Positions 1-64,000 of a DNA stretch of 64,000 nt are shown here, piece after piece. Position 1 is the first letter of the stretch, and every line of letters starts with the position of its first letter. The DNA is from a virus (lineage: Duplodnaviria; Caudoviricetes), in IMG/VR virus record IMGVR_UViG_3300029305_006500. The stretch is one strand, 5' to 3'. A model generated the notes under the pieces. It saw only the letters and a program-made list of their open reading frames with translations. It searched no databases and had not been told where the DNA came from. The position numbers were made by a program, and so were the translations under genes.

Positions 1-312
1 ATTACCCCAAGTACTTGCAGGTCCAAGTTCACCATTAACTTCAAAACAAGTTAGTAAATTTAAGATAGCTAAATCTGCATCATAGGCTTTATGGAAGTTT
101 TCATAATCGATAATATATTTTCCAGCATAATGTGATTGAGACATTGTTATGCCATTGCGAGAAATCGCCCAAGTATGATCTCTTTTTTGTGCATATTCAA
201 AAGCTGCGGCTTTTCTTTCAGCAGGCGTCAGCCCAGCATAGGGTGATTTATAGCTACCATTATAAGCTTCTGCTAGCATATCTAAGTTTTCAAATAAATT
301 TAAAATACTCAT
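1..312 (-). CDS. Hypothetical protein, 3'-partial (MSILNLFENLDMLAE...)
   Basis: Read manually: 104 open codons running off the window start; preceded on the minus strand by a GCTAAATT motif (346-353). Confidence 0.75.
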   Translation of the reverse strand, partial: MSILNLFENLDMLAEAYNGSYKSPYAGLTPAERKAAAFEYAQKRDHTWAISRNGITMSQSHYAGKYIIDYENFHKAYDADLAILNLLTCFEVNGELGPASTWGN

Positions 313-471
313 TGTTTAGCTCCATTAAAAAGTGAGATTCTAAATAATTTAGCAAATTGCTTATAAGCCTGCTTTAAATTTTTTTATAAAATATAGTATA
401 ATATAAAGTAATAATAAAGTAAATAGGAGAAACTTTTAGGAAAATCAGTTTTTCTAATTGGAAATATTAAG

Positions 472-711
472 ATGAAACAAAAAGAAGAGCTATTTAAAGA
501 GAGAATTTTATATGAATCTTTAATTTATATTATGGAAACCCAGCAACAGATTTTAAACAGAGTTTTGGAGCTGGGCTCTGGTAAACCAATTACTATTTAT
601 GATACCACCACTGCTGATTATTTGCTTACTCAGTGTGGGGCTATTAAAGATTATCTTTTATGGCAAGAACAAGACTTACGTGAAAAGGCGGCTCACGGAG
701 ATGGCAACTAA
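472..711 (+). CDS. Hypothetical protein
   Basis: First ORF of the rightward operon, overlaps next gene. Confidence 0.65.
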   Translation: MKQKEELFKERILYESLIYIMETQQQILNRVLELGSGKPITIYDTTTADYLLTQCGAIKDYLLWQEQDLREKAAHGDGN

Positions 712-1102
712 TAGAAAAGCAATACCAAAGGCGGCTAGGGAGGAAGTTTTTAGAAAATATGACGGACATTGTGCCTATTGTGGTAAAGTACTGACAACTA
801 AAGACTTTCAAGTAGATCATCTTGTACCAGTTCAAAGAGAAAAATGGGGGAAAGCTACCGAGCAAGAAGTAGAAAATTTTAAGAATTTTATGCCTTCTTG
901 TCGTAGATGTAATCATTATAAAAGAGCTCATTCTTTAGAGACCTTTAGACGCTATATAGAAGAAATTCCGGAAAAGCTTCGTGAAGGTAATTACATATAT
1001 AAAGTTGGGTTAGACTATGGTTTAGTAGAGGAACACCCAAGAGAAGTTGTATTCTATTTTGAGCAATGGGAATATGAGAATGATACGAGATCAATAGAAT
1101 AA
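701..1102 (+). CDS. HNH endonuclease
   Basis: CAYCG...VDHLVP...NFMPSCRRCNHYK motif; GGAG then ATG at 701 (track start 599 is probably too long). Confidence 0.9.
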   Translation: MATNRKAIPKAAREEVFRKYDGHCAYCGKVLTTKDFQVDHLVPVQREKWGKATEQEVENFKNFMPSCRRCNHYKRAHSLETFRRYIEEIPEKLREGNYIYKVGLDYGLVEEHPREVVFYFEQWEYENDTRSIE

Positions 1103-1114
1103 AGGAGATTATTT

Positions 1115-1354
1115 ATGGCAGGATATAATGAAGATTTGCTTGCAGCAATGAAAGTCCAGACAGAATTCATCAAGAAGCAGGCATTATTTGAAGTAATTCA
1201 GATGGTAGCCGTTTGTGATAACTTTGATGATTTTAAAAAGGCAGCCTTAGGAAAAGCTATAGAGTTTATGCGTGAAATGGAAGCAGATGGAACATTGAAA
1301 CCTGGATTTACAGACAAAGTTGTGGAGAATAGTAAAGTAAAAGGAGAACTTTAA
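1115..1354 (+). CDS. Hypothetical protein
   Basis: AAGGAG RBS, operon packing. Confidence 0.75.
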   Translation: MAGYNEDLLAAMKVQTEFIKKQALFEVIQMVAVCDNFDDFKKAALGKAIEFMREMEADGTLKPGFTDKVVENSKVKGEL

Positions 1355-1941
1355 TGGCAGATCTTATATTTTACGTGGGAGCAATGGGTAGCTCAAAAAC
1401 AGCTCATGCTCTAATGACTAAATTTCAATATACAGAACGAGGTAAACGAGTATGGCTTATTAAACCAGCTACCGATACAAGGGAACCATTTAAAACAGAT
1501 AATGGAGTTTGTTGGGCGCTGGTTAAGTCAAGAATAGGTATTGAGGCTTGGGCCGAAGTAATTTACCCAGAAGATCATATTAATGCTCCTATTACTGCAA
1601 ATACTATTATTTGTGACGAAGCACAGTTTTTAACTCCTGAGCAGGTAGATGAGCTAAAGATGATAGCCGATTCCAGAAATATAGAAGTTTTTTGTTATGG
1701 GTTGAAAACTGATTTTAAAACTCATTTATTTCCTGGGTCAAAACGATTACTTGAGCTCGCATCTAAAACTATTGAGCTTCCTGTTATTTGTGACTGTGGT
1801 AATAAAGCTGTAGTGAATGCTAGAATAATTAATAATTCTATTGTAGCAGAAGGCGAATTAATAGATATCGGTGGAGATGAAAAGTATAAAGCTTTTTGTT
1901 ATGCTTGTTGGAAAAGAAAATTAGCAGGAGGTAGTATATGA
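1354..1941 (+). CDS. tdk: Thymidine kinase
   Basis: GAMGSSKT P-loop, KSRIG, CDEAQF, YGLKTDF, C-terminal Zn cysteines. Confidence 0.95.
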   Translation: MADLIFYVGAMGSSKTAHALMTKFQYTERGKRVWLIKPATDTREPFKTDNGVCWALVKSRIGIEAWAEVIYPEDHINAPITANTIICDEAQFLTPEQVDELKMIADSRNIEVFCYGLKTDFKTHLFPGSKRLLELASKTIELPVICDCGNKAVVNARIINNSIVAEGELIDIGGDEKYKAFCYACWKRKLAGGSI

Positions 1942-2150
1942 GAAGCTGGAATCCAAGTATTATTGCTTCTATAATTTGTAGACTAGTTGGTATAGTTGCA
2001 GTTTTAGCTTTTGTGTATGCTATGGTTGTTTTCACTGGGAGTTTAGCTTGTCTGTGGTTATTATTTCTTTTATTTGCAGTTGAGCTTATACCAACTTATG
2101 AATTTAAAAAAGAATTCCCAAAGCAAAATACTGAAGAGAAAAAGGAGTAG
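1938..2150 (+). CDS. Small membrane protein
   Basis: Two hydrophobic segments, ATGA coupling. Confidence 0.7.
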   Translation: MRSWNPSIIASIICRLVGIVAVLAFVYAMVVFTGSLACLWLLFLLFAVELIPTYEFKKEFPKQNTEEKKE

Positions 2151-2155
2151 AAATT

Positions 2156-2707
2156 ATGCCAATTATAATTAATTTAGTCGGACCACCTGGAGCTGGAAAA
2201 TCTACAGGAGCAGCTTATTTATTTTATACTTTAAAATCAATGGGAGTAAATGCAGAATTACTTACAGAGTATGCTAAAGATAAAACTTGGGAGCATAATC
2301 ATACAGCATTATCCAATCAGTTGTATGTTCTTGGAAAACAATATTATAAAATTACTCGATGTGCAGATCAAGTAGATGTTATTGTCACCGATTCACCAAT
2401 TTTGTTATCACTTCTTTATGGTAAGGATACCCCTTATAAGAAAGAATTAGATGCTCTTGTACATAGATTATGGGAATTAGATGATAATTTATTATATTAT
2501 ATTCAGCGCATAAAGCCTTATAATCCTGCTGGGAGAAATCAGACAGCAGAAGAGAGTGATGCTTTAGGAGAAGAGCTTAAGAATATTCTTCATGAAAACG
2601 GCTTTGAGTTTAATTCTTTTTATGGAAATGAGGCTGGATACAATGCTATTGCCTATGAGGTGTTAGAAAGACTAAAGGAGAAAACAGATAGCTGTAAAAA
2701 TAATTAA
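2156..2707 (+). CDS. NadR/Ttd14-like P-loop nucleotide kinase/ATPase
   Basis: GPPGAGKST, EYAK, VIVTDSP, YNPAGRNQ motifs. Confidence 0.8.
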   Translation: MPIIINLVGPPGAGKSTGAAYLFYTLKSMGVNAELLTEYAKDKTWEHNHTALSNQLYVLGKQYYKITRCADQVDVIVTDSPILLSLLYGKDTPYKKELDALVHRLWELDDNLLYYIQRIKPYNPAGRNQTAEESDALGEELKNILHENGFEFNSFYGNEAGYNAIAYEVLERLKEKTDSCKNN

Positions 2708-2798
2708 GCCAGGTAGGACAGAATTTTGTGACTTTTGTTGTAATGTAGGAATATATAAAATAAATTTAAGTAAATAACAAAATCTACCTTCTGAGCTA

Positions 2799-2813
2799 TT
2801 GTATATTATTATG
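2799..2813 (+). promoter_or_regulatory. Class-1 phage promoter motif (TTGTATWWTATAAT-like)
   Basis: Same motif precedes about 14 transcription units in the window. Confidence 0.6.
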
Positions 2814-2842
2814 TACGATAAAAACTTCAGGAGGTAATTTTT

Positions 2843-3076
2843 ATGTATAGCCCTTTTGTTCATGAGATTCTTAATGAATGGAAAGCAGAGTCGAAGGTTA
2901 CTCATTTGATGCTTTTTAAGCTTCGAGATCATGAGCTTACTATTTTTACAGACCGTCCAGGGCCTCTTATTGGTAGAGGCGGCTCACTTATTGCAAAATA
3001 TGAAGAGAAGCTTAAAAATTTGCCTTTTGGTAAGGTACACGCAATTAAGATTATTGAGACTGATGGTATTTTTTAA
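2843..3076 (+). CDS. Stand-alone type II KH-domain protein (ribosomal protein S3 N-terminal-like)
   Basis: LTIFTDRPGPLIGRGGSLI matches the S3/KH GxxG signature. Confidence 0.75.
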   Translation: MYSPFVHEILNEWKAESKVTHLMLFKLRDHELTIFTDRPGPLIGRGGSLIAKYEEKLKNLPFGKVHAIKIIETDGIF

Positions 3077-3090
3077 GGAGTGTTTAGGCT

Positions 3091-3456
3091 ATGGTGGAAA
3101 AGAATTATCGTAATATCGACAAGAATGCAATTTATTTTTGTCTGATGCAGCCCATTGAGACTTTTATGGGTCTGATTTCATTTACTAGCTCGGATACACC
3201 TTGGGAATGGTTTGAGTGTAAAGTAGATGAATCTAGATACAAAGTAGATGATAATTATAAGATTACTCTTAGAGCTTTGAACAACTGTGCTTATGAACAT
3301 TATTATCAGGATGATTTTCTCAGTCTGATAAATCAAGGACTTATTGTAAAGAAGACTTCCGATAAGATGCATGTTGAGTATATAGATTTTTATGAGCCTA
3401 TTCCCGGTACTATCGCTTATTTGCATCATGAAGGCTCTCATATTGTGGAGGCATAA
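3091..3456 (+). CDS. Hypothetical protein
   Basis: RBS, operon packing. Confidence 0.7.
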   Translation: MVEKNYRNIDKNAIYFCLMQPIETFMGLISFTSSDTPWEWFECKVDESRYKVDDNYKITLRALNNCAYEHYYQDDFLSLINQGLIVKKTSDKMHVEYIDFYEPIPGTIAYLHHEGSHIVEA

Positions 3457-3460
3457 ATAA

Positions 3461-3742
3461 ATGAAAAGACTTTTTGTGTTGTTTTTACTCTTAGTATTAT
3501 TTTGTAGCTTAGTTTCTTGTAATAGTCCAGCTACATCGGGTAGTATTGCTTATTGTGTAGAAGCTATGGATAGTAGCTACGTAGATTTTGAGATAATCGA
3601 GTCTGATATCGGTGAAGGCTGGACAGTCTGTTATGATAAAAATACAAAAGTAATGTATGTTATACTTGATGCTTATCAGTCCACCGGTATGACACCTATT
3701 TTGAATGCAGACGGTACCCCTAAACTTTATGAAGGAGATTGA
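3461..3742 (+). CDS. Putative lipoprotein
   Basis: Signal peptide with lipobox-like LVSC; YDKNTKVMY...TPILNADGTPKLY. Confidence 0.75.
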   Translation: MKRLFVLFLLLVLFCSLVSCNSPATSGSIAYCVEAMDSSYVDFEIIESDIGEGWTVCYDKNTKVMYVILDAYQSTGMTPILNADGTPKLYEGD

Positions 3743-3745
3743 TAA

Positions 3746-4048
3746 ATGAAAGCAACTGGTATTGTTCGTAGAATTGATGATCTTGGTCGCGTTGTAGTTC
3801 CTAAGGAAATACGCCATACTCTTGGGATTAAGGAGGGCGACCCTTTGGAGCTTTATGTTGAAGGCGATGTAATTTGTTTTAAAAAGTACAGCACCCTTCC
3901 TGAAATTGCTCAGACTATTGAGACACTTGCTAATCAGGTTTCTGATCCTGATACTTTGAGGGATCTTGATGAGACTGATGCAGCAGCCATTAGAGCTTTG
4001 GCAAAAATTTTACAGAAGAACTTTAAGAAGCTATCTCAGGAGTCTTAA
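3746..4048 (+). CDS. AbrB/SpoVT-family transcription regulator
   Basis: MKATGIVRRIDDLGRVVVPKEIR...EGDPLE is the SpoVT/AbrB N-terminal signature. Confidence 0.92.
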   Translation: MKATGIVRRIDDLGRVVVPKEIRHTLGIKEGDPLELYVEGDVICFKKYSTLPEIAQTIETLANQVSDPDTLRDLDETDAAAIRALAKILQKNFKKLSQES

Positions 4049-4049
4049 G

Positions 4050-4274
4050 ATGAAGAAACCAATTCCTCCAGATAGCTTATTTATAGACCAAGCTAGGGTT
4101 GCCTTAGAAAAAGCAAGAGCAGAACTTCATCTTGCAATTTATTTAGGCGAATGTGGAAGTAACGCAGGTATCAGAAAAATCTGGTCTGAGAGGGCAGATT
4201 GGATTGCTCCTTTAATTTATCTTGCAGAAGCTCAAATAGTGAGAGAGGAATCTGAAAATGATAAAAGCTACTGA
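4050..4274 (+). CDS. Hypothetical protein
   Basis: AGGAG RBS and ATG at 4050. Confidence 0.7.
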   Translation: MKKPIPPDSLFIDQARVALEKARAELHLAIYLGECGSNAGIRKIWSERADWIAPLIYLAEAQIVREESENDKSY

Positions 4275-4761
4275 TGTAAAGCTTAAGTCTTGTCCTTTTT
4301 GTAAAGGTGAGGTAGAACTTTGGAAATATAGTGAAGCTATTAAGTGTCGATTTATTTGCAAGAAGTGTAAAGTTGAGATAGAATTTCCTAGAGGTCTTGA
4401 TTCTAAAGATTGTATAAAGAAATGGAATAGAAGAGCTACTCAGAAAGGCATTACAGTCTATGGCGGCAATGATATTTTATATCCAAAAGGTGCTTCTATC
4501 GTAGATATTTTAACTACTCCTTATGTAGAGGAAGAAATGCTGTCAGAGACAATTTGTATGGATGAGGGCTTTAATCAGTTTAAAACTGTAAAGTATAGAC
4601 CCACTTGTGTACATGGTTGTACTGATTGTATTTGGGACCCGGCTTATATTTATGCTACTTATCCTAATTGGTACAAGAAGCTTTATGGAGAGGCTAAGCC
4701 AGAGGAGGTAGCTTGTGAGAATTGTAAGACAGGTGAGCGTTATGACGATGAAGACAAGTAA
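4258..4761 (+). CDS. Lar-like Zn-ribbon protein with Cys-rich C-terminus
   Basis: LKSCPFCKG...CKKC...KWNRR resembles the Lar restriction-alleviation family. Confidence 0.65.
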   Translation: MIKATDVKLKSCPFCKGEVELWKYSEAIKCRFICKKCKVEIEFPRGLDSKDCIKKWNRRATQKGITVYGGNDILYPKGASIVDILTTPYVEEEMLSETICMDEGFNQFKTVKYRPTCVHGCTDCIWDPAYIYATYPNWYKKLYGEAKPEEVACENCKTGERYDDEDK

Positions 4762-4786
4762 GGTTTATTTCTGGAGGTAATATAAT

Positions 4787-5350
4787 TTGTATTGTCTAAG
4801 ACTTGAAAAAAAGACTTTTAATCCTGCCAAAAATTATTTTGATGTAGAAGAAGTCATTATTAAAAGACCTTCAACTGATATAGAAAAAGAACTTTCTAAT
4901 AAGATTGATAAATATTCTACGTGGGGTTTTATTACTATTTTTATTGGAATTATCTTAGCTATTGCTTGTGCTATTATTTTTGGTGTACTCGCGGAGACAG
5001 TTCATATAGTTTTTGGAGTAGCTGCTTTTGTTGGAGTATTGTTTTTCTTTATTGGTGGCATTGTATTTGCTCGCCAATATTTTTGGGAGCAGGAGCACAA
5101 ATATAGCGAAGAGCTTTGTACTTATCATAAAGAACATGATGAAGAGCTTTGGGCAGAATATGAAGCCGAGATTAAAGCTTATAATGAGGAGCAGGATAAG
5201 ATTGCAGAGGCGTGGAGAGATGAGCACCCTCTTGAGGAGAAGATTAGAGCTTGTATTAAAGATCCTAAGTCTAGCGTAGAAATTGCTGATCTGGCAAGAT
5301 ATTACGCTATTGAATATTTGAAGGAGGTTTCACGTGAAACTTTGGATTGA
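4787..5350 (+). CDS. Membrane protein
   Basis: GGAGG RBS, TTG start, two TM segments. Confidence 0.7.
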   Translation: MYCLRLEKKTFNPAKNYFDVEEVIIKRPSTDIEKELSNKIDKYSTWGFITIFIGIILAIACAIIFGVLAETVHIVFGVAAFVGVLFFFIGGIVFARQYFWEQEHKYSEELCTYHKEHDEELWAEYEAEIKAYNEEQDKIAEAWRDEHPLEEKIRACIKDPKSSVEIADLARYYAIEYLKEVSRETLD

Positions 5351-5654
5351 TGATGTAAGACCTGCACCTGATGGATACATTTGGTGTCTGAGTGTTGATT
5401 CTGCTAAGAACATTATCCTTTATGCTGAAGCTATTAGAGCAAATAGTGTTGGGTGTAGAAGATTGATTGATCTTATCGATATGGATCACGATGCTGGAGA
5501 GTATAGTAATCAAGGGGGAGATTACATCAAGCTCCTTGATTGGCTTGAAGAGACTGAACGTAGTTATCCTATTAGGATTCATTCAGCTAACCCTGTAGGT
5601 GTTGCGAATATTAGACGGATTATTGAAAGAAATGGTTGGAAGGAGATAAGATAA
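5334..5654 (+). CDS. Cyclic-phosphate-processing receiver-like domain protein
   Basis: LWIDDVRPAP...DMDHDAG...IHSANPVG family motifs. Confidence 0.8.
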   Translation: MKLWIDDVRPAPDGYIWCLSVDSAKNIILYAEAIRANSVGCRRLIDLIDMDHDAGEYSNQGGDYIKLLDWLEETERSYPIRIHSANPVGVANIRRIIERNGWKEIR

Positions 5655-5992
5655 TGAAAATTAGACTTGTTAATTGGTTAAACTTAGTTGCAGCTTGTTT
5701 ATGTTTTGTAGCTGCTGTTCTTGGCTTTTGTGCCGGACATCCTGTGAACATTGTAATAGCTTGTCTTAACATTGTTGCAGGTACATGGAATGCTTTTATT
5801 TTTTTGCATGCAGTTGCAGTTTGGTGGGAAAGGTCCCTAAAAGTAGCGGCAAAGTTTGTTTTTACCTGTCGCAACTGTGAACACCAGTTTATTCCTACTT
5901 TTTGGGCTTGGTTTTTTGTACCGCATATTGGCAGTAGACGATATTTAAAATGCGAGAAATGTGGAACACGATCTTTTATGAGAAGAAAATAA
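5654..5992 (+). CDS. Membrane protein with C-terminal Zn ribbon
   Basis: TM helices, CRNC...PHIG...YLKCEKCG; similar to ORF 39894-40076. Confidence 0.7.
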   Translation: MKIRLVNWLNLVAACLCFVAAVLGFCAGHPVNIVIACLNIVAGTWNAFIFLHAVAVWWERSLKVAAKFVFTCRNCEHQFIPTFWAWFFVPHIGSRRYLKCEKCGTRSFMRRK

Positions 5993-6001
5993 GGAGATAT
6001 T

Positions 6002-6232
6002 ATGAAGGTAAAAATTTGTTTAGACACTATGACAGATATTGCTAATTTTGTACTCGCAGTGCATTATGCCACAGGTAAGCATGATCAAGTATGGGTTACT
6101 GATGGCACGACTGGAGCCAAAATCAATGCAAAGTCTTTCCTTGGGTTAATTGCAACCCGTGATTTTAATGAAATTTGGTGTGAATCTGATAAGGATATTT
6201 ATACCGCAATCCGTCATTTTGAGGCTGAGTAA
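6002..6232 (+). CDS. HPr-like protein
   Basis: KINAKSFLGL matches the HPr Ser46 region; His15 motif not seen. Confidence 0.65.
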   Translation: MKVKICLDTMTDIANFVLAVHYATGKHDQVWVTDGTTGAKINAKSFLGLIATRDFNEIWCESDKDIYTAIRHFEAE

Positions 6233-6252
6233 CTCAGCCTTTTTCTTTTTTT
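6221..6252 (+). terminator. Rho-independent terminator
   Basis: AGGCTGAG-TAA-CTCAGCCT followed by T-tract. Confidence 0.8.
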
Positions 6253-6313
6253 AGGCTAATTTAGCTTTTAGGCTATTGTATAATATTATAGGATTATTTT
6301 ACGGAGGAGAACT

Positions 6314-6754
6314 ATGGGAATCAGTCTTACAGCTAACTATAAAGGCGCCCCATCGTTAGATGGCAGTAGTTTTATGTTGTTTAAGATACGTAGTAGAATA
6401 GCAAAAGCTTGGGATGCAGAATTTGGAGAGCATTACGCTACGTTGATGGATGCTTTTCGTTTTAACGAACTTGAAGCTTTTGATAGACGTACTACAGAAA
6501 TTCTAGAACAATCAAGATTTTCAAATGACGCAGATATAGCAGAGTTTATGTTTATGTCAGATTGTGAAGGCAAGGTAAATTATAAAACTTGTAAAAAGCT
6601 TGCAGATTTGTTAACGTCTTTAATTATAAACAAAACTGAGGATTTCGCTCAAATTAGCTTACGTTATCAGGCGTATAGCAAAAATGATTGGGAAGATTTA
6701 TTGAAGTTATTGAGAGGTTGTTATTCTCATAGAGCAAATTTGATTTGGAGGTAA
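6314..6754 (+). CDS. Hypothetical protein
   Basis: GGAGG RBS after class-1 promoter (6276-6290); SDCEG motif. Confidence 0.75.
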   Translation: MGISLTANYKGAPSLDGSSFMLFKIRSRIAKAWDAEFGEHYATLMDAFRFNELEAFDRRTTEILEQSRFSNDADIAEFMFMSDCEGKVNYKTCKKLADLLTSLIINKTEDFAQISLRYQAYSKNDWEDLLKLLRGCYSHRANLIWR

Positions 6755-6757
6755 ATT

Positions 6758-7174
6758 ATGGAAGTTATTACTGATTTTAAGATTACCTGTGGTAAAGATA
6801 TATCTGATGCGCTTTACCGTATAGATAAAGAATTTTATGTACCAGTTAAACGTTTTAAAGATGATCATGTTTTTGACGAAGACCGGAGTGTAAAGTGGAA
6901 TCGTGAAGAGGTAATTCGTCAGAATGAAAAGCAGCGTGAGCTTCAGCGTCAAGCACGAGATATGTGTGCCAAAAGTCATGCAGCTCTACTAGAAGCTATT
7001 TATGAGTATATTATGACTGAGGCAACTTATGAGTATAGTTTCACTCGTGAAGAAGCTGCTGTAATTTGGGCACAAACTCAGAAACATCATGATCAAGAAC
7101 CTTGGAATTGGGTAGATGACATGGCAGAATCTGCCGGAGAATTTTATAAGGTATACGAGAGGAATCAAAAATGA
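6758..7174 (+). CDS. Hypothetical protein
   Basis: RBS, operon packing. Confidence 0.75.
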   Translation: MEVITDFKITCGKDISDALYRIDKEFYVPVKRFKDDHVFDEDRSVKWNREEVIRQNEKQRELQRQARDMCAKSHAALLEAIYEYIMTEATYEYSFTREEAAVIWAQTQKHHDQEPWNWVDDMAESAGEFYKVYERNQK

Positions 7175-7680
7175 GAGAAGAGACAGTTGTAAAATATGTT
7201 GCAGATGATGGGGTTGCTTTTAAAGATAAGCTGGACTGCTTGAATTACGAAAAGCTTTGTGAAAAGTATAAGAAGTGGTTGGCAGACGGTAAAGTAATGT
7301 TCTGGGACCATTATGAAAACTATATCAACTTTGACCTTTGTAAAGGTGATGAAGGCGTCAATTACCTTGACTGGCTTAAGAAGCGCTTGTCTACTGGAAT
7401 TGGCTATATTATAATTAATGAACATCCTTGTGGAAGTGGTTGGAGTTCCCTTTGGGAGTTTGTAGTAAAGTACTGCTTATTTGACAATACAACTGCAAAA
7501 AAGATTGAGCCCACCTATTGTGAAGGCGATATACTTAGCTACGATTATAATGATTGCAGATTCCACAATATTGATTTAGTTATTAGAAATGCTGCGGCAA
7601 CTAAAGACCGCATGATGAAAGATTTGGCACATAAGGCTTTTAATGCAGGTAAGGAGGAAGAAAATGAAGGAACTTGTTAA
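7171..7680 (+). CDS. Hypothetical protein
   Basis: ATGA coupling; YVADDG.AF...C N-terminus common in phage proteins. Confidence 0.75.
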   Translation: MREETVVKYVADDGVAFKDKLDCLNYEKLCEKYKKWLADGKVMFWDHYENYINFDLCKGDEGVNYLDWLKKRLSTGIGYIIINEHPCGSGWSSLWEFVVKYCLFDNTTAKKIEPTYCEGDILSYDYNDCRFHNIDLVIRNAAATKDRMMKDLAHKAFNAGKEEENEGTC

Positions 7681-8077
7681 ACTTGTCGCCGAAAATCCTG
7701 ACCTGCCTATTATTGCTTTGGTTCATGGCGAGGTTTGTGGAGATGATTGTGGCTATTGGTTAGGGCATTGTGGTTCAGCTTCTGTAGAGCTAGTAGGTCT
7801 TATTGGTGAGCGATATTATACGGACCTTGAAGAATTTACTGAGGTTTACTATGATCGGCATTCTGATGAACTTTGTGAGAAATTTAATTATGAGCCACGT
7901 TGCTGTGCCGTTGCAGTAGAACGAGGTGAATATACCGAGGAGCAGTTTGCGGCTAATTGTTTAGCTGAAGCTCGATTGGAAGAGTATCTAAAAGAAATTG
8001 CTATTAAATATATGAGAAGAGCTATTGTTATGTACGTAGATCTTCCTAAAGACAATATTATTCCGGAGGTAGACTGA
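7664..8077 (+). CDS. Hypothetical protein
   Basis: AGGAGG RBS, ATG 7664. Confidence 0.75.
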   Translation: MKELVKLVAENPDLPIIALVHGEVCGDDCGYWLGHCGSASVELVGLIGERYYTDLEEFTEVYYDRHSDELCEKFNYEPRCCAVAVERGEYTEEQFAANCLAEARLEEYLKEIAIKYMRRAIVMYVDLPKDNIIPEVD

Positions 8078-8081
8078 TGGT

Positions 8082-8294
8082 ATGGTAGAACTTTCATTTG
8101 GAGAACTTAAGCAAGGCTTAATTTGTTGCACAGTTTATAGAAATTGTTCTGGTTGCCCTTTATATATGGGGCCAGAGTTAGGGCCTAAAGAGGATTGTAC
8201 TTATGCACTTATGAGTGCTGCTTTTAATTGTATTAATACAATGGAGAAGGATTTCGCAGAGCTGGTTGCTTCAGTTAAACAAGGAGAAACATAA
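8082..8294 (+). CDS. Cys-rich hypothetical protein
   Basis: RBS, operon packing. Confidence 0.65.
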   Translation: MVELSFGELKQGLICCTVYRNCSGCPLYMGPELGPKEDCTYALMSAAFNCINTMEKDFAELVASVKQGET

Positions 8295-8587
8295 TGTCCG
8301 AATATTTGCAAATTGTAAAAAGAGCTAAAGAGCAAGGTATTGATTTGACTAATAAAATGGTACTTATCCCTAAGGCTGAAAATAGGTTTTACCTTAATGA
8401 TTCTCCTGTATATGGAAGACTTTGGGAAGATACCGGATATGTTGCTTTACTTAGGGATGTAGAGGAGCCCTATTCTGAGACTGGATTTATTAAAGAGCCT
8501 TTTATTTATAGAGTAAAAGATAAATATAAAACTTATCTTTCTGGTGGTAGTATTTCATATCTTGTAGAATTTTATGTGATTGAATGA
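8294..8587 (+). CDS. Hypothetical protein
   Basis: TAATG coupling. Confidence 0.7.
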   Translation: MSEYLQIVKRAKEQGIDLTNKMVLIPKAENRFYLNDSPVYGRLWEDTGYVALLRDVEEPYSETGFIKEPFIYRVKDKYKTYLSGGSISYLVEFYVIE

Positions 8588-8790
8588 GGAAAAAGATGGA
8601 TAGACCTAATATACTTTCAGAAGAATTACAGTTAAGAAACAACTACGTAGCGCGTATTAGAGAGGCAGAGCGACTAAGAGCTTGTAAGGTAGAAAGTGAC
8701 TATGAAGATACTTTTAGCATTGTTTGGGAAATAATGCAAGATAGTTTTAAGCGCGGACAGGAGGCAGGCAGAAATGAGTCAACTAAGTGA
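8584..8790 (+). CDS. Hypothetical protein
   Basis: Operon packing. Confidence 0.65.
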   Translation: MRKKMDRPNILSEELQLRNNYVARIREAERLRACKVESDYEDTFSIVWEIMQDSFKRGQEAGRNESTK

Positions 8791-8983
8791 TGCTTTACTA
8801 GCAGCAGCACACGAAGCAGAAGAGTTAGAAAAGCAACAAAAGGATCAAGATGCTAGGCTGAATATCTGTGAAGCTAGGACTTATGAATTGAGCGATAGAT
8901 ATGATAAATTAAAAGACAGCCTTAAAAAAGTTAAAGAGGCTCTTATTGCTGGGGTTATTGCATTAGAAGAATTGGAAAATTAA
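8774..8983 (+). CDS. Coiled-coil hypothetical protein
   Basis: GGAGG RBS, heptad pattern. Confidence 0.7.
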   Translation: MSQLSDALLAAAHEAEELEKQQKDQDARLNICEARTYELSDRYDKLKDSLKKVKEALIAGVIALEELEN

Positions 8984-9054
8984 ATAAATATATAATTCTA
9001 AGTGGCTACATATTGTATAATAATATGTAGCCACTATTTATTTCGGAGGAACTT

Positions 9055-9249
9055 ATAATTAATTATGAACAGAAGCTTGATTATTTGGAAGATATTGTGG
9101 AAGAGCTTACAGCAAGAGAATTATCTTCTAATTGTGTAGTTCCAGTGTTACAAAAATTTTCTTGGTCAGAGCTCTGTGATGAGGGAATCAGAATTTTTAC
9201 AGAGCTACGCAATGATGCTAAGGAGGCAAATAATGTTACAACAGCTTGA
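9055..9249 (+). CDS. Hypothetical protein with ATA start (or start-mutated gene)
   Basis: GGAGGA RBS followed by ATA and a 64-codon open frame; not in ORF track. Confidence 0.5.
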   Translation: MINYEQKLDYLEDIVEELTARELSSNCVVPVLQKFSWSELCDEGIRIFTELRNDAKEANNVTTA

Positions 9250-9511
9250 TGTTAAACTTGTTAGCCATTGGCACGGTTTTGATGAGTATTATGTTTTTTA
9301 TGATGATGCCTATATGACACAAGAACAGGCGGAAAAAGAATTCGAATGTATGGACATGGGTATGGGGTATGATCCTGAAAAATATCCTTACTATCTTATT
9401 GTTCCAGCGGTAAAGAAACCTATTTTGTCAGCTATTAAAGAATATCTTACTGATATTGGTTATGATATGGCACATAATATTTCTATGGAGGAAAAGTATG
9501 GCGGAGACTAA
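9233..9511 (+). CDS. Hypothetical protein
   Basis: AGGAGG RBS, ATG 9233. Confidence 0.7.
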   Translation: MLQQLDVKLVSHWHGFDEYYVFYDDAYMTQEQAEKEFECMDMGMGYDPEKYPYYLIVPAVKKPILSAIKEYLTDIGYDMAHNISMEEKYGGD

Positions 9512-9827
9512 ATGTGACTCTTGTGGAACTACTGCTGAATGTGTGCCAGTGTGTGGAGCTTTTGGTGCTATAACCTATTCTTGTTGTCTCAAATGTTTAG
9601 CTGAAGGTAGGGAGCCCTATAGAAATATTGTTGATTATGTTGCATCAGCTGGGCATTGGCCAGAAGATATTAATGCTACATATCAGCAAGAGGTTCGTTA
9701 TCAGCTTCTTTTGCACGAAAAATCTGAAGAAAGCTTTAAGTTTGATGTAGAGCAAACAATCGCTGAGGATCTTGTTTTTAGGAAAGATCAGGTTTTTACT
9801 TTTAAAATTCCTAAGGAGGATTTTTAA
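9498..9827 (+). CDS. Cys-rich hypothetical protein
   Basis: GGAGG RBS, CDSC/CLKC. Confidence 0.7.
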   Translation: MAETKCDSCGTTAECVPVCGAFGAITYSCCLKCLAEGREPYRNIVDYVASAGHWPEDINATYQQEVRYQLLLHEKSEESFKFDVEQTIAEDLVFRKDQVFTFKIPKEDF

Positions 9828-9828
9828 T

Positions 9829-10290
9829 ATGATTGAAAGACATACTTTCAGACAACTTATTGAGACAGTTGTTATTATAGAGTCTGGTATTGAGAAGTTT
9901 GAGACAGCCGTTAATTGTCATATTGATGATAATTGGATGGTAAATGCCCCGTGTAGAATTATTACTGCCATTGCTGAAGGATTTTTTGAAAATTATACTC
10001 TTGAAAAAGAGAAAGGTCATCATTCGATAGTAGATTCTAAGCTTGAAACGATAGAGGAGCTTTTATATCATTTTATTTATATGGAGGACTGTGGGAACGA
10101 GTCTGAACATTGTAAGTCCAAGCTTGTAGTAGTAGATCAAGGAGAAGATACTGAGAAGGCACTTCCGTGCACCTGTATTGATGAGCTTTATGACATTATT
10201 CAAACCTATATAAATGATATGAGTCTTAATTTTAGTTTTAATTATTGTCACTCTTATAAAGAAGATAAGGAACTGAAGAATGAAAGCTAA
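9829..10290 (+). CDS. Hypothetical protein
   Basis: AGGAGG RBS, ATG 9829. Confidence 0.7.
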   Translation: MIERHTFRQLIETVVIIESGIEKFETAVNCHIDDNWMVNAPCRIITAIAEGFFENYTLEKEKGHHSIVDSKLETIEELLYHFIYMEDCGNESEHCKSKLVVVDQGEDTEKALPCTCIDELYDIIQTYINDMSLNFSFNYCHSYKEDKELKNES

Positions 10291-10477
10291 ATGTGGAAAT
10301 TGTGAATTTTTTCTTGGAATGGGAGATTGGGATCTTTGTTGCTCTAATCCACCAAAAGATGAAGTAAGCTGGGCTGGATTTTTGTGCTATGCAGATACTG
10401 ATCCGTGCCAAAATTATAGATATAAGGAATATAAGGAAAGAGGTGAGGCCAATGAAGTCAAGAGTAATTTTTCTTGA
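10280..10477 (+). CDS. Cys-rich hypothetical protein
   Basis: Operon packing. Confidence 0.65.
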   Translation: MKAKCGNCEFFLGMGDWDLCCSNPPKDEVSWAGFLCYADTDPCQNYRYKEYKERGEANEVKSNFS

Positions 10478-10995
10478 TTATGATTAGTGGCGGTGTTGTA
10501 AATACTCCAATGTGGAATGAAAAGGGTACTAAGTGTACTTATAATTTTCCACAGGATAATAAAGTAAATAATTTTCAAGCGGTACAATGGATTTCAGAGG
10601 CCTGCCAAAAGTTTCATTATGACATTGTAGTAACTTCTACTTGGCGCTGGGATGAGAATTACAAAGAGTGCCTTATTAATGGTGGTCTAAGACCTGGAAT
10701 TGAAATTCTAGATCGTACACCTGAAATTAGGGATCAGTGTAGAGGCTTTGAAATTAAGACGTATCTTAAGGAGCATCCTGAGATTAATTACTATATTATT
10801 ATTGATGATGATTGTGATATGCTTCCTGAGCAGATAGACCATTTTATTATGACTAATACTCATGTTGGTTTTACACTTACTGATTTTCAAAAATTTGAAG
10901 AAATTTACATGAGAGACAAAGGCCGAGGTGGAAGTTTTCCAGAAAGTAAGTACAAAGATTATAGAGGAGATACTAATAATGCTGAATATGTCTAA
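10452..10995 (+). pseudogene. HAD phosphatase (Swiss-army-knife RNA-repair type), frameshifted
   Basis: MKSRVIFLDYD then 7 extra nt (TAGTGGC) then GVVNT...VVTSTWR...RGFEI...YIIIDDDCDM in another frame. Confidence 0.75.
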
Positions 10996-11368
10996 TATGT
11001 TAGTTAGGGCACATCGTAAAGAAGATGGCACAGAGGTAGTTGGTTATTTTTATGCTCGTGTTTGGAATGATCAAGTTTTTGCTAATGTGCAGGAAGTAGA
11101 GGCCAAAGATGGGTTTTTTAAGACCTATGCAGTATATCCTGATACTGTCTGTCGTTGTGTAGGCAGTAGAGATTGCAATAATGAGCTATTATTTGAGGGT
11201 GATGTAGTTTCTACTAAATACGGCCGAAAGTGCAAGATTGTTTGGAAGCATACTAATTGTTTTATTGGGTGGGACCTTGAGCCTATAGATGATTGCGTAT
11301 CACCGCCCCCGACAGAATGGGATCTCTGGTGCCCAGAAAATATAGAAAGGATAAATAATGATCAGTAA
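10979..11368 (+). CDS. YopX-family protein
   Basis: VYPDTVCRCVGSRDCNNELLFEGDVV resembles the YopX core. Confidence 0.7.
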   Translation: MLNMSNMLVRAHRKEDGTEVVGYFYARVWNDQVFANVQEVEAKDGFFKTYAVYPDTVCRCVGSRDCNNELLFEGDVVSTKYGRKCKIVWKHTNCFIGWDLEPIDDCVSPPPTEWDLWCPENIERINNDQ

Positions 11369-11798
11369 AGAACAAGCAATTGAAATTGTACGTAAATTTG
11401 ATTTTTTTCAGGGCCAAAGAGCTGGCAGAGAGCTTTGGGCTACTAAGCCTACTGAAGTGCAGAATGTAGATCTTATGAGCTTTTCTTCTGACTGCGGTGA
11501 TTTGCTTGAGTATCTTGAGAAGACTCAGGAACCTGGTTATCAACTTAATAGCATTCCAGAGAAGTGCTGGATTATTTTTGATATGCCGGGTTTTTATGAT
11601 ATTTATGAATATGAAGTTGATCGAGTATCTTTTGTAAAAGATAAGATTGATAAGCTTTGGTGTTCTAGAGAGCATGAAGGCACTGTAGTGACAAGTCATG
11701 ATCTTAACAGAGTTGTATTTTTTTCAAAAGAAGCTGCAAGTAGGGCATTAACAGAGCTTATTATGCAAAGACGAGGTGAAGTAAATGGAGAAGTGTGA
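11358..11798 (+). CDS. Hypothetical protein
   Basis: RBS, overlap; C-terminal VFFSKEAA motif. Confidence 0.7.
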   Translation: MISKEQAIEIVRKFDFFQGQRAGRELWATKPTEVQNVDLMSFSSDCGDLLEYLEKTQEPGYQLNSIPEKCWIIFDMPGFYDIYEYEVDRVSFVKDKIDKLWCSREHEGTVVTSHDLNRVVFFSKEAASRALTELIMQRRGEVNGEV

Positions 11799-12327
11799 TT
11801 GTTGGGTTCAGGGTGTTTATAATTTTCCTTATTGCAATGGTACTAAGGAGCAAGATCCTTGCAAATGCGGGGGTGACCGTAGCAAGTGTGATTTTTATGC
11901 AGAAGTTAGACAGAAGGCAAAAGCGGAGCTTGAGAATGGCCCATTGCCAGTACCTGAAGGTACTAAGTTAAGCAGTTTTGGCCCTTCTAAAAATGGTTAT
12001 CGGTATGATATTTTTGAGTGGGTTGCTTTCTCTGTAGACCAGCCTAAAGCGCTGCCAGGTATTGAGTATAAGATATTATTTTGTTATACTACACCTTGTA
12101 ATGATATTGGCATGAATATTTGTAGTATTGGTGAAAATGATGCTGAATTTATTAAGCACATTTTCGATGCAGATAACCTCTTGTACTGGTGCTACATCCA
12201 GCCGCCCAAACATTTAGTAGATAAACAAGCGGCAATTAAGAGGCTCCAAGCGTGCGGTATCCTTGATGAGAATGGTGATCTTGTGGAAGTCTATAAAGAT
12301 ATTTTTATAAAGGTGGATGATCTATGA
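11785..12327 (+). CDS. Hypothetical protein, Cys-rich N-terminus
   Basis: RBS, overlap. Confidence 0.7.
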   Translation: MEKCDCWVQGVYNFPYCNGTKEQDPCKCGGDRSKCDFYAEVRQKAKAELENGPLPVPEGTKLSSFGPSKNGYRYDIFEWVAFSVDQPKALPGIEYKILFCYTTPCNDIGMNICSIGENDAEFIKHIFDADNLLYWCYIQPPKHLVDKQAAIKRLQACGILDENGDLVEVYKDIFIKVDDL

Positions 12328-12779
12328 TGTTTTGGATAGGACTAGTAGCTGGATTGATTTTTTGGCAGTTAATTGTATTAGTAGTTTATTTTATCTGGCA
12401 AGAAGACGAAGATAAGGCAATTGTGGCTGCTACAGGTTTACCAGGTGTTATTTTACTTTTGTATATCAACATACATAAAAAGCTCAAGTATCTATATAGA
12501 CACGCAAGATATAAAGGTGCTTTATTAGATATCAATAATAAGCCTTGTTATTGCGATTCTATAGATGTAAATGATTATATCGAGGCTGGATTTAAACTTA
12601 ATACAGAATTACGGGATAAATATAAAATCGAAGATGGCTGGAATCCTGAAGACTGTGCATGGCAAGGTGTTCCAAACTTACGTTATACCCCAATAAAAAT
12701 TTTAAAGAAAGAGGCAGCCTATAAGCTACCCAGATACGTGGAAGGAGATTTTAAAAATGACATTAAAGGAAACGATTAA
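12324..12779 (+). CDS. Membrane protein
   Basis: Two N-terminal TM segments. Confidence 0.7.
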   Translation: MMFWIGLVAGLIFWQLIVLVVYFIWQEDEDKAIVAATGLPGVILLLYINIHKKLKYLYRHARYKGALLDINNKPCYCDSIDVNDYIEAGFKLNTELRDKYKIEDGWNPEDCAWQGVPNLRYTPIKILKKEAAYKLPRYVEGDFKNDIKGND

Positions 12780-13179
12780 TGATAGATGGAAAGAAGCTTT
12801 TAAGGCTAAGGATCAGGCTAAGCGAGATACTTATGAGTTCTTAAAGCAGAGAATTTTGGTGGCTGAAAAGTCTGGTCAGTTTGAACTTCCTCTCTCTGAT
12901 GAACAGATTACTAATTTAATTATAAAAGAATATAAAGAGCGCGAAGATCTTTTGCTTCTTTATGAACCTGGAGAGCCAGCTTATCTTAGCGCAAAAGCAT
13001 CATTAGATGAACTTGAGCAATATCTTCCTAAGCAGATGAGTGAGGAGGAAGTCGTTGCTATTATCAAGCGCATCGAGGAGACCGAGTCTAATGTAGGTAA
13101 GGTTATTGGACTTACTGTAAAGGAAGTTGGCAATCGGTTTGATAAATCTAAAATTGCGGCTCTTGTTAAAAATTCATAA
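12757..13179 (+). CDS. GatB/YqeY-domain protein
   Basis: LKETI...KEAFKAKD...EQYLPKQMSEEEV...GKVIG YqeY pattern. Confidence 0.88.
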   Translation: MTLKETINDRWKEAFKAKDQAKRDTYEFLKQRILVAEKSGQFELPLSDEQITNLIIKEYKEREDLLLLYEPGEPAYLSAKASLDELEQYLPKQMSEEEVVAIIKRIEETESNVGKVIGLTVKEVGNRFDKSKIAALVKNS

Positions 13180-13194
13180 AGGAGAATTAAATAT

Positions 13195-13599
13195 ATGGAA
13201 ATTAATACTGAGTACATTGTAGGTTATTGTATGTCTACTATCAATAGTAAGTTAGTCAATACAGATTTTTCGAAGGACGATATAGTTACAGTAGAGATCC
13301 CATTTTTCACTTATTGGTATGTAGATTCTTCAAATGAGTCTCAGGACAATAGAATTATCATTAATGATGATGTTCGAAGATCTGCGTATGACAACTTTGT
13401 AAATACAAAACAAACTATGCTTGATAAATCTCTTATATATCATTTTAATCATACGTTTCAGTCTGATTTTCAGATTGTAAATACAGAGCTGATACTAGTT
13501 ACGCTAAATCCTGAAAATAAATCTAGACTACTTCCAACATATAGAGTAACTATACGTAGAGTATCTAGTACAGGGGGTGTTATTAATGCAAGGTGTTGA
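13195..13599 (+). CDS. Hypothetical protein
   Basis: AAGGAG RBS. Confidence 0.7.
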   Translation: MEINTEYIVGYCMSTINSKLVNTDFSKDDIVTVEIPFFTYWYVDSSNESQDNRIIINDDVRRSAYDNFVNTKQTMLDKSLIYHFNHTFQSDFQIVNTELILVTLNPENKSRLLPTYRVTIRRVSSTGGVINARC

Positions 13600-13948
13600 A
13601 ATTCTAACTACAACTACGAAGTATGAAACAGAACCGATATGGTGGGTATGGTTGATATTTGGTTGTATTATCGCAGCTGTGTGGCTAATAACTAGTCTCT
13701 GTTTCTATTTTAGCTCTTATGATTCTGGATTTGTTTCAGTTCTTATTGGGCTTGAAATAAGCTGTTTAGCTACACTGTTACTTATTATTCCATTCGGAGC
13801 AATGGCCACAAAAACCTTAGATACTGTTGATTATTACAAGCATGAAGTAATAATTGATGAAACAGTTAATATGACAGAATTTTTAGATAAGTATGAAATA
13901 GTTGATGAGCGTGGAAAGATACTTACAGTTATTGAAGATGTAAATTGA
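13577..13948 (+). CDS. Membrane protein
   Basis: Two TM segments; MTEFLDKYEIVDERGKI tail. Confidence 0.7.
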   Translation: MLLMQGVEILTTTTKYETEPIWWVWLIFGCIIAAVWLITSLCFYFSSYDSGFVSVLIGLEISCLATLLLIIPFGAMATKTLDTVDYYKHEVIIDETVNMTEFLDKYEIVDERGKILTVIEDVN

Positions 13949-13963
13949 AAGGACAGTATTTAA

Positions 13964-14476
13964 ATGAAAGTATTTCTTATTATTCTTTGTATTGTGTTAA
14001 TTATTGTACCAATTATCGTATACGGTGGAGCAATAGTTAATGCTATTCAGTTTGAAGCAAATTGTACTAGTTATTTGAAGATGGCTGCAGATGCAAATGA
14101 TGTAAAGATTGCTAACAAGCATCTAACTTCGGCTGTTGAATACCTAGAAAAAAATAATTTGATAAGCGGAAACACAAAAGTATTTATTTATAAACCTACA
14201 TGTGATATTGGATTGTGGTATGAAAATTTGAAGTCTGCTCAAGAACAGTTGAATGAAGTTTGTGTAAAAGAAGATTTAACTGAACTAGAAGAGTCTAATA
14301 TGCTCATGAAGTTGCGAGAGACTTTGCTCGATGGAGAAGGAACTGTTACGCATCCTTCAATGATTTCATTTTATCCTAACCATGTAGTATGGTTTTGGGC
14401 TATGCTGCTTATTTGGGCATTGTGGATAGGAGCAGGCTTTGCTGGTTGGGGTGCATCAGAGTGTGATTATTATTAA
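13964..14476 (+). CDS. Membrane protein
   Basis: N- and C-terminal TM segments. Confidence 0.75.
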   Translation: MKVFLIILCIVLIIVPIIVYGGAIVNAIQFEANCTSYLKMAADANDVKIANKHLTSAVEYLEKNNLISGNTKVFIYKPTCDIGLWYENLKSAQEQLNEVCVKEDLTELEESNMLMKLRETLLDGEGTVTHPSMISFYPNHVVWFWAMLLIWALWIGAGFAGWGASECDYY

Positions 14477-14479
14477 ACT

Positions 14480-14752
14480 ATGAAGAAAAGAAAATATGTC
14501 TATAATGCAAGTTTTAGTAAAATAAAAGATAATATTGAGGATACTACTTATGGTCTTTGCCCGGCACCTATGTCCGCGCAAGAAGCTTTATTCATTCTTA
14601 CAGATTATCTTCTAGGAGATACTTGGTATCATACCTTATCTTGTAGCCAAGAACAGGAAAACGCAATTATAGTTGAGCAGATTTTAGATAAGCACTCAAA
14701 ACAGTGGCAGAAAGATTGGAAAAATTATAAAAAAAGGGACTTAAATTCTTAA
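14480..14752 (+). CDS. Hypothetical protein
   Basis: Last ORF of operon, followed by hairpin 14734-14758. Confidence 0.7.
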   Translation: MKKRKYVYNASFSKIKDNIEDTTYGLCPAPMSAQEALFILTDYLLGDTWYHTLSCSQEQENAIIVEQILDKHSKQWQKDWKNYKKRDLNS

Positions 14753-14773
14753 GTCCCTATTGTATTATATAAT

Positions 14774-14878
14774 GTGAGTGCCATGAAGCTTAGCTTGGTC
14801 GGATGATTGATTATGGGTCATACCGGGTGCCAATAAGATTCAGGAGCAGTGGTAAATGGAATGCGATAAACAGCTCAC
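14774..14878 (+). ncRNA. Scaffold RNA family II, copy 1
   Basis: GTGAG-TGCCATGAAGC...GCAGTGGTAAATGGAATGCGATAAACAG-CTCAC; starts right after class-1 promoter 14760-14773. Confidence 0.75.
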
Positions 14879-14880
14879 TA

Positions 14881-14975
14881 GTAGGTGCCACGAAGCTTGG
14901 TGATTGTATGCTGAAATGGGTACACCCTCCCAAGATTACGGAGTTGTGGTAAATGGAATGAGATGAACAGCCTAC
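14881..14975 (+). ncRNA. Scaffold RNA family II, copy 2
   Basis: GTAGG-TGCCACGAAGC...GTTGTGGTAAATGGAATGAGATGAACAG-CCTAC. Confidence 0.75.
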
Positions 14976-15063
14976 ACTACGAACAATACGCCAACCGGCT
15001 GAGACTCGTAGAAAAATAAACTCAGAAGGGAAGAGAGCAACGAGCTTTGACATTTGCCGAGAC

Positions 15064-15158
15064 TTAGGTGCCACGAAGCGCTGGATATGGAGATCATGAG
15101 TGAAGTATTTGGTGAGGTTGTAAGAAGCTGTGGTAATGGAAAGAGTTAAACAGCCTGG
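15064..15158 (+). ncRNA. Scaffold RNA family II, copy 3
   Basis: TTAGG-TGCCACGAAGC...GCTGTGGTAATGGAAAGAGTTAAACAG-CCTGG. Confidence 0.72.
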
Positions 15159-15229
15159 TCTGATTTGGTGTTGAACGTGGGAAGTTCCCTGTAGTCTTCG
15201 CTTGGACTGCCAAAACAAGAGACTTACTA

Positions 15230-15333
15230 TCAAAGAGTGCTACGAAGCCGATTGAGCGTTAGGCAAGCCTGTATCGGAAAGCGGTGTCCCTGAAGCAGCA
15301 GTAGTAAATGGAGTGAGATGAACAGCTCTTTGA
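15230..15333 (+). ncRNA. Scaffold RNA family II, copy 4
   Basis: TCAAAGAG-TGCTACGAAGC...GCAGTAGTAAATGGAGTGAGATGAACAG-CTCTTTGA. Confidence 0.75.
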
Positions 15334-15359
15334 AATCTTTTATTTAGGAAGGAGACCTT

Positions 15360-15690
15360 ATTTATGACGAGTACGAAAATTTGTGAGGATACTCCACCTG
15401 TTAATGTGAAGTACTGACTAAGACGTTAGTTAGTACTTGTGGGCACAGGATCAGCATCGCTGAGGAAAACGAGACATACTGTGAGTTGAGGTTAGGTGGG
15501 AGGCCTCTGAGAGTTTTACTTGTTTTGTAACTGTTAAAACAAGTTGGCAGCACATACTATTGAGGGAGTACGCCAATTGCGAAGTTATAAAGCTTGAGGT
15601 AAAGAGCAAGAAATAACAAGAGCGGCCTGAGTAAATATCAGGTGTGTTGTGGGTAACGAAATCCCATGTCCTTCACTCTATCCGTATTAA
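15360..15690 (+). ncRNA. Unidentified structured RNA
   Basis: No ORF, several hairpins, GTGAGGA/TCCTTCAC long-range pairing. Confidence 0.4.
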
Positions 15691-15829
15691 ATTTAATAGT
15701 GCCACGAAGTCTTAGATGACAAGTTATTAGTTAGCTTAGGAGAGGGGCTATGAAGTACAAGTAGCTTAATTATCCTTTTTGTATACACAAGCAGTGGTAA
15801 ATGGAGTTTGAGGAACAGCTATTAAATTT
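15689..15829 (+). ncRNA. Scaffold RNA family II, copy 5
   Basis: AAATTTAATAG-TGCCACGAAGT...GCAGTGGTAAATGGAGTTTGAGGAACAG-CTATTAAATTT. Confidence 0.75.
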
Positions 15830-15837
15830 TGTTGTAT

Positions 15838-15899
15838 GGGTCATTGCTTCTTGGGTGAGCGAGGGACGCCTTGATGAGTTCAAATCTCATAATGACCCC
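15838..15899 (+). ncRNA. Miniature tRNA-like RNA without anticodon loop
   Basis: GGGTCATT/AATGACCC acceptor-like stem, T-arm ATGAG-TTCAAAT-CTCAT, tetraloop in place of anticodon loop, no CCA. Confidence 0.5.
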
Positions 15900-15910
15900 T
15901 AATTTTATAT

Positions 15911-16043
15911 CCAAGGCTGGCGGAACGGGCAACACCAATATAAGTCCCGACTCATAGGTCAGTGAGAGGTAGACGCAGGTCGGAGAAGATCGGCTATCAA
16001 TGATCAGGGTAGCGTTCAGGTTCAAATCCTGGGCCTTGGGCCA
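15911..16043 (+). ncRNA. tRNA-Ser/Leu-like RNA with D-loop insertion
   Basis: CCAAGGC/GCCTTGG-G-CCA, TGGCGGAA...GGTAGACGC D arm split by about 40 nt, T-loop TTCAAAT. Confidence 0.6.
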
Positions 16044-16067
16044 TTTTTTAGTATAAGGAGATCAATA

Positions 16068-16994
16068 ATGTTAATTGGAATTGACTTTGATGGTGTAATG
16101 AATAATATGGTAGAAACTTGGGTAGCTATGCTGAATGATATGTATGGCTTTTCTGTACAAGTTTCAGATATTAAGTCGTGGGAAATGAAAAAAGCTTTTC
16201 CGAAGTTAACTGACGATGAATTGTTTGCTCCTTTGCACATTCCTGAATTTTGGGATAAAGTTACTGCAAAGCATGAGGCTCCAGAAGTAGTTGCCAAGCT
16301 AATTGCTGATGGGCATAGAGTTTATGTGGTTACAACCACTCATTATAATACTTTGGAACCCAAACTTACTAGATGTTTATTTAAGTATTTTCCTTTTTTA
16401 AGTCATCATAATATTATTATTACTTATAATAAATCTTTAATTAATTGCGATTTGCTTCTAGATGATGCAGAACATAATTTAATTGACTTTAATGGTATAA
16501 GAGTTTTATTTGATGCTACTTACAATAAGGCTGCAACTACTTATGATTATCGAGTAAGTTCTTGGAAGGAATTCTATATTCTCGTATGTGGATTAGAAAG
16601 CCGAGTTAATACACCTCCAACCAGAGTGTATAGATTTTCGGCAGGCCGTGGCCAGGGAAAAACTGCATGGCTTCATCAAATGATTAAAGACTCAGAAGGC
16701 TTTGATTGCTATTTTATAGGATCTATTAATCAGCATAGAGCTTTTTGTAAAAGTTTTATGGAGCGTTTTGGTCAACGATGTAATGTTCAGGCATTAAGTA
16801 ACCTTGAAGATTTAAAGGGCCTAAAGCCTGATGCAAGGATTTTTGTAGACATGCCTTCGCAATTTGCAATTAATTCTGAAATTTTTACGGTATTTAAAGA
16901 GTTATTTTTAGCTAGAAATAACTTAATTTTTGTAGCTGATTTTGAAAACATAAATTGGTATGCTATTCATAGTTTAGACAGAAGGAGAGGCTAA
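16068..16994 (+). CDS. 5'(3')-deoxyribonucleotidase (HAD) fused to P-loop-like domain
   Basis: IGIDFDGV, K...DLLLDDAEHN, YN; C-terminal AGRGQGKT. Confidence 0.85.
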   Translation: MLIGIDFDGVMNNMVETWVAMLNDMYGFSVQVSDIKSWEMKKAFPKLTDDELFAPLHIPEFWDKVTAKHEAPEVVAKLIADGHRVYVVTTTHYNTLEPKLTRCLFKYFPFLSHHNIIITYNKSLINCDLLLDDAEHNLIDFNGIRVLFDATYNKAATTYDYRVSSWKEFYILVCGLESRVNTPPTRVYRFSAGRGQGKTAWLHQMIKDSEGFDCYFIGSINQHRAFCKSFMERFGQRCNVQALSNLEDLKGLKPDARIFVDMPSQFAINSEIFTVFKELFLARNNLIFVADFENINWYAIHSLDRRRG

Positions 16995-16995
16995 T

Positions 16996-18417
16996 ATGAG
17001 CTATTATGGAATTGTAACTACTTTAAAGGATGTTAGAAAGCATCCTAATGCAGATCGCCTGCAGCTTGCAGACATTTTTAGAACTACTGTTTGTGTATCT
17101 CTTGATTATACTGAGGGTCAACTTGGTGTATATTTCCCTACTGGTGGCCAGCTTTCTGTAAAGTTTGCTGAAGCTAATAACCTTCTTAGAAAGAAGGATG
17201 CTGAGGGCAATAATATTGGTGGCTACATGGATCCTGATAAAAGAAACGTGACTGCTATTAAGCTTAGGGGTGAGAAGTCTGACGGTCTTTTCCTTCCTCT
17301 TACTTGCCTTGAGACTTTTGGCGATATTTCTTCCCTTAAGGTCGGAGACCATATAGATGTATTTAATGGTGAGGAAATCTGCACCAAGTACATACCTAAG
17401 ACTAGTGCAAGACGTGGACATGTATCTGAGGGCAATCATACTCGTAAATTTAAGGCGCCTATTGCACCTACCTTTGCAGAGCATGCAGATACAGAGCAGC
17501 TTGCTTATAATCTTGGAGCTTTCAAGACCGGGGATGAGCTTGAGCTTTCTCTTAAAATGCATGGTACTTCTCAGCGTACTGGCTATTTAAAGGTGCTTAC
17601 GGGTTATAAGAAGACTTTGCTCGATAAGATCTTTAAGCGTCCTGGAACTCCTATATATGACTGGGGCTATGTATCCGGTACTCGTCGTGTAGTACTTGAT
17701 ACTTTTGATGGTGGCTTTTATGGTTCTAATGAGTTCCGTAAGCAGCATCATGATACTTTTGTAGGAAAGCTTTGGAAGGGCGAGACTGTTTATTACGAGG
17801 TTGTAGGCTTTACTCACACTGGAGCACCTATTATGGGTAATGGTAACAATGAAAAGCTTGGCAAAGACTTTGTAAAGCAGTACGGTAAGGAGACTGTATT
17901 CTCTTATGGTTGTGACCCTGCGGGCATTCGTGAAGTTTATGGCTGTGATGAACAGGGTCACTTCAAGATGTTGCTTGACAAACCTACCTCAGATATTTAT
18001 GTATACCGTATGACTATGACTAACGAGGATGGGGAGGTAGTAGAATATACTCCTGATTTTATACGGTATCGTTGTGAGCAGATGGGTGTAAAAACTGTAC
18101 TAGTATTTGGTAAGGCTACTATTTCTGAAGATAGACTTCATTTTACTGCTCCAGACGGATATGATCATGATTATCTTATCGGGGATGGCGAGCTTGGTGA
18201 TATGGTCATGCGTTGTGCCGAGGATTATTTTGATGGTCCTGATCCTGTTGGTAAGACTCATATTCGTGAGGGTGTAGTAGTTCGTATTGTAAATCGTCCT
18301 AAGTTTGCTGCTTTTAAGCATAAGAATTTTTCATTTAAGGTACTCGAGGGTATTATTAGCGAGAAGCTAACTGAGTCTACTGTAGAGATTGCAGAAGATG
18401 TGCTTGCCGAGATGTAA
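16996..18417 (+). CDS. ATP-dependent RNA ligase (DRB0094/Rnl2-like) with N-terminal OB domain
   Basis: KHPNADRLQ, KLRGEKSDG, motif I KMHGTS, YEVVG, REGVVVR, FKHKNFSF. Confidence 0.88.
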   Translation: MSYYGIVTTLKDVRKHPNADRLQLADIFRTTVCVSLDYTEGQLGVYFPTGGQLSVKFAEANNLLRKKDAEGNNIGGYMDPDKRNVTAIKLRGEKSDGLFLPLTCLETFGDISSLKVGDHIDVFNGEEICTKYIPKTSARRGHVSEGNHTRKFKAPIAPTFAEHADTEQLAYNLGAFKTGDELELSLKMHGTSQRTGYLKVLTGYKKTLLDKIFKRPGTPIYDWGYVSGTRRVVLDTFDGGFYGSNEFRKQHHDTFVGKLWKGETVYYEVVGFTHTGAPIMGNGNNEKLGKDFVKQYGKETVFSYGCDPAGIREVYGCDEQGHFKMLLDKPTSDIYVYRMTMTNEDGEVVEYTPDFIRYRCEQMGVKTVLVFGKATISEDRLHFTAPDGYDHDYLIGDGELGDMVMRCAEDYFDGPDPVGKTHIREGVVVRIVNRPKFAAFKHKNFSFKVLEGIISEKLTESTVEIAEDVLAEM

Positions 18418-18426
18418 GAGGTAATT

Positions 18427-18885
18427 ATGATGTATTTGAGTAAAGCATATTATCGTAAAAGATGTGAGGATAAAGAAGACGAACTACGTGAAGTTCGGAA
18501 AGTAATTAATGAAAAAGATCAAGTTATTAGGTTCCTTTTAGAGGAACCTAATCCTTACAGAATAAAAATAGCACCGGGTGATTGGTGTTGGGTTGGTGAC
18601 AATAGTATTTCAAGAACTCGCCTAGAATATGTAGATGGTCAAGGTGTTTATCATAATTATGTAAAAAATTGGTCTCCAAATAAAATAGAAATTTTAAGTA
18701 CTGATAAAGATACTGCTATTTTGAAGTTATGTACAGAGACTGATAAGCATGTATATTTTATTCTAAATAAAGCTGCTGAGACAACCACTGAGATTTCACA
18801 AGATACTTTAATGAAAATTTGTGACATCGAAGTAGCAAGTTTATTAACTAGTGAAATGAGGAGACTAATTAATCATGGCAAATAA
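18427..18885 (+). CDS. Hypothetical protein
   Basis: GAGG RBS. Confidence 0.7.
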   Translation: MMYLSKAYYRKRCEDKEDELREVRKVINEKDQVIRFLLEEPNPYRIKIAPGDWCWVGDNSISRTRLEYVDGQGVYHNYVKNWSPNKIEILSTDKDTAILKLCTETDKHVYFILNKAAETTTEISQDTLMKICDIEVASLLTSEMRRLINHGK

Positions 18886-19114
18886 AGATATAACTGTTAC
18901 CGCTAACAGCGGAATTGGTGTAAGCACAGTTTTATTTTTGATATTTCTTGTTCTTAAACTTTGTAATGTGATTACATGGTCTTGGTGGTGGGTAACAGCT
19001 CCGCTCTGGATACCTTTTGTTTTATTTTTTACTGCATGTATTATTGTATTTCTTGTGGGTTTTTGTATTGGAGTTATTAGATCTATTGTTAAAATCATGA
19101 AAGGTAGAAAATAA
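18875..19114 (+). CDS. Small membrane protein
   Basis: FLVLKLCNVITWSWWWVTAPLWIP, a common phage membrane family. Confidence 0.8.
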   Translation: MANKDITVTANSGIGVSTVLFLIFLVLKLCNVITWSWWWVTAPLWIPFVLFFTACIIVFLVGFCIGVIRSIVKIMKGRK

Positions 19115-19935
19115 TGGGAAATAGAAAAGATGCTCTTGGAGACCGAATGAAAGAGAACTACGAAAATCGTAGTAAAACATATTTAACTCGCCGTACACCA
19201 TGTATTATTAGACTAGATGGCAAAGCCTGGCACAGCTTTACTAAAGGTTTTAAGCGGCCGTATGATAAGATTTTACATGAAGCCATGAATGATACCGTAA
19301 AGTATTTATGTGCAAATATTCAAGGCTGTAAACTTGGATATACTCAAAGTGATGAGATTACTTTAGTTTTAACTGATTTTGATACAATAACTACTGATGC
19401 TTGGTTTGGGTATTCTGTTCAAAAAATGTGCTCTATTGCAGCTTCTATGGCTACATTAGCTTTTAATAAGGCATTGCAGAAACATAGAGATGAGTTTCTT
19501 AATTCTGTGGCAGCACTTCAAGATTTTGATATAGAAAAAGACTATTTAGTAGCTTTGCAGAAAGCTTTGGATAGAGGTGCACTGTTCGATGCACGTTGCT
19601 TTAGTGTACCAGAATCTGAAATTGTAAATTGTATTTTGTGGAGACAGCAGGATGCTACTAGAAATGCTATTCAAATGCTTGGTCAATGCTATTTTAGTCA
19701 TAAAGAGCTAGATCATAAAAATACAGATATGGTACAAGAAATGCTCTTTACGATAAAGGGTATTAATTTTAATGATATGCCTACTGAGTTTAAACGTGGA
19801 GTTTGTTGCGTTAAAAGAGAAGTTGAGCGTAATGGTGCAATTAGACGCCAGTGGGTTATTGATAGGGAAATTCCTATTTTCTCACAGAGACCCGATTATA
19901 TTCTCAGCGAGGTGTATAAGGAGGCAAATCAGTGA
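19114..19935 (+). CDS. tRNA(His) guanylyltransferase / Thg1-like 3'-5' polymerase
   Basis: RMKENYE, IRLDGKAWHSFT, YTQSDEI, FDAR, WRQQDATRN. Confidence 0.93.
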   Translation: MGNRKDALGDRMKENYENRSKTYLTRRTPCIIRLDGKAWHSFTKGFKRPYDKILHEAMNDTVKYLCANIQGCKLGYTQSDEITLVLTDFDTITTDAWFGYSVQKMCSIAASMATLAFNKALQKHRDEFLNSVAALQDFDIEKDYLVALQKALDRGALFDARCFSVPESEIVNCILWRQQDATRNAIQMLGQCYFSHKELDHKNTDMVQEMLFTIKGINFNDMPTEFKRGVCCVKREVERNGAIRRQWVIDREIPIFSQRPDYILSEVYKEANQ

Positions 19936-20492
19936 ATTTTAAAGAAAGTTTTTTAGAGCTTTGCCAAAAAATCAATCGTCCTGGTATAGTTGAGCTGTGT
20001 ACTTGGCTAGAGGAAAGCGATTTTTATACTGCTCCTGCTAGCACAAGATATCATAGTGCATATGAAGGTGGATTAGTAGCACATTCTGTTACTGTATATA
20101 AAGAGCTTAAGCGTCTTTTAGAGGCTTATCCTGAAATTGCCACAAAAGTAACTGAGGAAAGCATTATTATTGTAGCTTTATTTCATGATCTTTGTAAAGT
20201 AAACTTGTACACAAAAGAAGTAAAGTATCGTAAAGATGATCAGGGTAAATGGGAAACTTATGATGCTTATGTTCATAATGAAAAACTCCATTATGGTGGA
20301 CATGGAAGTAAGTCTGTATTTATTTTACAGAATTTCATTAGACTTTTACCTGAGGAAGCTGTCGCAATAAATTGTCATATGGGAACTTGGGATGGAGAAA
20401 ATAATGTTATCGCCGCAGCTTGGGAGCATTGTTCTTTAGCATGGCTTTTGCATGTTGCAGATGAGAGTGCCACTTTTATTTGTAATACTTAA
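19932..20492 (+). CDS. HD-domain phosphohydrolase
   Basis: FYTAPASTRYH...GGLVAHS...FHDLCK...HG...HMG...LHVAD. Confidence 0.9.
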   Translation: MNFKESFLELCQKINRPGIVELCTWLEESDFYTAPASTRYHSAYEGGLVAHSVTVYKELKRLLEAYPEIATKVTEESIIIVALFHDLCKVNLYTKEVKYRKDDQGKWETYDAYVHNEKLHYGGHGSKSVFILQNFIRLLPEEAVAINCHMGTWDGENNVIAAAWEHCSLAWLLHVADESATFICNT

Positions 20493-20605
20493 AAATTATA
20501 TTAAATTGTCAGTTTATTTTTAAATAACTGGCAATTTTATTTTTATATAAGCTGTATATTATATTGTAAGCAATATAAATAAAAAATATAAAGGAGATTC
20601 TAAAA

Positions 20606-21241
20606 ATGGATATGACAAGTTGCTTTAATGGAATGTTTGGAAAGCTTGGCCCTGGAATGTGTAGACTTACGATGAACGGTAAGATCGCAGTAAAGACTTC
20701 GAGTGGTTATAAGAGCTATAATGTTAAGACAGGTAGATTGACAAACTGCTCAAATTTCGTGTTTAATATTGGCGATGATTTCTTCTTTATTATTCCTACA
20801 AATAAGGTAGATGTCGGCGATATTATTCTGGTTAAGGGCAGACCACAGTGCGTAATTGAAGTCGACAATAAGACCCTTAAGGTTATGAATTACGAGGATA
20901 TGACTATTGACACCATTGTGCCTGAGCGCCATGTTTTTATGGGTAATACATATTTTTATGGCAAGATTGTTAGCCTTATGGGTAGCAATGCCGGTAAAGG
21001 TAAGGATGGAATGAAGCAGATGATGCAGTTCATGATGATGAATCAGATGATGGGTGGCAATAGTAACATCGCTGGCGGAACTATCGGCGGTAATAACAAT
21101 ATGCTCCCTATGATGCTCATGATGAATGGCGGATCTGGAAGTATCTTCGATGGAATGCTTGATGGCATGTTTGACTTTGGTGATTCTGATCCAGAAGCTG
21201 TAGAGGTTGAGGATGAAATTGAAGAGGAGGATGAAGAGTAA
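20606..21241 (+). CDS. Hypothetical protein with Met/Gly/Asn-rich and acidic tail
   Basis: AAGGAG RBS after class-1 promoter 20552-20565; coupled to vWA gene. Confidence 0.8.
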   Translation: MDMTSCFNGMFGKLGPGMCRLTMNGKIAVKTSSGYKSYNVKTGRLTNCSNFVFNIGDDFFFIIPTNKVDVGDIILVKGRPQCVIEVDNKTLKVMNYEDMTIDTIVPERHVFMGNTYFYGKIVSLMGSNAGKGKDGMKQMMQFMMMNQMMGGNSNIAGGTIGGNNNMLPMMLMMNGGSGSIFDGMLDGMFDFGDSDPEAVEVEDEIEEEDEE

Positions 21242-22116
21242 TGGGCGGCGGATCTTGGACAACTTCTTCTTTTGCTTCTTATTCAACTAGCGTTGGCAGA
21301 AGTTATGATGTGAATACTTGCTCTTTTGATAAGAGCTATTCGTCACAGGAGATGTTTAAGCAGAGTATGCTTCATGAGCAGCTTAAGCCTTATAATGTTC
21401 TCCGCGAGTGCGTAGATACTGAAGAGCACCCTAATACTATTCCAGTTATTTTTGGTCTAGATGTAACTGGGTCTATGGGCGATGCGGCAGTTAAATGTGC
21501 GACTGCTATTGATAAGATTATGTCTGAATTGTTTGGAAAGTATAAGGACATTGAGTTTTGCATTATGGGCATTGGAGATCTCGCTTGTGATGATTCACCT
21601 ATTCAGATTTCCCAGTTTGAATCAGATGTGCGTATTGCGGAGTGGATGGATAAAGTTTACTTCGAGTACGGTGGTGGTGGTAATAGTTATGAGTCCTATA
21701 CTGCTGCATGGTACATGGGGTCGAGACACTGTGATCTAGACTGCTGGAAGCGTGGTAAGAAGGGTATTATTATTACGCTGGGCGACGAGCAGCTAAATCC
21801 TTATTTGCCACAGCATAGGTTGCAGGAAGTAACCGGTGATGGTATACAAGCACATATTGAAACTAAAGATCTTTATGAAGAGGCGTCTGAGAAATTTGAA
21901 ATTTTCCATATTGATGTAGATCATCGTTGGAATCATGATACTCAGATTGTGCCTTCTTGGACAAAATATTTGGATAATGAGCATTTTAAAACTGTAAAGC
22001 TCGATAATGTAACAGATACTATTGTAGAGATGATTTCCAGCGTTTTGGATAAGGCATCAGAAGCTACAGGTACTACAAATGTGCAGCTTAATGAAAACGG
22101 AGAGGTAGTTTGGTAA
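21241..22116 (+). CDS. vWA-domain protein
   Basis: MIDAS-like LDVTGSMG, GGGGNSYESY, IITLGDE. Confidence 0.88.
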   Translation: MGGGSWTTSSFASYSTSVGRSYDVNTCSFDKSYSSQEMFKQSMLHEQLKPYNVLRECVDTEEHPNTIPVIFGLDVTGSMGDAAVKCATAIDKIMSELFGKYKDIEFCIMGIGDLACDDSPIQISQFESDVRIAEWMDKVYFEYGGGGNSYESYTAAWYMGSRHCDLDCWKRGKKGIIITLGDEQLNPYLPQHRLQEVTGDGIQAHIETKDLYEEASEKFEIFHIDVDHRWNHDTQIVPSWTKYLDNEHFKTVKLDNVTDTIVEMISSVLDKASEATGTTNVQLNENGEVVW

Positions 22117-22117
22117 T

Positions 22118-23323
22118 ATGACAAACATAAAGGTAGTAATGGGGGCATCTTTTGGAGATGAAGGTAAAGGTTTGATGTCAGATTATTTTTGTCATCAAGC
22201 AGTTTCTAAAGGAGAGGATTGTGTAGTAGTACTTTCTAATGGTGGTGCTCAGAGAGGACATACTGTAACTCTTGCAGATGGGACTCAACATGTATTCCAT
22301 CATTTTGGGTCAGGTACTTTTACTGGTGCGCGTACTTATTGTATTAGTGACTATATCCTTAACCCCATGACCTTTGTGAAGGAGTATCAAGAACTTGCTC
22401 AGCTTGGATATAGACTAAGCGATATGATCATAGAAAGCCGCTGCCGTTGGTCTACCCCATTTGATATGATTACAAATCAAATTCTTGAAGCCTCTCGTGG
22501 AGATGCAAAGCATGGAAGCTGTGGTATGGGCATTTGGGAGACTTCAGTGCGATATCAACGTTTAAAAAATCAGCCTACATTGGAAGAGTTTGATCTTTGG
22601 CCTAGAGATAAGAAGCTAGAATTTCTGAATGATTGTAGAACTTTTATGATTACAAGACTTGCTGAGGAAGGTGTATCTTATATTCCGGATGAGTGGTATG
22701 AAATTGTACATTCTGAAACTCTGCTCCAGCATTTTATAGATGATGTGCGGTTTATGATAAAGCATACGATACCTGCTTTTTTAGTTCCACTTACAAGCTT
22801 TAAAAATATTGTATTTGAAAATGGACAAGGCTTGTTACTTGACCAAGATCTTACTTTTTATGGAAATAATACTACACCGAGTGCCACAGGTTCTACAAAT
22901 GCTATTAAAACTATTAATAAATACTTTAGTAGGCCTTCTGATGAACTTGCTATAGAAATGTGTTATGTGTCTAGAACTTATATGACTAGACATGGGGTAG
23001 GTCGTTTTGAAACTGAGTGCAAAAAAGAGCTTTTGAATAAGGATATGTTTGATGAGACTAACGTTACCAATCCTTTTCAAGATAATTTACGTTATGGAGA
23101 GCTTATTTTGCCTAATCTTGTTACAAGGGTGTCACAGGATTTTAGTCGTGCCTGTGATCTACTTGTGAATAAAAAACATGCTTCTTTAGTTGCTAATGTA
23201 GCAATGACGCATACAAATGAATATGAAGTAGATTATGCAAGAATTAGAGATAAGCTAATTAGTAATATCTATACTTCTAATACTAGAACAAGAGATTCTG
23301 TAAAGTTATTTACCGAATTTTAA
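22118..23323 (+). CDS. Adenylosuccinate synthetase-like protein (divergent PurA)
   Basis: GASFGDEGKG, NGGAQRGHT, GSCGMGI, FENGQGLLLD, RTYMTRHG. Confidence 0.88.
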   Translation: MTNIKVVMGASFGDEGKGLMSDYFCHQAVSKGEDCVVVLSNGGAQRGHTVTLADGTQHVFHHFGSGTFTGARTYCISDYILNPMTFVKEYQELAQLGYRLSDMIIESRCRWSTPFDMITNQILEASRGDAKHGSCGMGIWETSVRYQRLKNQPTLEEFDLWPRDKKLEFLNDCRTFMITRLAEEGVSYIPDEWYEIVHSETLLQHFIDDVRFMIKHTIPAFLVPLTSFKNIVFENGQGLLLDQDLTFYGNNTTPSATGSTNAIKTINKYFSRPSDELAIEMCYVSRTYMTRHGVGRFETECKKELLNKDMFDETNVTNPFQDNLRYGELILPNLVTRVSQDFSRACDLLVNKKHASLVANVAMTHTNEYEVDYARIRDKLISNIYTSNTRTRDSVKLFTEF

Positions 23324-23337
23324 TTTAGGAGGCTTTA

Positions 23338-23742
23338 ATGAGTACATTTGTAAGAGAGAAAGTTTTAAGGATTCCTTATGAAAATACAGGTTGGCAGCAT
23401 AGGTTTTCAGACCCAGAGGCTGCTAAAGAATACTGCGAAGCAAATTTTAGTAATTTATTTGGCCATGGTAAGGTAGGTAAATTTCAGTTTTCACCCACTG
23501 AAAGAACTTTTATTGATTTTGTAATTGATCGAGAATATGATGCAGATGGTGGGGAATGGGGTAAGGTACGTGAGCTCTATCAGACTGAATTTAATACATT
23601 TGCTAGGTTGTTTGCACAGATTATGCCTGCTGCAGAGTTTTCTGCTATTAGAGTTGTGGAGTTTTGCTGGTATAACTGTACAGAGGCAGACGATTATTAT
23701 GAGTATGATGAGGATCCTTTTTACCGAGAGATTATACTATGA
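23338..23742 (+). CDS. Hypothetical protein
   Basis: AGGAGG RBS. Confidence 0.7.
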   Translation: MSTFVREKVLRIPYENTGWQHRFSDPEAAKEYCEANFSNLFGHGKVGKFQFSPTERTFIDFVIDREYDADGGEWGKVRELYQTEFNTFARLFAQIMPAAEFSAIRVVEFCWYNCTEADDYYEYDEDPFYREIIL

Positions 23743-23942
23743 ATATTCTATATTATGATCAATCTGCACCAAAAGATAAACTTTTTGAGGCTGTAAAAAT
23801 TCTCAGAGAGATTTTGGCTTCAGAGTTAATAGTGCTGCCTAAAGACTATGAATTAATTCTTGATTGCCCACTTAGTCGCTTACTTGAAATAAGAGGATTG
23901 CTTGACAAGGCTATTAAGGAGCTTGAAGAGAAAAATTGCTGA
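23739..23942 (+). CDS. Hypothetical protein
   Basis: ATGA coupling, followed by terminator-like hairpin. Confidence 0.65.
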   Translation: MNILYYDQSAPKDKLFEAVKILREILASELIVLPKDYELILDCPLSRLLEIRGLLDKAIKELEEKNC

Positions 23943-24005
23943 GATAGCAATTTTTCTCTTTCTTTTTATTGTATATTATAATAGATTTAAATCGGAGGTT
24001 TTATT

Positions 24006-24710
24006 ATGGTTTATGTTACGGGAGATATACATGGAAACCCGGAGTACCTGATTTATAAAGCGCAATCGCTAGGCTTAAATAGAGACGACATCTTAGTTAT
24101 TTTAGGGGATGTTGGTGCTAATTATTATCTGAATAAAAAAGATGATAGACTAAAAGAAGCGCTGGATAAATATATTGAGGCTACCATTCTTTGTATTCAT
24201 GGAAATCATGAGGAACGCCCTTGGAACGTGGAAGGCTATTATATGGAAACCTGGAATAATGGTCTTATTTGGAAGCAGAAACAGTTTCCTAAACTTTTAT
24301 TTGCTTGCGATGGCAGTGTTTTTGATCTAGATGGGATCAGTTGTCTGGTGCTTGGTGGAGCTTATAGCGTAGATAAGTATTATCGTTTACAATCTGGCTA
24401 TGCATGGTTCCCTGAGGAGCAGCCGTCAGATGAAATCAAAGAAGTAGTAGATTTACAGCTTAATAATATTAATTATAAAGTAGATGCCGTATTTTCACAT
24501 ACTTGTCCATTTAAGTATGAGCCAATTGAGGAATTTATTTCTTGTATAGATCAATCTACGGTGGATGATAGCACAGAGCGTTGGCTTGACGAAATTGAAG
24601 ATAAACTTGAGTATAAAGCTTGGTTTTGTGGGCACTGGCACACGAATAAGCATATAGATAAAATGCACTTCTTATTTGGGGATTGGGAGCTTTTGGAGGA
24701 TATAAGATGA
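24006..24710 (+). CDS. Calcineurin-like metallophosphoesterase
   Basis: GDIHG, LGDVG, HGNHE, SHT, CGHWH. Confidence 0.92.
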   Translation: MVYVTGDIHGNPEYLIYKAQSLGLNRDDILVILGDVGANYYLNKKDDRLKEALDKYIEATILCIHGNHEERPWNVEGYYMETWNNGLIWKQKQFPKLLFACDGSVFDLDGISCLVLGGAYSVDKYYRLQSGYAWFPEEQPSDEIKEVVDLQLNNINYKVDAVFSHTCPFKYEPIEEFISCIDQSTVDDSTERWLDEIEDKLEYKAWFCGHWHTNKHIDKMHFLFGDWELLEDIR

Positions 24711-25633
24711 ATGAAATGTATAATGTAATTGCGGATGTTGATGAACTTAAATGGTTTTTCGATAATGTTTTAGCTAAACCTGCCATACATGAATCTTATG
24801 CAGCAGTTTTTTGTGCACGTTATAAAAAACTTACTGAGTCAGAACGTGCTGAGGTTGGTATTTCCAAGCGAGATGCAGAATTTATGGCTACTCTGACATT
24901 TCGTGTTCGCAAATTTCATAATGCTTTAGATTTTGAGAAAGATGATGGTTGGAATTTTAATAATTTTATAAAATATCTTAAGCGTTTTAACGTGGATAAG
25001 GGTGCTTATTTGACAACTGGTGGCTATCCTCTACCTGAGAAATGTCTTGCTACTATTTTTTATGTTAATCCTTGTGATGAAATTAAAGTAGCAGATGAGG
25101 TAATGCGAAAGCTTGAGGAGACTAAAACTGCTATAGTGAAAGCAATGCTTAATGGCAAGACTCTTGATGATAATATGCAATCCTATCAGGCATTCAGTAA
25201 TATTGAGAGAAATGTAAAACATGCTAGGGCACATTGTAAAGGATCCATTTTTTGGCTCGACTTTGATCTAGATGTGCCTCCATGGTTTAAAGACCAGTCG
25301 AATGATTATTATAATCAGATGCTAAATTGTTTAAACCAAAGATTTGGTCTAGGTAACTATTTAATTATTGATACGTCTGGTGGCTATCATGTGCTTGTTA
25401 AAACTAAATATATACACGAAGATCCTCATAATTTTTGTAAGGATATGCAAGGCCTGTATTGGAGAGCTATTACAGAGGACGGTTGCATGCCTTATATTGA
25501 TGAAAAAGGAACTGAAAAATTTGAGTGTATTGTAAATGACTCGCAAATTCCTGGTATTCCAATGCCTGGTACCTACCAGTATGGCCGGCCAGTAATTATA
25601 TTGAATAAAGAAAATTTTGTGCCTATAGGCTAA
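24707..25633 (+). CDS. Hypothetical protein with AEP (primase-polymerase)-like motifs
   Basis: WLDFDLD, DTSGGYHVLV, IPMPGT. Confidence 0.55.
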   Translation: MNEMYNVIADVDELKWFFDNVLAKPAIHESYAAVFCARYKKLTESERAEVGISKRDAEFMATLTFRVRKFHNALDFEKDDGWNFNNFIKYLKRFNVDKGAYLTTGGYPLPEKCLATIFYVNPCDEIKVADEVMRKLEETKTAIVKAMLNGKTLDDNMQSYQAFSNIERNVKHARAHCKGSIFWLDFDLDVPPWFKDQSNDYYNQMLNCLNQRFGLGNYLIIDTSGGYHVLVKTKYIHEDPHNFCKDMQGLYWRAITEDGCMPYIDEKGTEKFECIVNDSQIPGIPMPGTYQYGRPVIILNKENFVPIG

Positions 25634-25699
25634 ATAGTATATTATGGTGTTGTATATTATAATGTAAATAAAATTTAATTATTTTAGGAGAGAATTAAA

Positions 25700-26065
25700 A
25701 TGAGAAATTATGAAACTTCCGTGTATGAGTACACCAATAAGAAGGGATTGAAGGTCATTAAGGCAGTAACACAGTATGCAGGTAAGTACGTATTTGCTAC
25801 TGCAACTTTGTGCCCTGGAGATGAGTATGACTATGAACTCGGTCGAAAGATTGCGGAAAAACGCCTTGACTATAAGATTGCTCAGAAGCGTGCCTCAAGT
25901 ATGAACCACCGAGCTAAGATGTACGCGCAGACCATTGAAGAGTATAAGACTCAGATTCGTGTAATGGAAAAAGAAATGGAAAAAGCTTTGGTTGCAGAAG
26001 GAAATCGTAGAGCAGAAGCAGCTGAGCTGAGCGCCGAGATTTTTACGCTTATTCACGGAATTTAA
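25700..26065 (+). CDS. Hypothetical protein
   Basis: CPGDEYDYELGRKIA motif; follows class-1 promoter 25650-25663. Confidence 0.75.
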   Translation: MRNYETSVYEYTNKKGLKVIKAVTQYAGKYVFATATLCPGDEYDYELGRKIAEKRLDYKIAQKRASSMNHRAKMYAQTIEEYKTQIRVMEKEMEKALVAEGNRRAEAAELSAEIFTLIHGI

Positions 26066-26271
26066 TGAAGAAAGAAGTTTGGGTATGCTTGGTACATACT
26101 AACGGAAAGCCGTCAGTAATTAGCTCTGACGGCTATTCTTCTCTAAGTAAAGCTCAAGATGCTTTATGCCTAAGACTCTGTAACGAAGGCTATTGGCAAG
26201 ATGAGTTTAATTATGTACAGCAAAATGGCTTAAAACATTATGAACTTAAATGTATTACTTTGGAGGCTTAA
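26065..26271 (+). CDS. Hypothetical protein
   Basis: TAATG coupling. Confidence 0.65.
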   Translation: MKKEVWVCLVHTNGKPSVISSDGYSSLSKAQDALCLRLCNEGYWQDEFNYVQQNGLKHYELKCITLEA

Positions 26272-26273
26272 TA

Positions 26274-26486
26274 ATGGAAGAAAAGCTTTTTAGCAGAACG
26301 TGCCCGAAGTGTGGAGCAATTTGCTCTGAGACACAGATTGCTAAAGTAAATTTAGGTCCTGGGGCACAAGTTAATATGTGTTGTGAGAGCGGCCATAAGT
26401 GGACTGAGTTTTATAGCTTGACTTATCAAGGTTTTTGGTGGGATGGTAAAATGTATAATTCTTTTGGAGAGGAAAAGAATGACTGA
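26274..26486 (+). CDS. Zn-ribbon protein
   Basis: CPKCG...CESGHKW, GGAGG RBS. Confidence 0.7.
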   Translation: MEEKLFSRTCPKCGAICSETQIAKVNLGPGAQVNMCCESGHKWTEFYSLTYQGFWWDGKMYNSFGEEKND

Positions 26487-26709
26487 TCAGGAAGTAATCG
26501 ATCGTTTTGTGACTAAGATTAAAGCTTATTATAGTGCTCCAAGATATACTGATCGTAGAGAGCCTCCACATACTCTTGTGTCCCATTTGTTTTGGGTGCT
26601 AGATAAGTTAGCCAAAGAAGATATTATAAATGAAGAAGTAGACCTTAGGCCAAGAACTCCAGCAGACTATGATAAGTTTATGGAAGAGTTTAATTCATGT
26701 TATAAATAA
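26479..26709 (+). CDS. Hypothetical protein
   Basis: RBS, ATG 26479. Confidence 0.65.
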   Translation: MTDQEVIDRFVTKIKAYYSAPRYTDRREPPHTLVSHLFWVLDKLAKEDIINEEVDLRPRTPADYDKFMEEFNSCYK

Positions 26710-26721
26710 TAGGAGGATTTC

Positions 26722-27441
26722 ATGTACGACGATTTTTTTGATTATAATGAACCAAGCACTGGCGATTTGGTATATGAAGAGATTAAGAAAGTTTTACTTG
26801 GTACTGTAAAGCAAGAATTTCTTGATGAGCTTGAAAAGCTTAGAAAAGAAAATGAAGAGCTTCGACCTTATAAATATGAGCGTGATCGTATGAGAGCGGA
26901 GCTTAATACTGTACGGCGAGATTGTGAACGTCGTATTGAAGCAGCTGAGGATAATGCTAAAAGACTTACTCTTGAAGAGTTGTTTGGTGAATGCATTATT
27001 GAAGCTTGGAAAGTAGGACGTCGTAAGGTTTATGTTCCTAAGTGTGATAAATGTGATGATGAGCGCAAAGTTCATTTTATGTCACCAAGAGGCAAGGAAT
27101 TAACAGAGCCTTGTGAGTGTGATAAGTATAGAACAGTCTTTGAGCCCGTACCTGCCTTGCTGACGAGGTTTAAGATTTATCCTAAATTTCCTATTGTAAA
27201 TCAATTTAGAGATTCTACTTTTGATAAGCCAGTTTATTATTGGTATACTACTCGCTGTGATAACATTACTAATGAATGTGAGTTTCAGATTTCTGATTTT
27301 TCTGATGTAGGAACTAGTCGGACAGTAGATAACCTACCTTTCAAAGACCTTAATGAATGGTATAGCGTATTTCATAGCAAGGAATGCTGTCAAGAGTTTT
27401 GTGATTATTTGGCTAAAAAGGAAGCAGAGAAAACTGTATAA
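26722..27441 (+). CDS. Coiled-coil/Zn-finger hypothetical protein
   Basis: AGGAGG RBS, KCDKCD...CEC. Confidence 0.75.
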   Translation: MYDDFFDYNEPSTGDLVYEEIKKVLLGTVKQEFLDELEKLRKENEELRPYKYERDRMRAELNTVRRDCERRIEAAEDNAKRLTLEELFGECIIEAWKVGRRKVYVPKCDKCDDERKVHFMSPRGKELTEPCECDKYRTVFEPVPALLTRFKIYPKFPIVNQFRDSTFDKPVYYWYTTRCDNITNECEFQISDFSDVGTSRTVDNLPFKDLNEWYSVFHSKECCQEFCDYLAKKEAEKTV

Positions 27442-27494
27442 TAAAAAGAGAGGTATTTGGGATGAACCCAATATAATAGGAGTTATAGTGTAAG

Positions 27495-27923
27495 ATGATT
27501 TTAAGAATTACTGTTGGAGATAACGATTTTACTCAAGAGCTTGAACAGTTTGCTAATGATCCTGAAGGCTCTGCTTACTTATTAAAAGCCTGTAAGCTTG
27601 AGAATAAAGAGCTTACACAAGATGAAAAGATTGAATTATTTAAACGTGCAGATAGATTTAGAGACTTATTTTACATGACAGATAAGTACACTCCTGAACT
27701 TGCTAAAGAGCTTTGTGACATGCTGCAGCAAAATTGGGAGAACTTTGTAAATTATATTATGTGTGATCATGACTATTGGGATGAAGAGGATAAAGTCAGA
27801 ATTCGCAAGTATCTTATTCGTGATTTTAAAGTAAAGTTCCAAAAGAGTCTTACCCCAAAAGATGAAAATGGTGAGGTAGTATATATTTGTTGTGGATATC
27901 ATAGAAGGTGGTGGACATTTTAA
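27495..27923 (+). CDS. Hypothetical protein
   Basis: AGGAG RBS. Confidence 0.7.
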   Translation: MILRITVGDNDFTQELEQFANDPEGSAYLLKACKLENKELTQDEKIELFKRADRFRDLFYMTDKYTPELAKELCDMLQQNWENFVNYIMCDHDYWDEEDKVRIRKYLIRDFKVKFQKSLTPKDENGEVVYICCGYHRRWWTF

Positions 27924-28372
27924 TGAAAAATATAACACCTGAATTTACTTGGAAAGTAAAACTTTTTGATGTAAATAGCCATAAGATTATTGATTATGAT
28001 ATTTTAGAATACCGAGAAGAAAAAATTAAAAAATTTAAAAAAACGTATAAAACTTTTGAAGCTTTTGCAGATGCTCTTCAGAGAGACCTAATGCATCAGT
28101 TTTGGTCTAGATCTGAATACGAGCTTTTGATAGGCTATGAGGACAGTATGCTTTGCTTATGGCCTTGGATCTTTGAAGCAGATCGATATATTATTCCAAA
28201 AGACCCCGATTTTGATTGGACAGCTTTTGCAGCAGAATTTTTAAGTACAAAAGCTTGGTATGACGGAAAAGCAAAGATTGATGTTTGGGATCAAATTAAT
28301 TTTAGATTTGGTGAGTTTGCAAGATTTTGTTGGCATTTTCGACATAAATATCAAAGGAGTGCTAAACAGTGA
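27923..28372 (+). CDS. Hypothetical protein
   Basis: FWSRSEYE...KIDVWDQI motif, TAATG coupling. Confidence 0.7.
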   Translation: MKNITPEFTWKVKLFDVNSHKIIDYDILEYREEKIKKFKKTYKTFEAFADALQRDLMHQFWSRSEYELLIGYEDSMLCLWPWIFEADRYIIPKDPDFDWTAFAAEFLSTKAWYDGKAKIDVWDQINFRFGEFARFCWHFRHKYQRSAKQ

Positions 28373-28650
28373 GTTGTAGATTTTGTGAAAACAATAGAAC
28401 AAATCCTGAATGGGAGCTTGACGAAGAACAAGTATTTTATGCCATGACAGTTGGCATGACTGAAGATGGCTACAGAATTATGTATAACAAAAAACCCTAT
28501 AGACCACTTGAACTAATTTTTGAGAAGTGGAACAGTAAACTTAGCCCTACAGTTTGGCAGACTATGGGAGTTTATTATCCTAAGTATTGTCCTGAGTGTG
28601 GAAGAAAAATTGATGAGTATGATAGGAGCAAGTTTGACAACTATGGCTAA
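28369..28650 (+). CDS. Zn-binding hypothetical protein
   Basis: CRFC...YCPECGRK. Confidence 0.7.
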   Translation: MSCRFCENNRTNPEWELDEEQVFYAMTVGMTEDGYRIMYNKKPYRPLELIFEKWNSKLSPTVWQTMGVYYPKYCPECGRKIDEYDRSKFDNYG

Positions 28651-37226: not shown

Positions 37227-37375
37227 AAGCGTTGACAGTCGCTTGTCATTACTGTTTGGTGGATACTCCCAACAATGAGTATGTAACGGCAGCGCGCAGG
37301 AAGTTATGCGAGCTAGGCGTCGGTGCTACAACGATGTGACACAAAACTTATGACATAGTATTGTAGCTTTTATAT

Positions 37376-37452
37376 TGTCCGGTAGCTCAGCTGGTTAGAT
37401 CGCGCGCCTGATAAGCGCGAGGTCGTGGGTTCGAGTCCCACCCGGACAACCA
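37376..37452 (+). tRNA. tRNA-Ile(GAU)
   Basis: Cloverleaf, CGCGC-CTGATAA-GCGCG, ACCA. Confidence 0.93.
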
Positions 37453-37636
37453 GCGCGGGGAGATAACTCTGTTGTTGTGCCAACTTCCTTTCAGGGTCGC
37501 GCCTGATAAATTAAATGTGAGTTCAACAAGGGTATATTTGCCGGACGCTTTGTGACCAAAGCATAAAGCGGCGATGATGCATCAGGGTTGGTAAACCTCT
37601 GTTCATAAAGTGCAGAAAGTTTCCAAAATTTTATAT

Positions 37637-37809
37637 GGAGTAGGTAGTGAAGTGGTCAAACACGCGGACTGTAACTCCGTGCTTTATTGTAATGTATAGT
37701 TAGCATGAAGGAACTCGCGACTCCGGATCTGGATGTTAACTACATTCGTGGGTTAGGCGCGCATGTGCCCCGTAAAGCTTCGCTGGTTCGAATCCAGCCC
37801 TCTCCACCA
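37637..37809 (+). tRNA. tRNA-Tyr(GUA) with about 100-nt variable arm
   Basis: GCGGA-CTGTAAC-TCCGT, V region 37681-37781, T arm, ACCA. Confidence 0.75.
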
Positions 37810-37818
37810 AATTTATAT

Positions 37819-37893
37819 GGGTAAGTAGCATTGTGGAATGCAGACGTTAAACGTCCCGCGGGAAGTATGGTTCGACTCCTACCTTATCCACCA
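37819..37893 (+). ncRNA. Pseudo-tRNA with collapsed anticodon loop
   Basis: GGGTAAG/CTTATCC-ACCA; GACGT-TAA-ACGTC. Confidence 0.5.
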
Positions 37894-37898
37894 AGTAT

Positions 37899-38002
37899 GA
37901 ATCAGTAAACTATAATGGCAAAGTGGGGTAATTGCCCATTCGGTTCGACTCCGATGAAAAGTTGTGGGAACGTTGTAAGTTCGATTCTTACCTGATTCAC
38001 CA
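37899..38002 (+). ncRNA. tRNA-like RNA with two T arms
   Basis: GAATCAG/CTGATTC-ACCA; extra T arm TCGG-TTCGACT-CCGA inside D loop. Confidence 0.55.
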
Positions 38003-38175
38003 TTAACCTTTATTGTTTTCAAATACTATAATGGATTTTTATTGTAGGTCTTCGTGCACAGAAGTACAAAAACAAAGAAACTCTGTATTAGTTGACTTTG
38101 CTGGTTGAAAGAAACTGGATGTTTGTACAGACAAGACGTTGGGTCAGCGTCTATAACTTTGTGCCCACGCTATAT

Positions 38176-38249
38176 TGCGCGGTTGGGTAACGGCAGCCCG
38201 CTGGACTTTGACTCCAGTTGTCCTAGTTCGAATCTAGGCCGCGCAGCCA
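38176..38249 (+). tRNA. tRNA-Gln(UUG)
   Basis: CTGGA-CTTTGAC-TCCAG, U1-A72, GCCA. Confidence 0.93.
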
Positions 38250-38253
38250 GTAT

Positions 38254-38327
38254 TGACCGTTAGCTTAATGGTAGAGCGTCCGGCTCTGACCCGGAATGCC
38301 GAGGTTCGATACCTTGACGGTCAGCCA
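38254..38327 (+). tRNA. tRNA-Gln(CUG)
   Basis: TCCGG-CTCTGAC-CCGGA, GCCA. Confidence 0.93.
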
Positions 38328-38441
38328 GCCCCAGAGTATGACTATCCTTCAACAGAAAACTGAAAACGTTAAGATTATAGGTACCTATAAGCTACGAGTA
38401 AAACAAAGAAGGAATACTTTAATAAAGTAGGTAATTAAATT

Positions 38442-38747
38442 ATGATTGAATGGGCAAAAGCACCTAGTATTGGGCACACTAAATTTGAATGGTACCAGGG
38501 GCTTCAGGATTTAATTTTAGAGATAACTGCTCTTAAAGGAACTAATTTAGTTTGTAAATGCTCAGGTGACACTGCTTCTATTATTGTATTTTTTACTGGG
38601 TTTGAAAAGAGCCCTATTTCTGAAATTTATAGAGAGTTTGAACTTGGTAAATCTTTTGGAATTACTTATATAATTACTCCAGATCTCAATCAGCAAATTA
38701 ATATAGAAGCTGATGGTAAAGTGTTTGAAATTATTAAAATTATTTAA
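38442..38747 (+). CDS. Hypothetical protein
   Basis: AT-rich ORF between tRNAs, weak RBS. Confidence 0.6.
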   Translation: MIEWAKAPSIGHTKFEWYQGLQDLILEITALKGTNLVCKCSGDTASIIVFFTGFEKSPISEIYREFELGKSFGITYIITPDLNQQINIEADGKVFEIIKII

Positions 38748-38803
38748 AATTTATACGCTAAATTAATTAGATTTGATTAAAATTTTAAGGAGAAAGAAAA
38801 GAA

Positions 38804-38908
38804 ATGTTTAATTTTGATTTTTGTAAATCGATAAAAACTATGCATAGCCTTGTTATGCCCTTTTCAGCATCCTTTAAGCCAGTAGGGCCATATCATATCC
38901 AGCGTTAA
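38804..38908 (+). CDS. 34-aa peptide
   Basis: GCTAAATT motif (38757), AAGGAG RBS, downstream hairpin plus T-tract. Confidence 0.4.
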   Translation: MFNFDFCKSIKTMHSLVMPFSASFKPVGPYHIQR

Positions 38909-39146
38909 TATTTTCGTAATATATTGAAGATAGTATTGGCGTTTGGAATTAGTTAGTAAACTTAGTTCTAAGCGTCAATTTTTATTTATAAAACTACGAA
39001 AAATACAAAGTATATCATCGTATAATATAAAGTAAAGGTTATAATATCGGTTAGATATATGCGGCTATATCTTTTGAATCTAAAACGCCCTTCGCCGAGG
39101 CGTCCAAGATACCGGTGTTCACCATAAGCAACACTGCGTTTAATAT

Positions 39147-39221
39147 GCACCCGTAACTCAGTGGTAGAGTATCTGACTTTTAATCAGAGAGTCGTGGATT
39201 CGAGTTCCACCGGGTGCACCA
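39147..39221 (+). tRNA. tRNA-Lys(UUU)
   Basis: TCTGA-CTTTTAA-TCAGA, ACCA. Confidence 0.93.
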
Positions 39222-39242
39222 GATTTAAAATGAGGTTTCACT

Positions 39243-39884
39243 ATGGCTTATATTTATGAAATTATTAATGACATAAATAATAAAAGTTATATAGGGAAGA
39301 CTGAATTTGCAATCGAGCGAAGGTTTAAAGAGCATTGTAAAGAAGCTTTTCGTAATCGTTGTGAAAAACGTCCTTTATATGCTGCAATGCGAAAGTACGG
39401 TATTGAACATTTTCATATTGAATTACTAGAAGAAACTGAGTTACCTGAAGAACGCGAAATATTTTGGATTGCAACTAAACAGACCTATAAGCAAGGCTAT
39501 AATGCTACTCTAGGTGGCGATGGTAAAAAATACTTAGACTATGACTTAGTGGTTACTACATATAAACAACTTGGTACCATTTCAGCTGTAGCTGACAGAC
39601 TTAATATCCACCGGGAAACTATTAGTAAAATTTTACGAATTAAGCAAATTGATGTGAAAACATCTTATGAGGTATTATTGGAAAAAACTGGAAAAGCTGT
39701 TGAACAATACTCACTTACAGGTGAATATATTGCAACCTTTCCGTCTACTTTAGCTGCTGTGAAAGCTTTAGGTAAAATGCAAAATAAACAAACAGATCGT
39801 GGTTCAGCTGGACATATTGCCGATGTCTGTAACGGTAAACGTAAGACTGCTTATGGTTATATTTGGTGCTATCAAACTATTTAG
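39243..39884 (+). CDS. GIY-YIG homing endonuclease with C-terminal NUMOD1-like DNA-binding domain
   Basis: AYIYEI...YIGKT...RFKEH...EREIFWI...GYNATLGGDG; VEQYSLTG...CNGKRKTAYGYIW. Confidence 0.9.
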   Translation: MAYIYEIINDINNKSYIGKTEFAIERRFKEHCKEAFRNRCEKRPLYAAMRKYGIEHFHIELLEETELPEEREIFWIATKQTYKQGYNATLGGDGKKYLDYDLVVTTYKQLGTISAVADRLNIHRETISKILRIKQIDVKTSYEVLLEKTGKAVEQYSLTGEYIATFPSTLAAVKALGKMQNKQTDRGSAGHIADVCNGKRKTAYGYIWCYQTI

Positions 39885-39893
39885 GAGTTAATA

Positions 39894-40076
39894 ATGAAAG
39901 TAAGATATATTTGTAAGCATTGTGCACATATAAATGAGATCACAAGTTTTTGGAAATGGTTTTGGGCGCCTCATCTTGGGGCAAAGAAACTATTAGAGTG
40001 TAGTCATTGTAAATTAACTAGCTATATGTATCGCCAAGATGGTCGTAAGTGGCTTGATTGGCCTAAAAATAAGTAA
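39894..40076 (+). CDS. Zn-ribbon protein
   Basis: CKHC...PHLG...CSHC; similar to C-terminus of 5654-5992. Confidence 0.65.
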   Translation: MKVRYICKHCAHINEITSFWKWFWAPHLGAKKLLECSHCKLTSYMYRQDGRKWLDWPKNK

Positions 40077-40095
40077 ACAGTATTCTCTGCTTTAT

Positions 40096-40179
40096 GCTCC
40101 GGTGGCGAAACGGCAGACGCGGTAGGCTCAAACCCTATTGTAGCAATACATATGAGTTCAAATCTCATCTGGAGCACCA
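40096..40179 (+). tRNA. tRNA-Leu(CAA)
   Basis: GTAGG-CTCAAAC-CCTAT, long V arm, ACCA. Confidence 0.9.
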
Positions 40180-40232
40180 ATCTCCTTTACATATACTTGC
40201 TCTAAAGTATATGTGAAATAGGAGATATCTCA

Positions 40233-40586
40233 ATGGGACAAAAAACAAGATTAACTGCAGCTATTATTGAGCGAGTTTGGTCTTTATACGAATCTGGCTG
40301 GCAAGCAACTGATATTGCTAAAAAATTAAAAATCAGTAATGTTTCAGTACAACGTTGTATTTTCGCGTTAACTACTGCTAAATCAGGCAAAAAAGTAGAA
40401 TATGAAGGTCTTTTAAGAGATAGCCATCATATCGCCGATTATGCTAATGAACAATTTAAGCAGGAAATAACAGAAGGAACAAGCAATAAAGATATTGAAC
40501 TTGCCGCCGCAATTAATAGACTTGCAGACAAAATTGAACAACAAACACAATTATTTGAAAGCTTTATAAGAAAGCTTGAAAGATAA
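40233..40586 (+). CDS. HTH DNA-binding protein
   Basis: LYESGWQATDIAKKLKISNVSVQR helix-turn-helix. Confidence 0.75.
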   Translation: MGQKTRLTAAIIERVWSLYESGWQATDIAKKLKISNVSVQRCIFALTTAKSGKKVEYEGLLRDSHHIADYANEQFKQEITEGTSNKDIELAAAINRLADKIEQQTQLFESFIRKLER

Positions 40587-40667
40587 TTCTTTGGGAGCAT
40601 ATCAGTAGAAAGGATTTTAAGTGGGATATGCAGCGTCCAGCTTGGAGGGGAGCGTTTGGACTAATGT

Positions 40668-40755
40668 GGAGGATTAAGCATAATTGGCACTGCCGCGGTC
40701 CTGAAAACCGTTCACGTGAGAGCGTGTGGGAGTTCGAGTCTCTCATCCTCCGCCA
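40668..40755 (+). tRNA. tRNA-Ser(UGA), C33
   Basis: GCGGT-CCTGAAA-ACCGT, long V arm, GCCA. Confidence 0.88.
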
Positions 40756-40874
40756 GATTGCTAGAGCTGTTCGTTCTAGTTCGTACAGCTTAATAGATGG
40801 ACCAACGGAAATGCTAAAGGACGGCTTTCCTTGCCGAGCATTTGACGCCTGAATCTAGCCTTTTAATTTAATAT

Positions 40875-40951
40875 GGCGGACGTAGCTCAGTTGGTAGAGC
40901 GTCAGATTGTGGCTCTGAGTGTCGCGGATTCGAATTCCGTCGTTCGCCCCA
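40875..40951 (+). tRNA. tRNA-His(GUG) with encoded G-1
   Basis: TCAGA-TTGTGGC-TCTGA, G-1:C73, CCA. Confidence 0.93.
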
Positions 40952-41013
40952 GAATTTATGAAAGAGAGGTATTCATTATGCAACTATAGTAATCTTTAAT
41001 TAAAGGAGCTATT

Positions 41014-41397
41014 ATGCAAATGAATAATAAACACAAGTATTTCAGAAATCTTCGTTATAAGCAAAAACTTGAAGCCAGATATGATAACTGGTGTGAACGT
41101 CACACTGGAATTTATTTTACTACCGAAGAGCCTGATCCTAGAAATATTAGAGAGCATCAGCATGCTAGATGGTTTAGAAATGAAAAGTTTCTTGGACATG
41201 ACTGGTATCTTTGTTGGCAGCGTCCTGAAGTACCTTACAGTATTAGGGAGTATACTTATCATACCAGTAGCTGGAAAAAAGTTATGAAACAGCAGACTTC
41301 TAGACGTAATCGTCGTATTAAAATTACGGAAGATGATACTGCAGCAAGAGAAAAAAGTTTTTATAAAAAAGTAGAAGATATTTGGAATTACGACTAA
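41014..41397 (+). CDS. Basic hypothetical protein
   Basis: AAGGAG RBS, Arg/Lys-rich. Confidence 0.7.
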   Translation: MQMNNKHKYFRNLRYKQKLEARYDNWCERHTGIYFTTEEPDPRNIREHQHARWFRNEKFLGHDWYLCWQRPEVPYSIREYTYHTSSWKKVMKQQTSRRNRRIKITEDDTAAREKSFYKKVEDIWNYD

Positions 41398-41417
41398 CAA
41401 ATATTGTATAATATAAT

Positions 41418-41799
41418 AAGCTGAATAGTGAGTAAAAATCCATTCTTAGTATGCTTTCGAGTACAAACTATTTCAATAGAGTTCCGTACAAGCTCTGAAA
41501 TGGTGAAAGCAGGAACCTGTGCAAAGATGGTGTAAGGGTAGCACGCTGGCCGTTTGTGGCCGGAGGAAAGGTTCGAATCCTTTGAGCATACCCAAAAGAA
41601 AAGTTCCTTAAAAATACTGCGAATGAAAAAGATGTGCCCACAAACTAGACTTACTACTTATTAGTGTGTTGTGTGTATAAAAGTAGTCCTTTAGTCTGGG
41701 AGTAAAAATGGATTGAAGATTAATAAGCAACTTTTCCTTGACGGTGCGCAACGTTTTGGAAACGCATCTCCTACATCTGAAACTGATGTGGTTCAGCTT
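41418..41799 (+). ncRNA. About 380-nt structured RNA with embedded tRNA-like domain (41520-41594)
   Basis: Starts at promoter 41404-41417; AAGCTGAAT/GTTCAGCTT ends; nested AATCCATT/AATGGATT and AGGAAC/GTTCCT. Confidence 0.6.
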
Positions 41800-41810
41800 G
41801 TTTTATATTT

Positions 41811-41886
41811 CGCTCTGTAACTCAGTTGGTAGAGTAGCGGACTCATATCCCGCATGTCAGAGGTTCAATTCCTCTCGGAGCGACCA
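41811..41886 (+). tRNA. tRNA-Met(CAU)
   Basis: Loop CTCATAT, cloverleaf, ACCA; subtype uncertain. Confidence 0.8.
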
Positions 41887-42039
41887 AAAATTAGGTACTC
41901 TAAATCCTATGTAATTCTTGTGGCTAGTGTGGTGTAGTTAAAGTACCGTTCGAGTCGGTTGTCAAACATAGGGAGCTTATTTAGACTACATGAATGAGTA
42001 AGCAGTATTTAATTAATTTAATATAAGTGAGGTAAGTTT

Positions 42040-42330
42040 ATGAGTAGAACTAGAGCTTATACACGTAAAATGAGAGCAAAGCATATTAAACGTAAAAAGC
42101 GAATTGTTTCTAATTGGCGCTGGTATGGTGAGCATGAATTTTACCATCACGATGGAATGTTTTCAAAAAATAAGATTCATTGTTCTTGTAGAATGTGTAG
42201 ATCAAAAGATTATAATGGCCGACATATACCTACTATGCAGGAAAAGCGTCATGGTATTGGTCTGAAATATTCTACATTAACTAATGATATTAACGCGGGT
42301 TTGGCGGAATTGGCAGACGCGTCAGCTTGA
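42040..42330 (+). CDS. Basic Zn-binding hypothetical protein
   Basis: GAGG RBS; SKNKIHCSCRMC motif; 3' end overlaps tRNA-Leu. Confidence 0.7.
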   Translation: MSRTRAYTRKMRAKHIKRKKRIVSNWRWYGEHEFYHHDGMFSKNKIHCSCRMCRSKDYNGRHIPTMQEKRHGIGLKYSTLTNDINAGLAELADASA

Positions 42331-42381
42331 GGAGCTGATGGGAGCAATCTTGTGAAGGTTCAAGTCCTTTAATCCGCACCA
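42295..42381 (+). tRNA. tRNA-Leu(GAG)
   Basis: TCAGC-TTGAGGA-GCTGA, long V arm, ACCA. Confidence 0.9.
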
Positions 42382-42649
42382 TAAGCACCGATTGGCCCCT
42401 GCAGCAGCAGATATAACTGTTAATATTAAGAGCATATAGCAGCACAAAGTATTATCTGCGGTGCGCCAAGAAAGAGTAGTCTCTAGCCAAGACAAAATGG
42501 GTAGCTTTATTTTATAGTGAAAATCGGATAATACTATAAAAAAATTTTTAATTTGCCTAACGACCGGAAAAACAGACCTAGGAATAATCCGGCGTCCCGC
42601 CATCAAATTGGGATGATGAGTAGAGTGGTTTGTTACTTTAGGCAGCCAT

Positions 42650-42725
42650 GCAGGATTAGTGTCAGTGGCTAGCACGTCAGTCTTCCAAACTGAAAGGGCC
42701 AGTTCGAATCTGGTATCTTGCTCCA
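42650..42725 (+). tRNA. tRNA-Gly(UCC)
   Basis: TCAGT-CTTCCAA-ACTGA, U73 CCA. Confidence 0.92.
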
Positions 42726-42729
42726 ATAT

Positions 42730-42806
42730 GGTAACATACTCAAGTGGCTTAAGAGGGCGCTCTGCAAAAGCGTTATTCATTGGTTCGAATCCAATTGTTA
42801 CCTCCA
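42730..42806 (+). tRNA. tRNA-Cys(GCA)
   Basis: GCGCT-CTGCAAA-AGCGT, U73 CCA. Confidence 0.92.
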
Positions 42807-42939
42807 ACTGCTCTTAAGGCACAGCCATTAACCTTAGGAAAAAACTGGGAGAAGCAATCGGCAAGGATGGATACGTCTGGTTGTGGTAAGAGGGTAAAAC
42901 ATCTACCAGGTTCAGCTTCAGGTACCTCTTATATTTTAT

Positions 42940-43016
42940 GCGGGTTTAGCTCAGTTGGGATGAGCATCTGCCCTACAAGCAGGGGGTCGGCGGTTCGATC
43001 CCGTCAACCCGCACCA
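42940..43016 (+). tRNA. tRNA-Val(UAC), C33
   Basis: TCTGC-CCTACAA-GCAGG, ACCA. Confidence 0.88.
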
Positions 43017-43021
43017 TATTT

Positions 43022-43095
43022 GCAGTATTAGTTTAGTGGTAAAACAACAGCATGGCAAGCTGTTGTCACGAGTTCGACTCTCGTATATTGCTCCA
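43022..43095 (+). tRNA. tRNA with GGC (Ala) anticodon on a Gly-type body
   Basis: ACAGC-ATGGCAA-GCTGT; U73, A3-U70. Confidence 0.8.
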
Positions 43096-43536
43096 GACCG
43101 GTTCGGTTTATACTAGTTTTTGTCGAATAACAAAGCCGGCCCAAAAGTTACGGGCCCTCGTGCGCGAAAGGATGCTCCTCGGAGAGGTTGCAAACTCAAA
43201 GAGTTAGAAAGGTACATAGTCCGCCGGTTGCCACGTCAGTTGTTCATTAGGCGCGCCTCGAAGGCGATAGAGGCTAATTAAAATTCACCCAACCAGGCAG
43301 CAAGATAATGTAAGAACAATACAAAAAGGCTTAGGCTGCCAATAATCTTGCATTCTAGGTATACCTAGACTCTGAGCTGACATGTGATCCTCAGCTAATG
43401 TCAATTGGGACAAGACTGCCGATGAAGACCTTTACTTTGTAGCAAAAGCGAAGGGGTTAGGGCATGCACGGGGTTTGTAAGTAGAACCACAAGGCTACTA
43501 GACGAAAGTCGAAAAGAAAAACTTACATCTTAATAA

Positions 43537-43614
43537 CGGGATGTGGCTCAGTTTGGCTAGAGCACGTGATTTGGGATCACGGGGCCGCAGGTTCGAATCC
43601 TGTCATCCCGACCA
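43537..43614 (+). tRNA. tRNA-Pro(UGG)
   Basis: CGTGA-TTTGGGA-TCACG, C1-G72, ACCA. Confidence 0.94.
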
Positions 43615-43617
43615 TAT

Positions 43618-43696
43618 GCCTGGGTAGCTTACTTGCGGTCTAAGCACCGGTCTGAAAAACCGGAGTGTGGTGGTTCGACTCCACTCCCAGGCACCA
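43618..43696 (+). tRNA. tRNA-Phe(GAA)
   Basis: CCGGT-CTGAAAA-ACCGG, ACCA. Confidence 0.9.
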
Positions 43697-43703
43697 ATAT
43701 TTT

Positions 43704-43779
43704 CCTCCTTGTCCTCGACGGTTTTGAGGACGTGCCTTATAAGCGCGCACACGAAGTTCAACTCTTCGGGGGAGGACCA
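43704..43779 (+). tRNA. tRNA-Ile(UAU), divergent
   Basis: CGTGC-CTTATAA-GCGCG, ACCA; atypical D arm. Confidence 0.75.
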
Positions 43780-43782
43780 ATC

Positions 43783-43859
43783 GGACTATTAGCTCAGTTG
43801 GTTAGAGCTACCGGCTCATAACCGGTCGGTCCAAGGTTCGAATCCTTGATGGTCCACCA
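43783..43859 (+). tRNA. tRNA-Ile2/Met(CAU)
   Basis: ACCGG-CTCATAA-CCGGT; body resembles Bacillota lysidine tRNA-Ile2. Confidence 0.88.
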
Positions 43860-43946
43860 TAAATTTTATGTAAATGTTTCTGCTAAATTATAATAGCGGA
43901 GACATTTTACTTCGTTTAAAACTTTAATTCTATGAGAGGTATAAAT

Positions 43947-44561
43947 ATGGCAGAATTCTGTAAAGAATGCTTTTTGACTAAACTTGAGCCTGGAATGAAC
44001 CCAGATAATCTAGTTATGAGTGAAGAAGCAGATTTATGCGAGGGCTGTGGTGAACAGAAGCCTATTGTTCTGGAAGTAAAAGAAGATGTGCCAAAGCTTA
44101 CTATTGCTGAATGCCAAGTTGAAACTCAAAAACATATTGAGAATGTAAGAAAATATATCAGATTTATGATTGATAAAATTGATATGAGAGGTGTAAAACA
44201 TGATGCCTCTAAGCTAGAATCTCCTGAGGTTGAGGTTTTTGCAGAGTATACTCCTAAGCTTAATAATACTACTTTTGGAAGTGACGAATATTATCATAAT
44301 CTTGAACAGATGAAGGGCGCACTTGATCATCATTATGCGTCTAATCGTCACCATCCTGAACATTTCGTTAATGGTATTAACGATATGACGCTCATTGACA
44401 TTTTAGAGATGTTTTGCGATTGGAAAGCTAGCACATTGAGACACAATGATGGCAACCTATTGAAAAGCATCGAGACGAACGCTGAACGTTTTAATATGGA
44501 CGGACAGCTGAAACAAATACTTATTAACACAGCTCGTATGATAGATGAGCATGAGGATTAA
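43947..44561 (+). CDS. DUF5662-like HD-related protein with N-terminal Zn finger
   Basis: CKEC...CEGC; HDASK...DHHY..NRHHPEHF..GINDM...EMFCDW. Confidence 0.8.
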   Translation: MAEFCKECFLTKLEPGMNPDNLVMSEEADLCEGCGEQKPIVLEVKEDVPKLTIAECQVETQKHIENVRKYIRFMIDKIDMRGVKHDASKLESPEVEVFAEYTPKLNNTTFGSDEYYHNLEQMKGALDHHYASNRHHPEHFVNGINDMTLIDILEMFCDWKASTLRHNDGNLLKSIETNAERFNMDGQLKQILINTARMIDEHED

Positions 44562-44576
44562 ATCTTCATGCCATAT

Positions 44577-44652
44577 GCTGGCATAGCACAGTCGGTAGTG
44601 CACTTGCTTGGTAAGCAAGAGGTCCCCAGTTCAAGTCTGGGTGTCAGCTCCA
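44577..44652 (+). tRNA. tRNA-Thr(GGU)
   Basis: CTTGC-TTGGTAA-GCAAG, TCCA. Confidence 0.92.
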
Positions 44653-44976
44653 AGGTTTATCCGTAGCCAAGAATAAACGGTTGTCGCAAGAGAAGAGGGA
44701 AAACAGCGGCATAAAAGAAGTATCACCAAACCTCGTAAATGACTGGTAGTGAAAGTCTGTTATAAGCTTTACGAGTGAGTCCAAACGCCTTGATAGCAAG
44801 ACTGGGGTTGAATGCAAGTAGACATTTTTTAATGTAGTACGCTAAAAGCTATCTGAAATACCTCTGGCAAATACTTAAAATTATATAATTCTATGCTGTA
44901 TATTATATTGAGGTTTGTGTTAAAAGCATTCGCCTCAATATTTTTATTATTTAAGGAGAAGTATTTTTACTATTAT

Positions 44977-45792
44977 ATGAAGGTATCAGAACGTAAATTT
45001 ACAAATCTAGTATCACCTATTGACGTAAGAGATTACCGTATTGCTGCTGTTTCAGAATTTCCTGAAACTTTCGAGCTTCCTGCTGTATCTGTCAAAGATC
45101 AAGGAGAGACAGGTAGCTGCGTAGCACATGCTTGTTCTTCAGTTGTTGAATATCATAATAAAAAGCAGCAGGGAACTAATACAATTTTTAGTACCGAGTT
45201 TATTTATGGTTATCGTCCTATTGGTTATTACGTAGGTGAAGGCATGTATATCAGAGATGCCCTTAAAACTATTACCAAGCTAGGCGATTGTCCTCTTAAT
45301 AATTTTAGAGGCAACCATGAATACAAAGAAGCTATGTCAAATGTAGCTGAACAGTTTGATGTTCTTGCAGACAAAGCTTATCCTCATAGAATTTCTTCTT
45401 ACGCTAAAGTAAAGACTGTTGAAGAGATTAAAACTGCACTCATGAATTATGGCTATGTAGTTGTATCTATGAATTGGTACAAGGACTATAAACTGAAAAA
45501 AGGTGTCTATACCTATACCTCAAATGAGACTTCTGGTAGACACTGCGTGGTAATCTATGGCTGGGACGAAAGAGGTTGGTTAGTCCATAACAGCTGGGGT
45601 TATAATTGGGGCCAGAAGGGAAAATTTGTAGTTCCTTTTGATTTTAAGTGGAATGAAGCTTGGGCAGTTATTGATAATATTGTAAATGAAGGCGATGTTG
45701 TAAGACCTGCTGAGAAATGGTATGTAAAATTGTTTGGAAATATTCTAAATAAAATTGCAAATTTCTTTAGAAAGCTCTTTAAAAAGATTTAA
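44977..45792 (+). CDS. Papain-like cysteine peptidase (C1 family)
   Basis: KDQGETGSCVAH, GRHCVVIYGWD, HNSWGYNWGQKG. Confidence 0.92.
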   Translation: MKVSERKFTNLVSPIDVRDYRIAAVSEFPETFELPAVSVKDQGETGSCVAHACSSVVEYHNKKQQGTNTIFSTEFIYGYRPIGYYVGEGMYIRDALKTITKLGDCPLNNFRGNHEYKEAMSNVAEQFDVLADKAYPHRISSYAKVKTVEEIKTALMNYGYVVVSMNWYKDYKLKKGVYTYTSNETSGRHCVVIYGWDERGWLVHNSWGYNWGQKGKFVVPFDFKWNEAWAVIDNIVNEGDVVRPAEKWYVKLFGNILNKIANFFRKLFKKI

Positions 45793-45845
45793 CTGCACGC
45801 TGTATAATATAATGTAAAATATATTTTGAAAGTGAGATTCTAAAA

Positions 45846-45986
45846 ATGACAGCAGAACAGATTAAGCAGAAAATTAAGTTTATTGATATCAGAATTAATA
45901 CTTTAAAAACAAAGGGCGAAACTAAAAATGCTGCTCTTATTAATAAGCAGCTTCGTAAGCGTAGAGCTCTTGAGGCACAGCTTTAA
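45846..45986 (+). CDS. Small basic protein (46 aa)
   Basis: Follows class-1 promoter 45800-45813; TAATG-coupled to next gene. Confidence 0.6.
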   Translation: MTAEQIKQKIKFIDIRINTLKTKGETKNAALINKQLRKRRALEAQL

Positions 45987-46237
45987 TGGCACCTCAGCAA
46001 TGGGCAGCTGTTATTATATTCTTTGCATTTATTTTGATTTTTCCATGCGTTATTGAAGGTGCAGAATGGAAAGTTTGTTTTGATAAGAAAAAAGAATATA
46101 AACTATTATCGCCTGCTACTTTAAAGCGTGGCACTGAAATGAATTGGGTTGGTTGTATACTTACTTGGGTAGCTCTTGGCATTGTATCGCCTTGCATGTT
46201 CATTTATAAGTGCATTTATAATTTATTTCATATATAA
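45986..46237 (+). CDS. Small membrane protein
   Basis: Two TM segments. Confidence 0.7.
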   Translation: MAPQQWAAVIIFFAFILIFPCVIEGAEWKVCFDKKKEYKLLSPATLKRGTEMNWVGCILTWVALGIVSPCMFIYKCIYNLFHI

Positions 46238-46238
46238 G

Positions 46239-46428
46239 ATTAGGTCGATCAGCTAAGAGATTAAACCTCTATGGACTCTTAACTCTCCACCTATGTTATG
46301 ATAAAACACTGTTATTGCAGTTCGATTCTGCGCTCAGAGGGTCATTCTCGCCGCGTTAATCAGGTTAAAAACGGGAGGGGATATGGTTCGATTCCATTAG
46401 GGTATGAGGTAAATAACAGAAACCTGAT
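46239..46428 (+). ncRNA. Structured RNA with two T-loops
   Basis: GCAG-TTCGATT-CTGC and ATGG-TTCGATT-CCAT inside CTGTTATT/AATAACAG. Confidence 0.45.
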
Positions 46429-46515
46429 ATTTTTAAAAATTTGATTGGATTTTTATGCTAAATTATCTGATTGTGCATTAAAAATCCTTCAGGTTTATTG
46501 TATAATATAAAGTAT

Positions 46516-46606
46516 GGAGGAGTACTCAAGCTGGTTAAGAGGACGCACTGCTAACGCGTTAGACCGGTAATACGGTACGTGGGTTCGAGCCCCACCTCCT
46601 CCGCCA
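46516..46606 (+). tRNA. tRNA-Ser(GCU)
   Basis: Loop CTGCTAA, long V arm, GCCA. Confidence 0.92.
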
Positions 46607-46609
46607 AAG

Positions 46610-46729
46610 GCACTTGAAAGGTCTGGTTCAAATCCATAAGCATCGTGGTGATGCGCTTTAGCCCCTGAGAGCAGCTAAGGAGAGAACGTTCAATTCGGCT
46701 GGTGTAATCTGGAAGCATAGTCAAGTGGC
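46610..46729 (+). ncRNA. Permuted tRNA-like RNA (T arm before D arm)
   Basis: CACTTGA/TCAAGTG closing stem; TGG-TTCAAAT-CCA then GTGTAATCTGGAAGCAT. Confidence 0.45.
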
Positions 46730-46762
46730 TCTCATTTAAACTAATTTGGAGATATTTGCTTT

Positions 46763-47164
46763 ATGATTTTTAATACTAATAAGGATAAGGGACGAGCTGG
46801 TATGGCTTTAGCTATCGCTTATTTTGGGAGTAATGGTTATACTGTAAATATTCCTATGAATGATACGCAATGGTATGATTTAGTACTTGAAAAAGATGGT
46901 ATATTTCAAACCGTTCAATGTAAGGCGACTGGTAATACTGACAAAACTATCTATTTAAGAAGTATGGGTGGTAGTGCTGGAAAAGTATAGGATAATGTTT
47001 TGAATCATCCTGTAGATTTATTATTTTGTTTAGATGATGAACAAAATATGTATGTTATCCCGATAGCTAAAATCAGAGCGGCAGGTAATAATACATCAAT
47101 CACGCTTAGTACAAAAGCTCGCCCACAAGGGTTAAACACTGCTGAGTATCTAGTTAAAATTTAA
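46763..47164 (+). pseudogene. PD-(D/E)XK endonuclease (group I intron-associated type) with in-frame TAG
   Basis: KGRAG...PMNDTQWYDLV...VQCK; TAG 46988-46990 then 57 more codons DNVLNHPVDLLFCL...YVIP. Confidence 0.8.
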
Positions 47165-47167
47165 TTT

Positions 47168-47250
47168 GGGAGAGTAGCGAATCGGCAAACGCGGCGGTCT
47201 GTAAAATCGTTCTTTCGGGGTAATGGGGTCGGCACCCATCTCTCCCACCA
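47168..47250 (+). tRNA. tRNA-Tyr(GUA)
   Basis: GCGGT-CTGTAAA-ATCGT, ACCA; atypical T loop. Confidence 0.82.
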
Positions 47251-47263
47251 ATAAATAAAATAT

Positions 47264-47339
47264 GGGCCCGTAGCTCAATTGGGAGAGCACTAGTCCTGCA
47301 AACTAGAGGTCGTCGGTTCGACTCCGATCGGGTCCACCA
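47264..47339 (+). tRNA. tRNA-Ala(UGC), C33
   Basis: G3:U70, CTAGT-CCTGCAA-ACTAG, ACCA. Confidence 0.9.
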
Positions 47340-47443
47340 GAAAAAATACGCCATAGTTAATGGTTCAAATTCTGCTAGCAAATAAACAATAGAAGTCCCG
47401 CAAGGTGAAAGCGTGCCAATAGGATGTTCGGCGTATAATTTTC

Positions 47444-47572
47444 AGTATCTCAATGATAGCTCAAAAGGTTATGGAAATTATGAATGGTATAAGCTTAATT
47501 TCTAGAGGTCCGGTAGGCTAGAGCATTGGACAATAATCCAAAGATATAGGTGCGAGGCCTGTTAGAGATACT
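47444..47572 (+). ncRNA. Degenerate tRNA-like RNA with D-loop insertion
   Basis: AGTATCTC/GAGATACT; TAGCTC...GAGC split by about 55 nt; TTGGA/TCCAA arm. Confidence 0.4.
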
Positions 47573-47765
47573 TTATAGGAAATAGCTGATGTGTAAAGCA
47601 TCTAGTCAAAGCTCTCTTGACGATAAATTAAGACTATCGGATTTACCGACCCTCTGGGGCAAGGTCGAGAGAAAGTGTGCGGAGTGCGGCACTAAGGGAA
47701 GTAGCTATAATCCTCTCGGACGCAGGATTATCCCAGGCAATTATTGCATAGTGGCGCTCAAATAT

Positions 47766-47849
47766 GCGGAAGTGACGGAATAGGCAGACGTTCCAGCCTT
47801 AGAAGCTGGTGCCATTGGCGTATGGGTTCAAGTCCCTTCTTCCGCACCA
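47766..47849 (+). tRNA. tRNA-Leu(UAG)
   Basis: CCAGC-CTTAGAA-GCTGG, long V arm, ACCA. Confidence 0.9.
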
Positions 47850-47872
47850 AAGTAAAATTTAGGAGTTTAATT

Positions 47873-48028
47873 ATGGCAAAGCGTATTATTGAAAATGGAA
47901 AGTATAATGTAATTACTTGTTCCGAATGCGGTTGCAAGTTTGCATTTGATAAAACTGATATTGAAACTGATGGTACTGTAACTTGTCCTCAGTGCGATAA
48001 AGCAAATACTCCTACTGTTAAAAAGTAA
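47873..48028 (+). CDS. Zn-ribbon protein (51 aa)
   Basis: AGGAG RBS; CSECGCKF...CPQC. Confidence 0.75.
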   Translation: MAKRIIENGKYNVITCSECGCKFAFDKTDIETDGTVTCPQCDKANTPTVKK

Positions 48029-48049
48029 TTAAATATATCGTATATTTTA

Positions 48050-48177
48050 TTAGGTGCCACGAAGCAGGCAAGTGCATTTACCGATAGAGGGAGCTAGTCA
48101 TAAGTACTAGAGGGTCCAACTGTGCATAGCCTTGAATACCAGCAGCTGTGGTAAATGGAGTGAGATGAACAGCCTAA
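48050..48177 (+). ncRNA. Scaffold RNA family II, copy 6
   Basis: TTAGG-TGCCACGAAGC...GCTGTGGTAAATGGAGTGAGATGAACAG-CCTAA. Confidence 0.75.
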
Positions 48178-48235
48178 CGTTCTGAGAGGAAGCGATAACA
48201 GAGTAACGTAAAACTTAACACTTCCACTTTTATAT

Positions 48236-48318
48236 GCCCTTATGGTGTAATTTTTTGGTTAACACAGCTGACTGTCACTCAGCAGACGTGGTGGGTTCGA
48301 GTCCCCCTGGGGGCGCCA
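48236..48318 (+). tRNA. tRNA-Asp(GUC)
   Basis: GCTGA-CTGTCAC-TCAGC, GCCA; enlarged D loop and V region. Confidence 0.85.
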
Positions 48319-48603
48319 ATATGCCGTTTGAAACAAATATGTCGTTGGGTCAGAGATAATATTTAGCTAGCTTTTAAGTATTATCGTAACGAAATGTGTA
48401 GTTGAGTGACTTTAAGCTCGCCATTAATTAAAAATATTATTGGTCGCTGTGGTATGAACACAGACGCTGTCTCAGGTCGTAGCAGCGGAGCAAGGACGCG
48501 GTGAACTGACGACGAATGTCACCAGTCTAAATTAGCGGGGAGCAGAAGCTTGTGTAAAGTGGTGAGTTTTAGCGAATAATTCCACGCCAATTATATTATA
48601 TAT

Positions 48604-48790
48604 CGTGAGGATAGACGAAGCATCGAGTCGGGTCTCTTATCATATGAGGCTGACAACGCTAGAAGTAAGTCTGAAAGTATCAGCTGTAGAATAAGAAACT
48701 GCTTCTTGAAGTGAAAAATAGGTGATGTACTTCGGTACCATGTATCTAGTAGCAAGTTATAAGTAGGTTTAAGTCCTACCTTCACAACCA
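48604..48790 (+). ncRNA. Initiator-tRNA-like RNA with about 100-nt variable-region insertion
   Basis: C1:A72 mismatch, CAT in an enlarged loop, GTAGG/CCTAC T stem, ACCA. Confidence 0.55.
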
Positions 48791-48797
48791 TTTATAT

Positions 48798-48948
48798 TCC
48801 TCGGTAGCTCAGCTGGTAGAGCAACAGACTGGTCCGAATAGTTCAGTTGAGAGAACCGCCGGCGTAAGCAGGCTAGACGTGAGTTTGAGTCTCACTTTGG
48901 GCACCATTAATCTGTGGGTCACAGGTTCGAGACCTGTCCGAGGAGCCA
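48798..48948 (+). tRNA. tRNA-Asn(GUU) interrupted by a nested tRNA-like unit
   Basis: 48798-48831 plus 48907-48948 give ACAGA-CTGTTAA-TCTGT, U1-A72, GCCA. Confidence 0.85.
48832..48906 (+). ncRNA. Nested 75-nt tRNA-like element
   Basis: GTCCGAA/TTTGGGC-A-CCA, D arm GTTC/GAAC, T arm GTGAG/CTCAC, GNRA-capped anticodon arm. Confidence 0.8.
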
Positions 48949-49076
48949 CTGGTTTCACTTATATAGTGATATAATTGCGCAGACTAAGAAATACCAGAGC
49001 AGCGACGGCGAGATAACCGTGAGTAAACTCCCTTTCGTTTATTACTTTTGAACTGGCATGATTGTAAAAGTAATAT

Positions 49077-49152
49077 GCTCGGTTAGTCAAGTTGGCCAAG
49101 ACGCCGGCCCTTCAAGCCGGAGGCAGGAGTTCGAATCTCCTACCGAGTACCA
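49077..49152 (+). tRNA. tRNA-Glu(UUC), C33
   Basis: CCGGC-CCTTCAA-GCCGG, ACCA. Confidence 0.85.
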
Positions 49153-49330
49153 GGCTGCCGTGGATTGCCGACCCCTTAATGGCCACGGGTGGGGATAGGT
49201 TGGTAAACCGACTATGGTAAGCATAGAAAAGTTTCCAAAGTATCGACGGAATAAAGACATGGGTTGAAATCCCACATCGCCGCTATGGCGTGATAGTTTA
49301 GGTTGCGAGAATATTATTGAAGATACTAGG

Positions 49331-49470
49331 TAGGTGCTACGAAGCCACAAATCGTTACATTTAGGTGTTGATTGTAAAAACGCGGTCATTGTTTATACCG
49401 GTATAAACCTCTGATGGGAAACGAGACGGATAAAAGAAGCAGTAGTAAATGGAATTAGATAAACAGCCTA
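49331..49470 (+). ncRNA. Scaffold RNA family II, copy 7
   Basis: TAGG-TGCTACGAAGC...GCAGTAGTAAATGGAATTAGATAAACAG-CCTA. Confidence 0.75.
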
Positions 49471-49524
49471 AATTTTTTTTTAAATTAAATAAAATTTTAA
49501 AAATTATATTGTATAATATAATAA

Positions 49525-50402
49525 CGGGCCTGACCGATAACTTCCCGTAAGGGAATGAAAGGAGTATACTGACAAGACTCCGCTGTGATGAGCAGTACCT
49601 CAGGCAATGTGTGACGGGACCTGTAAGAATTGAAAAGATTCTTACGAATATGCTAACCCCATGTTCTAACTTGTCAATGATGAAATGAATGAGATTAGTT
49701 GAGGGCCAACTGGTTGAACTAATTTCTGCTCTCGCAAGGAGCTGGTTTCAATGCAAAAGGATTTGATGAGGTAAGGTAAGCTACAGGAAGTAAAATAGTT
49801 CAAGTTTTAGCAAGCAAGGGCGACTTCCATTTATATCTGCTATGGTGGATATAAGAAATACAAGTACGAAGCCAAGGAAAGTATTGAAGGCGGGTAGCAT
49901 TCTTGCACTCAAAAGGTGTGAGAACTACAACAATAGTCTGTCTTCCGTCAAATCTCAACTTAGCGTGGGTTCGAGCCCCACCCGGCGTGCCAATTTTATC
50001 TTATAGAGATAATTAGCACTTATCTCTTGCATACGCCGGTAGCTCAGTAGGCAGAGCGGTTGTCATAGGAAAACAATGTCATGAGTAAAAACCTATTGTT
50101 GGAAACAAAGAAAAGTGTCTTAAGCCCAGAGTGGTAAGCAATCTGGGATATTAGGTGTCACAAGCATCTAGTATTTGATTGAAACGAATCTATAGAGGCG
50201 TAGCAACCTCGAACAGCCCGCAAGGTTGATAGTGGAGTGATAATCGAGTAATTGTTTCTGTAAAGGCGAAAGCAAGCCTGGAGCCCTTGTGCTGGGGTGA
50301 CGAATTGCAGGCATGAGCGGTACTTCCCAAAAGGAAGTGGAAAAGTGACTAAAAAATAAGGTCATTAAGCCGTAGCAATCATAAGATGTATTCTCAGTCT
50401 TT
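49525..50402 (+). ncRNA. GOLLD-like large RNA (about 880 nt)
   Basis: Starts at promoter 49509-49522; 5' CTGA pairs with 3' TCAG; many GNRA/GCAA hairpins, two CAAAAGG loops; size and phage-tRNA context fit GOLLD (from memory). Confidence 0.65.
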
Positions 50403-50483
50403 TAATCTTCTTACCATATATACTAATTGTCTGAAAGGATGCTGTTAAGACAGGGATATAGCCCCTGTCAATTAGTATTTTAT

Positions 50484-50559
50484 GCTCCATTCTTCTAGTT
50501 GGCCAGGAAGTAAGATTCTCAATCTTAAAACAGGTGTTCGAACCACCTATGGAGTACCA
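50484..50559 (+). tRNA. tRNA-Glu(CUC)
   Basis: TAAGA-TTCTCAA-TCTTA, ACCA. Confidence 0.88.
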
Positions 50560-50568
50560 TTTATATTT

Positions 50569-50643
50569 GCGCGGTTAGTTTAATGGACAGAACGCGTGGC
50601 TACGGACCATGAGATATGGGTTCGATTCCTATACTGCGTGCCA
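50569..50643 (+). tRNA. tRNA-Arg(ACG)
   Basis: CGTGG-CTACGGA-CCATG, GCCA. Confidence 0.9.
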
Positions 50644-50646
50644 CAT

Positions 50647-50722
50647 ACACTTTTAGCTCAGCTGGAAGAGCGGCCCTCTCCTAAAGGGCAGGTCGTTGGT
50701 TCAAGTCCAATAAGGTGTGCCA
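50647..50722 (+). tRNA. tRNA-Arg(CCU)
   Basis: GCCCT-CTCCTAA-AGGGC, GCCA. Confidence 0.9.
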
Positions 50723-50726
50723 ATAT

Positions 50727-50803
50727 GCGTCCTTAGCTCAGCGTATAGTAGCAACGGTTTTCTAAACCGTAGGTCCTAGGTTAGAATCCTAGAGGGCGTG
50801 CCA
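50727..50803 (+). tRNA. tRNA-Arg(UCU)
   Basis: ACGGT-TTTCTAA-ACCGT, GCCA; atypical D and T loops. Confidence 0.82.
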
Positions 50804-50906
50804 AAGATGCTGGCGTTTTAGGTAAAAAGTGTGAATGCTAGGAACTTTGGGTGTATAGTTTTCTAACCCTCCGAGTCAGCATCTTATTCTTTTTAAGGAG
50901 TTTATT

Positions 50907-51119
50907 ATGAAAGTTTATGAAGTAGAATTTCATTATGGAAGAAATACTTATGAATTTCTGTCAGACCTTGATCTTGAAGTAGGTAAAACTTATAGACTTA
51001 CTAATGATTTAGGACATACATATAAAAGTAGAGCGATTATTTTAGATAAAAAAGATGTTTCCGTATTCTCTGGTACAATGCGAGAAATTGTAGATGCTGA
51101 TGAGGAAATGCCATGGTAA
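50907..51119 (+). CDS. Hypothetical protein
   Basis: AAGGAG RBS. Confidence 0.7.
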   Translation: MKVYEVEFHYGRNTYEFLSDLDLEVGKTYRLTNDLGHTYKSRAIILDKKDVSVFSGTMREIVDADEEMPW

Positions 51120-51156
51120 GTGATTAAAATATAAAAAATATATTGTATAATAAAAT

Positions 51157-51432
51157 AGAGCCAATACTTATTTCTTAGATATTTTGGGTATATATTTTAA
51201 AAGTTTGGCCAAATATTATGCTAAATAAAATAGAGCTTGTGCTTATTTCGTACATATTATAGAAAATTTTAAAAAGGGTATAGCCAAGCCAAATTATTTA
51301 AACGTAGAGCTTATGCTTATTTCTTAATGCAGGTGCCGACATGTCGGCAGAAAAATCAGCTAAGCCTTATATAGAGTCTATGCTTATTTCTTTTGACTTA
51401 AATTATATAATAGATAGTGTGATAGCTAGACC
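51157..51432 (+). repeat. Tandem array of four minimal Y-like family I RNAs (51157-51210, 51232-51290, 51306-51366, 51373-51432)
   Basis: AGA-N5-T-RCT-TATTTC...AGY-N5' with compensatory changes; promoter at 51143-51156. Confidence 0.8.
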
Positions 51433-51444
51433 ATAATTTAATAC

Positions 51445-51519
51445 TGCGGAGTGGAGCAGTCTGGTAGCTCGTCGGCCTCATAAGCCGAAGGTCGTTGGTT
51501 CGAATCCAACCTCTCGCGT
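51445..51519 (+). tRNA. tRNA-fMet-like (CAU), 3' end degenerate
   Basis: TGGAGCAGTCTGGTAGCTCG D arm, TCGGC-CTCATAA-GCCGA; no encoded CCA. Confidence 0.75.
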
Positions 51520-51521
51520 CC

Positions 51522-51596
51522 GCTGGCATGGCGCAATGGTAGCGCACCTCACTTGTAATGAGGTGGTTGTGGGTTCGACTCCCTCTGCCAGCTCCA
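51522..51596 (+). tRNA. tRNA-Thr(UGU)
   Basis: CCTCA-CTTGTAA-TGAGG, TCCA. Confidence 0.92.
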
Positions 51597-51604
51597 ATTT
51601 TTTT

Positions 51605-51637
51605 AGGATTAAGTTGTAAAAACTTAATCTTTTTTTT
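51605..51637 (+). terminator. Rho-independent terminator ending the RNA island
   Basis: AGGATTAAGTT/AACTTAATCTT plus T-tract. Confidence 0.75.
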
Positions 51638-51651
51638 ATTATCAATAATAC

Positions 51652-51659
51652 GCTAAATT
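51652..51659 (+). promoter_or_regulatory. Class-2 (putative late) promoter motif GCTAAATT
   Basis: Recurs intergenically at 34928, 38757, 43882, 46457, 51220, 52741 and 353 (minus strand). Confidence 0.55.
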
Positions 51660-51723
51660 AAATAGACAGATTGCTTTTACGCTCTCTGTGCAAAATATCT
51701 AATTTAAGGGAGCGTATACGCCA

Positions 51724-52296
51724 ATGGAAAACTTAGGAGGAACAATTTTAGCTACAGTAATTTCTGTAGTAGTTACTCTGGTTGTAACTCTTGTTTTTAA
51801 TAAACTAGTTGCAATACCAAAAGTGAGAAGACAACAAGAGGAAGGAGAGCGTCAAGAGCGTGAAGCAATGAAACAAGACATAAATGAACTAAAAGCTAAG
51901 ACCTGTGAATTACAAGTGGCGATTGATGCTTTACCTGGATATCGAGCTCAAAGCTTACAAATTCAGTCAGAACTTAGGAATGCAGATAATGCAATAATTG
52001 ACGCTTGTTCTGCTATTAAAGATAGTATTGAACGGCTAGAACATAGAGAAAGAAATGCTCTTCGTATGAAGATACTAGCTGAATATCGTTTATTTACAGA
52101 TACACATAAAAATCCAATGAAAGCTTGGACCGAAATGGAACATCACGCTTTCTTTGAAGTAGTACGAGATTATGAAGCACTTAATGGTAATGATTACGTA
52201 CATTCTACCGTATTGCCTGCAATGAACGAATTAAATATTATTCTTATGGAAGACCATGCAGGGTTAGCTAAACTTATGGCGAGTCGCCAAATGTAA
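51724..52296 (+). CDS. Membrane-anchored coiled-coil protein (holin/antiholin-like)
   Basis: N-terminal TM; YEALNGNDYVH motif typical of phage lysis-cassette proteins. Confidence 0.65.
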   Translation: MENLGGTILATVISVVVTLVVTLVFNKLVAIPKVRRQQEEGERQEREAMKQDINELKAKTCELQVAIDALPGYRAQSLQIQSELRNADNAIIDACSAIKDSIERLEHRERNALRMKILAEYRLFTDTHKNPMKAWTEMEHHAFFEVVRDYEALNGNDYVHSTVLPAMNELNIILMEDHAGLAKLMASRQM

Positions 52297-52323
52297 TAAG
52301 ATTAAGGTAGGTTTGAAGAAAGG

Positions 52324-52674
52324 ATGTTAGATTTTTTGAATATTGCTAATGAAGTTGTTGTATTAATTACTGGGCTTCTTGGTTTAATTGGTACAGGAGT
52401 AAGTGTCTATTTTGCAATTAAAAATTGGATAAAAGCCATGAAAGAAAAGACCAGCAAAGAGCAGTGGGCACTCATTATGGAAATGGCAGATGCGGCTATG
52501 ACTGAAGCAGAAGCTTCAAAGGCATCTAGTGAAACTAAAAAACAAATGGTACTAGATTCTATTTCAGCAGCTATGAAAGCCGCAAATATCGACGTGACAC
52601 AGTTTACAGAACAATTAAGTGATTATATAGACCAGACTATTGCTTTTGTAAATAAGATGAAAGCTAAACATTAA
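52324..52674 (+). CDS. Putative holin (LL-H-like)
   Basis: Single TM then ADAAMTEAE...KKQMV...YID pattern. Confidence 0.65.
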   Translation: MLDFLNIANEVVVLITGLLGLIGTGVSVYFAIKNWIKAMKEKTSKEQWALIMEMADAAMTEAEASKASSETKKQMVLDSISAAMKAANIDVTQFTEQLSDYIDQTIAFVNKMKAKH

Positions 52675-52691
52675 ATTTTCACAACAAAAAA

Positions 52692-52728
52692 AAATAACCT
52701 TGTATTTTTAGTACAAGGTTATTTTTTA
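52692..52728 (+). terminator. Bidirectional terminator
   Basis: AATAACCTTGTA/TACAAGGTTATT flanked by A and T tracts. Confidence 0.75.
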
Positions 52729-52779
52729 TTAAATTTATATGCTAAATTATTTGATTGATTATGAAAGGGTGTATAACAT

Positions 52780-53235
52780 ATGAGTAAGATGTTTGATAGC
52801 TATAGCGGAGTAACTCCTAATGATTGTTTAAATTGGTATTATCCAATAGAATCTTCTATAGATTCCTCTAGTAATTTAAAAGCTTTATATGATAAAAAAC
52901 ATCGGTTTTATGGCGTAGAAGCAAAACATTTAATGCCATTTAGCTTATATTTTCATTTAACAGAGGCTACTGAACAAACGTTAGACCAGTTTATGGCAGA
53001 ATGTGGTGTTGAATTTAATATTTGCACTAAGCCCTACGGAAAACCAGTTATTACAAAAGTACTTTCTGGTAAAGAAGTGTTTAATACTTATCTGCAAGAT
53101 ATTAAAATTGATATAAGTCAAGAAGAAGCTCAACTATTAAATCAAGAAACTTATAGTATTATTATCAAGCTTATGCATACAACTAGTACTTATATTATAC
53201 ATTCCGAGCGTGACAGTGTGCTTGTTATTCGATAA
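52780..53235 (+). CDS. Putative virion protein
   Basis: First gene after GCTAAATT motif; structural operon context. Confidence 0.65.
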   Translation: MSKMFDSYSGVTPNDCLNWYYPIESSIDSSSNLKALYDKKHRFYGVEAKHLMPFSLYFHLTEATEQTLDQFMAECGVEFNICTKPYGKPVITKVLSGKEVFNTYLQDIKIDISQEEAQLLNQETYSIIIKLMHTTSTYIIHSERDSVLVIR

Positions 53236-53250
53236 AAGGAGATTAGCTAA

Positions 53251-53874
53251 ATGAATGCATTAGATATTAAAGCTAAACTAATTGTTCAGCCTACTAGAAT
53301 AATTAAAGCTAATGAGATATTACAAATAACACGTGGTGGAAGTGCTATCTTAAACTTTAATTATAGTGATAAAACTTATACCTATGATAATACTGACCAG
53401 CTTACTTTTATGCTAAAACAAGGTAGTACTATTTATTGGTACAAAATGTTTACTTATTTGAAACCAACAGCTGATTTAAGAGCAATTCCAGGAAAAAACT
53501 ATTATACGAATGTAAGCCGACCTGCTAATAGCTTTAAATGTAGAGCTACTCAAGTTTGGCCAAAGACCGAGGAAAGCCCAGCTGACCTAGGGTATTATGA
53601 AGAGACTGATGGTAATTGCAGTTGGAGAGATACAGAGTATTTAATAGATGAACGTTTTTACTATGAGAATCTAACTGATATGGAAACTGTGTCTTTAATT
53701 TTACATCCAGAAGATACTCTACAATTTAAAGCTAAATCAGGTAAGCATATGAGTTTTGAAGTAGCAGTTAGATTAAATACAGATACTCTACAGAGTTTTG
53801 CTTATAAGGACACAGTTATTATAGAGCCTCAAGCAAACATAATTGTTACTGATAGCTTATTTAGCCAAATTTGA
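53251..53874 (+). CDS. Putative virion/baseplate protein
   Basis: ITRGGS...LHPEDT pattern shared with next gene (BppU-N-like). Confidence 0.6.
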   Translation: MNALDIKAKLIVQPTRIIKANEILQITRGGSAILNFNYSDKTYTYDNTDQLTFMLKQGSTIYWYKMFTYLKPTADLRAIPGKNYYTNVSRPANSFKCRATQVWPKTEESPADLGYYEETDGNCSWRDTEYLIDERFYYENLTDMETVSLILHPEDTLQFKAKSGKHMSFEVAVRLNTDTLQSFAYKDTVIIEPQANIIVTDSLFSQI

Positions 53875-53884
53875 GGAGGATAAA

Positions 53885-54274
53885 ATGAACACTACTCAAA
53901 ATAATATTATAGTAATTACTCGTGGTGACAGCTTAGAGTTCAAGCTTGCTCCTATGACACTAGGAGAATATCTAAAATATGAGCTTAAAGGCGATGATAC
54001 TTTATACTTTGGACTTATGGACCCCGGACAACCTTTTGAGGAGGCACTTGTACGTAAAGTTTATACAGTAGACGACTTTGCAACTATAGAAGACTTTGTG
54101 CTTGAGCTTGACCCAGAAGATACTTTAGACTTGATTCCAGGAAAATATTTTTATGCTTTAAAGCTTCATATAGACCACACTGAAGCAGGTACACCTGAAA
54201 CTAATTATTTGCCCACTGAAATAGATAAGGTAATAACCTTAGTTAATAAGACAAAATTTATTATAAATGATTAA
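53885..54274 (+). CDS. BppU N-terminal-like baseplate protein
   Basis: IVITRGDS...LDPEDTLDLIPGKYFYALKL. Confidence 0.65.
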   Translation: MNTTQNNIIVITRGDSLEFKLAPMTLGEYLKYELKGDDTLYFGLMDPGQPFEEALVRKVYTVDDFATIEDFVLELDPEDTLDLIPGKYFYALKLHIDHTEAGTPETNYLPTEIDKVITLVNKTKFIIND

Positions 54275-54288
54275 TATTAGGAGGATTT

Positions 54289-56244
54289 ATGGCAACAGGA
54301 ACAACAAATCCTATGACCTACCAAAATGGTATTACAACGGTTGCAGATCATACCCACAGCGTGGATGAAATTACCGGTTTAGCTAGCCAATTAGATAAAA
54401 TACAAGCAACTGAGTCTTTGTTAGGTCAAGTTGAACGACTACTTGCTACTTGTGATAACTTATTATCCGCTAGCGGTTATGCAACTAAAGAAGAAGTAAT
54501 TTTAATTGAACAATATACTGCAGATATACAAAATATACAAGCTCAGCTTGATTCCATTCTCAAAGAAGATGTTGAAGATGGGCTTAATAGTTTAAAAGAG
54601 AATCAAGTAACTTTACAGGCTGCAGTTGCTGAGTTACAATTAAAAATAAATACTGCCTATGATGCTGCAAATGCAGTTATGGAGCTTTATAAGGTAGCAG
54701 AAGGAAATACTGCTGGGGAGCTTCAAAAGCTAAATGAGGCTATCGTTGAAATAAAAAAGATAATTGATGGCGATGGTACTGAAGAATTTCCTGGTTTAAT
54801 TCCTAATGATACGCTTAATGCAGAAAATCTAGCTAAGATAGATGAAAGGCTTGTTACTGCTGAAGCAGATATTCTAAATTTAAAAGGTGCAGATACCGAA
54901 CAGGCAAGTTTACTTGTGCAATTAGACACAGTAGTAAAACAATATCTACCTTCTGAGGAAAATGGTGAAGGTGAAATAAAACAAACTACAGACCTTCTTC
55001 AGAGTACAATCCCTACAGAATTGGTCATTAACAGAGTGGATGCGGTCGATGAGCCTACAGCACCTGTCTCCGAGGAGCCTTCTGGCGAAGATCCAGTAGA
55101 GGAAATTAACACTGACACCTACTTGGATTATACTTTAACTTTTAATAATAACGAAGGTGAGCAAAAATTTTCAGCAAACTTAGATTTAACTTCCGATATT
55201 AATAGTTATTTAGCGTATGTATTTGCACAATTTGTTAGTCAGCATAATACTTTTACACCCACTGAGACTGGATTGAATTCAAGATTGGCCTTTGTAGAAG
55301 GTCGTCTAAGTAATTTAACGCAGTATGTGGCACACATGGCAAATTATCATAATTTTATCATAAAAGATATTTATTTTTATTTTGCAAATGATGTAGACGG
55401 AACGGATCCTACCGCTTTGAAATATTTGCCTATACCAACAGACCCTACCCCTGATGAAGACTTAGATGTTCAGGCAAGTTTCGTTAATATTATTCCTAAT
55501 TTCCCAGATTCTGCTAGAATGGATAATAAAATTTATAGCCCAGCAGAACTAGTAAATAAGAATTTTTATGTTATTTTTGAAACTTCTTATCCAATTGATC
55601 TATCTGACGGTAAAGTAAGTTTGGGTTTCCCAGACTTCCAAGAAAATAGTGTAATATATACTGCACCAAATGGCCACTTTAGATGTGCTAGATTGGGTAT
55701 TCCCGACTTATCTCATGCTACTTATGTTTTATATGCAGATATTAATAATGAAACCAAGAAACTAACACCATTCACTTTTGGAACCGGTACTTTTGGCAAC
55801 AACTTTACAACAGAAGGAACATATGAATTTATGCTCAAAGTAACAGACCCCTATAATCCTAATACAACAGCTTTAAAAACAAAGCAAATAACAATTGGAT
55901 ATCCGATATATCGTGGAATTTATGCAGAAACTACCTTGCCGGTAGAAGGACTAAGCCTAGATACTTTTAGTTTACAACACACAGAGTTAAATTCTCCTGC
56001 TACTACTATTGACTGGGCTGACTATAATGTAGATGATATCGCTAAGTATTATTACTATTTAGTACCTAGTATTCTACTACCAACAGGCAGCACCTTGGTC
56101 TTTAATACTGGCTATGGACCAGGCGGCTGGGAAACAGAAAATCCTCAAATAATAAAAATTAATAATATAGATTACACAGTATTCCGTACTTCTTATAAGA
56201 TAACTTATTGCCCAAGTACTATGGTTACTGTAAAAAGCGTTTAA
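54289..56244 (+). CDS. Virion fibre-like protein
   Basis: HTHSVDEITGL fibre motif, acidic coiled coil, beta-rich C-terminus. Confidence 0.65.
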   Translation: MATGTTNPMTYQNGITTVADHTHSVDEITGLASQLDKIQATESLLGQVERLLATCDNLLSASGYATKEEVILIEQYTADIQNIQAQLDSILKEDVEDGLNSLKENQVTLQAAVAELQLKINTAYDAANAVMELYKVAEGNTAGELQKLNEAIVEIKKIIDGDGTEEFPGLIPNDTLNAENLAKIDERLVTAEADILNLKGADTEQASLLVQLDTVVKQYLPSEENGEGEIKQTTDLLQSTIPTELVINRVDAVDEPTAPVSEEPSGEDPVEEINTDTYLDYTLTFNNNEGEQKFSANLDLTSDINSYLAYVFAQFVSQHNTFTPTETGLNSRLAFVEGRLSNLTQYVAHMANYHNFIIKDIYFYFANDVDGTDPTALKYLPIPTDPTPDEDLDVQASFVNIIPNFPDSARMDNKIYSPAELVNKNFYVIFETSYPIDLSDGKVSLGFPDFQENSVIYTAPNGHFRCARLGIPDLSHATYVLYADINNETKKLTPFTFGTGTFGNNFTTEGTYEFMLKVTDPYNPNTTALKTKQITIGYPIYRGIYAETTLPVEGLSLDTFSLQHTELNSPATTIDWADYNVDDIAKYYYYLVPSILLPTGSTLVFNTGYGPGGWETENPQIIKINNIDYTVFRTSYKITYCPSTMVTVKSV

Positions 56245-56258
56245 GGAGGAATTAATAA

Positions 56259-57767
56259 ATGTCAACAATAAAAGTAATTGCTCCGCTATCACCCGCAGGT
56301 GAGTTTCCGATAGCAGATGCGAATAATATTAGCTTGGGCTCTGGTGGCAATACACCAAAGTCCGGCTCTGTTGCTGCAGCGGTATCGGAGCTGCAGCAGG
56401 AACTAGGAATTACCGCTGGTGTAGAAGGGTCAGTCTCCGCTAAATTAGATTATGTTAAAGATAATTTAGATTCAAAGACCTCAACTACTGAGATTACCGA
56501 TACAATTAATGAGGCGCTTACTGAACTTAAGAGTCTTTTAGGAAATACTACAGATAACCCAAGTCTTTTTACTGCGCTTAAAGATCTTGCTGATGATCTG
56601 AATACGTTACAAGAATATATTGGCAGAGACACCACAGAGGGATTAACAAAAGTTTTAGATACTATCTATACTAGAACAGGTACACTTGTAGAATGTTTGG
56701 GTGACACCGATGAAGGTATTATTGGATACATTAATGCTATGGTTTCAAGTATTGACAGTCTCCTAACAAAATTTGAAAGCTCTATAAGTAGTACGAATGC
56801 AAATTTTAGCTCATTAACTGAGAATCTTTTAAACAAATTCGGTAGCTTTGAAAGTGCCGTGAATGAAAGTCTTGACTCCTTAACTAATACAGTCTCAGAT
56901 ATAGTTGAAGATAATGAAGGTGTGTTATTAGCAGCTTTGGGAGTATCAGGAGACGAAAATGTTAAAGGTTTAATAGACAATCTTACGGGTAAGGTGGATA
57001 CTTTAACTGATTCTGTGGGAACAGATGTAAGCAGCGCAGTAGGAACTATTAATGCAAATCTTGGTACCTATGACGAAGGTAAAAATGTTAAGACAACTAT
57101 CGAGGACGAAAGCAATAGCATTAAAGAAGCTCTGTCAGATTTGAGATCTCATATGAATACTATGCTACCTCCTACATTAGACGTAGAGCATAGTGGTGGC
57201 GATTCCGTGTATCAATATAACCTAGCTCTGGACTTGACGATCACAGCAAAGGTAAATCGTCCCCTTGAAGATCCATTGGCACTTTATATTAATGGCACTC
57301 CAATTGAGTATGATGAGCACTATGGCTTCAACGGCAGCACTTATCGTGCTTCATGGCAAGTGACATGCCCAGATAAAACCGCTTTGCCTTATAAAGCGCA
57401 AGCTACAGTTCAGATAGTCAATAAAAATGATTCCAGACTGGTTTATAATGAAAAGGTAGTAAACTGTACCTTTGGTGCTATGATTTATACTTGGGTAGGA
57501 ACTAAAAACAATATTATTCCAGGAACAGGTAGTCAGACCCAAAATAAGCTGTCTGCGGGTCATCCAGGTAATATAAGCTTTATTTGCACAGACCAGTATT
57601 GCTATTATGCCTGCCCTGTAAGTTATGGTGAGCCTACTTTTTCTGTAGGTGGCCAGGTTGGTGGTTTTACTCGGCTAACTGAAACACAAATGATTGGAGA
57701 ACTGTCGTATAATATATATAGATCAAACCAAGCACAACTTAATAGTGTTACGGTTAATATTAAGTAA
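56259..57767 (+). CDS. Virion fibre-like protein
   Basis: Coiled coil; C-terminal YCYYACP..YG...VGGF...YNIYRS domain similar to the previous gene. Confidence 0.65.
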   Translation: MSTIKVIAPLSPAGEFPIADANNISLGSGGNTPKSGSVAAAVSELQQELGITAGVEGSVSAKLDYVKDNLDSKTSTTEITDTINEALTELKSLLGNTTDNPSLFTALKDLADDLNTLQEYIGRDTTEGLTKVLDTIYTRTGTLVECLGDTDEGIIGYINAMVSSIDSLLTKFESSISSTNANFSSLTENLLNKFGSFESAVNESLDSLTNTVSDIVEDNEGVLLAALGVSGDENVKGLIDNLTGKVDTLTDSVGTDVSSAVGTINANLGTYDEGKNVKTTIEDESNSIKEALSDLRSHMNTMLPPTLDVEHSGGDSVYQYNLALDLTITAKVNRPLEDPLALYINGTPIEYDEHYGFNGSTYRASWQVTCPDKTALPYKAQATVQIVNKNDSRLVYNEKVVNCTFGAMIYTWVGTKNNIIPGTGSQTQNKLSAGHPGNISFICTDQYCYYACPVSYGEPTFSVGGQVGGFTRLTETQMIGELSYNIYRSNQAQLNSVTVNIK

Positions 57768-57781
57768 AGGAGAAATATAAG

Positions 57782-60700
57782 ATGCCAATTAAATTTATTG
57801 ATTCACTTGAGCCTAATGGCCATTTTGCCTTAGTAAAGTCAGAATCTGTTGGCTATTCGACCACGTACATAAACGAGACTGGTACTTTAGCACAAATTAC
57901 TAATACAAAAGATGCCCTAGATGTTTTGTATAGCCGTGTAATGGCCGAACCAGTTTTAAAGTATTTTCAAACTGATGATGATGAAAGCGAGCCAGGTTTA
58001 CAAACGATGGCGGTCGAATTTGGCGCAAGTATGGGCTTACCTGTATATGTGCAGACACCCTCTTTAGGAAACTGGACTTTTACAGTCTATAGAAGACTTC
58101 ATGGTAGTGGAGACGAATATAAGTTCTATAAAGTATTTTCATTACCTAAAGGTACCACATACATTCCATTAGGTACTTGCACAGAATACGCAGACTATGA
58201 CTATAAGTTAGAAATAGTAGATGGGGCCGGTAAAACCGCATATACTCCTTGGTTTGAAGTAGGAAGTACAACTGTTAAGAAGGCTAGTTTGGAATATAGA
58301 ATCTATTGTAGTAGCTTATCTTATACACTTAGTCCTACGAATAGTCAGTTAGAGGAAATTTATACTCTCTCTAATTTTAACTTAACAAATGTAGCTATTA
58401 GCTATAAAGCAGGTATGTCTGGCTATGGAAAGCTATTCTATAAGCTTTATGCACCTGGTGCCACTCTTCCATCAGCTCTAAGTTTAGATGATTTAAGGAA
58501 CTGCGACAGTATTACATTAAATAATGATGAACTGATAAACGTAAATAAACTAGTTCGTACTGAAGTTACTTTTAATATACCAGAAGATACCAATGCGGGT
58601 ACTAGTACTTTGGTTTCTTGTTTTGTTGTTTCTAGTAGCGCAGAAACCTTTGCAGAAGGCGAAACTTTTATATCTGCGTTGCAAACTATGTCATTAGATA
58701 GACTAGCTGCTAATGCTACTTCAGTTTCCGCTTTAACTTCTTTTGCAGCAGATGTTTCAACTTCAGATTCTTCTGGTCTTGACCTGTTGCTTAAAACAAC
58801 TTTGGCTAACCTAAAATATACTGATACTGTAAAACTAACTGGTAAAATATATTATGAATGTTCTGCAAACGCAGATTGCTACTATTCGTGGAGCTCTAAT
58901 AAAATAAATAATGTAATGGAGAACCCGGATGACATTGCACTGAAGTGTATGACAAATAAAACTTGGGAGAAAATTTGTACCCCAAATAGAGGTTCTGTTC
59001 GTTGGAATATTGCTAGAATAAACTTTCCAGAGGATATAGCTGAAACACAAACACTACTTAATTGTTACTTAAGTGTAGAAGCAACTTCTGTATCTACATT
59101 GCCTACAGACATAGTCCCAGCACCTACGTTTTTTAATTATTTAACTACATTTAGGTTAAATAAACAAGAAGGTATTAGTGGCTATATTACTGAAAACTTA
59201 GTATTTAACTTTAATACACTTGATTCAAACTCAAATTACAATGCGACAGACTCAAATATAACAGGAACCACTATCGCGGCACAAACGTGTTATATAAATG
59301 GAGCTGCTAATAATATTGGCTTAAAGTTATATGGTACAACTCAAGGAGCTAGTGGTATAGTAGAAGGTACCGAGGGCAGTGATACTGCACCACGTTTACG
59401 TTTGACTCGAGGAAGTTACGCAATGCTATATAAACGAGGCAGCGGAACTGTACCTCAACCTTTTTCTCCGTGGTCTATCTTAGCCTCAGCAAATACTACT
59501 CAGAAAAGATTTACCTTAGAAGCTTACTTAAAAGTATCTGATTTAGGAGATACCGCTAATAGAGCTCTGACTTTAATTAATGATAAGAGCAGAACGTCTT
59601 CTGATGGTATTAGTATTAGTGCTAATGACATATATGCAAACCTTCAGGGTTATCCTAATAAGGCATACCTCCGCCCAGATGTTTGGCAGCATGTTGTGGT
59701 TGTTGTGGATTCACAAGAGGCCACCGCAAATGCAAAAGAACTAAATCCTTATCCTACTTTGCGTATTTATATAGATGGCGTGTTATCTAAAATTTCACGT
59801 TTTGATGCTAATGCAAGTTCTTTACTTTCTAATATAAGTTCAATGCCACCCCTTGTATTGAACGGTGCTGTCAATACAACACAAACAGTAGACTACAATT
59901 CTTCTAACACTTCAATTGATAGCTTACCAATTTCTGGAGACGGTGACTGTGAATTTAAAGTTATTCGTATCTATGATACTGCTTTAAGCGCTAGTGAAGT
60001 ATTCCAAAACTTCTTAGATACCAGAGAAGGTAAGGAAGTTATTGACGCTGTTACTGAACGTAATGGAGACGGTTTAACTAAAATATATTTTGTTGCTAAC
60101 AACACTCTTCCCTCTCAGGATGCTTTAAACTATGTAACAAACAGCGACCAGTATGAAGAAAGTCTTGTTGATAGAGCAAAACAAGATTTAGCTCGTTGGG
60201 CTGACTATAATGCTCCAAAAAAAGCTACAAAAAAATTAAATCCAACTACTTTCGAAAAACTTAATCAGTTAACTGTCAAAGATACAATAGAAAATGAAAA
60301 CGGTCAAGTAGTACACGGCTCTAAGACTTCATTAGTAAACTGTTCAGTATTTGTGAAAAAAGATGGAGTGGTAACTTTATATCACGATGATGTAGATGTG
60401 TATTTGCAGGGAACTTCTTCTCTAGCATATCCAGTTAAAAACTATCAGATTAAAATTAATCAACTAATCTTAGACCCAAATACTCAAAATTACTCTAGAA
60501 GTAAATTGGCAGACTTACCTCCGCTACAAGACGCGTCAACTGGATGGTATACTCCTAGTTCCGTATATACTCTAAAGTGTGACTTTATGGAGCATTCTCA
60601 TAGAAATAATACTCCTACGGCTTGTTACTATCAAGATACCGTTCTTGATGGTGTTATTAAAGCTCTTCACGGCAGTCAGTCTAATTGTTTAGATTATTAT

Positions 60701-63700
60701 AGCCCTGCACGTAGTATAGTAGCACAGGTAACTGTTGGAGACGATTTGAAAGATATTAAGCCTTACCGAGATGCTATTGATGGTTTCCCTTGTGTAGTTT
60801 ACTTTACTGATGAGTTTAGAGATCCTTCAAACGAATCTGACGATTCTGCTTATACTTACGCTGGAACCTATATGTTTAACGTAGATAAGGTTGGAGATCA
60901 GCTAGGATTTGATTTGTCCGCAGAAGAAATTAACGCAGAGAAATCCGGTTTTACTGCTGCAGATAAAGCCTTAGCGTCTACAGAAGGAGAAATTGCTTGT
61001 GTTTCTTATGAAGGTGCTGCTAATGACGACGAGTCCGCTGCTGCCTTTTTACCTTTCCGAATCAAGTTCGCTTCACAAATATCAGAATTTATTTCTGCTT
61101 TAAAAGAGGGTACCTTAAAGCTTTCTGATCATTTTAGAGTCTCAGCTGAGAAAGTTACTTTTGTATATACTTCTGGTGGCAAAGAAAAAACAGAAGACAT
61201 ATTACATAATGGCTTTAATCCCGAAAGCTATAGAGCACAAGATGGTAAGCTTTTCTATAATGATGCTGAGATCGACGATGAAGATATAATAAAACAGCTT
61301 GAAAACGGTGAGCTAATTTTATTATTCTATAATATAGCAGATAAGACTTGGGAAGATCCTAAAAGTATTTATACTTATATTGAAGAAACCTTGGAACCAA
61401 GAGAAACTACTTATGAAGACGAAGAAGTTTCAAATATTTATGGCCCTATGATTAGTGCTATAGATTGGTTATATGCTAATAAAGATAATGAAGATACTTT
61501 TAGAGCTGATTTTAGCAAGCACTTCAGCTATGAGTATTGCATGGCATATTATTTGCAAATGCTTTTATTTGCACAGGTCGACAATGCAGGTAAAAATGCT
61601 ATGTTTGACATCTGGGGAAATAATTTAAATCCTAGTGCAAACAGTAAATTTGGTAAACTTTATCCACGTCCTTATGATATGGATACTCAGATGGGTCTTA
61701 ATAACTCCGGTGCAGATGTTATTGAAGCTTTTGCGGAACTAAACCCAAAACTATCCCCTGTAAGCTGTACTGGTACTAAGATTGGCTTGAATTCACAAAG
61801 TTATATCAATAACTGGCTAGCAGTAACAGGCAATAATAGTCATGACCGTTATAAGACTTATAATACTTCTGAATCTAATCTTTGGAAAACTTTTGGTTTA
61901 TATTTCAAAGAAGAAATTGCTCAAGTATATGAATACCTACGTAACACGGGAATCTATTCTGTAGATCAAATTTGTCAAGCTATTAATGCAAAGACTTGTG
62001 ATAAAATTGGAGAGTCTTATTATAATTTTGACGTTTCTTCAAAGTATTTAAGCTATAAGGCAACTAATGAAGAGGTCGCTAAGGATAAGGCTGAAGGAGA
62101 CTTATCTCAAGAAGAGCTTGATAAGATTGAGAATAAAGATGCTGTAGTTTACTATGAAAAGTATCTATTCTGTACAAGCGGCAGCCGTAAAAACAGATAC
62201 CGTACTTTCTTAGACCAACGAATCGCTTTCTTAGACTCCTTCTTTGGTTATAAAACTAATCAAAATAACTTAGAGCTACGTGTTGGTTACGTTAAAGAAG
62301 ATGAAGATTTGTGGCAAGAAATTAATGGAACCAAATTTGTAGGTCTTGGCATTCAAGTATCAAAGCCTCAATATGTTCGTTTTCAAGTTGGTTCCACCGA
62401 AGCACTGTATACTGCATTAGTTTTGCCAGATGAAACCCATGATTTCGGAAATGAGAAAGATATACCTGGAGCATTATTCTGGATTCCAGTTACTTCAGAT
62501 GCTGGAGACAAGGAAGTAATTATTACAGGCGCAGATTGTATTACAACTTTCCATCATCTACAGAATCTAGTACCGACCAAGTGTTTATTAACTTCATGTC
62601 ATAATCTAACTAATTTGGATTTAAGCAACTGTACTAGATTACATACACTACAGTTAAGTTCAACTGCTAAGAAGCTTCAAAAAATTGATGTAACTAATAC
62701 TTCTGCACTATCTTCTGTACAAGGTACTGCACTAAATTTAAGTGGCTGTGAGAATTTAGTTGAACTTATTGCAACCAATTCTAATGTTGATGCTATAGAA
62801 TTGCCTAGTCAATCTAGCTTAAAGCATTTAGCTCTTACAAATGCTAAAAAGCTTACATCCTTAACAATATCTAATAATAGCTTATTGACTAATAAGGAGT
62901 TAGATTTGTCAGGTTGTAGTGCATTAGCTAGCTTTAGTTTAATTAATTGCTCTGGAATTAAAATAAGTGACGCAACTGGTTTTACTCTAGAAAATCTATT
63001 AGCTCTAACAAATCTTGAATACTTAAGATTAGAAGATTGTAACCAAATTACAGTGTTAGATTTGACCAATGCAAATAATTTGGCAACCTTGATATTAAAG
63101 CTACCTGAATTAACTAGTCTAAATTTAGCGGGCCTCTCTTCCACAATCTTTAAGTATGAAGTTGGCACGACTGAATTAGGTTTAAATTTAACTAACTTAC
63201 CTAAATTAGCTACGCTTAACTTAAAGGATGCTGGATTGCCTAATGATGGTACTGAATCTATTTTTGGTGCAGTAGTTTTACCAGTTGATCAACTAAGAAC
63301 ATTGATTCTACAGGCAAGTCTTTTAAATTCTATCTGTGCCAGCGGTAATACACCTAGTTTTGGGGTATATAACTTTGATAAGTTACAGCTAACAAATTTA
63401 AATATTACAAATAATGCGGTAGTAAAGCAAATTCAAAATTTGGGTTACGCGGTAACTACAACATCTTTCTTTAATTCTTGTAGAAACTTGACTGAGATTA
63501 CCCGCACAGATGATAGTTATATATTAACAGTAAAATCAGGTAAGGCCGCATCTTTGTTTCAAGGTTGTGTCAACTTAGAAACATTCCCTACAGATTGGCT
63601 AGTTTTTGAAGCTAATATTGGTAGTGCTGACAACATGTTTTACAATTGTCCTAACATTAGTAGTGATTGCTTACAAAAGACTGCTCAAAAGCTTTGTCAA

Positions 63701-64000
63701 AAGGGTGTAACTAGCTTTTCGACTTTTGCTTATAACTGTGATAAGTTAACCGAGATTCCAGACAAATTCTTCACCGGTGATACTTCTTCTAATATAACTT
63801 CGGTAACTAATGTATCTGACTGCTTTATAGATTGTAATTCTCTAAAAACAGTTGGCAACGCTTTTAGCAAATTTGTAAATTTGGAAAATATTAGTGGTTT
63901 GTTTAGGTATTGTAGAACACTTACCTCAGTTTCGAAGGATATCTTTGCAAACAACCCGAATATTAGCACCGTTGAATTAGCTTTTTATAATTGTGAAGAG
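57782..64000 (+). CDS. Giant LamG + CotH-kinase-like + leucine-rich-repeat protein, 3'-partial (>2070 aa)
   Basis: AAGGAG RBS; same frame at start, middle and window end; WQHVVVV..IYIDG..IRIYD (LamG); QGTSS..YPVKNY, DGFP, GTYMFN, VDNAGKN, PYDMDTQMG (CotH); LRRs from about 62550. Confidence 0.85.
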   Translation, partial: MPIKFIDSLEPNGHFALVKSESVGYSTTYINETGTLAQITNTKDALDVLYSRVMAEPVLKYFQTDDDESEPGLQTMAVEFGASMGLPVYVQTPSLGNWTFTVYRRLHGSGDEYKFYKVFSLPKGTTYIPLGTCTEYADYDYKLEIVDGAGKTAYTPWFEVGSTTVKKASLEYRIYCSSLSYTLSPTNSQLEEIYTLSNFNLTNVAISYKAGMSGYGKLFYKLYAPGATLPSALSLDDLRNCDSITLNNDELINVNKLVRTEVTFNIPEDTNAGTSTLVSCFVVSSSAETFAEGETFISALQTMSLDRLAANATSVSALTSFAADVSTSDSSGLDLLLKTTLANLKYTDTVKLTGKIYYECSANADCYYSWSSNKINNVMENPDDIALKCMTNKTWEKICTPNRGSVRWNIARINFPEDIAETQTLLNCYLSVEATSVSTLPTDIVPAPTFFNYLTTFRLNKQEGISGYITENLVFNFNTLDSNSNYNATDSNITGTTIAAQTCYINGAANNIGLKLYGTTQGASGIVEGTEGSDTAPRLRLTRGSYAMLYKRGSGTVPQPFSPWSILASANTTQKRFTLEAYLKVSDLGDTANRALTLINDKSRTSSDGISISANDIYANLQGYPNKAYLRPDVWQHVVVVVDSQEATANAKELNPYPTLRIYIDGVLSKISRFDANASSLLSNISSMPPLVLNGAVNTTQTVDYNSSNTSIDSLPISGDGDCEFKVIRIYDTALSASEVFQNFLDTREGKEVIDAVTERNGDGLTKIYFVANNTLPSQDALNYVTNSDQYEESLVDRAKQDLARWADYNAPKKATKKLNPTTFEKLNQLTVKDTIENENGQVVHGSKTSLVNCSVFVKKDGVVTLYHDDVDVYLQGTSSLAYPVKNYQIKINQLILDPNTQNYSRSKLADLPPLQDASTGWYTPSSVYTLKCDFMEHSHRNNTPTACYYQDTVLDGVIKALHGSQSNCLDYYSPARSIVAQVTVGDDLKDIKPYRDAIDGFPCVVYFTDEFRDPSNESDDSAYTYAGTYMFNVDKVGDQLGFDLSAEEINAEKSGFTAADKALASTEGEIACVSYEGAANDDESAAAFLPFRIKFASQISEFISALKEGTLKLSDHFRVSAEKVTFVYTSGGKEKTEDILHNGFNPESYRAQDGKLFYNDAEIDDEDIIKQLENGELILLFYNIADKTWEDPKSIYTYIEETLEPRETTYEDEEVSNIYGPMISAIDWLYANKDNEDTFRADFSKHFSYEYCMAYYLQMLLFAQVDNAGKNAMFDIWGNNLNPSANSKFGKLYPRPYDMDTQMGLNNSGADVIEAFAELNPKLSPVSCTGTKIGLNSQSYINNWLAVTGNNSHDRYKTYNTSESNLWKTFGLYFKEEIAQVYEYLRNTGIYSVDQICQAINAKTCDKIGESYYNFDVSSKYLSYKATNEEVAKDKAEGDLSQEELDKIENKDAVVYYEKYLFCTSGSRKNRYRTFLDQRIAFLDSFFGYKTNQNNLELRVGYVKEDEDLWQEINGTKFVGLGIQVSKPQYVRFQVGSTEALYTALVLPDETHDFGNEKDIPGALFWIPVTSDAGDKEVIITGADCITTFHHLQNLVPTKCLLTSCHNLTNLDLSNCTRLHTLQLSSTAKKLQKIDVTNTSALSSVQGTALNLSGCENLVELIATNSNVDAIELPSQSSLKHLALTNAKKLTSLTISNNSLLTNKELDLSGCSALASFSLINCSGIKISDATGFTLENLLALTNLEYLRLEDCNQITVLDLTNANNLATLILKLPELTSLNLAGLSSTIFKYEVGTTELGLNLTNLPKLATLNLKDAGLPNDGTESIFGAVVLPVDQLRTLILQASLLNSICASGNTPSFGVYNFDKLQLTNLNITNNAVVKQIQNLGYAVTTTSFFNSCRNLTEITRTDDSYILTVKSGKAASLFQGCVNLETFPTDWLVFEANIGSADNMFYNCPNISSDCLQKTAQKLCQKGVTSFSTFAYNCDKLTEIPDKFFTGDTSSNITSVTNVSDCFIDCNSLKTVGNAFSKFVNLENISGLFRYCRTLTSVSKDIFANNPNISTVELAFYNCEE

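Follow-up and report, generated by a model that had tools for sequence, protein, structure and literature searches.

A tRNA-shaped insert in the anticodon of a phage tRNA-Asn gene and a candidate route for its removal

How does a tRNA gene come to carry a whole tRNA-like unit within its anticodon, and would such a gene still yield a decoding tRNA? This question is raised by a tRNA-Asn gene of a 146.5-kb IMG/VR phage record (CheckV completeness 63%), of which bases 60746–124745 constitute the 64,000-nucleotide stretch analysed here, referred to as the window. Introns termed "enigmatic" were reported for the tRNAs of Lak megaphages, one of which "may encode a tRNA" and for which the true boundary was one base off the prediction (Devoto et al. 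2019, PMC6784885), and a 2026 survey of jumbo phages noted that such introns "could encode another tRNA" (PMC13037316). No mechanism for tRNA-containing tRNA introns is given in PMC6784885, in PMC13037316, or in the literature searched.

The interrupted tRNA-Asn gene and its surroundings

The gene is located on the + strand and consists of two exons separated by 75 nt. The 5′ exon, corresponding to nucleotides 1–34 of tRNA-Asn(GUU), was placed at 48798–48831 by sequence reading and ARAGORN; it contains the acceptor 5′ strand, the D arm, the 5′ strand of the anticodon stem, and C32, U33, and G34, ending with CTG. The 3′ exon (nucleotides 35–76), placed in the same manner at 48907–48948, starts with TTAA and supplies U35, U36, A37, A38, the 3′ strand of the anticodon stem, the variable loop, the T arm, the acceptor 3′ strand, G73, and CCA, ending with GCCA. 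When both exons were joined, ARAGORN gave a 76-nt tRNA-Asn(gtt) with all stems paired, which bears out the claim of the initial annotation that excision of exactly 48832–48906 restores a flawless tRNA-Asn(GUU). Its claim that this is the sole Asn tRNA also holds, as none further was found in the window or elsewhere in the 146.5-kb record; with Asn included, the tRNA array serves all 20 amino acids. The splice boundary is unique for Asn. A shift of +1 produces a Thr(GGU) loop, which is the call made by ARAGORN -i, and the outer tRNA body with U1–A72 and G73, which matches the intact Asn genes of relatives, argues against Thr. The insert is flanked by no target-site duplication, and the nucleotide 5′ of it is G in this gene, with U preferred elsewhere.

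The insert (48832–48906, + strand) was itself recognised as tRNA-shaped by the Rfam tRNA model, ARAGORN -ps, and the minimum-free-energy fold. As described initially, it is a cloverleaf running from G1 through CCA with a GTAA-capped arm, and it scored 35.0 bits against an Rfam gathering score of 29. Its acceptor stem of 7 bp, including two G·U pairs, is formed by 48832–38 with 48896–902, followed by U8 and A9 at 48839–40 and a D arm with a 4-bp stem at 48841–56. The anticodon arm is replaced by the hairpin GCCGGC-GTAA-GCAGGC at 48858–73 (6 bp with one G·A mismatch), and the T arm at 48879–95 has a 5-bp stem and the loop TTTGAGT; A73 at 48903 and CCA at 48904–06 complete the 3′ end. The insert contains no 7-nt decoding anticodon loop, and ARAGORN finds it in the relaxed mode only, with a 2-nt "anticodon".

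Searches with this region gave no direct counterpart. No match was obtained by blastn of 48200–49200 against cultured phages, or by an exact search of IMG/VR with a 28-mer spanning the 5′ junction. An 18-mer of the insert hairpin had only chance matches in GC-rich coding DNA, the pattern GAATAGTT...TTTRGGCACCA retrieved chance coding DNA and ordinary tRNA-Thr genes, and a 3′-junction pattern gave four chance matches and zero nested tRNAs in 185,579 prokaryote genomes. No close parent tRNA of the insert was found in the window or in the relatives. The T arm and acceptor 3′ strand of the insert are similar to bacterial tRNA-Leu (106 of the pattern matches), and its 5′ part is similar to phage tRNA-Thr.

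The gene belongs to an array of about 32 tRNA genes, all on one strand, at 35.4–51.6 kb of the window. CCA is encoded by all of them but one, and U occupies position −1 in 26 of the 32. The local order Leu(tag)-Asp-Asn-Glu(ttc) is syntenic with the intact tRNA-Asn genes of relatives. At 35438–35761 (+ strand), a tRNA-Leu(UAA) gene is interrupted between U34 and A35 by a 237-nt group-I-like intron (35473–35709), which matched Rfam Intron_gpI with 28.6 bits (E = 1.4e-5), under the gathering score of 50. The exons of this gene are identical at 87 of 87 positions to those of the relative L003, in which, as in L039, the same site holds a tRNA-shaped intron. Introns of different kinds within identical exons indicate intron turnover at these sites.

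Several other unusual RNAs and genes were observed in this array. GOLLD RNA (RF02032) lies inside it at 49885–50400 of the window and at 15329–15844 of L004, scoring 155 and 156 bits, which are above the gathering score. The region 35040–35300 contains permuted tRNA-like modules composed of a T arm, an acceptor closed by a CTT loop, and a D arm, with repeated linker motifs. These modules (35067–35291) matched YrlA weakly, with scores of 34.8 and 32.3 bits where the threshold is 69. Rfam also read 35132–35260 as a tRNA, in which a 71-nt insert takes the place of the anticodon arm. A Tyr-like tRNA with the loop CTGTAAC and a variable-arm insert of ~85–90 nt occurs at 37637–37809 and is conserved at L003:4930–5092 and L039:5548–5710, with a normal tRNA-Tyr present elsewhere in the array. 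ARAGORN -i reported this 37637–37809 region as a second Asn gene with a 93-nt intron, a call that we rejected, since the gene is the conserved Tyr-like tRNA just described and its variable arm is giant. A tRNA-Asp(GUC) with an enlarged D loop (48236–48318) was missed by ARAGORN and scored 42.9 bits with Rfam, and a tRNA-like match at 37819–37890 (33 bits) was obtained by Rfam only. An 89-nt tRNA-like gene at L003:5097–5185 (identical to L002:1165–1253) has a four-base anticodon (tcac) according to ARAGORN. At 51521/51522, tRNA-Met and tRNA-Thr seemed to follow each other with a spacer of zero nucleotides; this was considered as an analogue of the 5′ junction and dropped, as the end called by ARAGORN is not a CCA. 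A free-standing gene resembling GIY-YIG/NUMOD1 homing endonucleases (39243–39884) directly follows the 3′ end of tRNA-Lys(UUU) (39147–39221), and is a candidate for driving DNA-level exchange within the array.

Homologous inserts in related phages

Relatives were found by protein-anchored searches and share 55–70% amino-acid identity, the same Leu(tag)-Asp-Asn-Glu(ttc) order, and an uninterrupted Asn gene. Those carrying inserts, which were detected with Rfam and ARAGORN -i, are metagenomic phages of 220–233 kb. A search for the Asn insertion among relatives, as proposed in the initial annotation, gave a divided answer: the Asn gene is intact there, and inserts homologous to that of Asn occur in other tRNA genes of L003, L039, L004, L006, and L172. 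Ten sequence variants were obtained, which derive from seven insertion events including Asn. Four events lie between nucleotides 34 and 35, namely Asn in the window, Leu(UAA) in L003, L014, and L131 (with a diverged form in L039, L056, and L144), Gln(UUG) in L004, L005, L034, L040, and L043, and Lys(UUU) in L006. Gln(UUG) and Lys(UUU) of L039 are interrupted between 35 and 36, and Met(CAU) of L172 between 36 and 37. The Asn, Leu(UAA), Gln, and Lys genes are each interrupted in some relatives and intact in others. When a generic nested-tRNA finder was applied to 213 loci (1.5 Mb), tRNA-shaped inserts were confined to this clade.

The inserts are 63–123 nt long and ORF-less. All ten variants start with the first nucleotide of an acceptor stem in which all 7 bp form, and end with N73-CCA. 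Each contains U8 and a D arm, as well as a T stem of 5 bp, likewise paired throughout, with the loop TTYRARN; the only variable part is the region replacing the anticodon arm, which ranges from 13 to 74 nt. Among seven aligned members, 84 of the 84 acceptor- and T-stem cells are paired, with three pairs changed on both sides, as compared with 30–58% for slid controls, and three more distant members contribute additional pair types. The occurrence of G·U pairs and of G·U-to-G-C changes indicates that selection operates on the + strand RNA and not on a DNA inverted repeat. The base preceding the intron is U in six of the seven events, as it is before 26 of the 32 ordinary tRNAs of the array, and the splice sites share no sequence on the 3′ side. 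Since related phages show the same design in six further tRNA genes, its chance origin is excluded. These data are best explained if the Asn insert belongs to a family of small, mobile, tRNA-shaped introns located in anticodons within one clade of jumbo phages.

Two side observations concern particular introns. Among the members of the family, the 115-nt introns at L004:3141–3255 and L006:282–396 contain a conserved extra domain of ~60 nt with the motif TAGACTATGGGGAAA and a covarying hairpin; the domain has no Rfam match, and a 15-mer from it gave chance matches only. Three clear group-I-type introns of 189–237 nt with the core motif AGTCCAGACCACAAAC were found in other jumbo phages (L046:3526–5058 and L061:420–693), where each interrupts an anticodon loop; the tRNAs affected are tRNA-Arg(UCU), tRNA-Leu(UAA), and one other.

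The exons have also been kept. For all seven events, excision gives a canonical 7-nt loop with U33, a purine at 37, and an anticodon that matches the tRNA body. Between L003 and L039, the exons of Leu(UAA) show 14 differences, comprising four compensatory pairs and loop changes, and none of these breaks a stem; the introns of these two phages have diverged as well with their stems preserved. In G003, whose genome is 100% complete and gave 17 tRNA matches in one array, no Lys, Gln, or Leu(UAA) gene is free of such an insert. Judging from such sequences, the outer tRNAs look functional, and the pattern of changes indicates that selection is acting on the exons as well as on the shape of the intron.

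A candidate splicing route and its rivals

Since the insert boundaries lie exactly at nucleotide +1 and CCA, tRNA end-processing enzymes are implicated. Cleavage by RNase P leaves a 3′-OH upstream and a 5′-phosphate downstream, RNase Z leaves a trailer with a 5′-phosphate, and ligases of the Rnl type require precisely 3′-OH and 5′-phosphate ends. The insert may be a protein-dependent intron that is removed by RNase P, a tRNA 3′-end nuclease, and an RNA ligase, a tentative reading whose chances we put somewhat short of even. The precursor would be a cloverleaf growing from the anticodon loop of another cloverleaf. RNase P would recognise the inner acceptor, T arm, and elbow together with the ACCA tail and cut 5′ of intron G1, leaving G34 with a 3′-OH, and a tRNA 3′-end endonuclease would cut just after the intron CCA, leaving U35 of the 3′ exon with a 5′-phosphate. 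The exon halves would be held together by the outer acceptor and anticodon stems until an ATP-dependent RNA ligase (here, the product of ORF 16996–18417) seals the nick to give functional tRNA-Asn(GUU). The intron parts conserved in the alignment (the acceptor stem, the D and T arms, and RCCA) are those recognised by RNase P and 3′-end enzymes, and variation is confined to the region that these enzymes disregard. We infer both the occurrence of splicing and the enzyme for each step, among which the 3′ nuclease is the weakest link. To our knowledge, no enzyme cuts generally and precisely after an encoded CCA; RNase Z of Thermotoga does cut after CCA, and that of Bacillus is inhibited by CCA. 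In Lak-A1, whose tRNA genes are without CCA, the intron ends directly after N73 of the inner tRNA, which corresponds to the RNase Z site, so that the 3′ boundary appears to follow the local manner of making tRNA 3′ ends. The 31-nt 5′ leader of the Lak introns counts against the route, since RNase P alone would leave it in place. A parallel drawn initially with colicin E5, which cuts between 34 and 35, proved not to be general, since the family also uses the sites between 35 and 36 and between 36 and 37.

The candidate sealing enzyme at 16996–18417 (+ strand) was assigned from profile matches as an ATP-dependent RNA ligase of the DraRnl/Rnl5 type. It matched phrog_968 RNA ligase (E = 1.8e-65), TIGR02306 RNA_lig_DRB0094 (E = 6.5e-14, below the curated cut-off), and the PHA02142 OB fold, and shares 49% identity with the RNA ligase of Bacillus phage PBC2. 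The gene is part of a cluster for RNA and nucleotide metabolism at 16068–32178 of the window, upstream of the tRNA array, that also encodes an NT5C-like nucleotidase, HD proteins (one at 19932–20492), adenylosuccinate synthetase, a metallophosphoesterase (Metallophos, 24006–24710), and a fusion of a P-loop polynucleotide-kinase-like domain with an HD phosphohydrolase (31240–32178, + strand; AAA_33, E = 2e-25; HD, E = 2.4e-8). A Thg1-like 3′–5′ polymerase is encoded at 19114–19935. The kinase part of the fusion matched that of bacterial Pnkp with E = 1.3e-18, below the cut-off, and the protein could heal the ends if the cuts left 5′-OH and 2′,3′-cyclic phosphate. The earlier proposal that a phage ligase acts as the sealer is supported in that ATP-dependent RNA ligases were present in all four genomes tested, though they belong to different families; for example, G003, which has three tRNA-shaped introns, also has an Rnl1-type ligase. 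It does not extend to the particular enzyme, as the 16996 type is missing from the intron carriers G001 and G003, where other ligase families are found, and hence no single ligase tracks the introns. In the phage record (G000), at 63% completeness, no genes for EndA (PF01974), RtcB (PF01139), RNase Z-like proteins, or reverse transcriptase were detected, and RtcB was likewise missing from G001–G003.

Could the interrupted gene instead be fresh wreckage? In that case tRNA-Asn would have been inactivated only recently, by a selfish mobile insert or by the retro-copy of a mis-ligation product, its halves would not have had time to decay, and the phage would use the tRNA-Asn of its host. For the Asn gene alone, a recent disabling insertion is conceivable because it is known from a single assembly and has no diverged copy, and L003, L004, and L039 have an intact Asn gene at the syntenic place. 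The Leu(UAA) inserts, however, persist in the diverged lineages of L003 and L039, whose exons have changed in a compensatory way with every stem intact, the complete G003 would lose three isoacceptors together, and Asn would be the sole gap in an otherwise full 20-amino-acid set. We therefore regard such inactivation as unlikely. Of the two origins considered initially, an intron or the fossil of a mis-ligated tRNA, the comparative data favour the intron over a one-off fossil, with the enzymes still a matter that we infer. An artefact of assembly or sequencing, which the origin of the Asn case in one metagenome-assembled record might suggest, is extremely improbable. A chimera cannot insert a unique structured 75-nt unit into one gene and leave both halves exact, and the genome holds no second copy of the insert by which an assembler might be misled. 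Several inserts recur in independent assemblies from different samples (L003/L014/L131, L039/L056/L144, and L004/L034/L040), which rules out an artefact for the entire family.

The remaining rivals concern the fate and chemistry of the RNA. The exons may never be rejoined, and the gene would then give either the inner tRNA mimic, which has no anticodon, or the double cloverleaf in full; this product would serve as a decoy or scaffold, for example by soaking up anticodon nucleases or by partnering a Ro60/TROVE-like protein as Y RNAs do. The genome is indeed rich in tRNA-derived non-decoding RNAs, such as the permuted modules with weak YrlA matches and the GOLLD RNA. A scaffold would nevertheless have no need for flanking loop nucleotides that rebuild a 7-nt loop fitting the identity of the body, as seen in seven of seven events, and the interrupted genes are the only ones for their isoacceptors. 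The identity of the insert as a YrlA / Y RNA-like mimic (RF02553) was also discarded, since it scored 19–20 bits against a threshold of 69 and its arms are not permuted. That the exons are never rejoined is judged to be quite unlikely. Even less probable is that the cuts are made by other chemistry, that is, by an anticodon-nuclease-like or metal-independent endonuclease or by a small self-cleaving fold, giving 2′,3′-cyclic phosphate and 5′-OH ends that the kinase-HD protein and a phosphoesterase heal and the ligase seals, in the manner of T4 Pnkp/Rnl1 tRNA repair. A full heal-and-seal kit is encoded in the window (31240–32178, 24006–24710, 19932–20492, and the ligase), and the Asn, Lys, Gln, and Leu-UAA tRNAs have hypermodified wobble bases targeted by known anticodon nucleases, which favours this chemistry. 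It leaves unexplained, however, why a complete tRNA mimic ends at +1 and CCA. No known ribozyme or other Rfam family was found in the 75-nt or 115-nt introns, and the cut sites vary among the three positions with no common sequence on the 3′ side.

Returning to protein-dependent removal, it can be extended to a third tRNA splicing route native to bacteria and phages, in which a tRNA-mimic intron is excised by the universal makers of tRNA ends, with RNase P acting at +1 and a 3′-end endonuclease after CCA or N73, and an ATP-dependent ligase rejoins the anticodon. This wider proposal is speculative, and we consider it possible, with the greater weight of doubt against it. If its steps were reversed, an excised intron would be ligated into an anticodon-nicked tRNA and the product copied back to DNA, which would explain the hopping of ORF-less introns between unrelated tRNAs at positions 34–37. 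The third route would also explain the RNA ligases in large phages. If the halves are rejoined, the process would represent protein-only tRNA splicing in the bacterial world by housekeeping tRNA processing enzymes and a ligase, separate from group I self-splicing on the one hand and from archaeal/eukaryal splicing by endonuclease on the other. The "enigmatic" introns of Lak and other jumbo phages would then have a concrete mechanism, and a programmed role in addition to repair would be suggested for the RNA ligases of phages. Engineered RNA processing may also profit from this design, in which a tRNA unit is self-excising and the nick left behind can be ligated. Apart from the mechanism, tRNA finders miss or mis-assign interrupted genes (Asn as Thr, Gln as Pro, and Lys as Thr), and the tRNA repertoires of phages, as well as inferences on codon usage and suppressor tRNAs, are consequently distorted.

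Comparison with known introns and tRNA-processing systems

As one of two readings, the initial annotation proposed a new intron type. The kind is not entirely new, as introns of phage tRNAs that may encode a tRNA were already published in 2019; we regard the insert as a variant of a reported but unexplained kind of intron. As in Lak phages, the anticodon loop encoded by a phage tRNA gene is interrupted by an intron with a tRNA-like cloverleaf inside; the presence of the intron varies among related phages, finders misplace its boundary by one base, and it is too small for self-splicing. The Lak introns differ in having a hairpin leader of ~31 nt and in ending after N73 with no CCA, as Lak tRNA genes generally do, whereas the present intron is the tRNA mimic alone, from nucleotide 1 to CCA, with no such leader. 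The inner tRNA of Lak retains a 7-nt anticodon-type loop, whereas the anticodon arm is replaced here. No sequence similarity between the two groups is detectable, and the present phages use the standard genetic code.

Group I introns share with this family the site between U34 and A35 of tRNA-Leu(UAA), mobility, and a patchy distribution. They usually span at least about 200 nt, in contrast to the 63–123 nt of the family inserts, which have no catalytic core (P3–P9). By the group I rule, the 5′ exon ends with U and the intron with G, whereas G34 and A76 occupy these positions in the Asn case, and Intron_gpI (RF00028) had no match at E ≤ 1 in 48000–49800. A formal likeness is given by archaeal and eukaryal tRNA introns, for which proteins cut the RNA at two shape-defined sites and the paired exon halves are ligated. 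These systems employ EndA with RtcB or Trl1; the present setting is bacterial, and the expected ends are 3′-OH and 5′-phosphate instead of cyclic phosphate and 5′-OH. The bulge-helix-bulge is also absent from the predicted folds, where the inner acceptor helix is flanked by loop nucleotides and not by 3-nt bulges placed 4 bp apart.

The sealing step resembles the repair of anticodon loops in T4 (PrrC, Pnkp, and Rnl1), in which a phage RNA ligase closes an anticodon-loop break, and the window likewise contains genes for a ligase and a kinase/phosphatase. T4 repairs damage inflicted by its host, whereas the break considered here would be a programmed maturation step of the phage's own tRNA. The cutting step resembles MALAT1 mascRNA, mitochondrial tRNA punctuation, and engineered tRNA-gRNA arrays, where the tRNA shape serves purely to direct RNase P and RNase Z to their cuts and the flanking RNAs are set free with defined ends; in none of these does the tRNA lie inside another tRNA, and their flanks stay unjoined, whereas those of the Asn insert would be rejoined into a tRNA.

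Follow-up and report, generated by a model that had tools for sequence, protein, structure and literature searches.

A circularly permuted, tRNA-shaped module in the variable linker of a phage GOLLD RNA

What is a tRNA shape with its two halves in reverse order doing in the middle of a giant phage RNA? The question is raised by a locus in a stretch of 64,000 nucleotides (the window) taken from a virus record of 146.5 kb that is estimated to be 63% complete. A sequence-only reading had described this locus as a GOLLD-like RNA carrying a circularly permuted, CCA-ending tRNA, and had proposed that the spacer between the tRNA halves is removed as in two-piece tmRNAs, leaving a giant RNA in two pieces with a chargeable end. 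Known since 2009, GOLLD RNAs still lack a function, although work of 2024-25 showed that they assemble into cages, which are 12- to 14-mers; the cages are known for the env-38 and S. agalactiae GOLLD RNAs, whereas the clade found in the window is known from sequence alone. In the GOLLD papers tRNAs or a pseudo-tRNA are sometimes found in the variable linker (J13/15), and this linker faces the interior of the cage (10.1101/2024.12.08.627333). The published linker tRNAs are described as being of ordinary order, whereas here the order is permuted, a structured spacer joins the two acceptor strands and the CCA is internal. In our literature search, the coverage of which did not extend to Weinberg 2009 and Morgado 2020, GOLLD was never paired with a permuted tRNA, a tRNA-like domain or YrlA.

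A GOLLD RNA within the tRNA array of a large phage

A search with the Rfam GOLLD covariance model (RF02032, cmscan) gave a match above the gathering score at 49885-50400 on the + strand (155.3 bits against a gathering score of 150, E 1.4e-41) covering the full model (positions 1-416), which bears out the GOLLD-like identity that had been read from the sequence. About 100 surplus bases appear in the cmscan alignment as an insertion within the variable linker of the model. Upstream of this insertion lies the last hairpin of the 5' domain (49885-49946, +; model positions 1-62), with which the Rfam model starts, and downstream of it the 3' domain (50099-50400, +), which aligns to RF02032 with its pseudoknot strands and terminal hairpins and includes the hallmark hairpin TACTTCC-CAAAA-GGAAGTGGA (50320-50340, +) present in all of the GOLLD RNAs that we recovered. 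The last Rfam hairpin covaries in the kin of the window, GAU/GUC being replaced by GGU/GCC with both sides changed. The whole RNA, consisting of 5' domain, linker with the tRNA module and 3' domain, is about 880 nt long (49524-50402, +) and is conserved from end to end in its relatives, with 93% identity across its length in the close ones (alignment A1). Its ends at 49524 and 50402 are inferred from a promoter-like motif and from the last Rfam hairpin, respectively.

The promoter-like motif, TTGTATAATATAATA (49509-49523, +), lies directly upstream of the GOLLD RNA and is conserved in its kin. With up to two mismatches allowed it is found 13 times in the window against 1.3 expected, with exact copies at 35017, 41404 and 49509, and it is probably the promoter consensus of the phage. 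The sites, which include 6276, 23969, 35017, 41404, 49509 and 51143 (+), are often directly 5' of RNA genes.

As in published GOLLD RNAs, a conserved 3' domain is combined with a variable 5' domain and a variable linker in the setting of a phage tRNA array: ARAGORN called 29 tRNA genes, which lie at 37-52 kb of the window on both sides of the GOLLD RNA. The locus is thus shown to be one GOLLD RNA of about 880 nt belonging to a large phage. Also within the tRNA array are a match to the 'drum' RNA (RF02958) at 43417-43529 (+; 42.2 bits against a cut-off of 43), a gene for a papain-family cysteine protease (44893-45792, +) and a DUF5662 gene (43932-44561, +). Pfam searches of the eight proteins neighbouring the GOLLD RNA gave nothing related to tRNA, and a BLAST search of 49400-50500 against deposited phages gave no match.

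The permuted tRNA-shaped module and its point of attachment

Read along the + strand the linker holds, in this order, a variable loop, T arm, acceptor 3' strand, N73-CCA, spacer, acceptor 5' strand, D arm and anticodon-like arm. The variable loop TTAGC (49960-49964), the last base of which (49964) corresponds to N48 and keeps the 15:48 pair, is followed by the T arm GTGGG-TTCGAGC-CCCAC (49965-49981; 5-bp stem and 7-nt loop), the acceptor 3' strand CCGGCGT (49982-88), the discriminator G (49989) and CCA (49990-92). A spacer of 40 nt (49993-50032), which contains an 8-bp hairpin stem (50005-12/50020-27) with its loop at 50013-19, leads to the acceptor 5' strand ACGCCGG (50033-39) and the invariant U8 and A9 (the unit ending at 50041), the D arm GCTC-AGTAGGCA-GAGC (50042-50057) and an anticodon-like arm with the stem GTTGT/ACAAT and the 9-nt loop CATAGGAAA (50059-50077). 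The coordinates previously given for the 3' part ending in GCCA at 49992, for the 40-nt spacer with its hairpin and for the 5' part from 50033 are read directly from the letters, and the perfect 7-bp acceptor stem claimed with them is indeed formed by all seven pairs of 49982-88 with 50033-39. The permuted cloverleaf is the minimum-energy fold of 49940-50080, although with a z of only -1.88, and the two parts of the module on their own gain -13.9 kcal/mol by cofolding. In place, the module is not called as a tRNA by ARAGORN or by the Rfam tRNA model RF00005; once the halves had been put into normal order in silico, ARAGORN called a tRNA in each of the 12 versions tested.

Relatives were pulled from viral and metagenome contigs by means of the hallmark TACTTCC...GGAAGTGGA and the matches were checked with the Rfam GOLLD model; two additional search patterns were used, one of which demands neither T arm nor CCA. 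The family amounts to about 20 contigs, and the module set to 15 distinct versions from 12 viral and 7 metagenome contigs, aligned as A3 with about 71% column identity. The permuted modules always lie about 375 nt upstream of the hallmark and within a GOLLD match. Five other GOLLD types recovered in the same way have no permuted module, and an exact 25-mer spanning T arm to CCA had no match in viral contigs. A loose pattern (T arm, NCCA, spacer, GTAGCTCA) run on bacterial genomes matched almost exclusively tandem copies of one tRNA gene and found no host for the module clade there.

In alignment A3 the acceptor stem is 100% paired in all 15 homologues with six of its seven pairs changed on both sides, in nine different stem sequences, the T stem is likewise 100% paired and the D stem is invariant. 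Two tertiary pairs are never broken: 15:48 is G:C in seven sequences and A:U in eight, and the elbow contact 19:56 is G:C in 11 and C:G in four, the C:G version going with the D loop AGUGCUA and the T loop UUGGAAU. G18:U55 and U8, A14, A21, U54 and A58 are invariant across the 15 sequences. The covariation of the structure as a whole was reached by none of 500 shuffles, and sliding the partners by one to three columns lowers pairing to 34-53%. Because it is this comparison among homologues, rather than folding energy, that supports the module, we regard it as more than a chance pattern. Reading of the sequence and covariation agree that the variable linker holds a tRNA-shaped module that is circularly permuted and ends in CCA, as had been proposed, and we are very nearly certain that this module is real and tRNA-shaped. 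As the universal tRNA core is kept, the predicted structure should fold into an L shape.

Some related contigs depart from this layout. In the metagenome contig L137 (1994-2281, -) module and 3' domain are those of the family, but the 440 nt or so upstream are unrelated to the 5' domains of the others. The switch falls right at the variable loop, and on this comparison the 5' domain may have been exchanged where it borders on the module. A module model built here found permuted modules with a 7-bp acceptor and NCCA at 42-53 bits in two viral contigs (L172:3870-3974, 1831-1940 and L203:1584-1710) in which no GOLLD match was found; the design is therefore not confined to GOLLD. L131 (in the linker part of its GOLLD match), L122 and L124 are without a permuted module and seem, as judged by eye, to have acceptor-less tRNA-like pieces of ordinary order in which an anticodon-arm-like hairpin is followed by a T-arm-like hairpin; ARAGORN made no call on them.

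The point at which the module is attached differs from that first proposed, in which an anticodon stem opened into the large RNA. The long-range stem that this calls for, CAAC (49956-59) with GTTG (50059-62), is paired in only 71% of alignment cells, fails throughout the more distant group and is ruled out on covariation. The local stem GTTGT (50059-63)/ACAAT (50073-77), by comparison, is 98.7% paired in A3 with four of its five pairs changed on both sides, occurs also as GCTGT/ACAGT, GTTGC/GCAAT, ACATC/GATGT, ATATC/GATAT and ATCTG/CAGAT (the first of these double changes being found within the closest kin of the window), and was predicted independently by RNAalifold. Its loop is 9 nt in most members and 11-13 nt in two and varies in sequence, in place of the 7-nt loop with a conserved anticodon that marks a tRNA. 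The chain enters the module just before the variable loop and leaves it just after the anticodon-like arm, and the local arm taken together with these entry and exit points therefore puts the break in the chain at tRNA position 43/44. Position 43/44 is the site of the long extra arm in class II tRNAs and the only place at which natural tRNAs tolerate one. On this comparison the module is shown to be tied in at the variable-arm position, with the two domains of GOLLD connected to it between tRNA positions 43 and 44, an attachment that leaves the acceptor end, the elbow and the anticodon-like arm free.

Entry and exit are predicted to be held together by a closing helix between 49953-49961 and 50078-50086 (+), for which several registers are available and of which the entry strand may be CUCA or ACUU. 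RNAalifold places ACUU/RAGU in 14 of 15 sequences with zero double changes, the distant group has TTAAC/GTTAA or ATAAC/GTTAT instead, and the energy model favours CUCA/UGAG. The register 49955-59/50078-82 was rejected, being 68% paired and holding in the more distant group only.

Acceptor-end signals, the spacer and known tRNA mimics

The acceptor end has the marks of a precursor tRNA. N73-CCA is present in all 15 versions although the neighbouring stem changes freely, the stem is always exactly 7 bp and the acceptor 5' strand is preceded by AU in every case. Each determinant of a pre-tRNA-like RNase P substrate is found in 15 of 15: the 7-bp acceptor is stacked on a T stem of 5 bp, -1 is U, N73-CCA is present, the elbow is intact and the leader is single-stranded. 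Among the phage's own tRNA genes CCA is encoded in 28 of 29, U is at -1 in 23 and AU at -2/-1 in 19, and as the flanks of the module match those of these genes they resemble the flanks of real pre-tRNAs of the same array. Most of the phage tRNA genes (37065-51596) have a short leader ending in (A/T)TAT or ATAT; the sole one without encoded CCA is a Met tRNA gene (51445-51521) that abuts the next tRNA with zero spacer. By analogy with tRNA and with M. smegmatis YrlA the predicted RNase P site is between 50032 and 50033 (+).

That the CCA end would be chargeable, as had been suggested, finds no positive support. G3:U70 is absent (the window has G:C at 3:70), as are G-1 and a conserved anticodon-independent identity set, and the first pair and the discriminator differ between lineages, switching together between A1:U72 with G73 and G1:C72 with C73.

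The spacer, which ranges from 16 to 45 nt in the family, had been taken for a throw-away piece, and here too the comparison points elsewhere. The seven pairs of its hairpin that were counted (50006-12/50020-26) are 96% paired in A3, with all seven changed on both sides. The hairpin is absent from four lineages with spacers of 16-18 nt, in which the acceptor-end signals are all kept. The loop of the hairpin ends in GCAC (50016-50019, +), for which a hairpin of the 3' domain (50280-50298, +) offers the candidate partner GUGC (50289-92) in its loop. In a whole-RNA alignment of 964 columns no site but 50289-92 complements the spacer loop in 10 or more of 12 sequences; nine have GCAC/GUGC and two CCAC/GUGG, so that this candidate loop-loop contact rests on one compensatory event. 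With a covarying hairpin and a covarying partner loop, the spacer therefore looks like a working part and not like waste. No sigma-70-like promoter or terminator was found on its + strand, which makes two separate transcripts unlikely.

Of the known RNAs the closest to this module is the tRNA mimic of YrlA RNAs, which have been likened to circularly permuted tRNAs whose acceptor stems are closed (10.1101/312249). The YrlA model (RF02553) aligns its tRNA-like part (model positions 23-85) to 49957-50061 with 27.5 bits (E 2.8e-4 in a 181-nt search), a score far below the gathering score of 69. The two share the order of variable loop, T arm, acceptor and D arm, the conserved loops of the D and T arms, the pyrimidine with which the variable loop ends, the UA after the acceptor and the tRNA tertiary contacts. 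The YrlA of M. smegmatis, the sole member with a 7-bp acceptor and in this respect the form nearest to the module, is cut by RNase P in vitro and in vivo, bears CCA and is in two pieces (PMC4201824; 10.1101/312249). The differences are nevertheless several. YrlA exits via the anticodon stem into a Ro60-binding stem and is without an anticodon arm, whereas the GOLLD module has its own anticodon-like arm and exits at the variable arm, in line with the pairing values of the long-range and local stems given above (71% vs 98.7%). CCA is encoded in the module but added in YrlA, the spacer of 16-45 nt with its hairpin takes the place of a 3-nt loop and, unlike YrlA, the module sits inside an RNA of about 880 nt. 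We conclude that it works like a YrlA tRNA mimic, yet is not a YrlA, and that a GOLLD RNA with a permuted tRNA module combines two known kinds of arrangement, the linker tRNAs of GOLLD and YrlA-type mimics. A search for a Ro60 (TROVE) gene found none in the record (63% complete), nor in relatives of which three are at least 95% complete and two partial, and a host-encoded copy is possible; RtcB and a CCA-adding enzyme were likewise not found in the record. Two small YrlA-like RNAs do lie in tandem elsewhere in the window (35030-35175 and 35195-35315, +); against the cut-off of 69 they score below threshold, at 32.3 and 34.8 bits. Both possess a T arm, an acceptor hairpin that is closed and a D arm, they are framed by a shared terminal stem (AGAGCCAATGCTTATTTCT...TTAGCTTGG) and they are preceded by the same promoter-like motif TTGTATAATATAATA as the GOLLD RNA.

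Two other known arrangements are comparable. In two-piece tmRNA the gene is likewise permuted, with an acceptor 3' strand and CCA before the 5' strand. The piece in between is processed, and pairing keeps the two RNA chains together. Unlike two-piece tmRNA the GOLLD module lacks G3:U70 and has a full D arm and an anticodon-like arm; the two-piece tmRNA model RF04321 gave no match in 49930-50110 at E up to 10, and there was no ARAGORN tmRNA call. The permuted tRNA genes of Cyanidioschyzon and some archaea also have the 3' half upstream of the 5' half and a spacer joining the acceptor strands, the acceptor being opened by RNase P or RNase Z (10.1101/312249). Genes of the Cyanidioschyzon type, however, yield working tRNAs via a circular intermediate, whereas the GOLLD module is flanked by functional GOLLD domains and its loop is not a decoding anticodon loop.

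Possible fates of the module and what they would mean

The best explanation overall, to which we give an even chance, is a nicked, two-piece GOLLD RNA in which a pre-tRNA-like module serves as a handle. The module would be treated as a pre-tRNA and be cut by RNase P between 50032 and 50033, and for this nick in vivo, by analogy with RNase P substrates, the balance tips slightly in favour. The 3' side may then be trimmed back towards the CCA at 49992, although a free CCA end there is somewhat less than an even prospect, and aminoacylation of such an end appears improbable. The cut would neither release a tRNA nor separate the domains, the nicked halves being held by the 7-bp acceptor stem, the tRNA core, the closing helix and contacts between the domains, and the spacer hairpin would probably dock on the 3' domain, at least in the precursor. 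Because the published cage geometry puts the linker inside, a 12- or 14-mer cage would hold as many tRNA-like acceptor ends in its interior. Their likely role would be that of a handle for a general tRNA-binding factor, such as a processing, modification or end-recognizing enzyme, rather than one in decoding. Against processing, a docked hairpin could shield the 3' trailer and keep the CCA from becoming a free end, and a module buried in a closed cage could be accessible to RNase P only before assembly.

The main rival is a tRNA mimic that is never cut, in which a covalently closed acceptor stem is capped by the spacer hairpin docked on the 3' domain and which acts as a rigid connector or as a binding site for a factor recognizing elbow or acceptor, without cleavage. 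The covariation of all seven counted pairs of the spacer hairpin and the unique, covarying complement of its loop at 50289-92 fit such a structure well, and so does the precedent that the majority of YrlA RNAs are closed and uncut. It also accords with the finding that for the pseudo-tRNA inside the mycobacterial GOLLD a separate tRNA product was undetected (PMC6582537) and with the proposal that the cage hinders maturation of embedded tRNAs (review PMC12990946). In an uncut mimic, however, there is no evident reason for 15 of 15 versions to keep exactly 7 bp, N73-CCA and an AU leader, the YrlA consensus differs in having 6 bp, a 3-nt loop and no CCA, and the four lineages without the hairpin retain every cleavage signal. 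We consider the uncut mimic possible but on the doubtful side.

The remaining alternatives are much weaker. Complete removal of the spacer and aminoacylation of the exposed CCA end, as in two-piece tmRNA, which establishes the principle, would make sense of the conserved NCCA and the 7-bp acceptor, and Chen et al. raise the possibility that cleaved YrlA is charged (PMC4201824). This reading is at odds with the absence of G3:U70, G-1 and a conserved identity set, with a first pair and discriminator that switch between lineages, with a variable anticodon-like loop of 9 nt, with a region that has no tmRNA match and with a spacer that looks functional, and we hold it to be unlikely. That the locus encodes a working tRNA in permuted form, after the fashion of Cyanidioschyzon, its flanks being excised, the ends ligated via a circular intermediate and the acceptor then opened, is hardly credible: the 3' half does precede the 5' half, the acceptor strands match and the un-permuted sequence is called as a tRNA, but the flanks are two conserved GOLLD domains, the 9-nt loop has no conserved anticodon, there is no RtcB ligase in the record (63% complete) and the splicing endonucleases of the pathway are unreported in bacteria (10.1101/312249). 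A functionless relic of two tandem tRNA genes, or a chance match, is just as remote. Tandem identical tRNA genes do yield the same pattern of T arm, CCA, spacer and matching 5' strand and account for most pattern matches in bacterial genomes, and a tandem-tRNA origin has been proposed for YrlA (10.1101/312249), but the missing halves are not found nearby and the 29 tRNAs of the phage include no parent (the best has about 64% identity). It is above all covariation that disfavours the reading as relic or chance, as every stem that varies, and two tertiary pairs besides, show compensatory changes among 15 sequences of about 71% column identity.

Attachment via the variable-arm position adds a third to the ways in which a tRNA shape is built into a larger RNA. 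The finding also links two phage RNA themes that were previously separate, YrlA-type tRNA mimics and cage RNAs, and YrlA-like RNAs share the window with the GOLLD RNA described here. A tRNA mimic in the linker points to the tRNA-handling machinery as the place in which to seek partners of GOLLD. More speculatively, and in our view with a low probability, the GOLLD cage may be a carrier of tRNA acceptor ends: nicked and trimmed, its 12-14 protomers would expose free CCA ends in the interior that capture or titrate enzymes acting on the 3' end or elbow of tRNA, and the cage would be a phage decoy or depot. If this were true the candidate targets would be anti-phage toxins of the host by which tRNA acceptor ends are cut or extended, the CCA-adding enzyme or a charging synthetase, and the giant RNA would protect the tRNA pool supplied by the phage's own tRNA array. 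The preferred reading, a nicked two-piece GOLLD with a tRNA-like handle, makes predictions of its own in the form of RNA ends at 50033 and at 49992 or 50032, together with the candidate contact between spacer and shell. In this clade the linker, which faces the interior, consists of a tRNA mimic that is strictly conserved and has both cleavage signals and a CCA end, and as such it offers a testable handle on the function of GOLLD.

Follow-up and report, generated by a model that had tools for sequence, protein, structure and literature searches.

What are the four short units that stand in tandem inside a tRNA operon of this large, uncultured phage, and what reads them? The window analysed here is the whole stretch of DNA, 64,000 nucleotides long, and it forms part of a 146.5-kb IMG/VR fragment judged to be about 63% complete. 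All coordinates refer to the window. An earlier, sequence-only reading of this DNA had described the units as minimal Y-like RNAs in a CRISPR-like arrangement, remote from a gene that it called TROVE-like. Our analysis confirmed the observation and partly supported the interpretation.

Four tandem units in a tRNA operon

We searched positions 50800–51800 of the window for direct repeats. A 22-nt core was present four times, at 51156, 51231, 51305 and 51372, and the steps of 75, 74 and 67 nt between copies agree with the period of about 70 nt read from the letters alone. All four units lie on the + strand. Unit 1 (51157–51211, 55 nt) has the stem GCCAA/TTGGC and an AU-rich loop with UUUGGG, and unit 2 (51232–51291, 60 nt) has the stem GCTTG/CAAGC and an AU-rich loop. 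Unit 3 (51306–51367, 62 nt) has the stem GCTTA/TAAGC, and its loop is a 6-bp GC hairpin with a tetraloop, whereas the loop of unit 4 (51373–51433, 61 nt; stem GTCTA/TAGAC) is again AU-rich. The earlier count of four units stood, as did its description of three AU-rich loops and one GC hairpin, and its length range of 54–61 nt needed a small correction.

The likeness between the units lies at their ends. Each begins with AGAG, four variable letters, T and RC, followed by TTATTTC; at the 3′ end come AGY, a stretch complementary to the unit's variable letters, CC and, in most cases, A. A perfect 3′ partner for the unit's own stem letters was present in 4/4 cases, which bears out the claim that one handle is common to the whole set. 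The 5′ motif AGAR-N4-T-RCTTATTTC has seven copies in the 64-kb window, all of them on the + strand, compared to 0.01 copies expected from shuffles. Tandem Repeats Finder did not report the units, because the likeness between them is confined to their ends. No open reading frame of at least 50 aa was found over 51120–51477 on either strand. Neither ARAGORN nor Rfam RF00005 detected a tRNA cloverleaf within 51157–51433, and an Rfam scan of the array at permissive thresholds (E up to 10) returned only noise.

A promoter-like site, P1, is located at 51124–51151 (+) and consists of TTAAAA, a 16-nt spacer and TATAAT (10/12 matches). The array begins about 5–6 nt past the TATAAT hexamer, and transcription therefore likely starts at the AGAG of unit 1. 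A second promoter-like motif, TGCTAAAT, lies at 51219–51226 (+), 5 nt before unit 2, and belongs to repeat family D5. Both motifs had been named in the sequence-only reading and were recovered here. The TGCTAAAT word also precedes internal units in the arrays of other phages, and it is not kept at the corresponding spot in L086, the contig with the closest related array. We also observed an AT-rich block of 23 nt in three copies (51137–51159, 51212–51234 and 51644–51666), consisting of a TATAAT-/TAAAT-type hexamer and then AAATAGA. This block is probably a phage promoter consensus, because its third copy precedes the open reading frame at 51724.

Downstream of the array, tRNA-Met (CAT; 51445–51521, +) begins 11 nt past unit 4 and is abutted by tRNA-Thr (TGT; 51522–51596, +). 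A likely terminator follows at 51605–51638 (+), where an 11-bp AT-rich hairpin precedes a T-run; the hairpin appeared in both the MFE and the centroid folds of 51157–51645. A consensus terminator scan missed it because it contains only 2 GC pairs. The tRNA-Met is probably carried on the same transcript as the array. Handle RNAs of relatives lie 2–4 nt from tRNA genes, like the gaps between one tRNA and the next, and we infer that a single precursor is processed into unit-length RNAs, RNase P defining the junction ahead of tRNA-Met. About 760 nt before the array, the tRNA island also contains a GOLLD RNA (49885–50400, +) that matches Rfam RF02032 over its full length with 155 bits.

Pairing and covariation in the handle

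In the handle, the 5′ and 3′ ends of a unit pair in a helix of 1+5+3 bp, with A3 and U9 bulged on the 5′ strand. The heptamer UUAUUUC that follows the stem is unpaired and nearly invariant. When folded alone, all units closed by one common helix, in which a bulged U separates 5 bp from 3 bp. The single-unit folding energies were no better than those of shuffles (z −0.1 to −1.3), and a fold of the whole precursor did not recover the unit stems, so that covariation carries the entire case for them.

To measure pairing without bias, we collected every distinct 5′-motif site from the window and 21 related loci, with no requirement for pairing at selection. A perfect 7-bp partner was located within 12–170 nt at 55 of the 57 sites, compared to 11.2 ± 2.6 when the stem letters were taken from another site. 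These sites comprised 20 distinct stem sequences, and the two that were unpaired both fall in coding sequence. In an alignment of 32 short units, 6/8 pairs vary on both sides, and pairing drops to 3–58% when the partner is shifted by 1–3 columns; the 100% pairing of the alignment itself follows in part from the way its units were chosen, which was by pairing. Positions G2 and C65 are invariant in this alignment and probably form a ninth pair across the bulged A3. Adjacent short units hardly ever share stem letters (the single exception is L096). Differing letters in neighbours would help each unit to fold independently within the precursor, which we offer as an observation and not as a test.

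Units 1–4 each contain the 5′ motif, the 5+3 bp stem and the bulged U of the handle-RNA family as modelled in R1, with scores of 56.8 bits (E 6e-12), 58.6 bits (E 2e-12), 47.9 bits (E 1e-9) and 57.4 bits (E 4e-12), respectively. Their stems covary as do those of the family, and a 667-aa protein of the kind that accompanies it is encoded on the same genome and strand (gene 32881–34884, +). We concluded that 51157–51433 very probably contains real RNA genes of the handle family.

Handle RNAs beside a candidate partner protein

The handle closes seven RNAs in the window: the four array units and three RNAs at the gene of the 667-aa protein. One of the three is a short handle RNA at 32748–32807 (+; R1 60.4 bits), about 75 nt upstream of the gene. 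The other two, at 35033–35177 (+) and 35195–35311 (+), contain a permuted tRNA-like body in the order T arm, stem, D arm. These bodies matched positions 23–88 of Rfam YrlA with 32.3 and 34.8 bits, respectively, below the gathering score of 69. The TTGTATAAT word of P1 also precedes the RNA at 35033, and TTGTATTATATAAT, a close variant of TTGTATAAT, precedes the RNA at 32748. Model R1, which was built from short units, detected no handle copies in the 146.5-kb record beyond those in the window.

Several variants of handle RNAs and their surroundings were observed. In L054 (1432–1611), and also in L071, L107 and record G005, a short handle unit is nested within a permuted tRNA-like handle RNA, at a point where the acceptor-like stem of the latter is opened, and a 35-nt insert in the RNA at 35033–35177 looks like a decayed nested unit. 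The body of a handle RNA in L031 (18332–18438) is a nearly complete, unpermuted tRNA with the normal order of D arm to T arm. In the window, 35430–35760 (+) holds tRNA-like halves around an insert of about 250 nt with a sub-threshold group I intron match (28.6 bits at 35495–35688); the arrangement resembles a tRNA gene interrupted by a group I intron. The following stretch of about 1.3 kb (35760–37065), which separates the handle RNAs from the first tRNA, has no convincing open reading frame and no Rfam match. Its only frames are two of 51 and 77 aa that overlap on opposite strands close to the 3′ end, and large structured RNAs, one or several, may be encoded there. Elsewhere, 22118–23323 (+) encodes an adenylosuccinate synthetase homologue (Pfam E 2e-32); an enzyme of this type, PurZ, is used by phages with 2-aminoadenine genomes.

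The presumed partner of the handle, encoded at 32881–34884 (+), is a helical-repeat protein with a C-terminal TerD-fold domain. Sequence searches of Pfam, PHROGs, the PDB (sequence and profile) and the ESM Atlas returned no annotation for it, Pfam gave no match for 42 of its diverse relatives, and no recognised RNA-binding domain was found in the protein. A deeper-alignment model of the N-terminal 430 residues reached a pLDDT of 92, and a Foldseek search with this domain gave no match. In NCBIfam, the MXAN_6230/SCO0854 RING-domain family matched residues 275–576 at E 1e-21, far below its cut-off, and our literature search found no paper on this family. Directly upstream of the locus, 31240–32178 (+) encodes a fusion of a Pnkp-like polynucleotide kinase, an enzyme of the RNA end-healing type, with an HD/HDIG domain. 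RtcB was not found in the 146.5 kb.

The sequence-only reading had placed the array 16 kb from a TROVE-like gene. The distance was correct (16.3 kb, from the end of the gene at 34884 to the array start at 51157), and the assignment to TROVE did not hold. A six-frame search of the 146.5-kb record, about 63% complete, detected no PF05731 (TROVE) at E up to 10, with control genomes positive. An hhalign comparison of the 667-aa family profile (A3) with a Ro60 profile made from mycobacteriophage Bxz1 Ro and 30 relatives (A6) gave a probability of 0.03%, and the C-terminal vWA domain of Ro60 is absent from the protein. Because both Pfam and hhalign were negative, we consider that the protein is not detectably TROVE and that any resemblance to Ro60 is at most one of shape.

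We counted more than 480 close homologues of the 667-aa protein and, at E up to 0.001, 1191 cluster representatives; they come from metagenomic contigs, many of them 200–440 kb in length. Cultured phage records contained no homologue; tblastn returned only weak C-terminal matches to hypothetical proteins, and blastn of the array region against phage records matched only tRNAs. Handle RNAs were present on the strand of the gene in all 21 IMG/VR loci that encode a homologue, and each of these loci had a short unit shortly upstream of the gene, the counterpart of 32748–32807. Conversely, the protein was encoded in 5/5 of the records that hold handle RNAs and are at least 90% complete. Since the array is 16 kb away from the gene, its linkage to the protein is through the common handle and not through adjacency. 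Because the same handle is found on the tRNA-mimic RNAs that flank the protein gene, the units are probably extra partners of an undescribed RNA–protein particle.

Comparison with known RNAs

Bacterial Ro60 (Rsr) binds tRNA-mimicking RNAs of the YrlA type and a second, module-less RNA (YrlB, Yrn2), whose gene neighbours that of YrlA or Yrn1; these Y RNAs are encoded beside rsr, sometimes from one precursor, as for YrlA and YrlB of M. smegmatis (Chen et al. 2014, PMC4201824). The 5′ strand of the Y-RNA closing stem carries the motif GNCGAAN0-1G, or CGAA (PMC4201824, PMC12135203). A close known system is the Ro60 of Thermus phage phiLo with its RNAs Yrl1 and Yrl2 (PMC12135203; PDB 9L5Y).

Like YrlB and Yrn2, the array units are small RNAs whose paired ends form a bulged helix with a conserved motif on the 5′ strand. 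In both cases larger siblings add a tRNA-like module, several such RNAs occur per genome, and the setting is one of RNA repair, as at the handle locus. In contrast to YrlB and Yrn2, the array has no GNCGAA/CGAA, and the 5′ strand of every unit reads AGAG-N4-U-RCUUAUUUC. Further, YrlB and Yrn2 lie beside the Ro60 gene, whereas the units are arranged in tandem in a tRNA operon, 16 kb from a protein gene of another family. The terminal bulged helix that characterises Y RNAs is present in the array units, and no Ro60/TROVE gene was found near the array or elsewhere in the 146.5-kb record at its completeness of about 63%. The YrlA model (RF02553), searched at E up to 10, had no match in 51100–51460. 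The two gene-proximal handle RNAs have the permuted T arm, stem and D arm in common with YrlA, but their closing stem is unlike the model, and the array units are without any tRNA-like body. Because the units are set apart by their handle sequence, by the protein family and by their arrays in tRNA operons, we take them to work like module-less Y RNAs and not to be members of that family. Likewise, the particle as a whole is probably built like Ro60 and its Y RNAs without being detectably related to them. We found no description of the handle-RNA family in Rfam or in the literature, of which our coverage was incomplete, and the best reading is that the family is uncatalogued and that the units are its module-less members.

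Non-coding passengers of phage tRNA clusters have a precedent. The species 1 and 2 RNAs of phage T4 (rnaC and rnaD) are small, stable non-tRNA RNAs in a tRNA cluster and are freed by tRNA-type processing. They are single genes, with no handle family tied to one protein, and their likeness to the array units, compared by description only, consists of location in a tRNA cluster and inferred processing of the tRNA type.

The handle RNAs could be real and yet be read by something other than the 667-aa protein: by host Ro60/Rsr, by a tRNA-processing or tRNA-modification enzyme, or by a host tRNA-targeting defence nuclease for which they serve as decoys. We regard this as unlikely. RNA and protein co-occur strictly in all loci and near-complete records examined, one unit lies upstream of the gene in 21/21 related loci, and the handle is without the motif by which Ro60 makes contact (PMC4201824). 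These points stand against the location of the array, within a tRNA operon and 16 kb away from the gene, the tRNA parts displayed by family members, and a 667-aa protein without a known RNA-binding domain, all of which another reader would suit. Docking of handle RNAs on the 667-aa protein seems to us reasonably probable.

Arrays upstream of tRNA-Met in related phages

Whole-record searches of relatives revealed additional remote units, and arrays within tRNA clusters. Pattern scans of viral and metagenome contigs yielded 42 distinct arrays of at least two units. In the metagenome scan, the general tandem pattern was found in 28 stretches, and the word composed of the promoter plus unit 1 had no match. 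At least 15 of the 42 arrays are followed by tRNA-Met(CAT) 6–20 nt past their end. In two others (L087 and L099) a tRNA-Thr lies 81 nt past the array, and ARAGORN has probably missed a tRNA-Met at these places. In 23/42 arrays there is no tRNA within 40 nt, and many of these arrays are beside the protein gene.

The arrays that precede tRNA-Met have a usual order of units. The first has a GCTTG stem and an AU-rich loop, the second a GCCTA stem and a small hairpin bearing GGG, and the third a GCTCA or GCTCG stem and a GC-rich hairpin whose own stem covaries between phages; the fourth unit is about 100 nt long. The array of the window is a compact version of this order, with four short units and the GC hairpin kept at position 3. 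The loops had been called unrelated to each other, and this is not simply so, as a given type of unit occupies the corresponding array position in other phages.

The 6–20 nt spacing to tRNA-Met(CAT), kept in at least 15 distinct arrays, together with the framing of array and tRNAs by one promoter and one terminator, raises the question of whether the units are cis leader elements that tune the folding, stability or maturation of the tRNA-Met/tRNA-Thr precursor, and are by-products of it instead of free-standing RNAs. Handle RNAs, however, also occur beside the protein gene without a nearby tRNA (the 23 arrays above) and between other tRNAs, and an invariant unpaired heptamer with two conserved bulges suits the site of a trans-acting ligand better. 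We consider such a leader role rather improbable.

One further set of repeats was considered for the family and rejected. A complete 63-kb phage with terminal repeats (L010, record G008) contains at least eight tandem repeats of 66 nt, with GCTTATTTC inside a similar bulged stem, and these repeats have the word CTTATTTC in common with handle RNAs. The phage is without the 667-aa protein and the repeats scored poorly with R1; they are probably unrelated.

Divergence of the loops

The closest related array that we found is on L086, a 7.4-kb contig from the metagenome of the relative G006 that contains a counterpart of the 70-aa open reading frame upstream of the array (87% aa identity), a four-unit array and tRNA-Met. 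Compared between the window and L086, the handles were 89% identical, the P1 promoter 85%, the span of the open reading frame 77% (gap columns included) and tRNA-Met 75%. The loops were only 39% identical, and spacers 1 and 2, of 20 and 18 columns, were 35–50% identical. The handle differences in units 2 and 4 were compensatory. The gene-proximal tRNA-mimic RNAs were 97–98% identical to those of a relative from the same metagenome as L086, whose protein is 81% identical. A check of loop variability across strains had been proposed in the sequence-only reading. Between these related arrays, with loops at 39% and handles at 89%, the tips of short units change far more rapidly than the handle and the segments around it. 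Such fast change could reflect weak constraint or diversification.

Faster divergence of the loops than of their flanks (39% vs 77–89%), and a constant handle around a variable insert, are also what one would expect of CRISPR-like or antisense guides that steer the particle to complementary nucleic acids, as had been suggested before. We compared five short loops with the 146.5-kb record of the phage itself; the longest sense or antisense matches were 10–13 nt, and shuffled loops did equally well. Unit types are position-specific across phages, and several loops form hairpins of their own, with stems that covary from phage to phage. Nor does the array have the near-identical direct repeats with unique spacers of a CRISPR, for its constant part consists of two pairing halves around the insert, and the stem letters differ between units. 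The chance-level matches within the phage's own 146.5 kb, the position-specific unit types and the self-folding tips leave the guide reading unsupported, and we judge it very improbable.

The nearest-relative contigs, G001 and G007 (protein 81% identical), end about 30 nt past the 70-aa open reading frame that precedes the array, and these ends (L081 and L078) at the expected array start suggest that the repeats break assemblies. Although two contigs break within about 30 nt of that point and promoter-like words precede units 1 and 2, it is most doubtful that the units are DNA-level repeats (promoter-plus-stem-loop cassettes or recombination sites) and not RNA genes, given compensatory changes over 20 stem sequences with G-U pairs permitted on one strand only, the location of all copies on the strand of the tRNAs, and the tRNA-like bodies in family members.

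Discussion

The explanation that we propose builds on features computed here, namely the repeats, the covarying stem, membership in the handle family, the synteny with tRNA-Met, the linkage of RNA and protein across phages, and the faster divergence of the loops. The four units would be genes for non-coding RNAs of about 55–62 nt, module-less members of the handle family. Transcription would proceed from the promoter at 51124–51151, possibly helped by the second one at 51219, through tRNA-Met and tRNA-Thr to the hairpin and T-run at 51605–51638. The resulting precursor would be cut to unit length by tRNA-processing and other host nucleases. The handle would then serve as a docking site for the helical-repeat/TerD protein, and the short units would be alternative ligands of this protein with small, fast-evolving tips. 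Their most likely role, in a context of tRNAs or of RNA repair, would be that of gates, or competitors of the tRNA-mimic RNAs, or else of adaptors that link other partners.

We hold this explanation as a whole, from a tRNA-type precursor that yields unit-length RNAs, through their docking on the 667-aa protein, to a role as gates or adaptors, to be moderately probable as a reading of sequence. The specific role of the short units, whether as gates or as adaptors, is unproven. A bolder form of the adaptor idea is that the RNAs of the arrays are adaptors, exchangeable for one another, of a particle that is analogous but not homologous to Ro60 and its Y RNAs, and that their tips choose a host RNA, a tRNA-targeting defence factor or a nuclease. 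We consider this form speculative and distinctly unlikely; if it were true, the handle would load the TerD-capped protein, and the content of the array would track an arms race with the host.

If the handle does dock the TerD-capped protein, large phages would carry a second, independently evolved particle on the plan of Ro60 and Y RNAs. Each genome would supply such a particle with many more RNA partners, seven of them in the window, and some would come from tRNA operons. The short units would be its simplest natural ligands, and they would offer a minimal handle for binding and structural work, as well as a test of gating or retargeting. The content of phage tRNA clusters is usually read as adaptation to codon usage only. 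The position of the units before tRNA-Met would make them a new class of non-tRNA passenger in these clusters.
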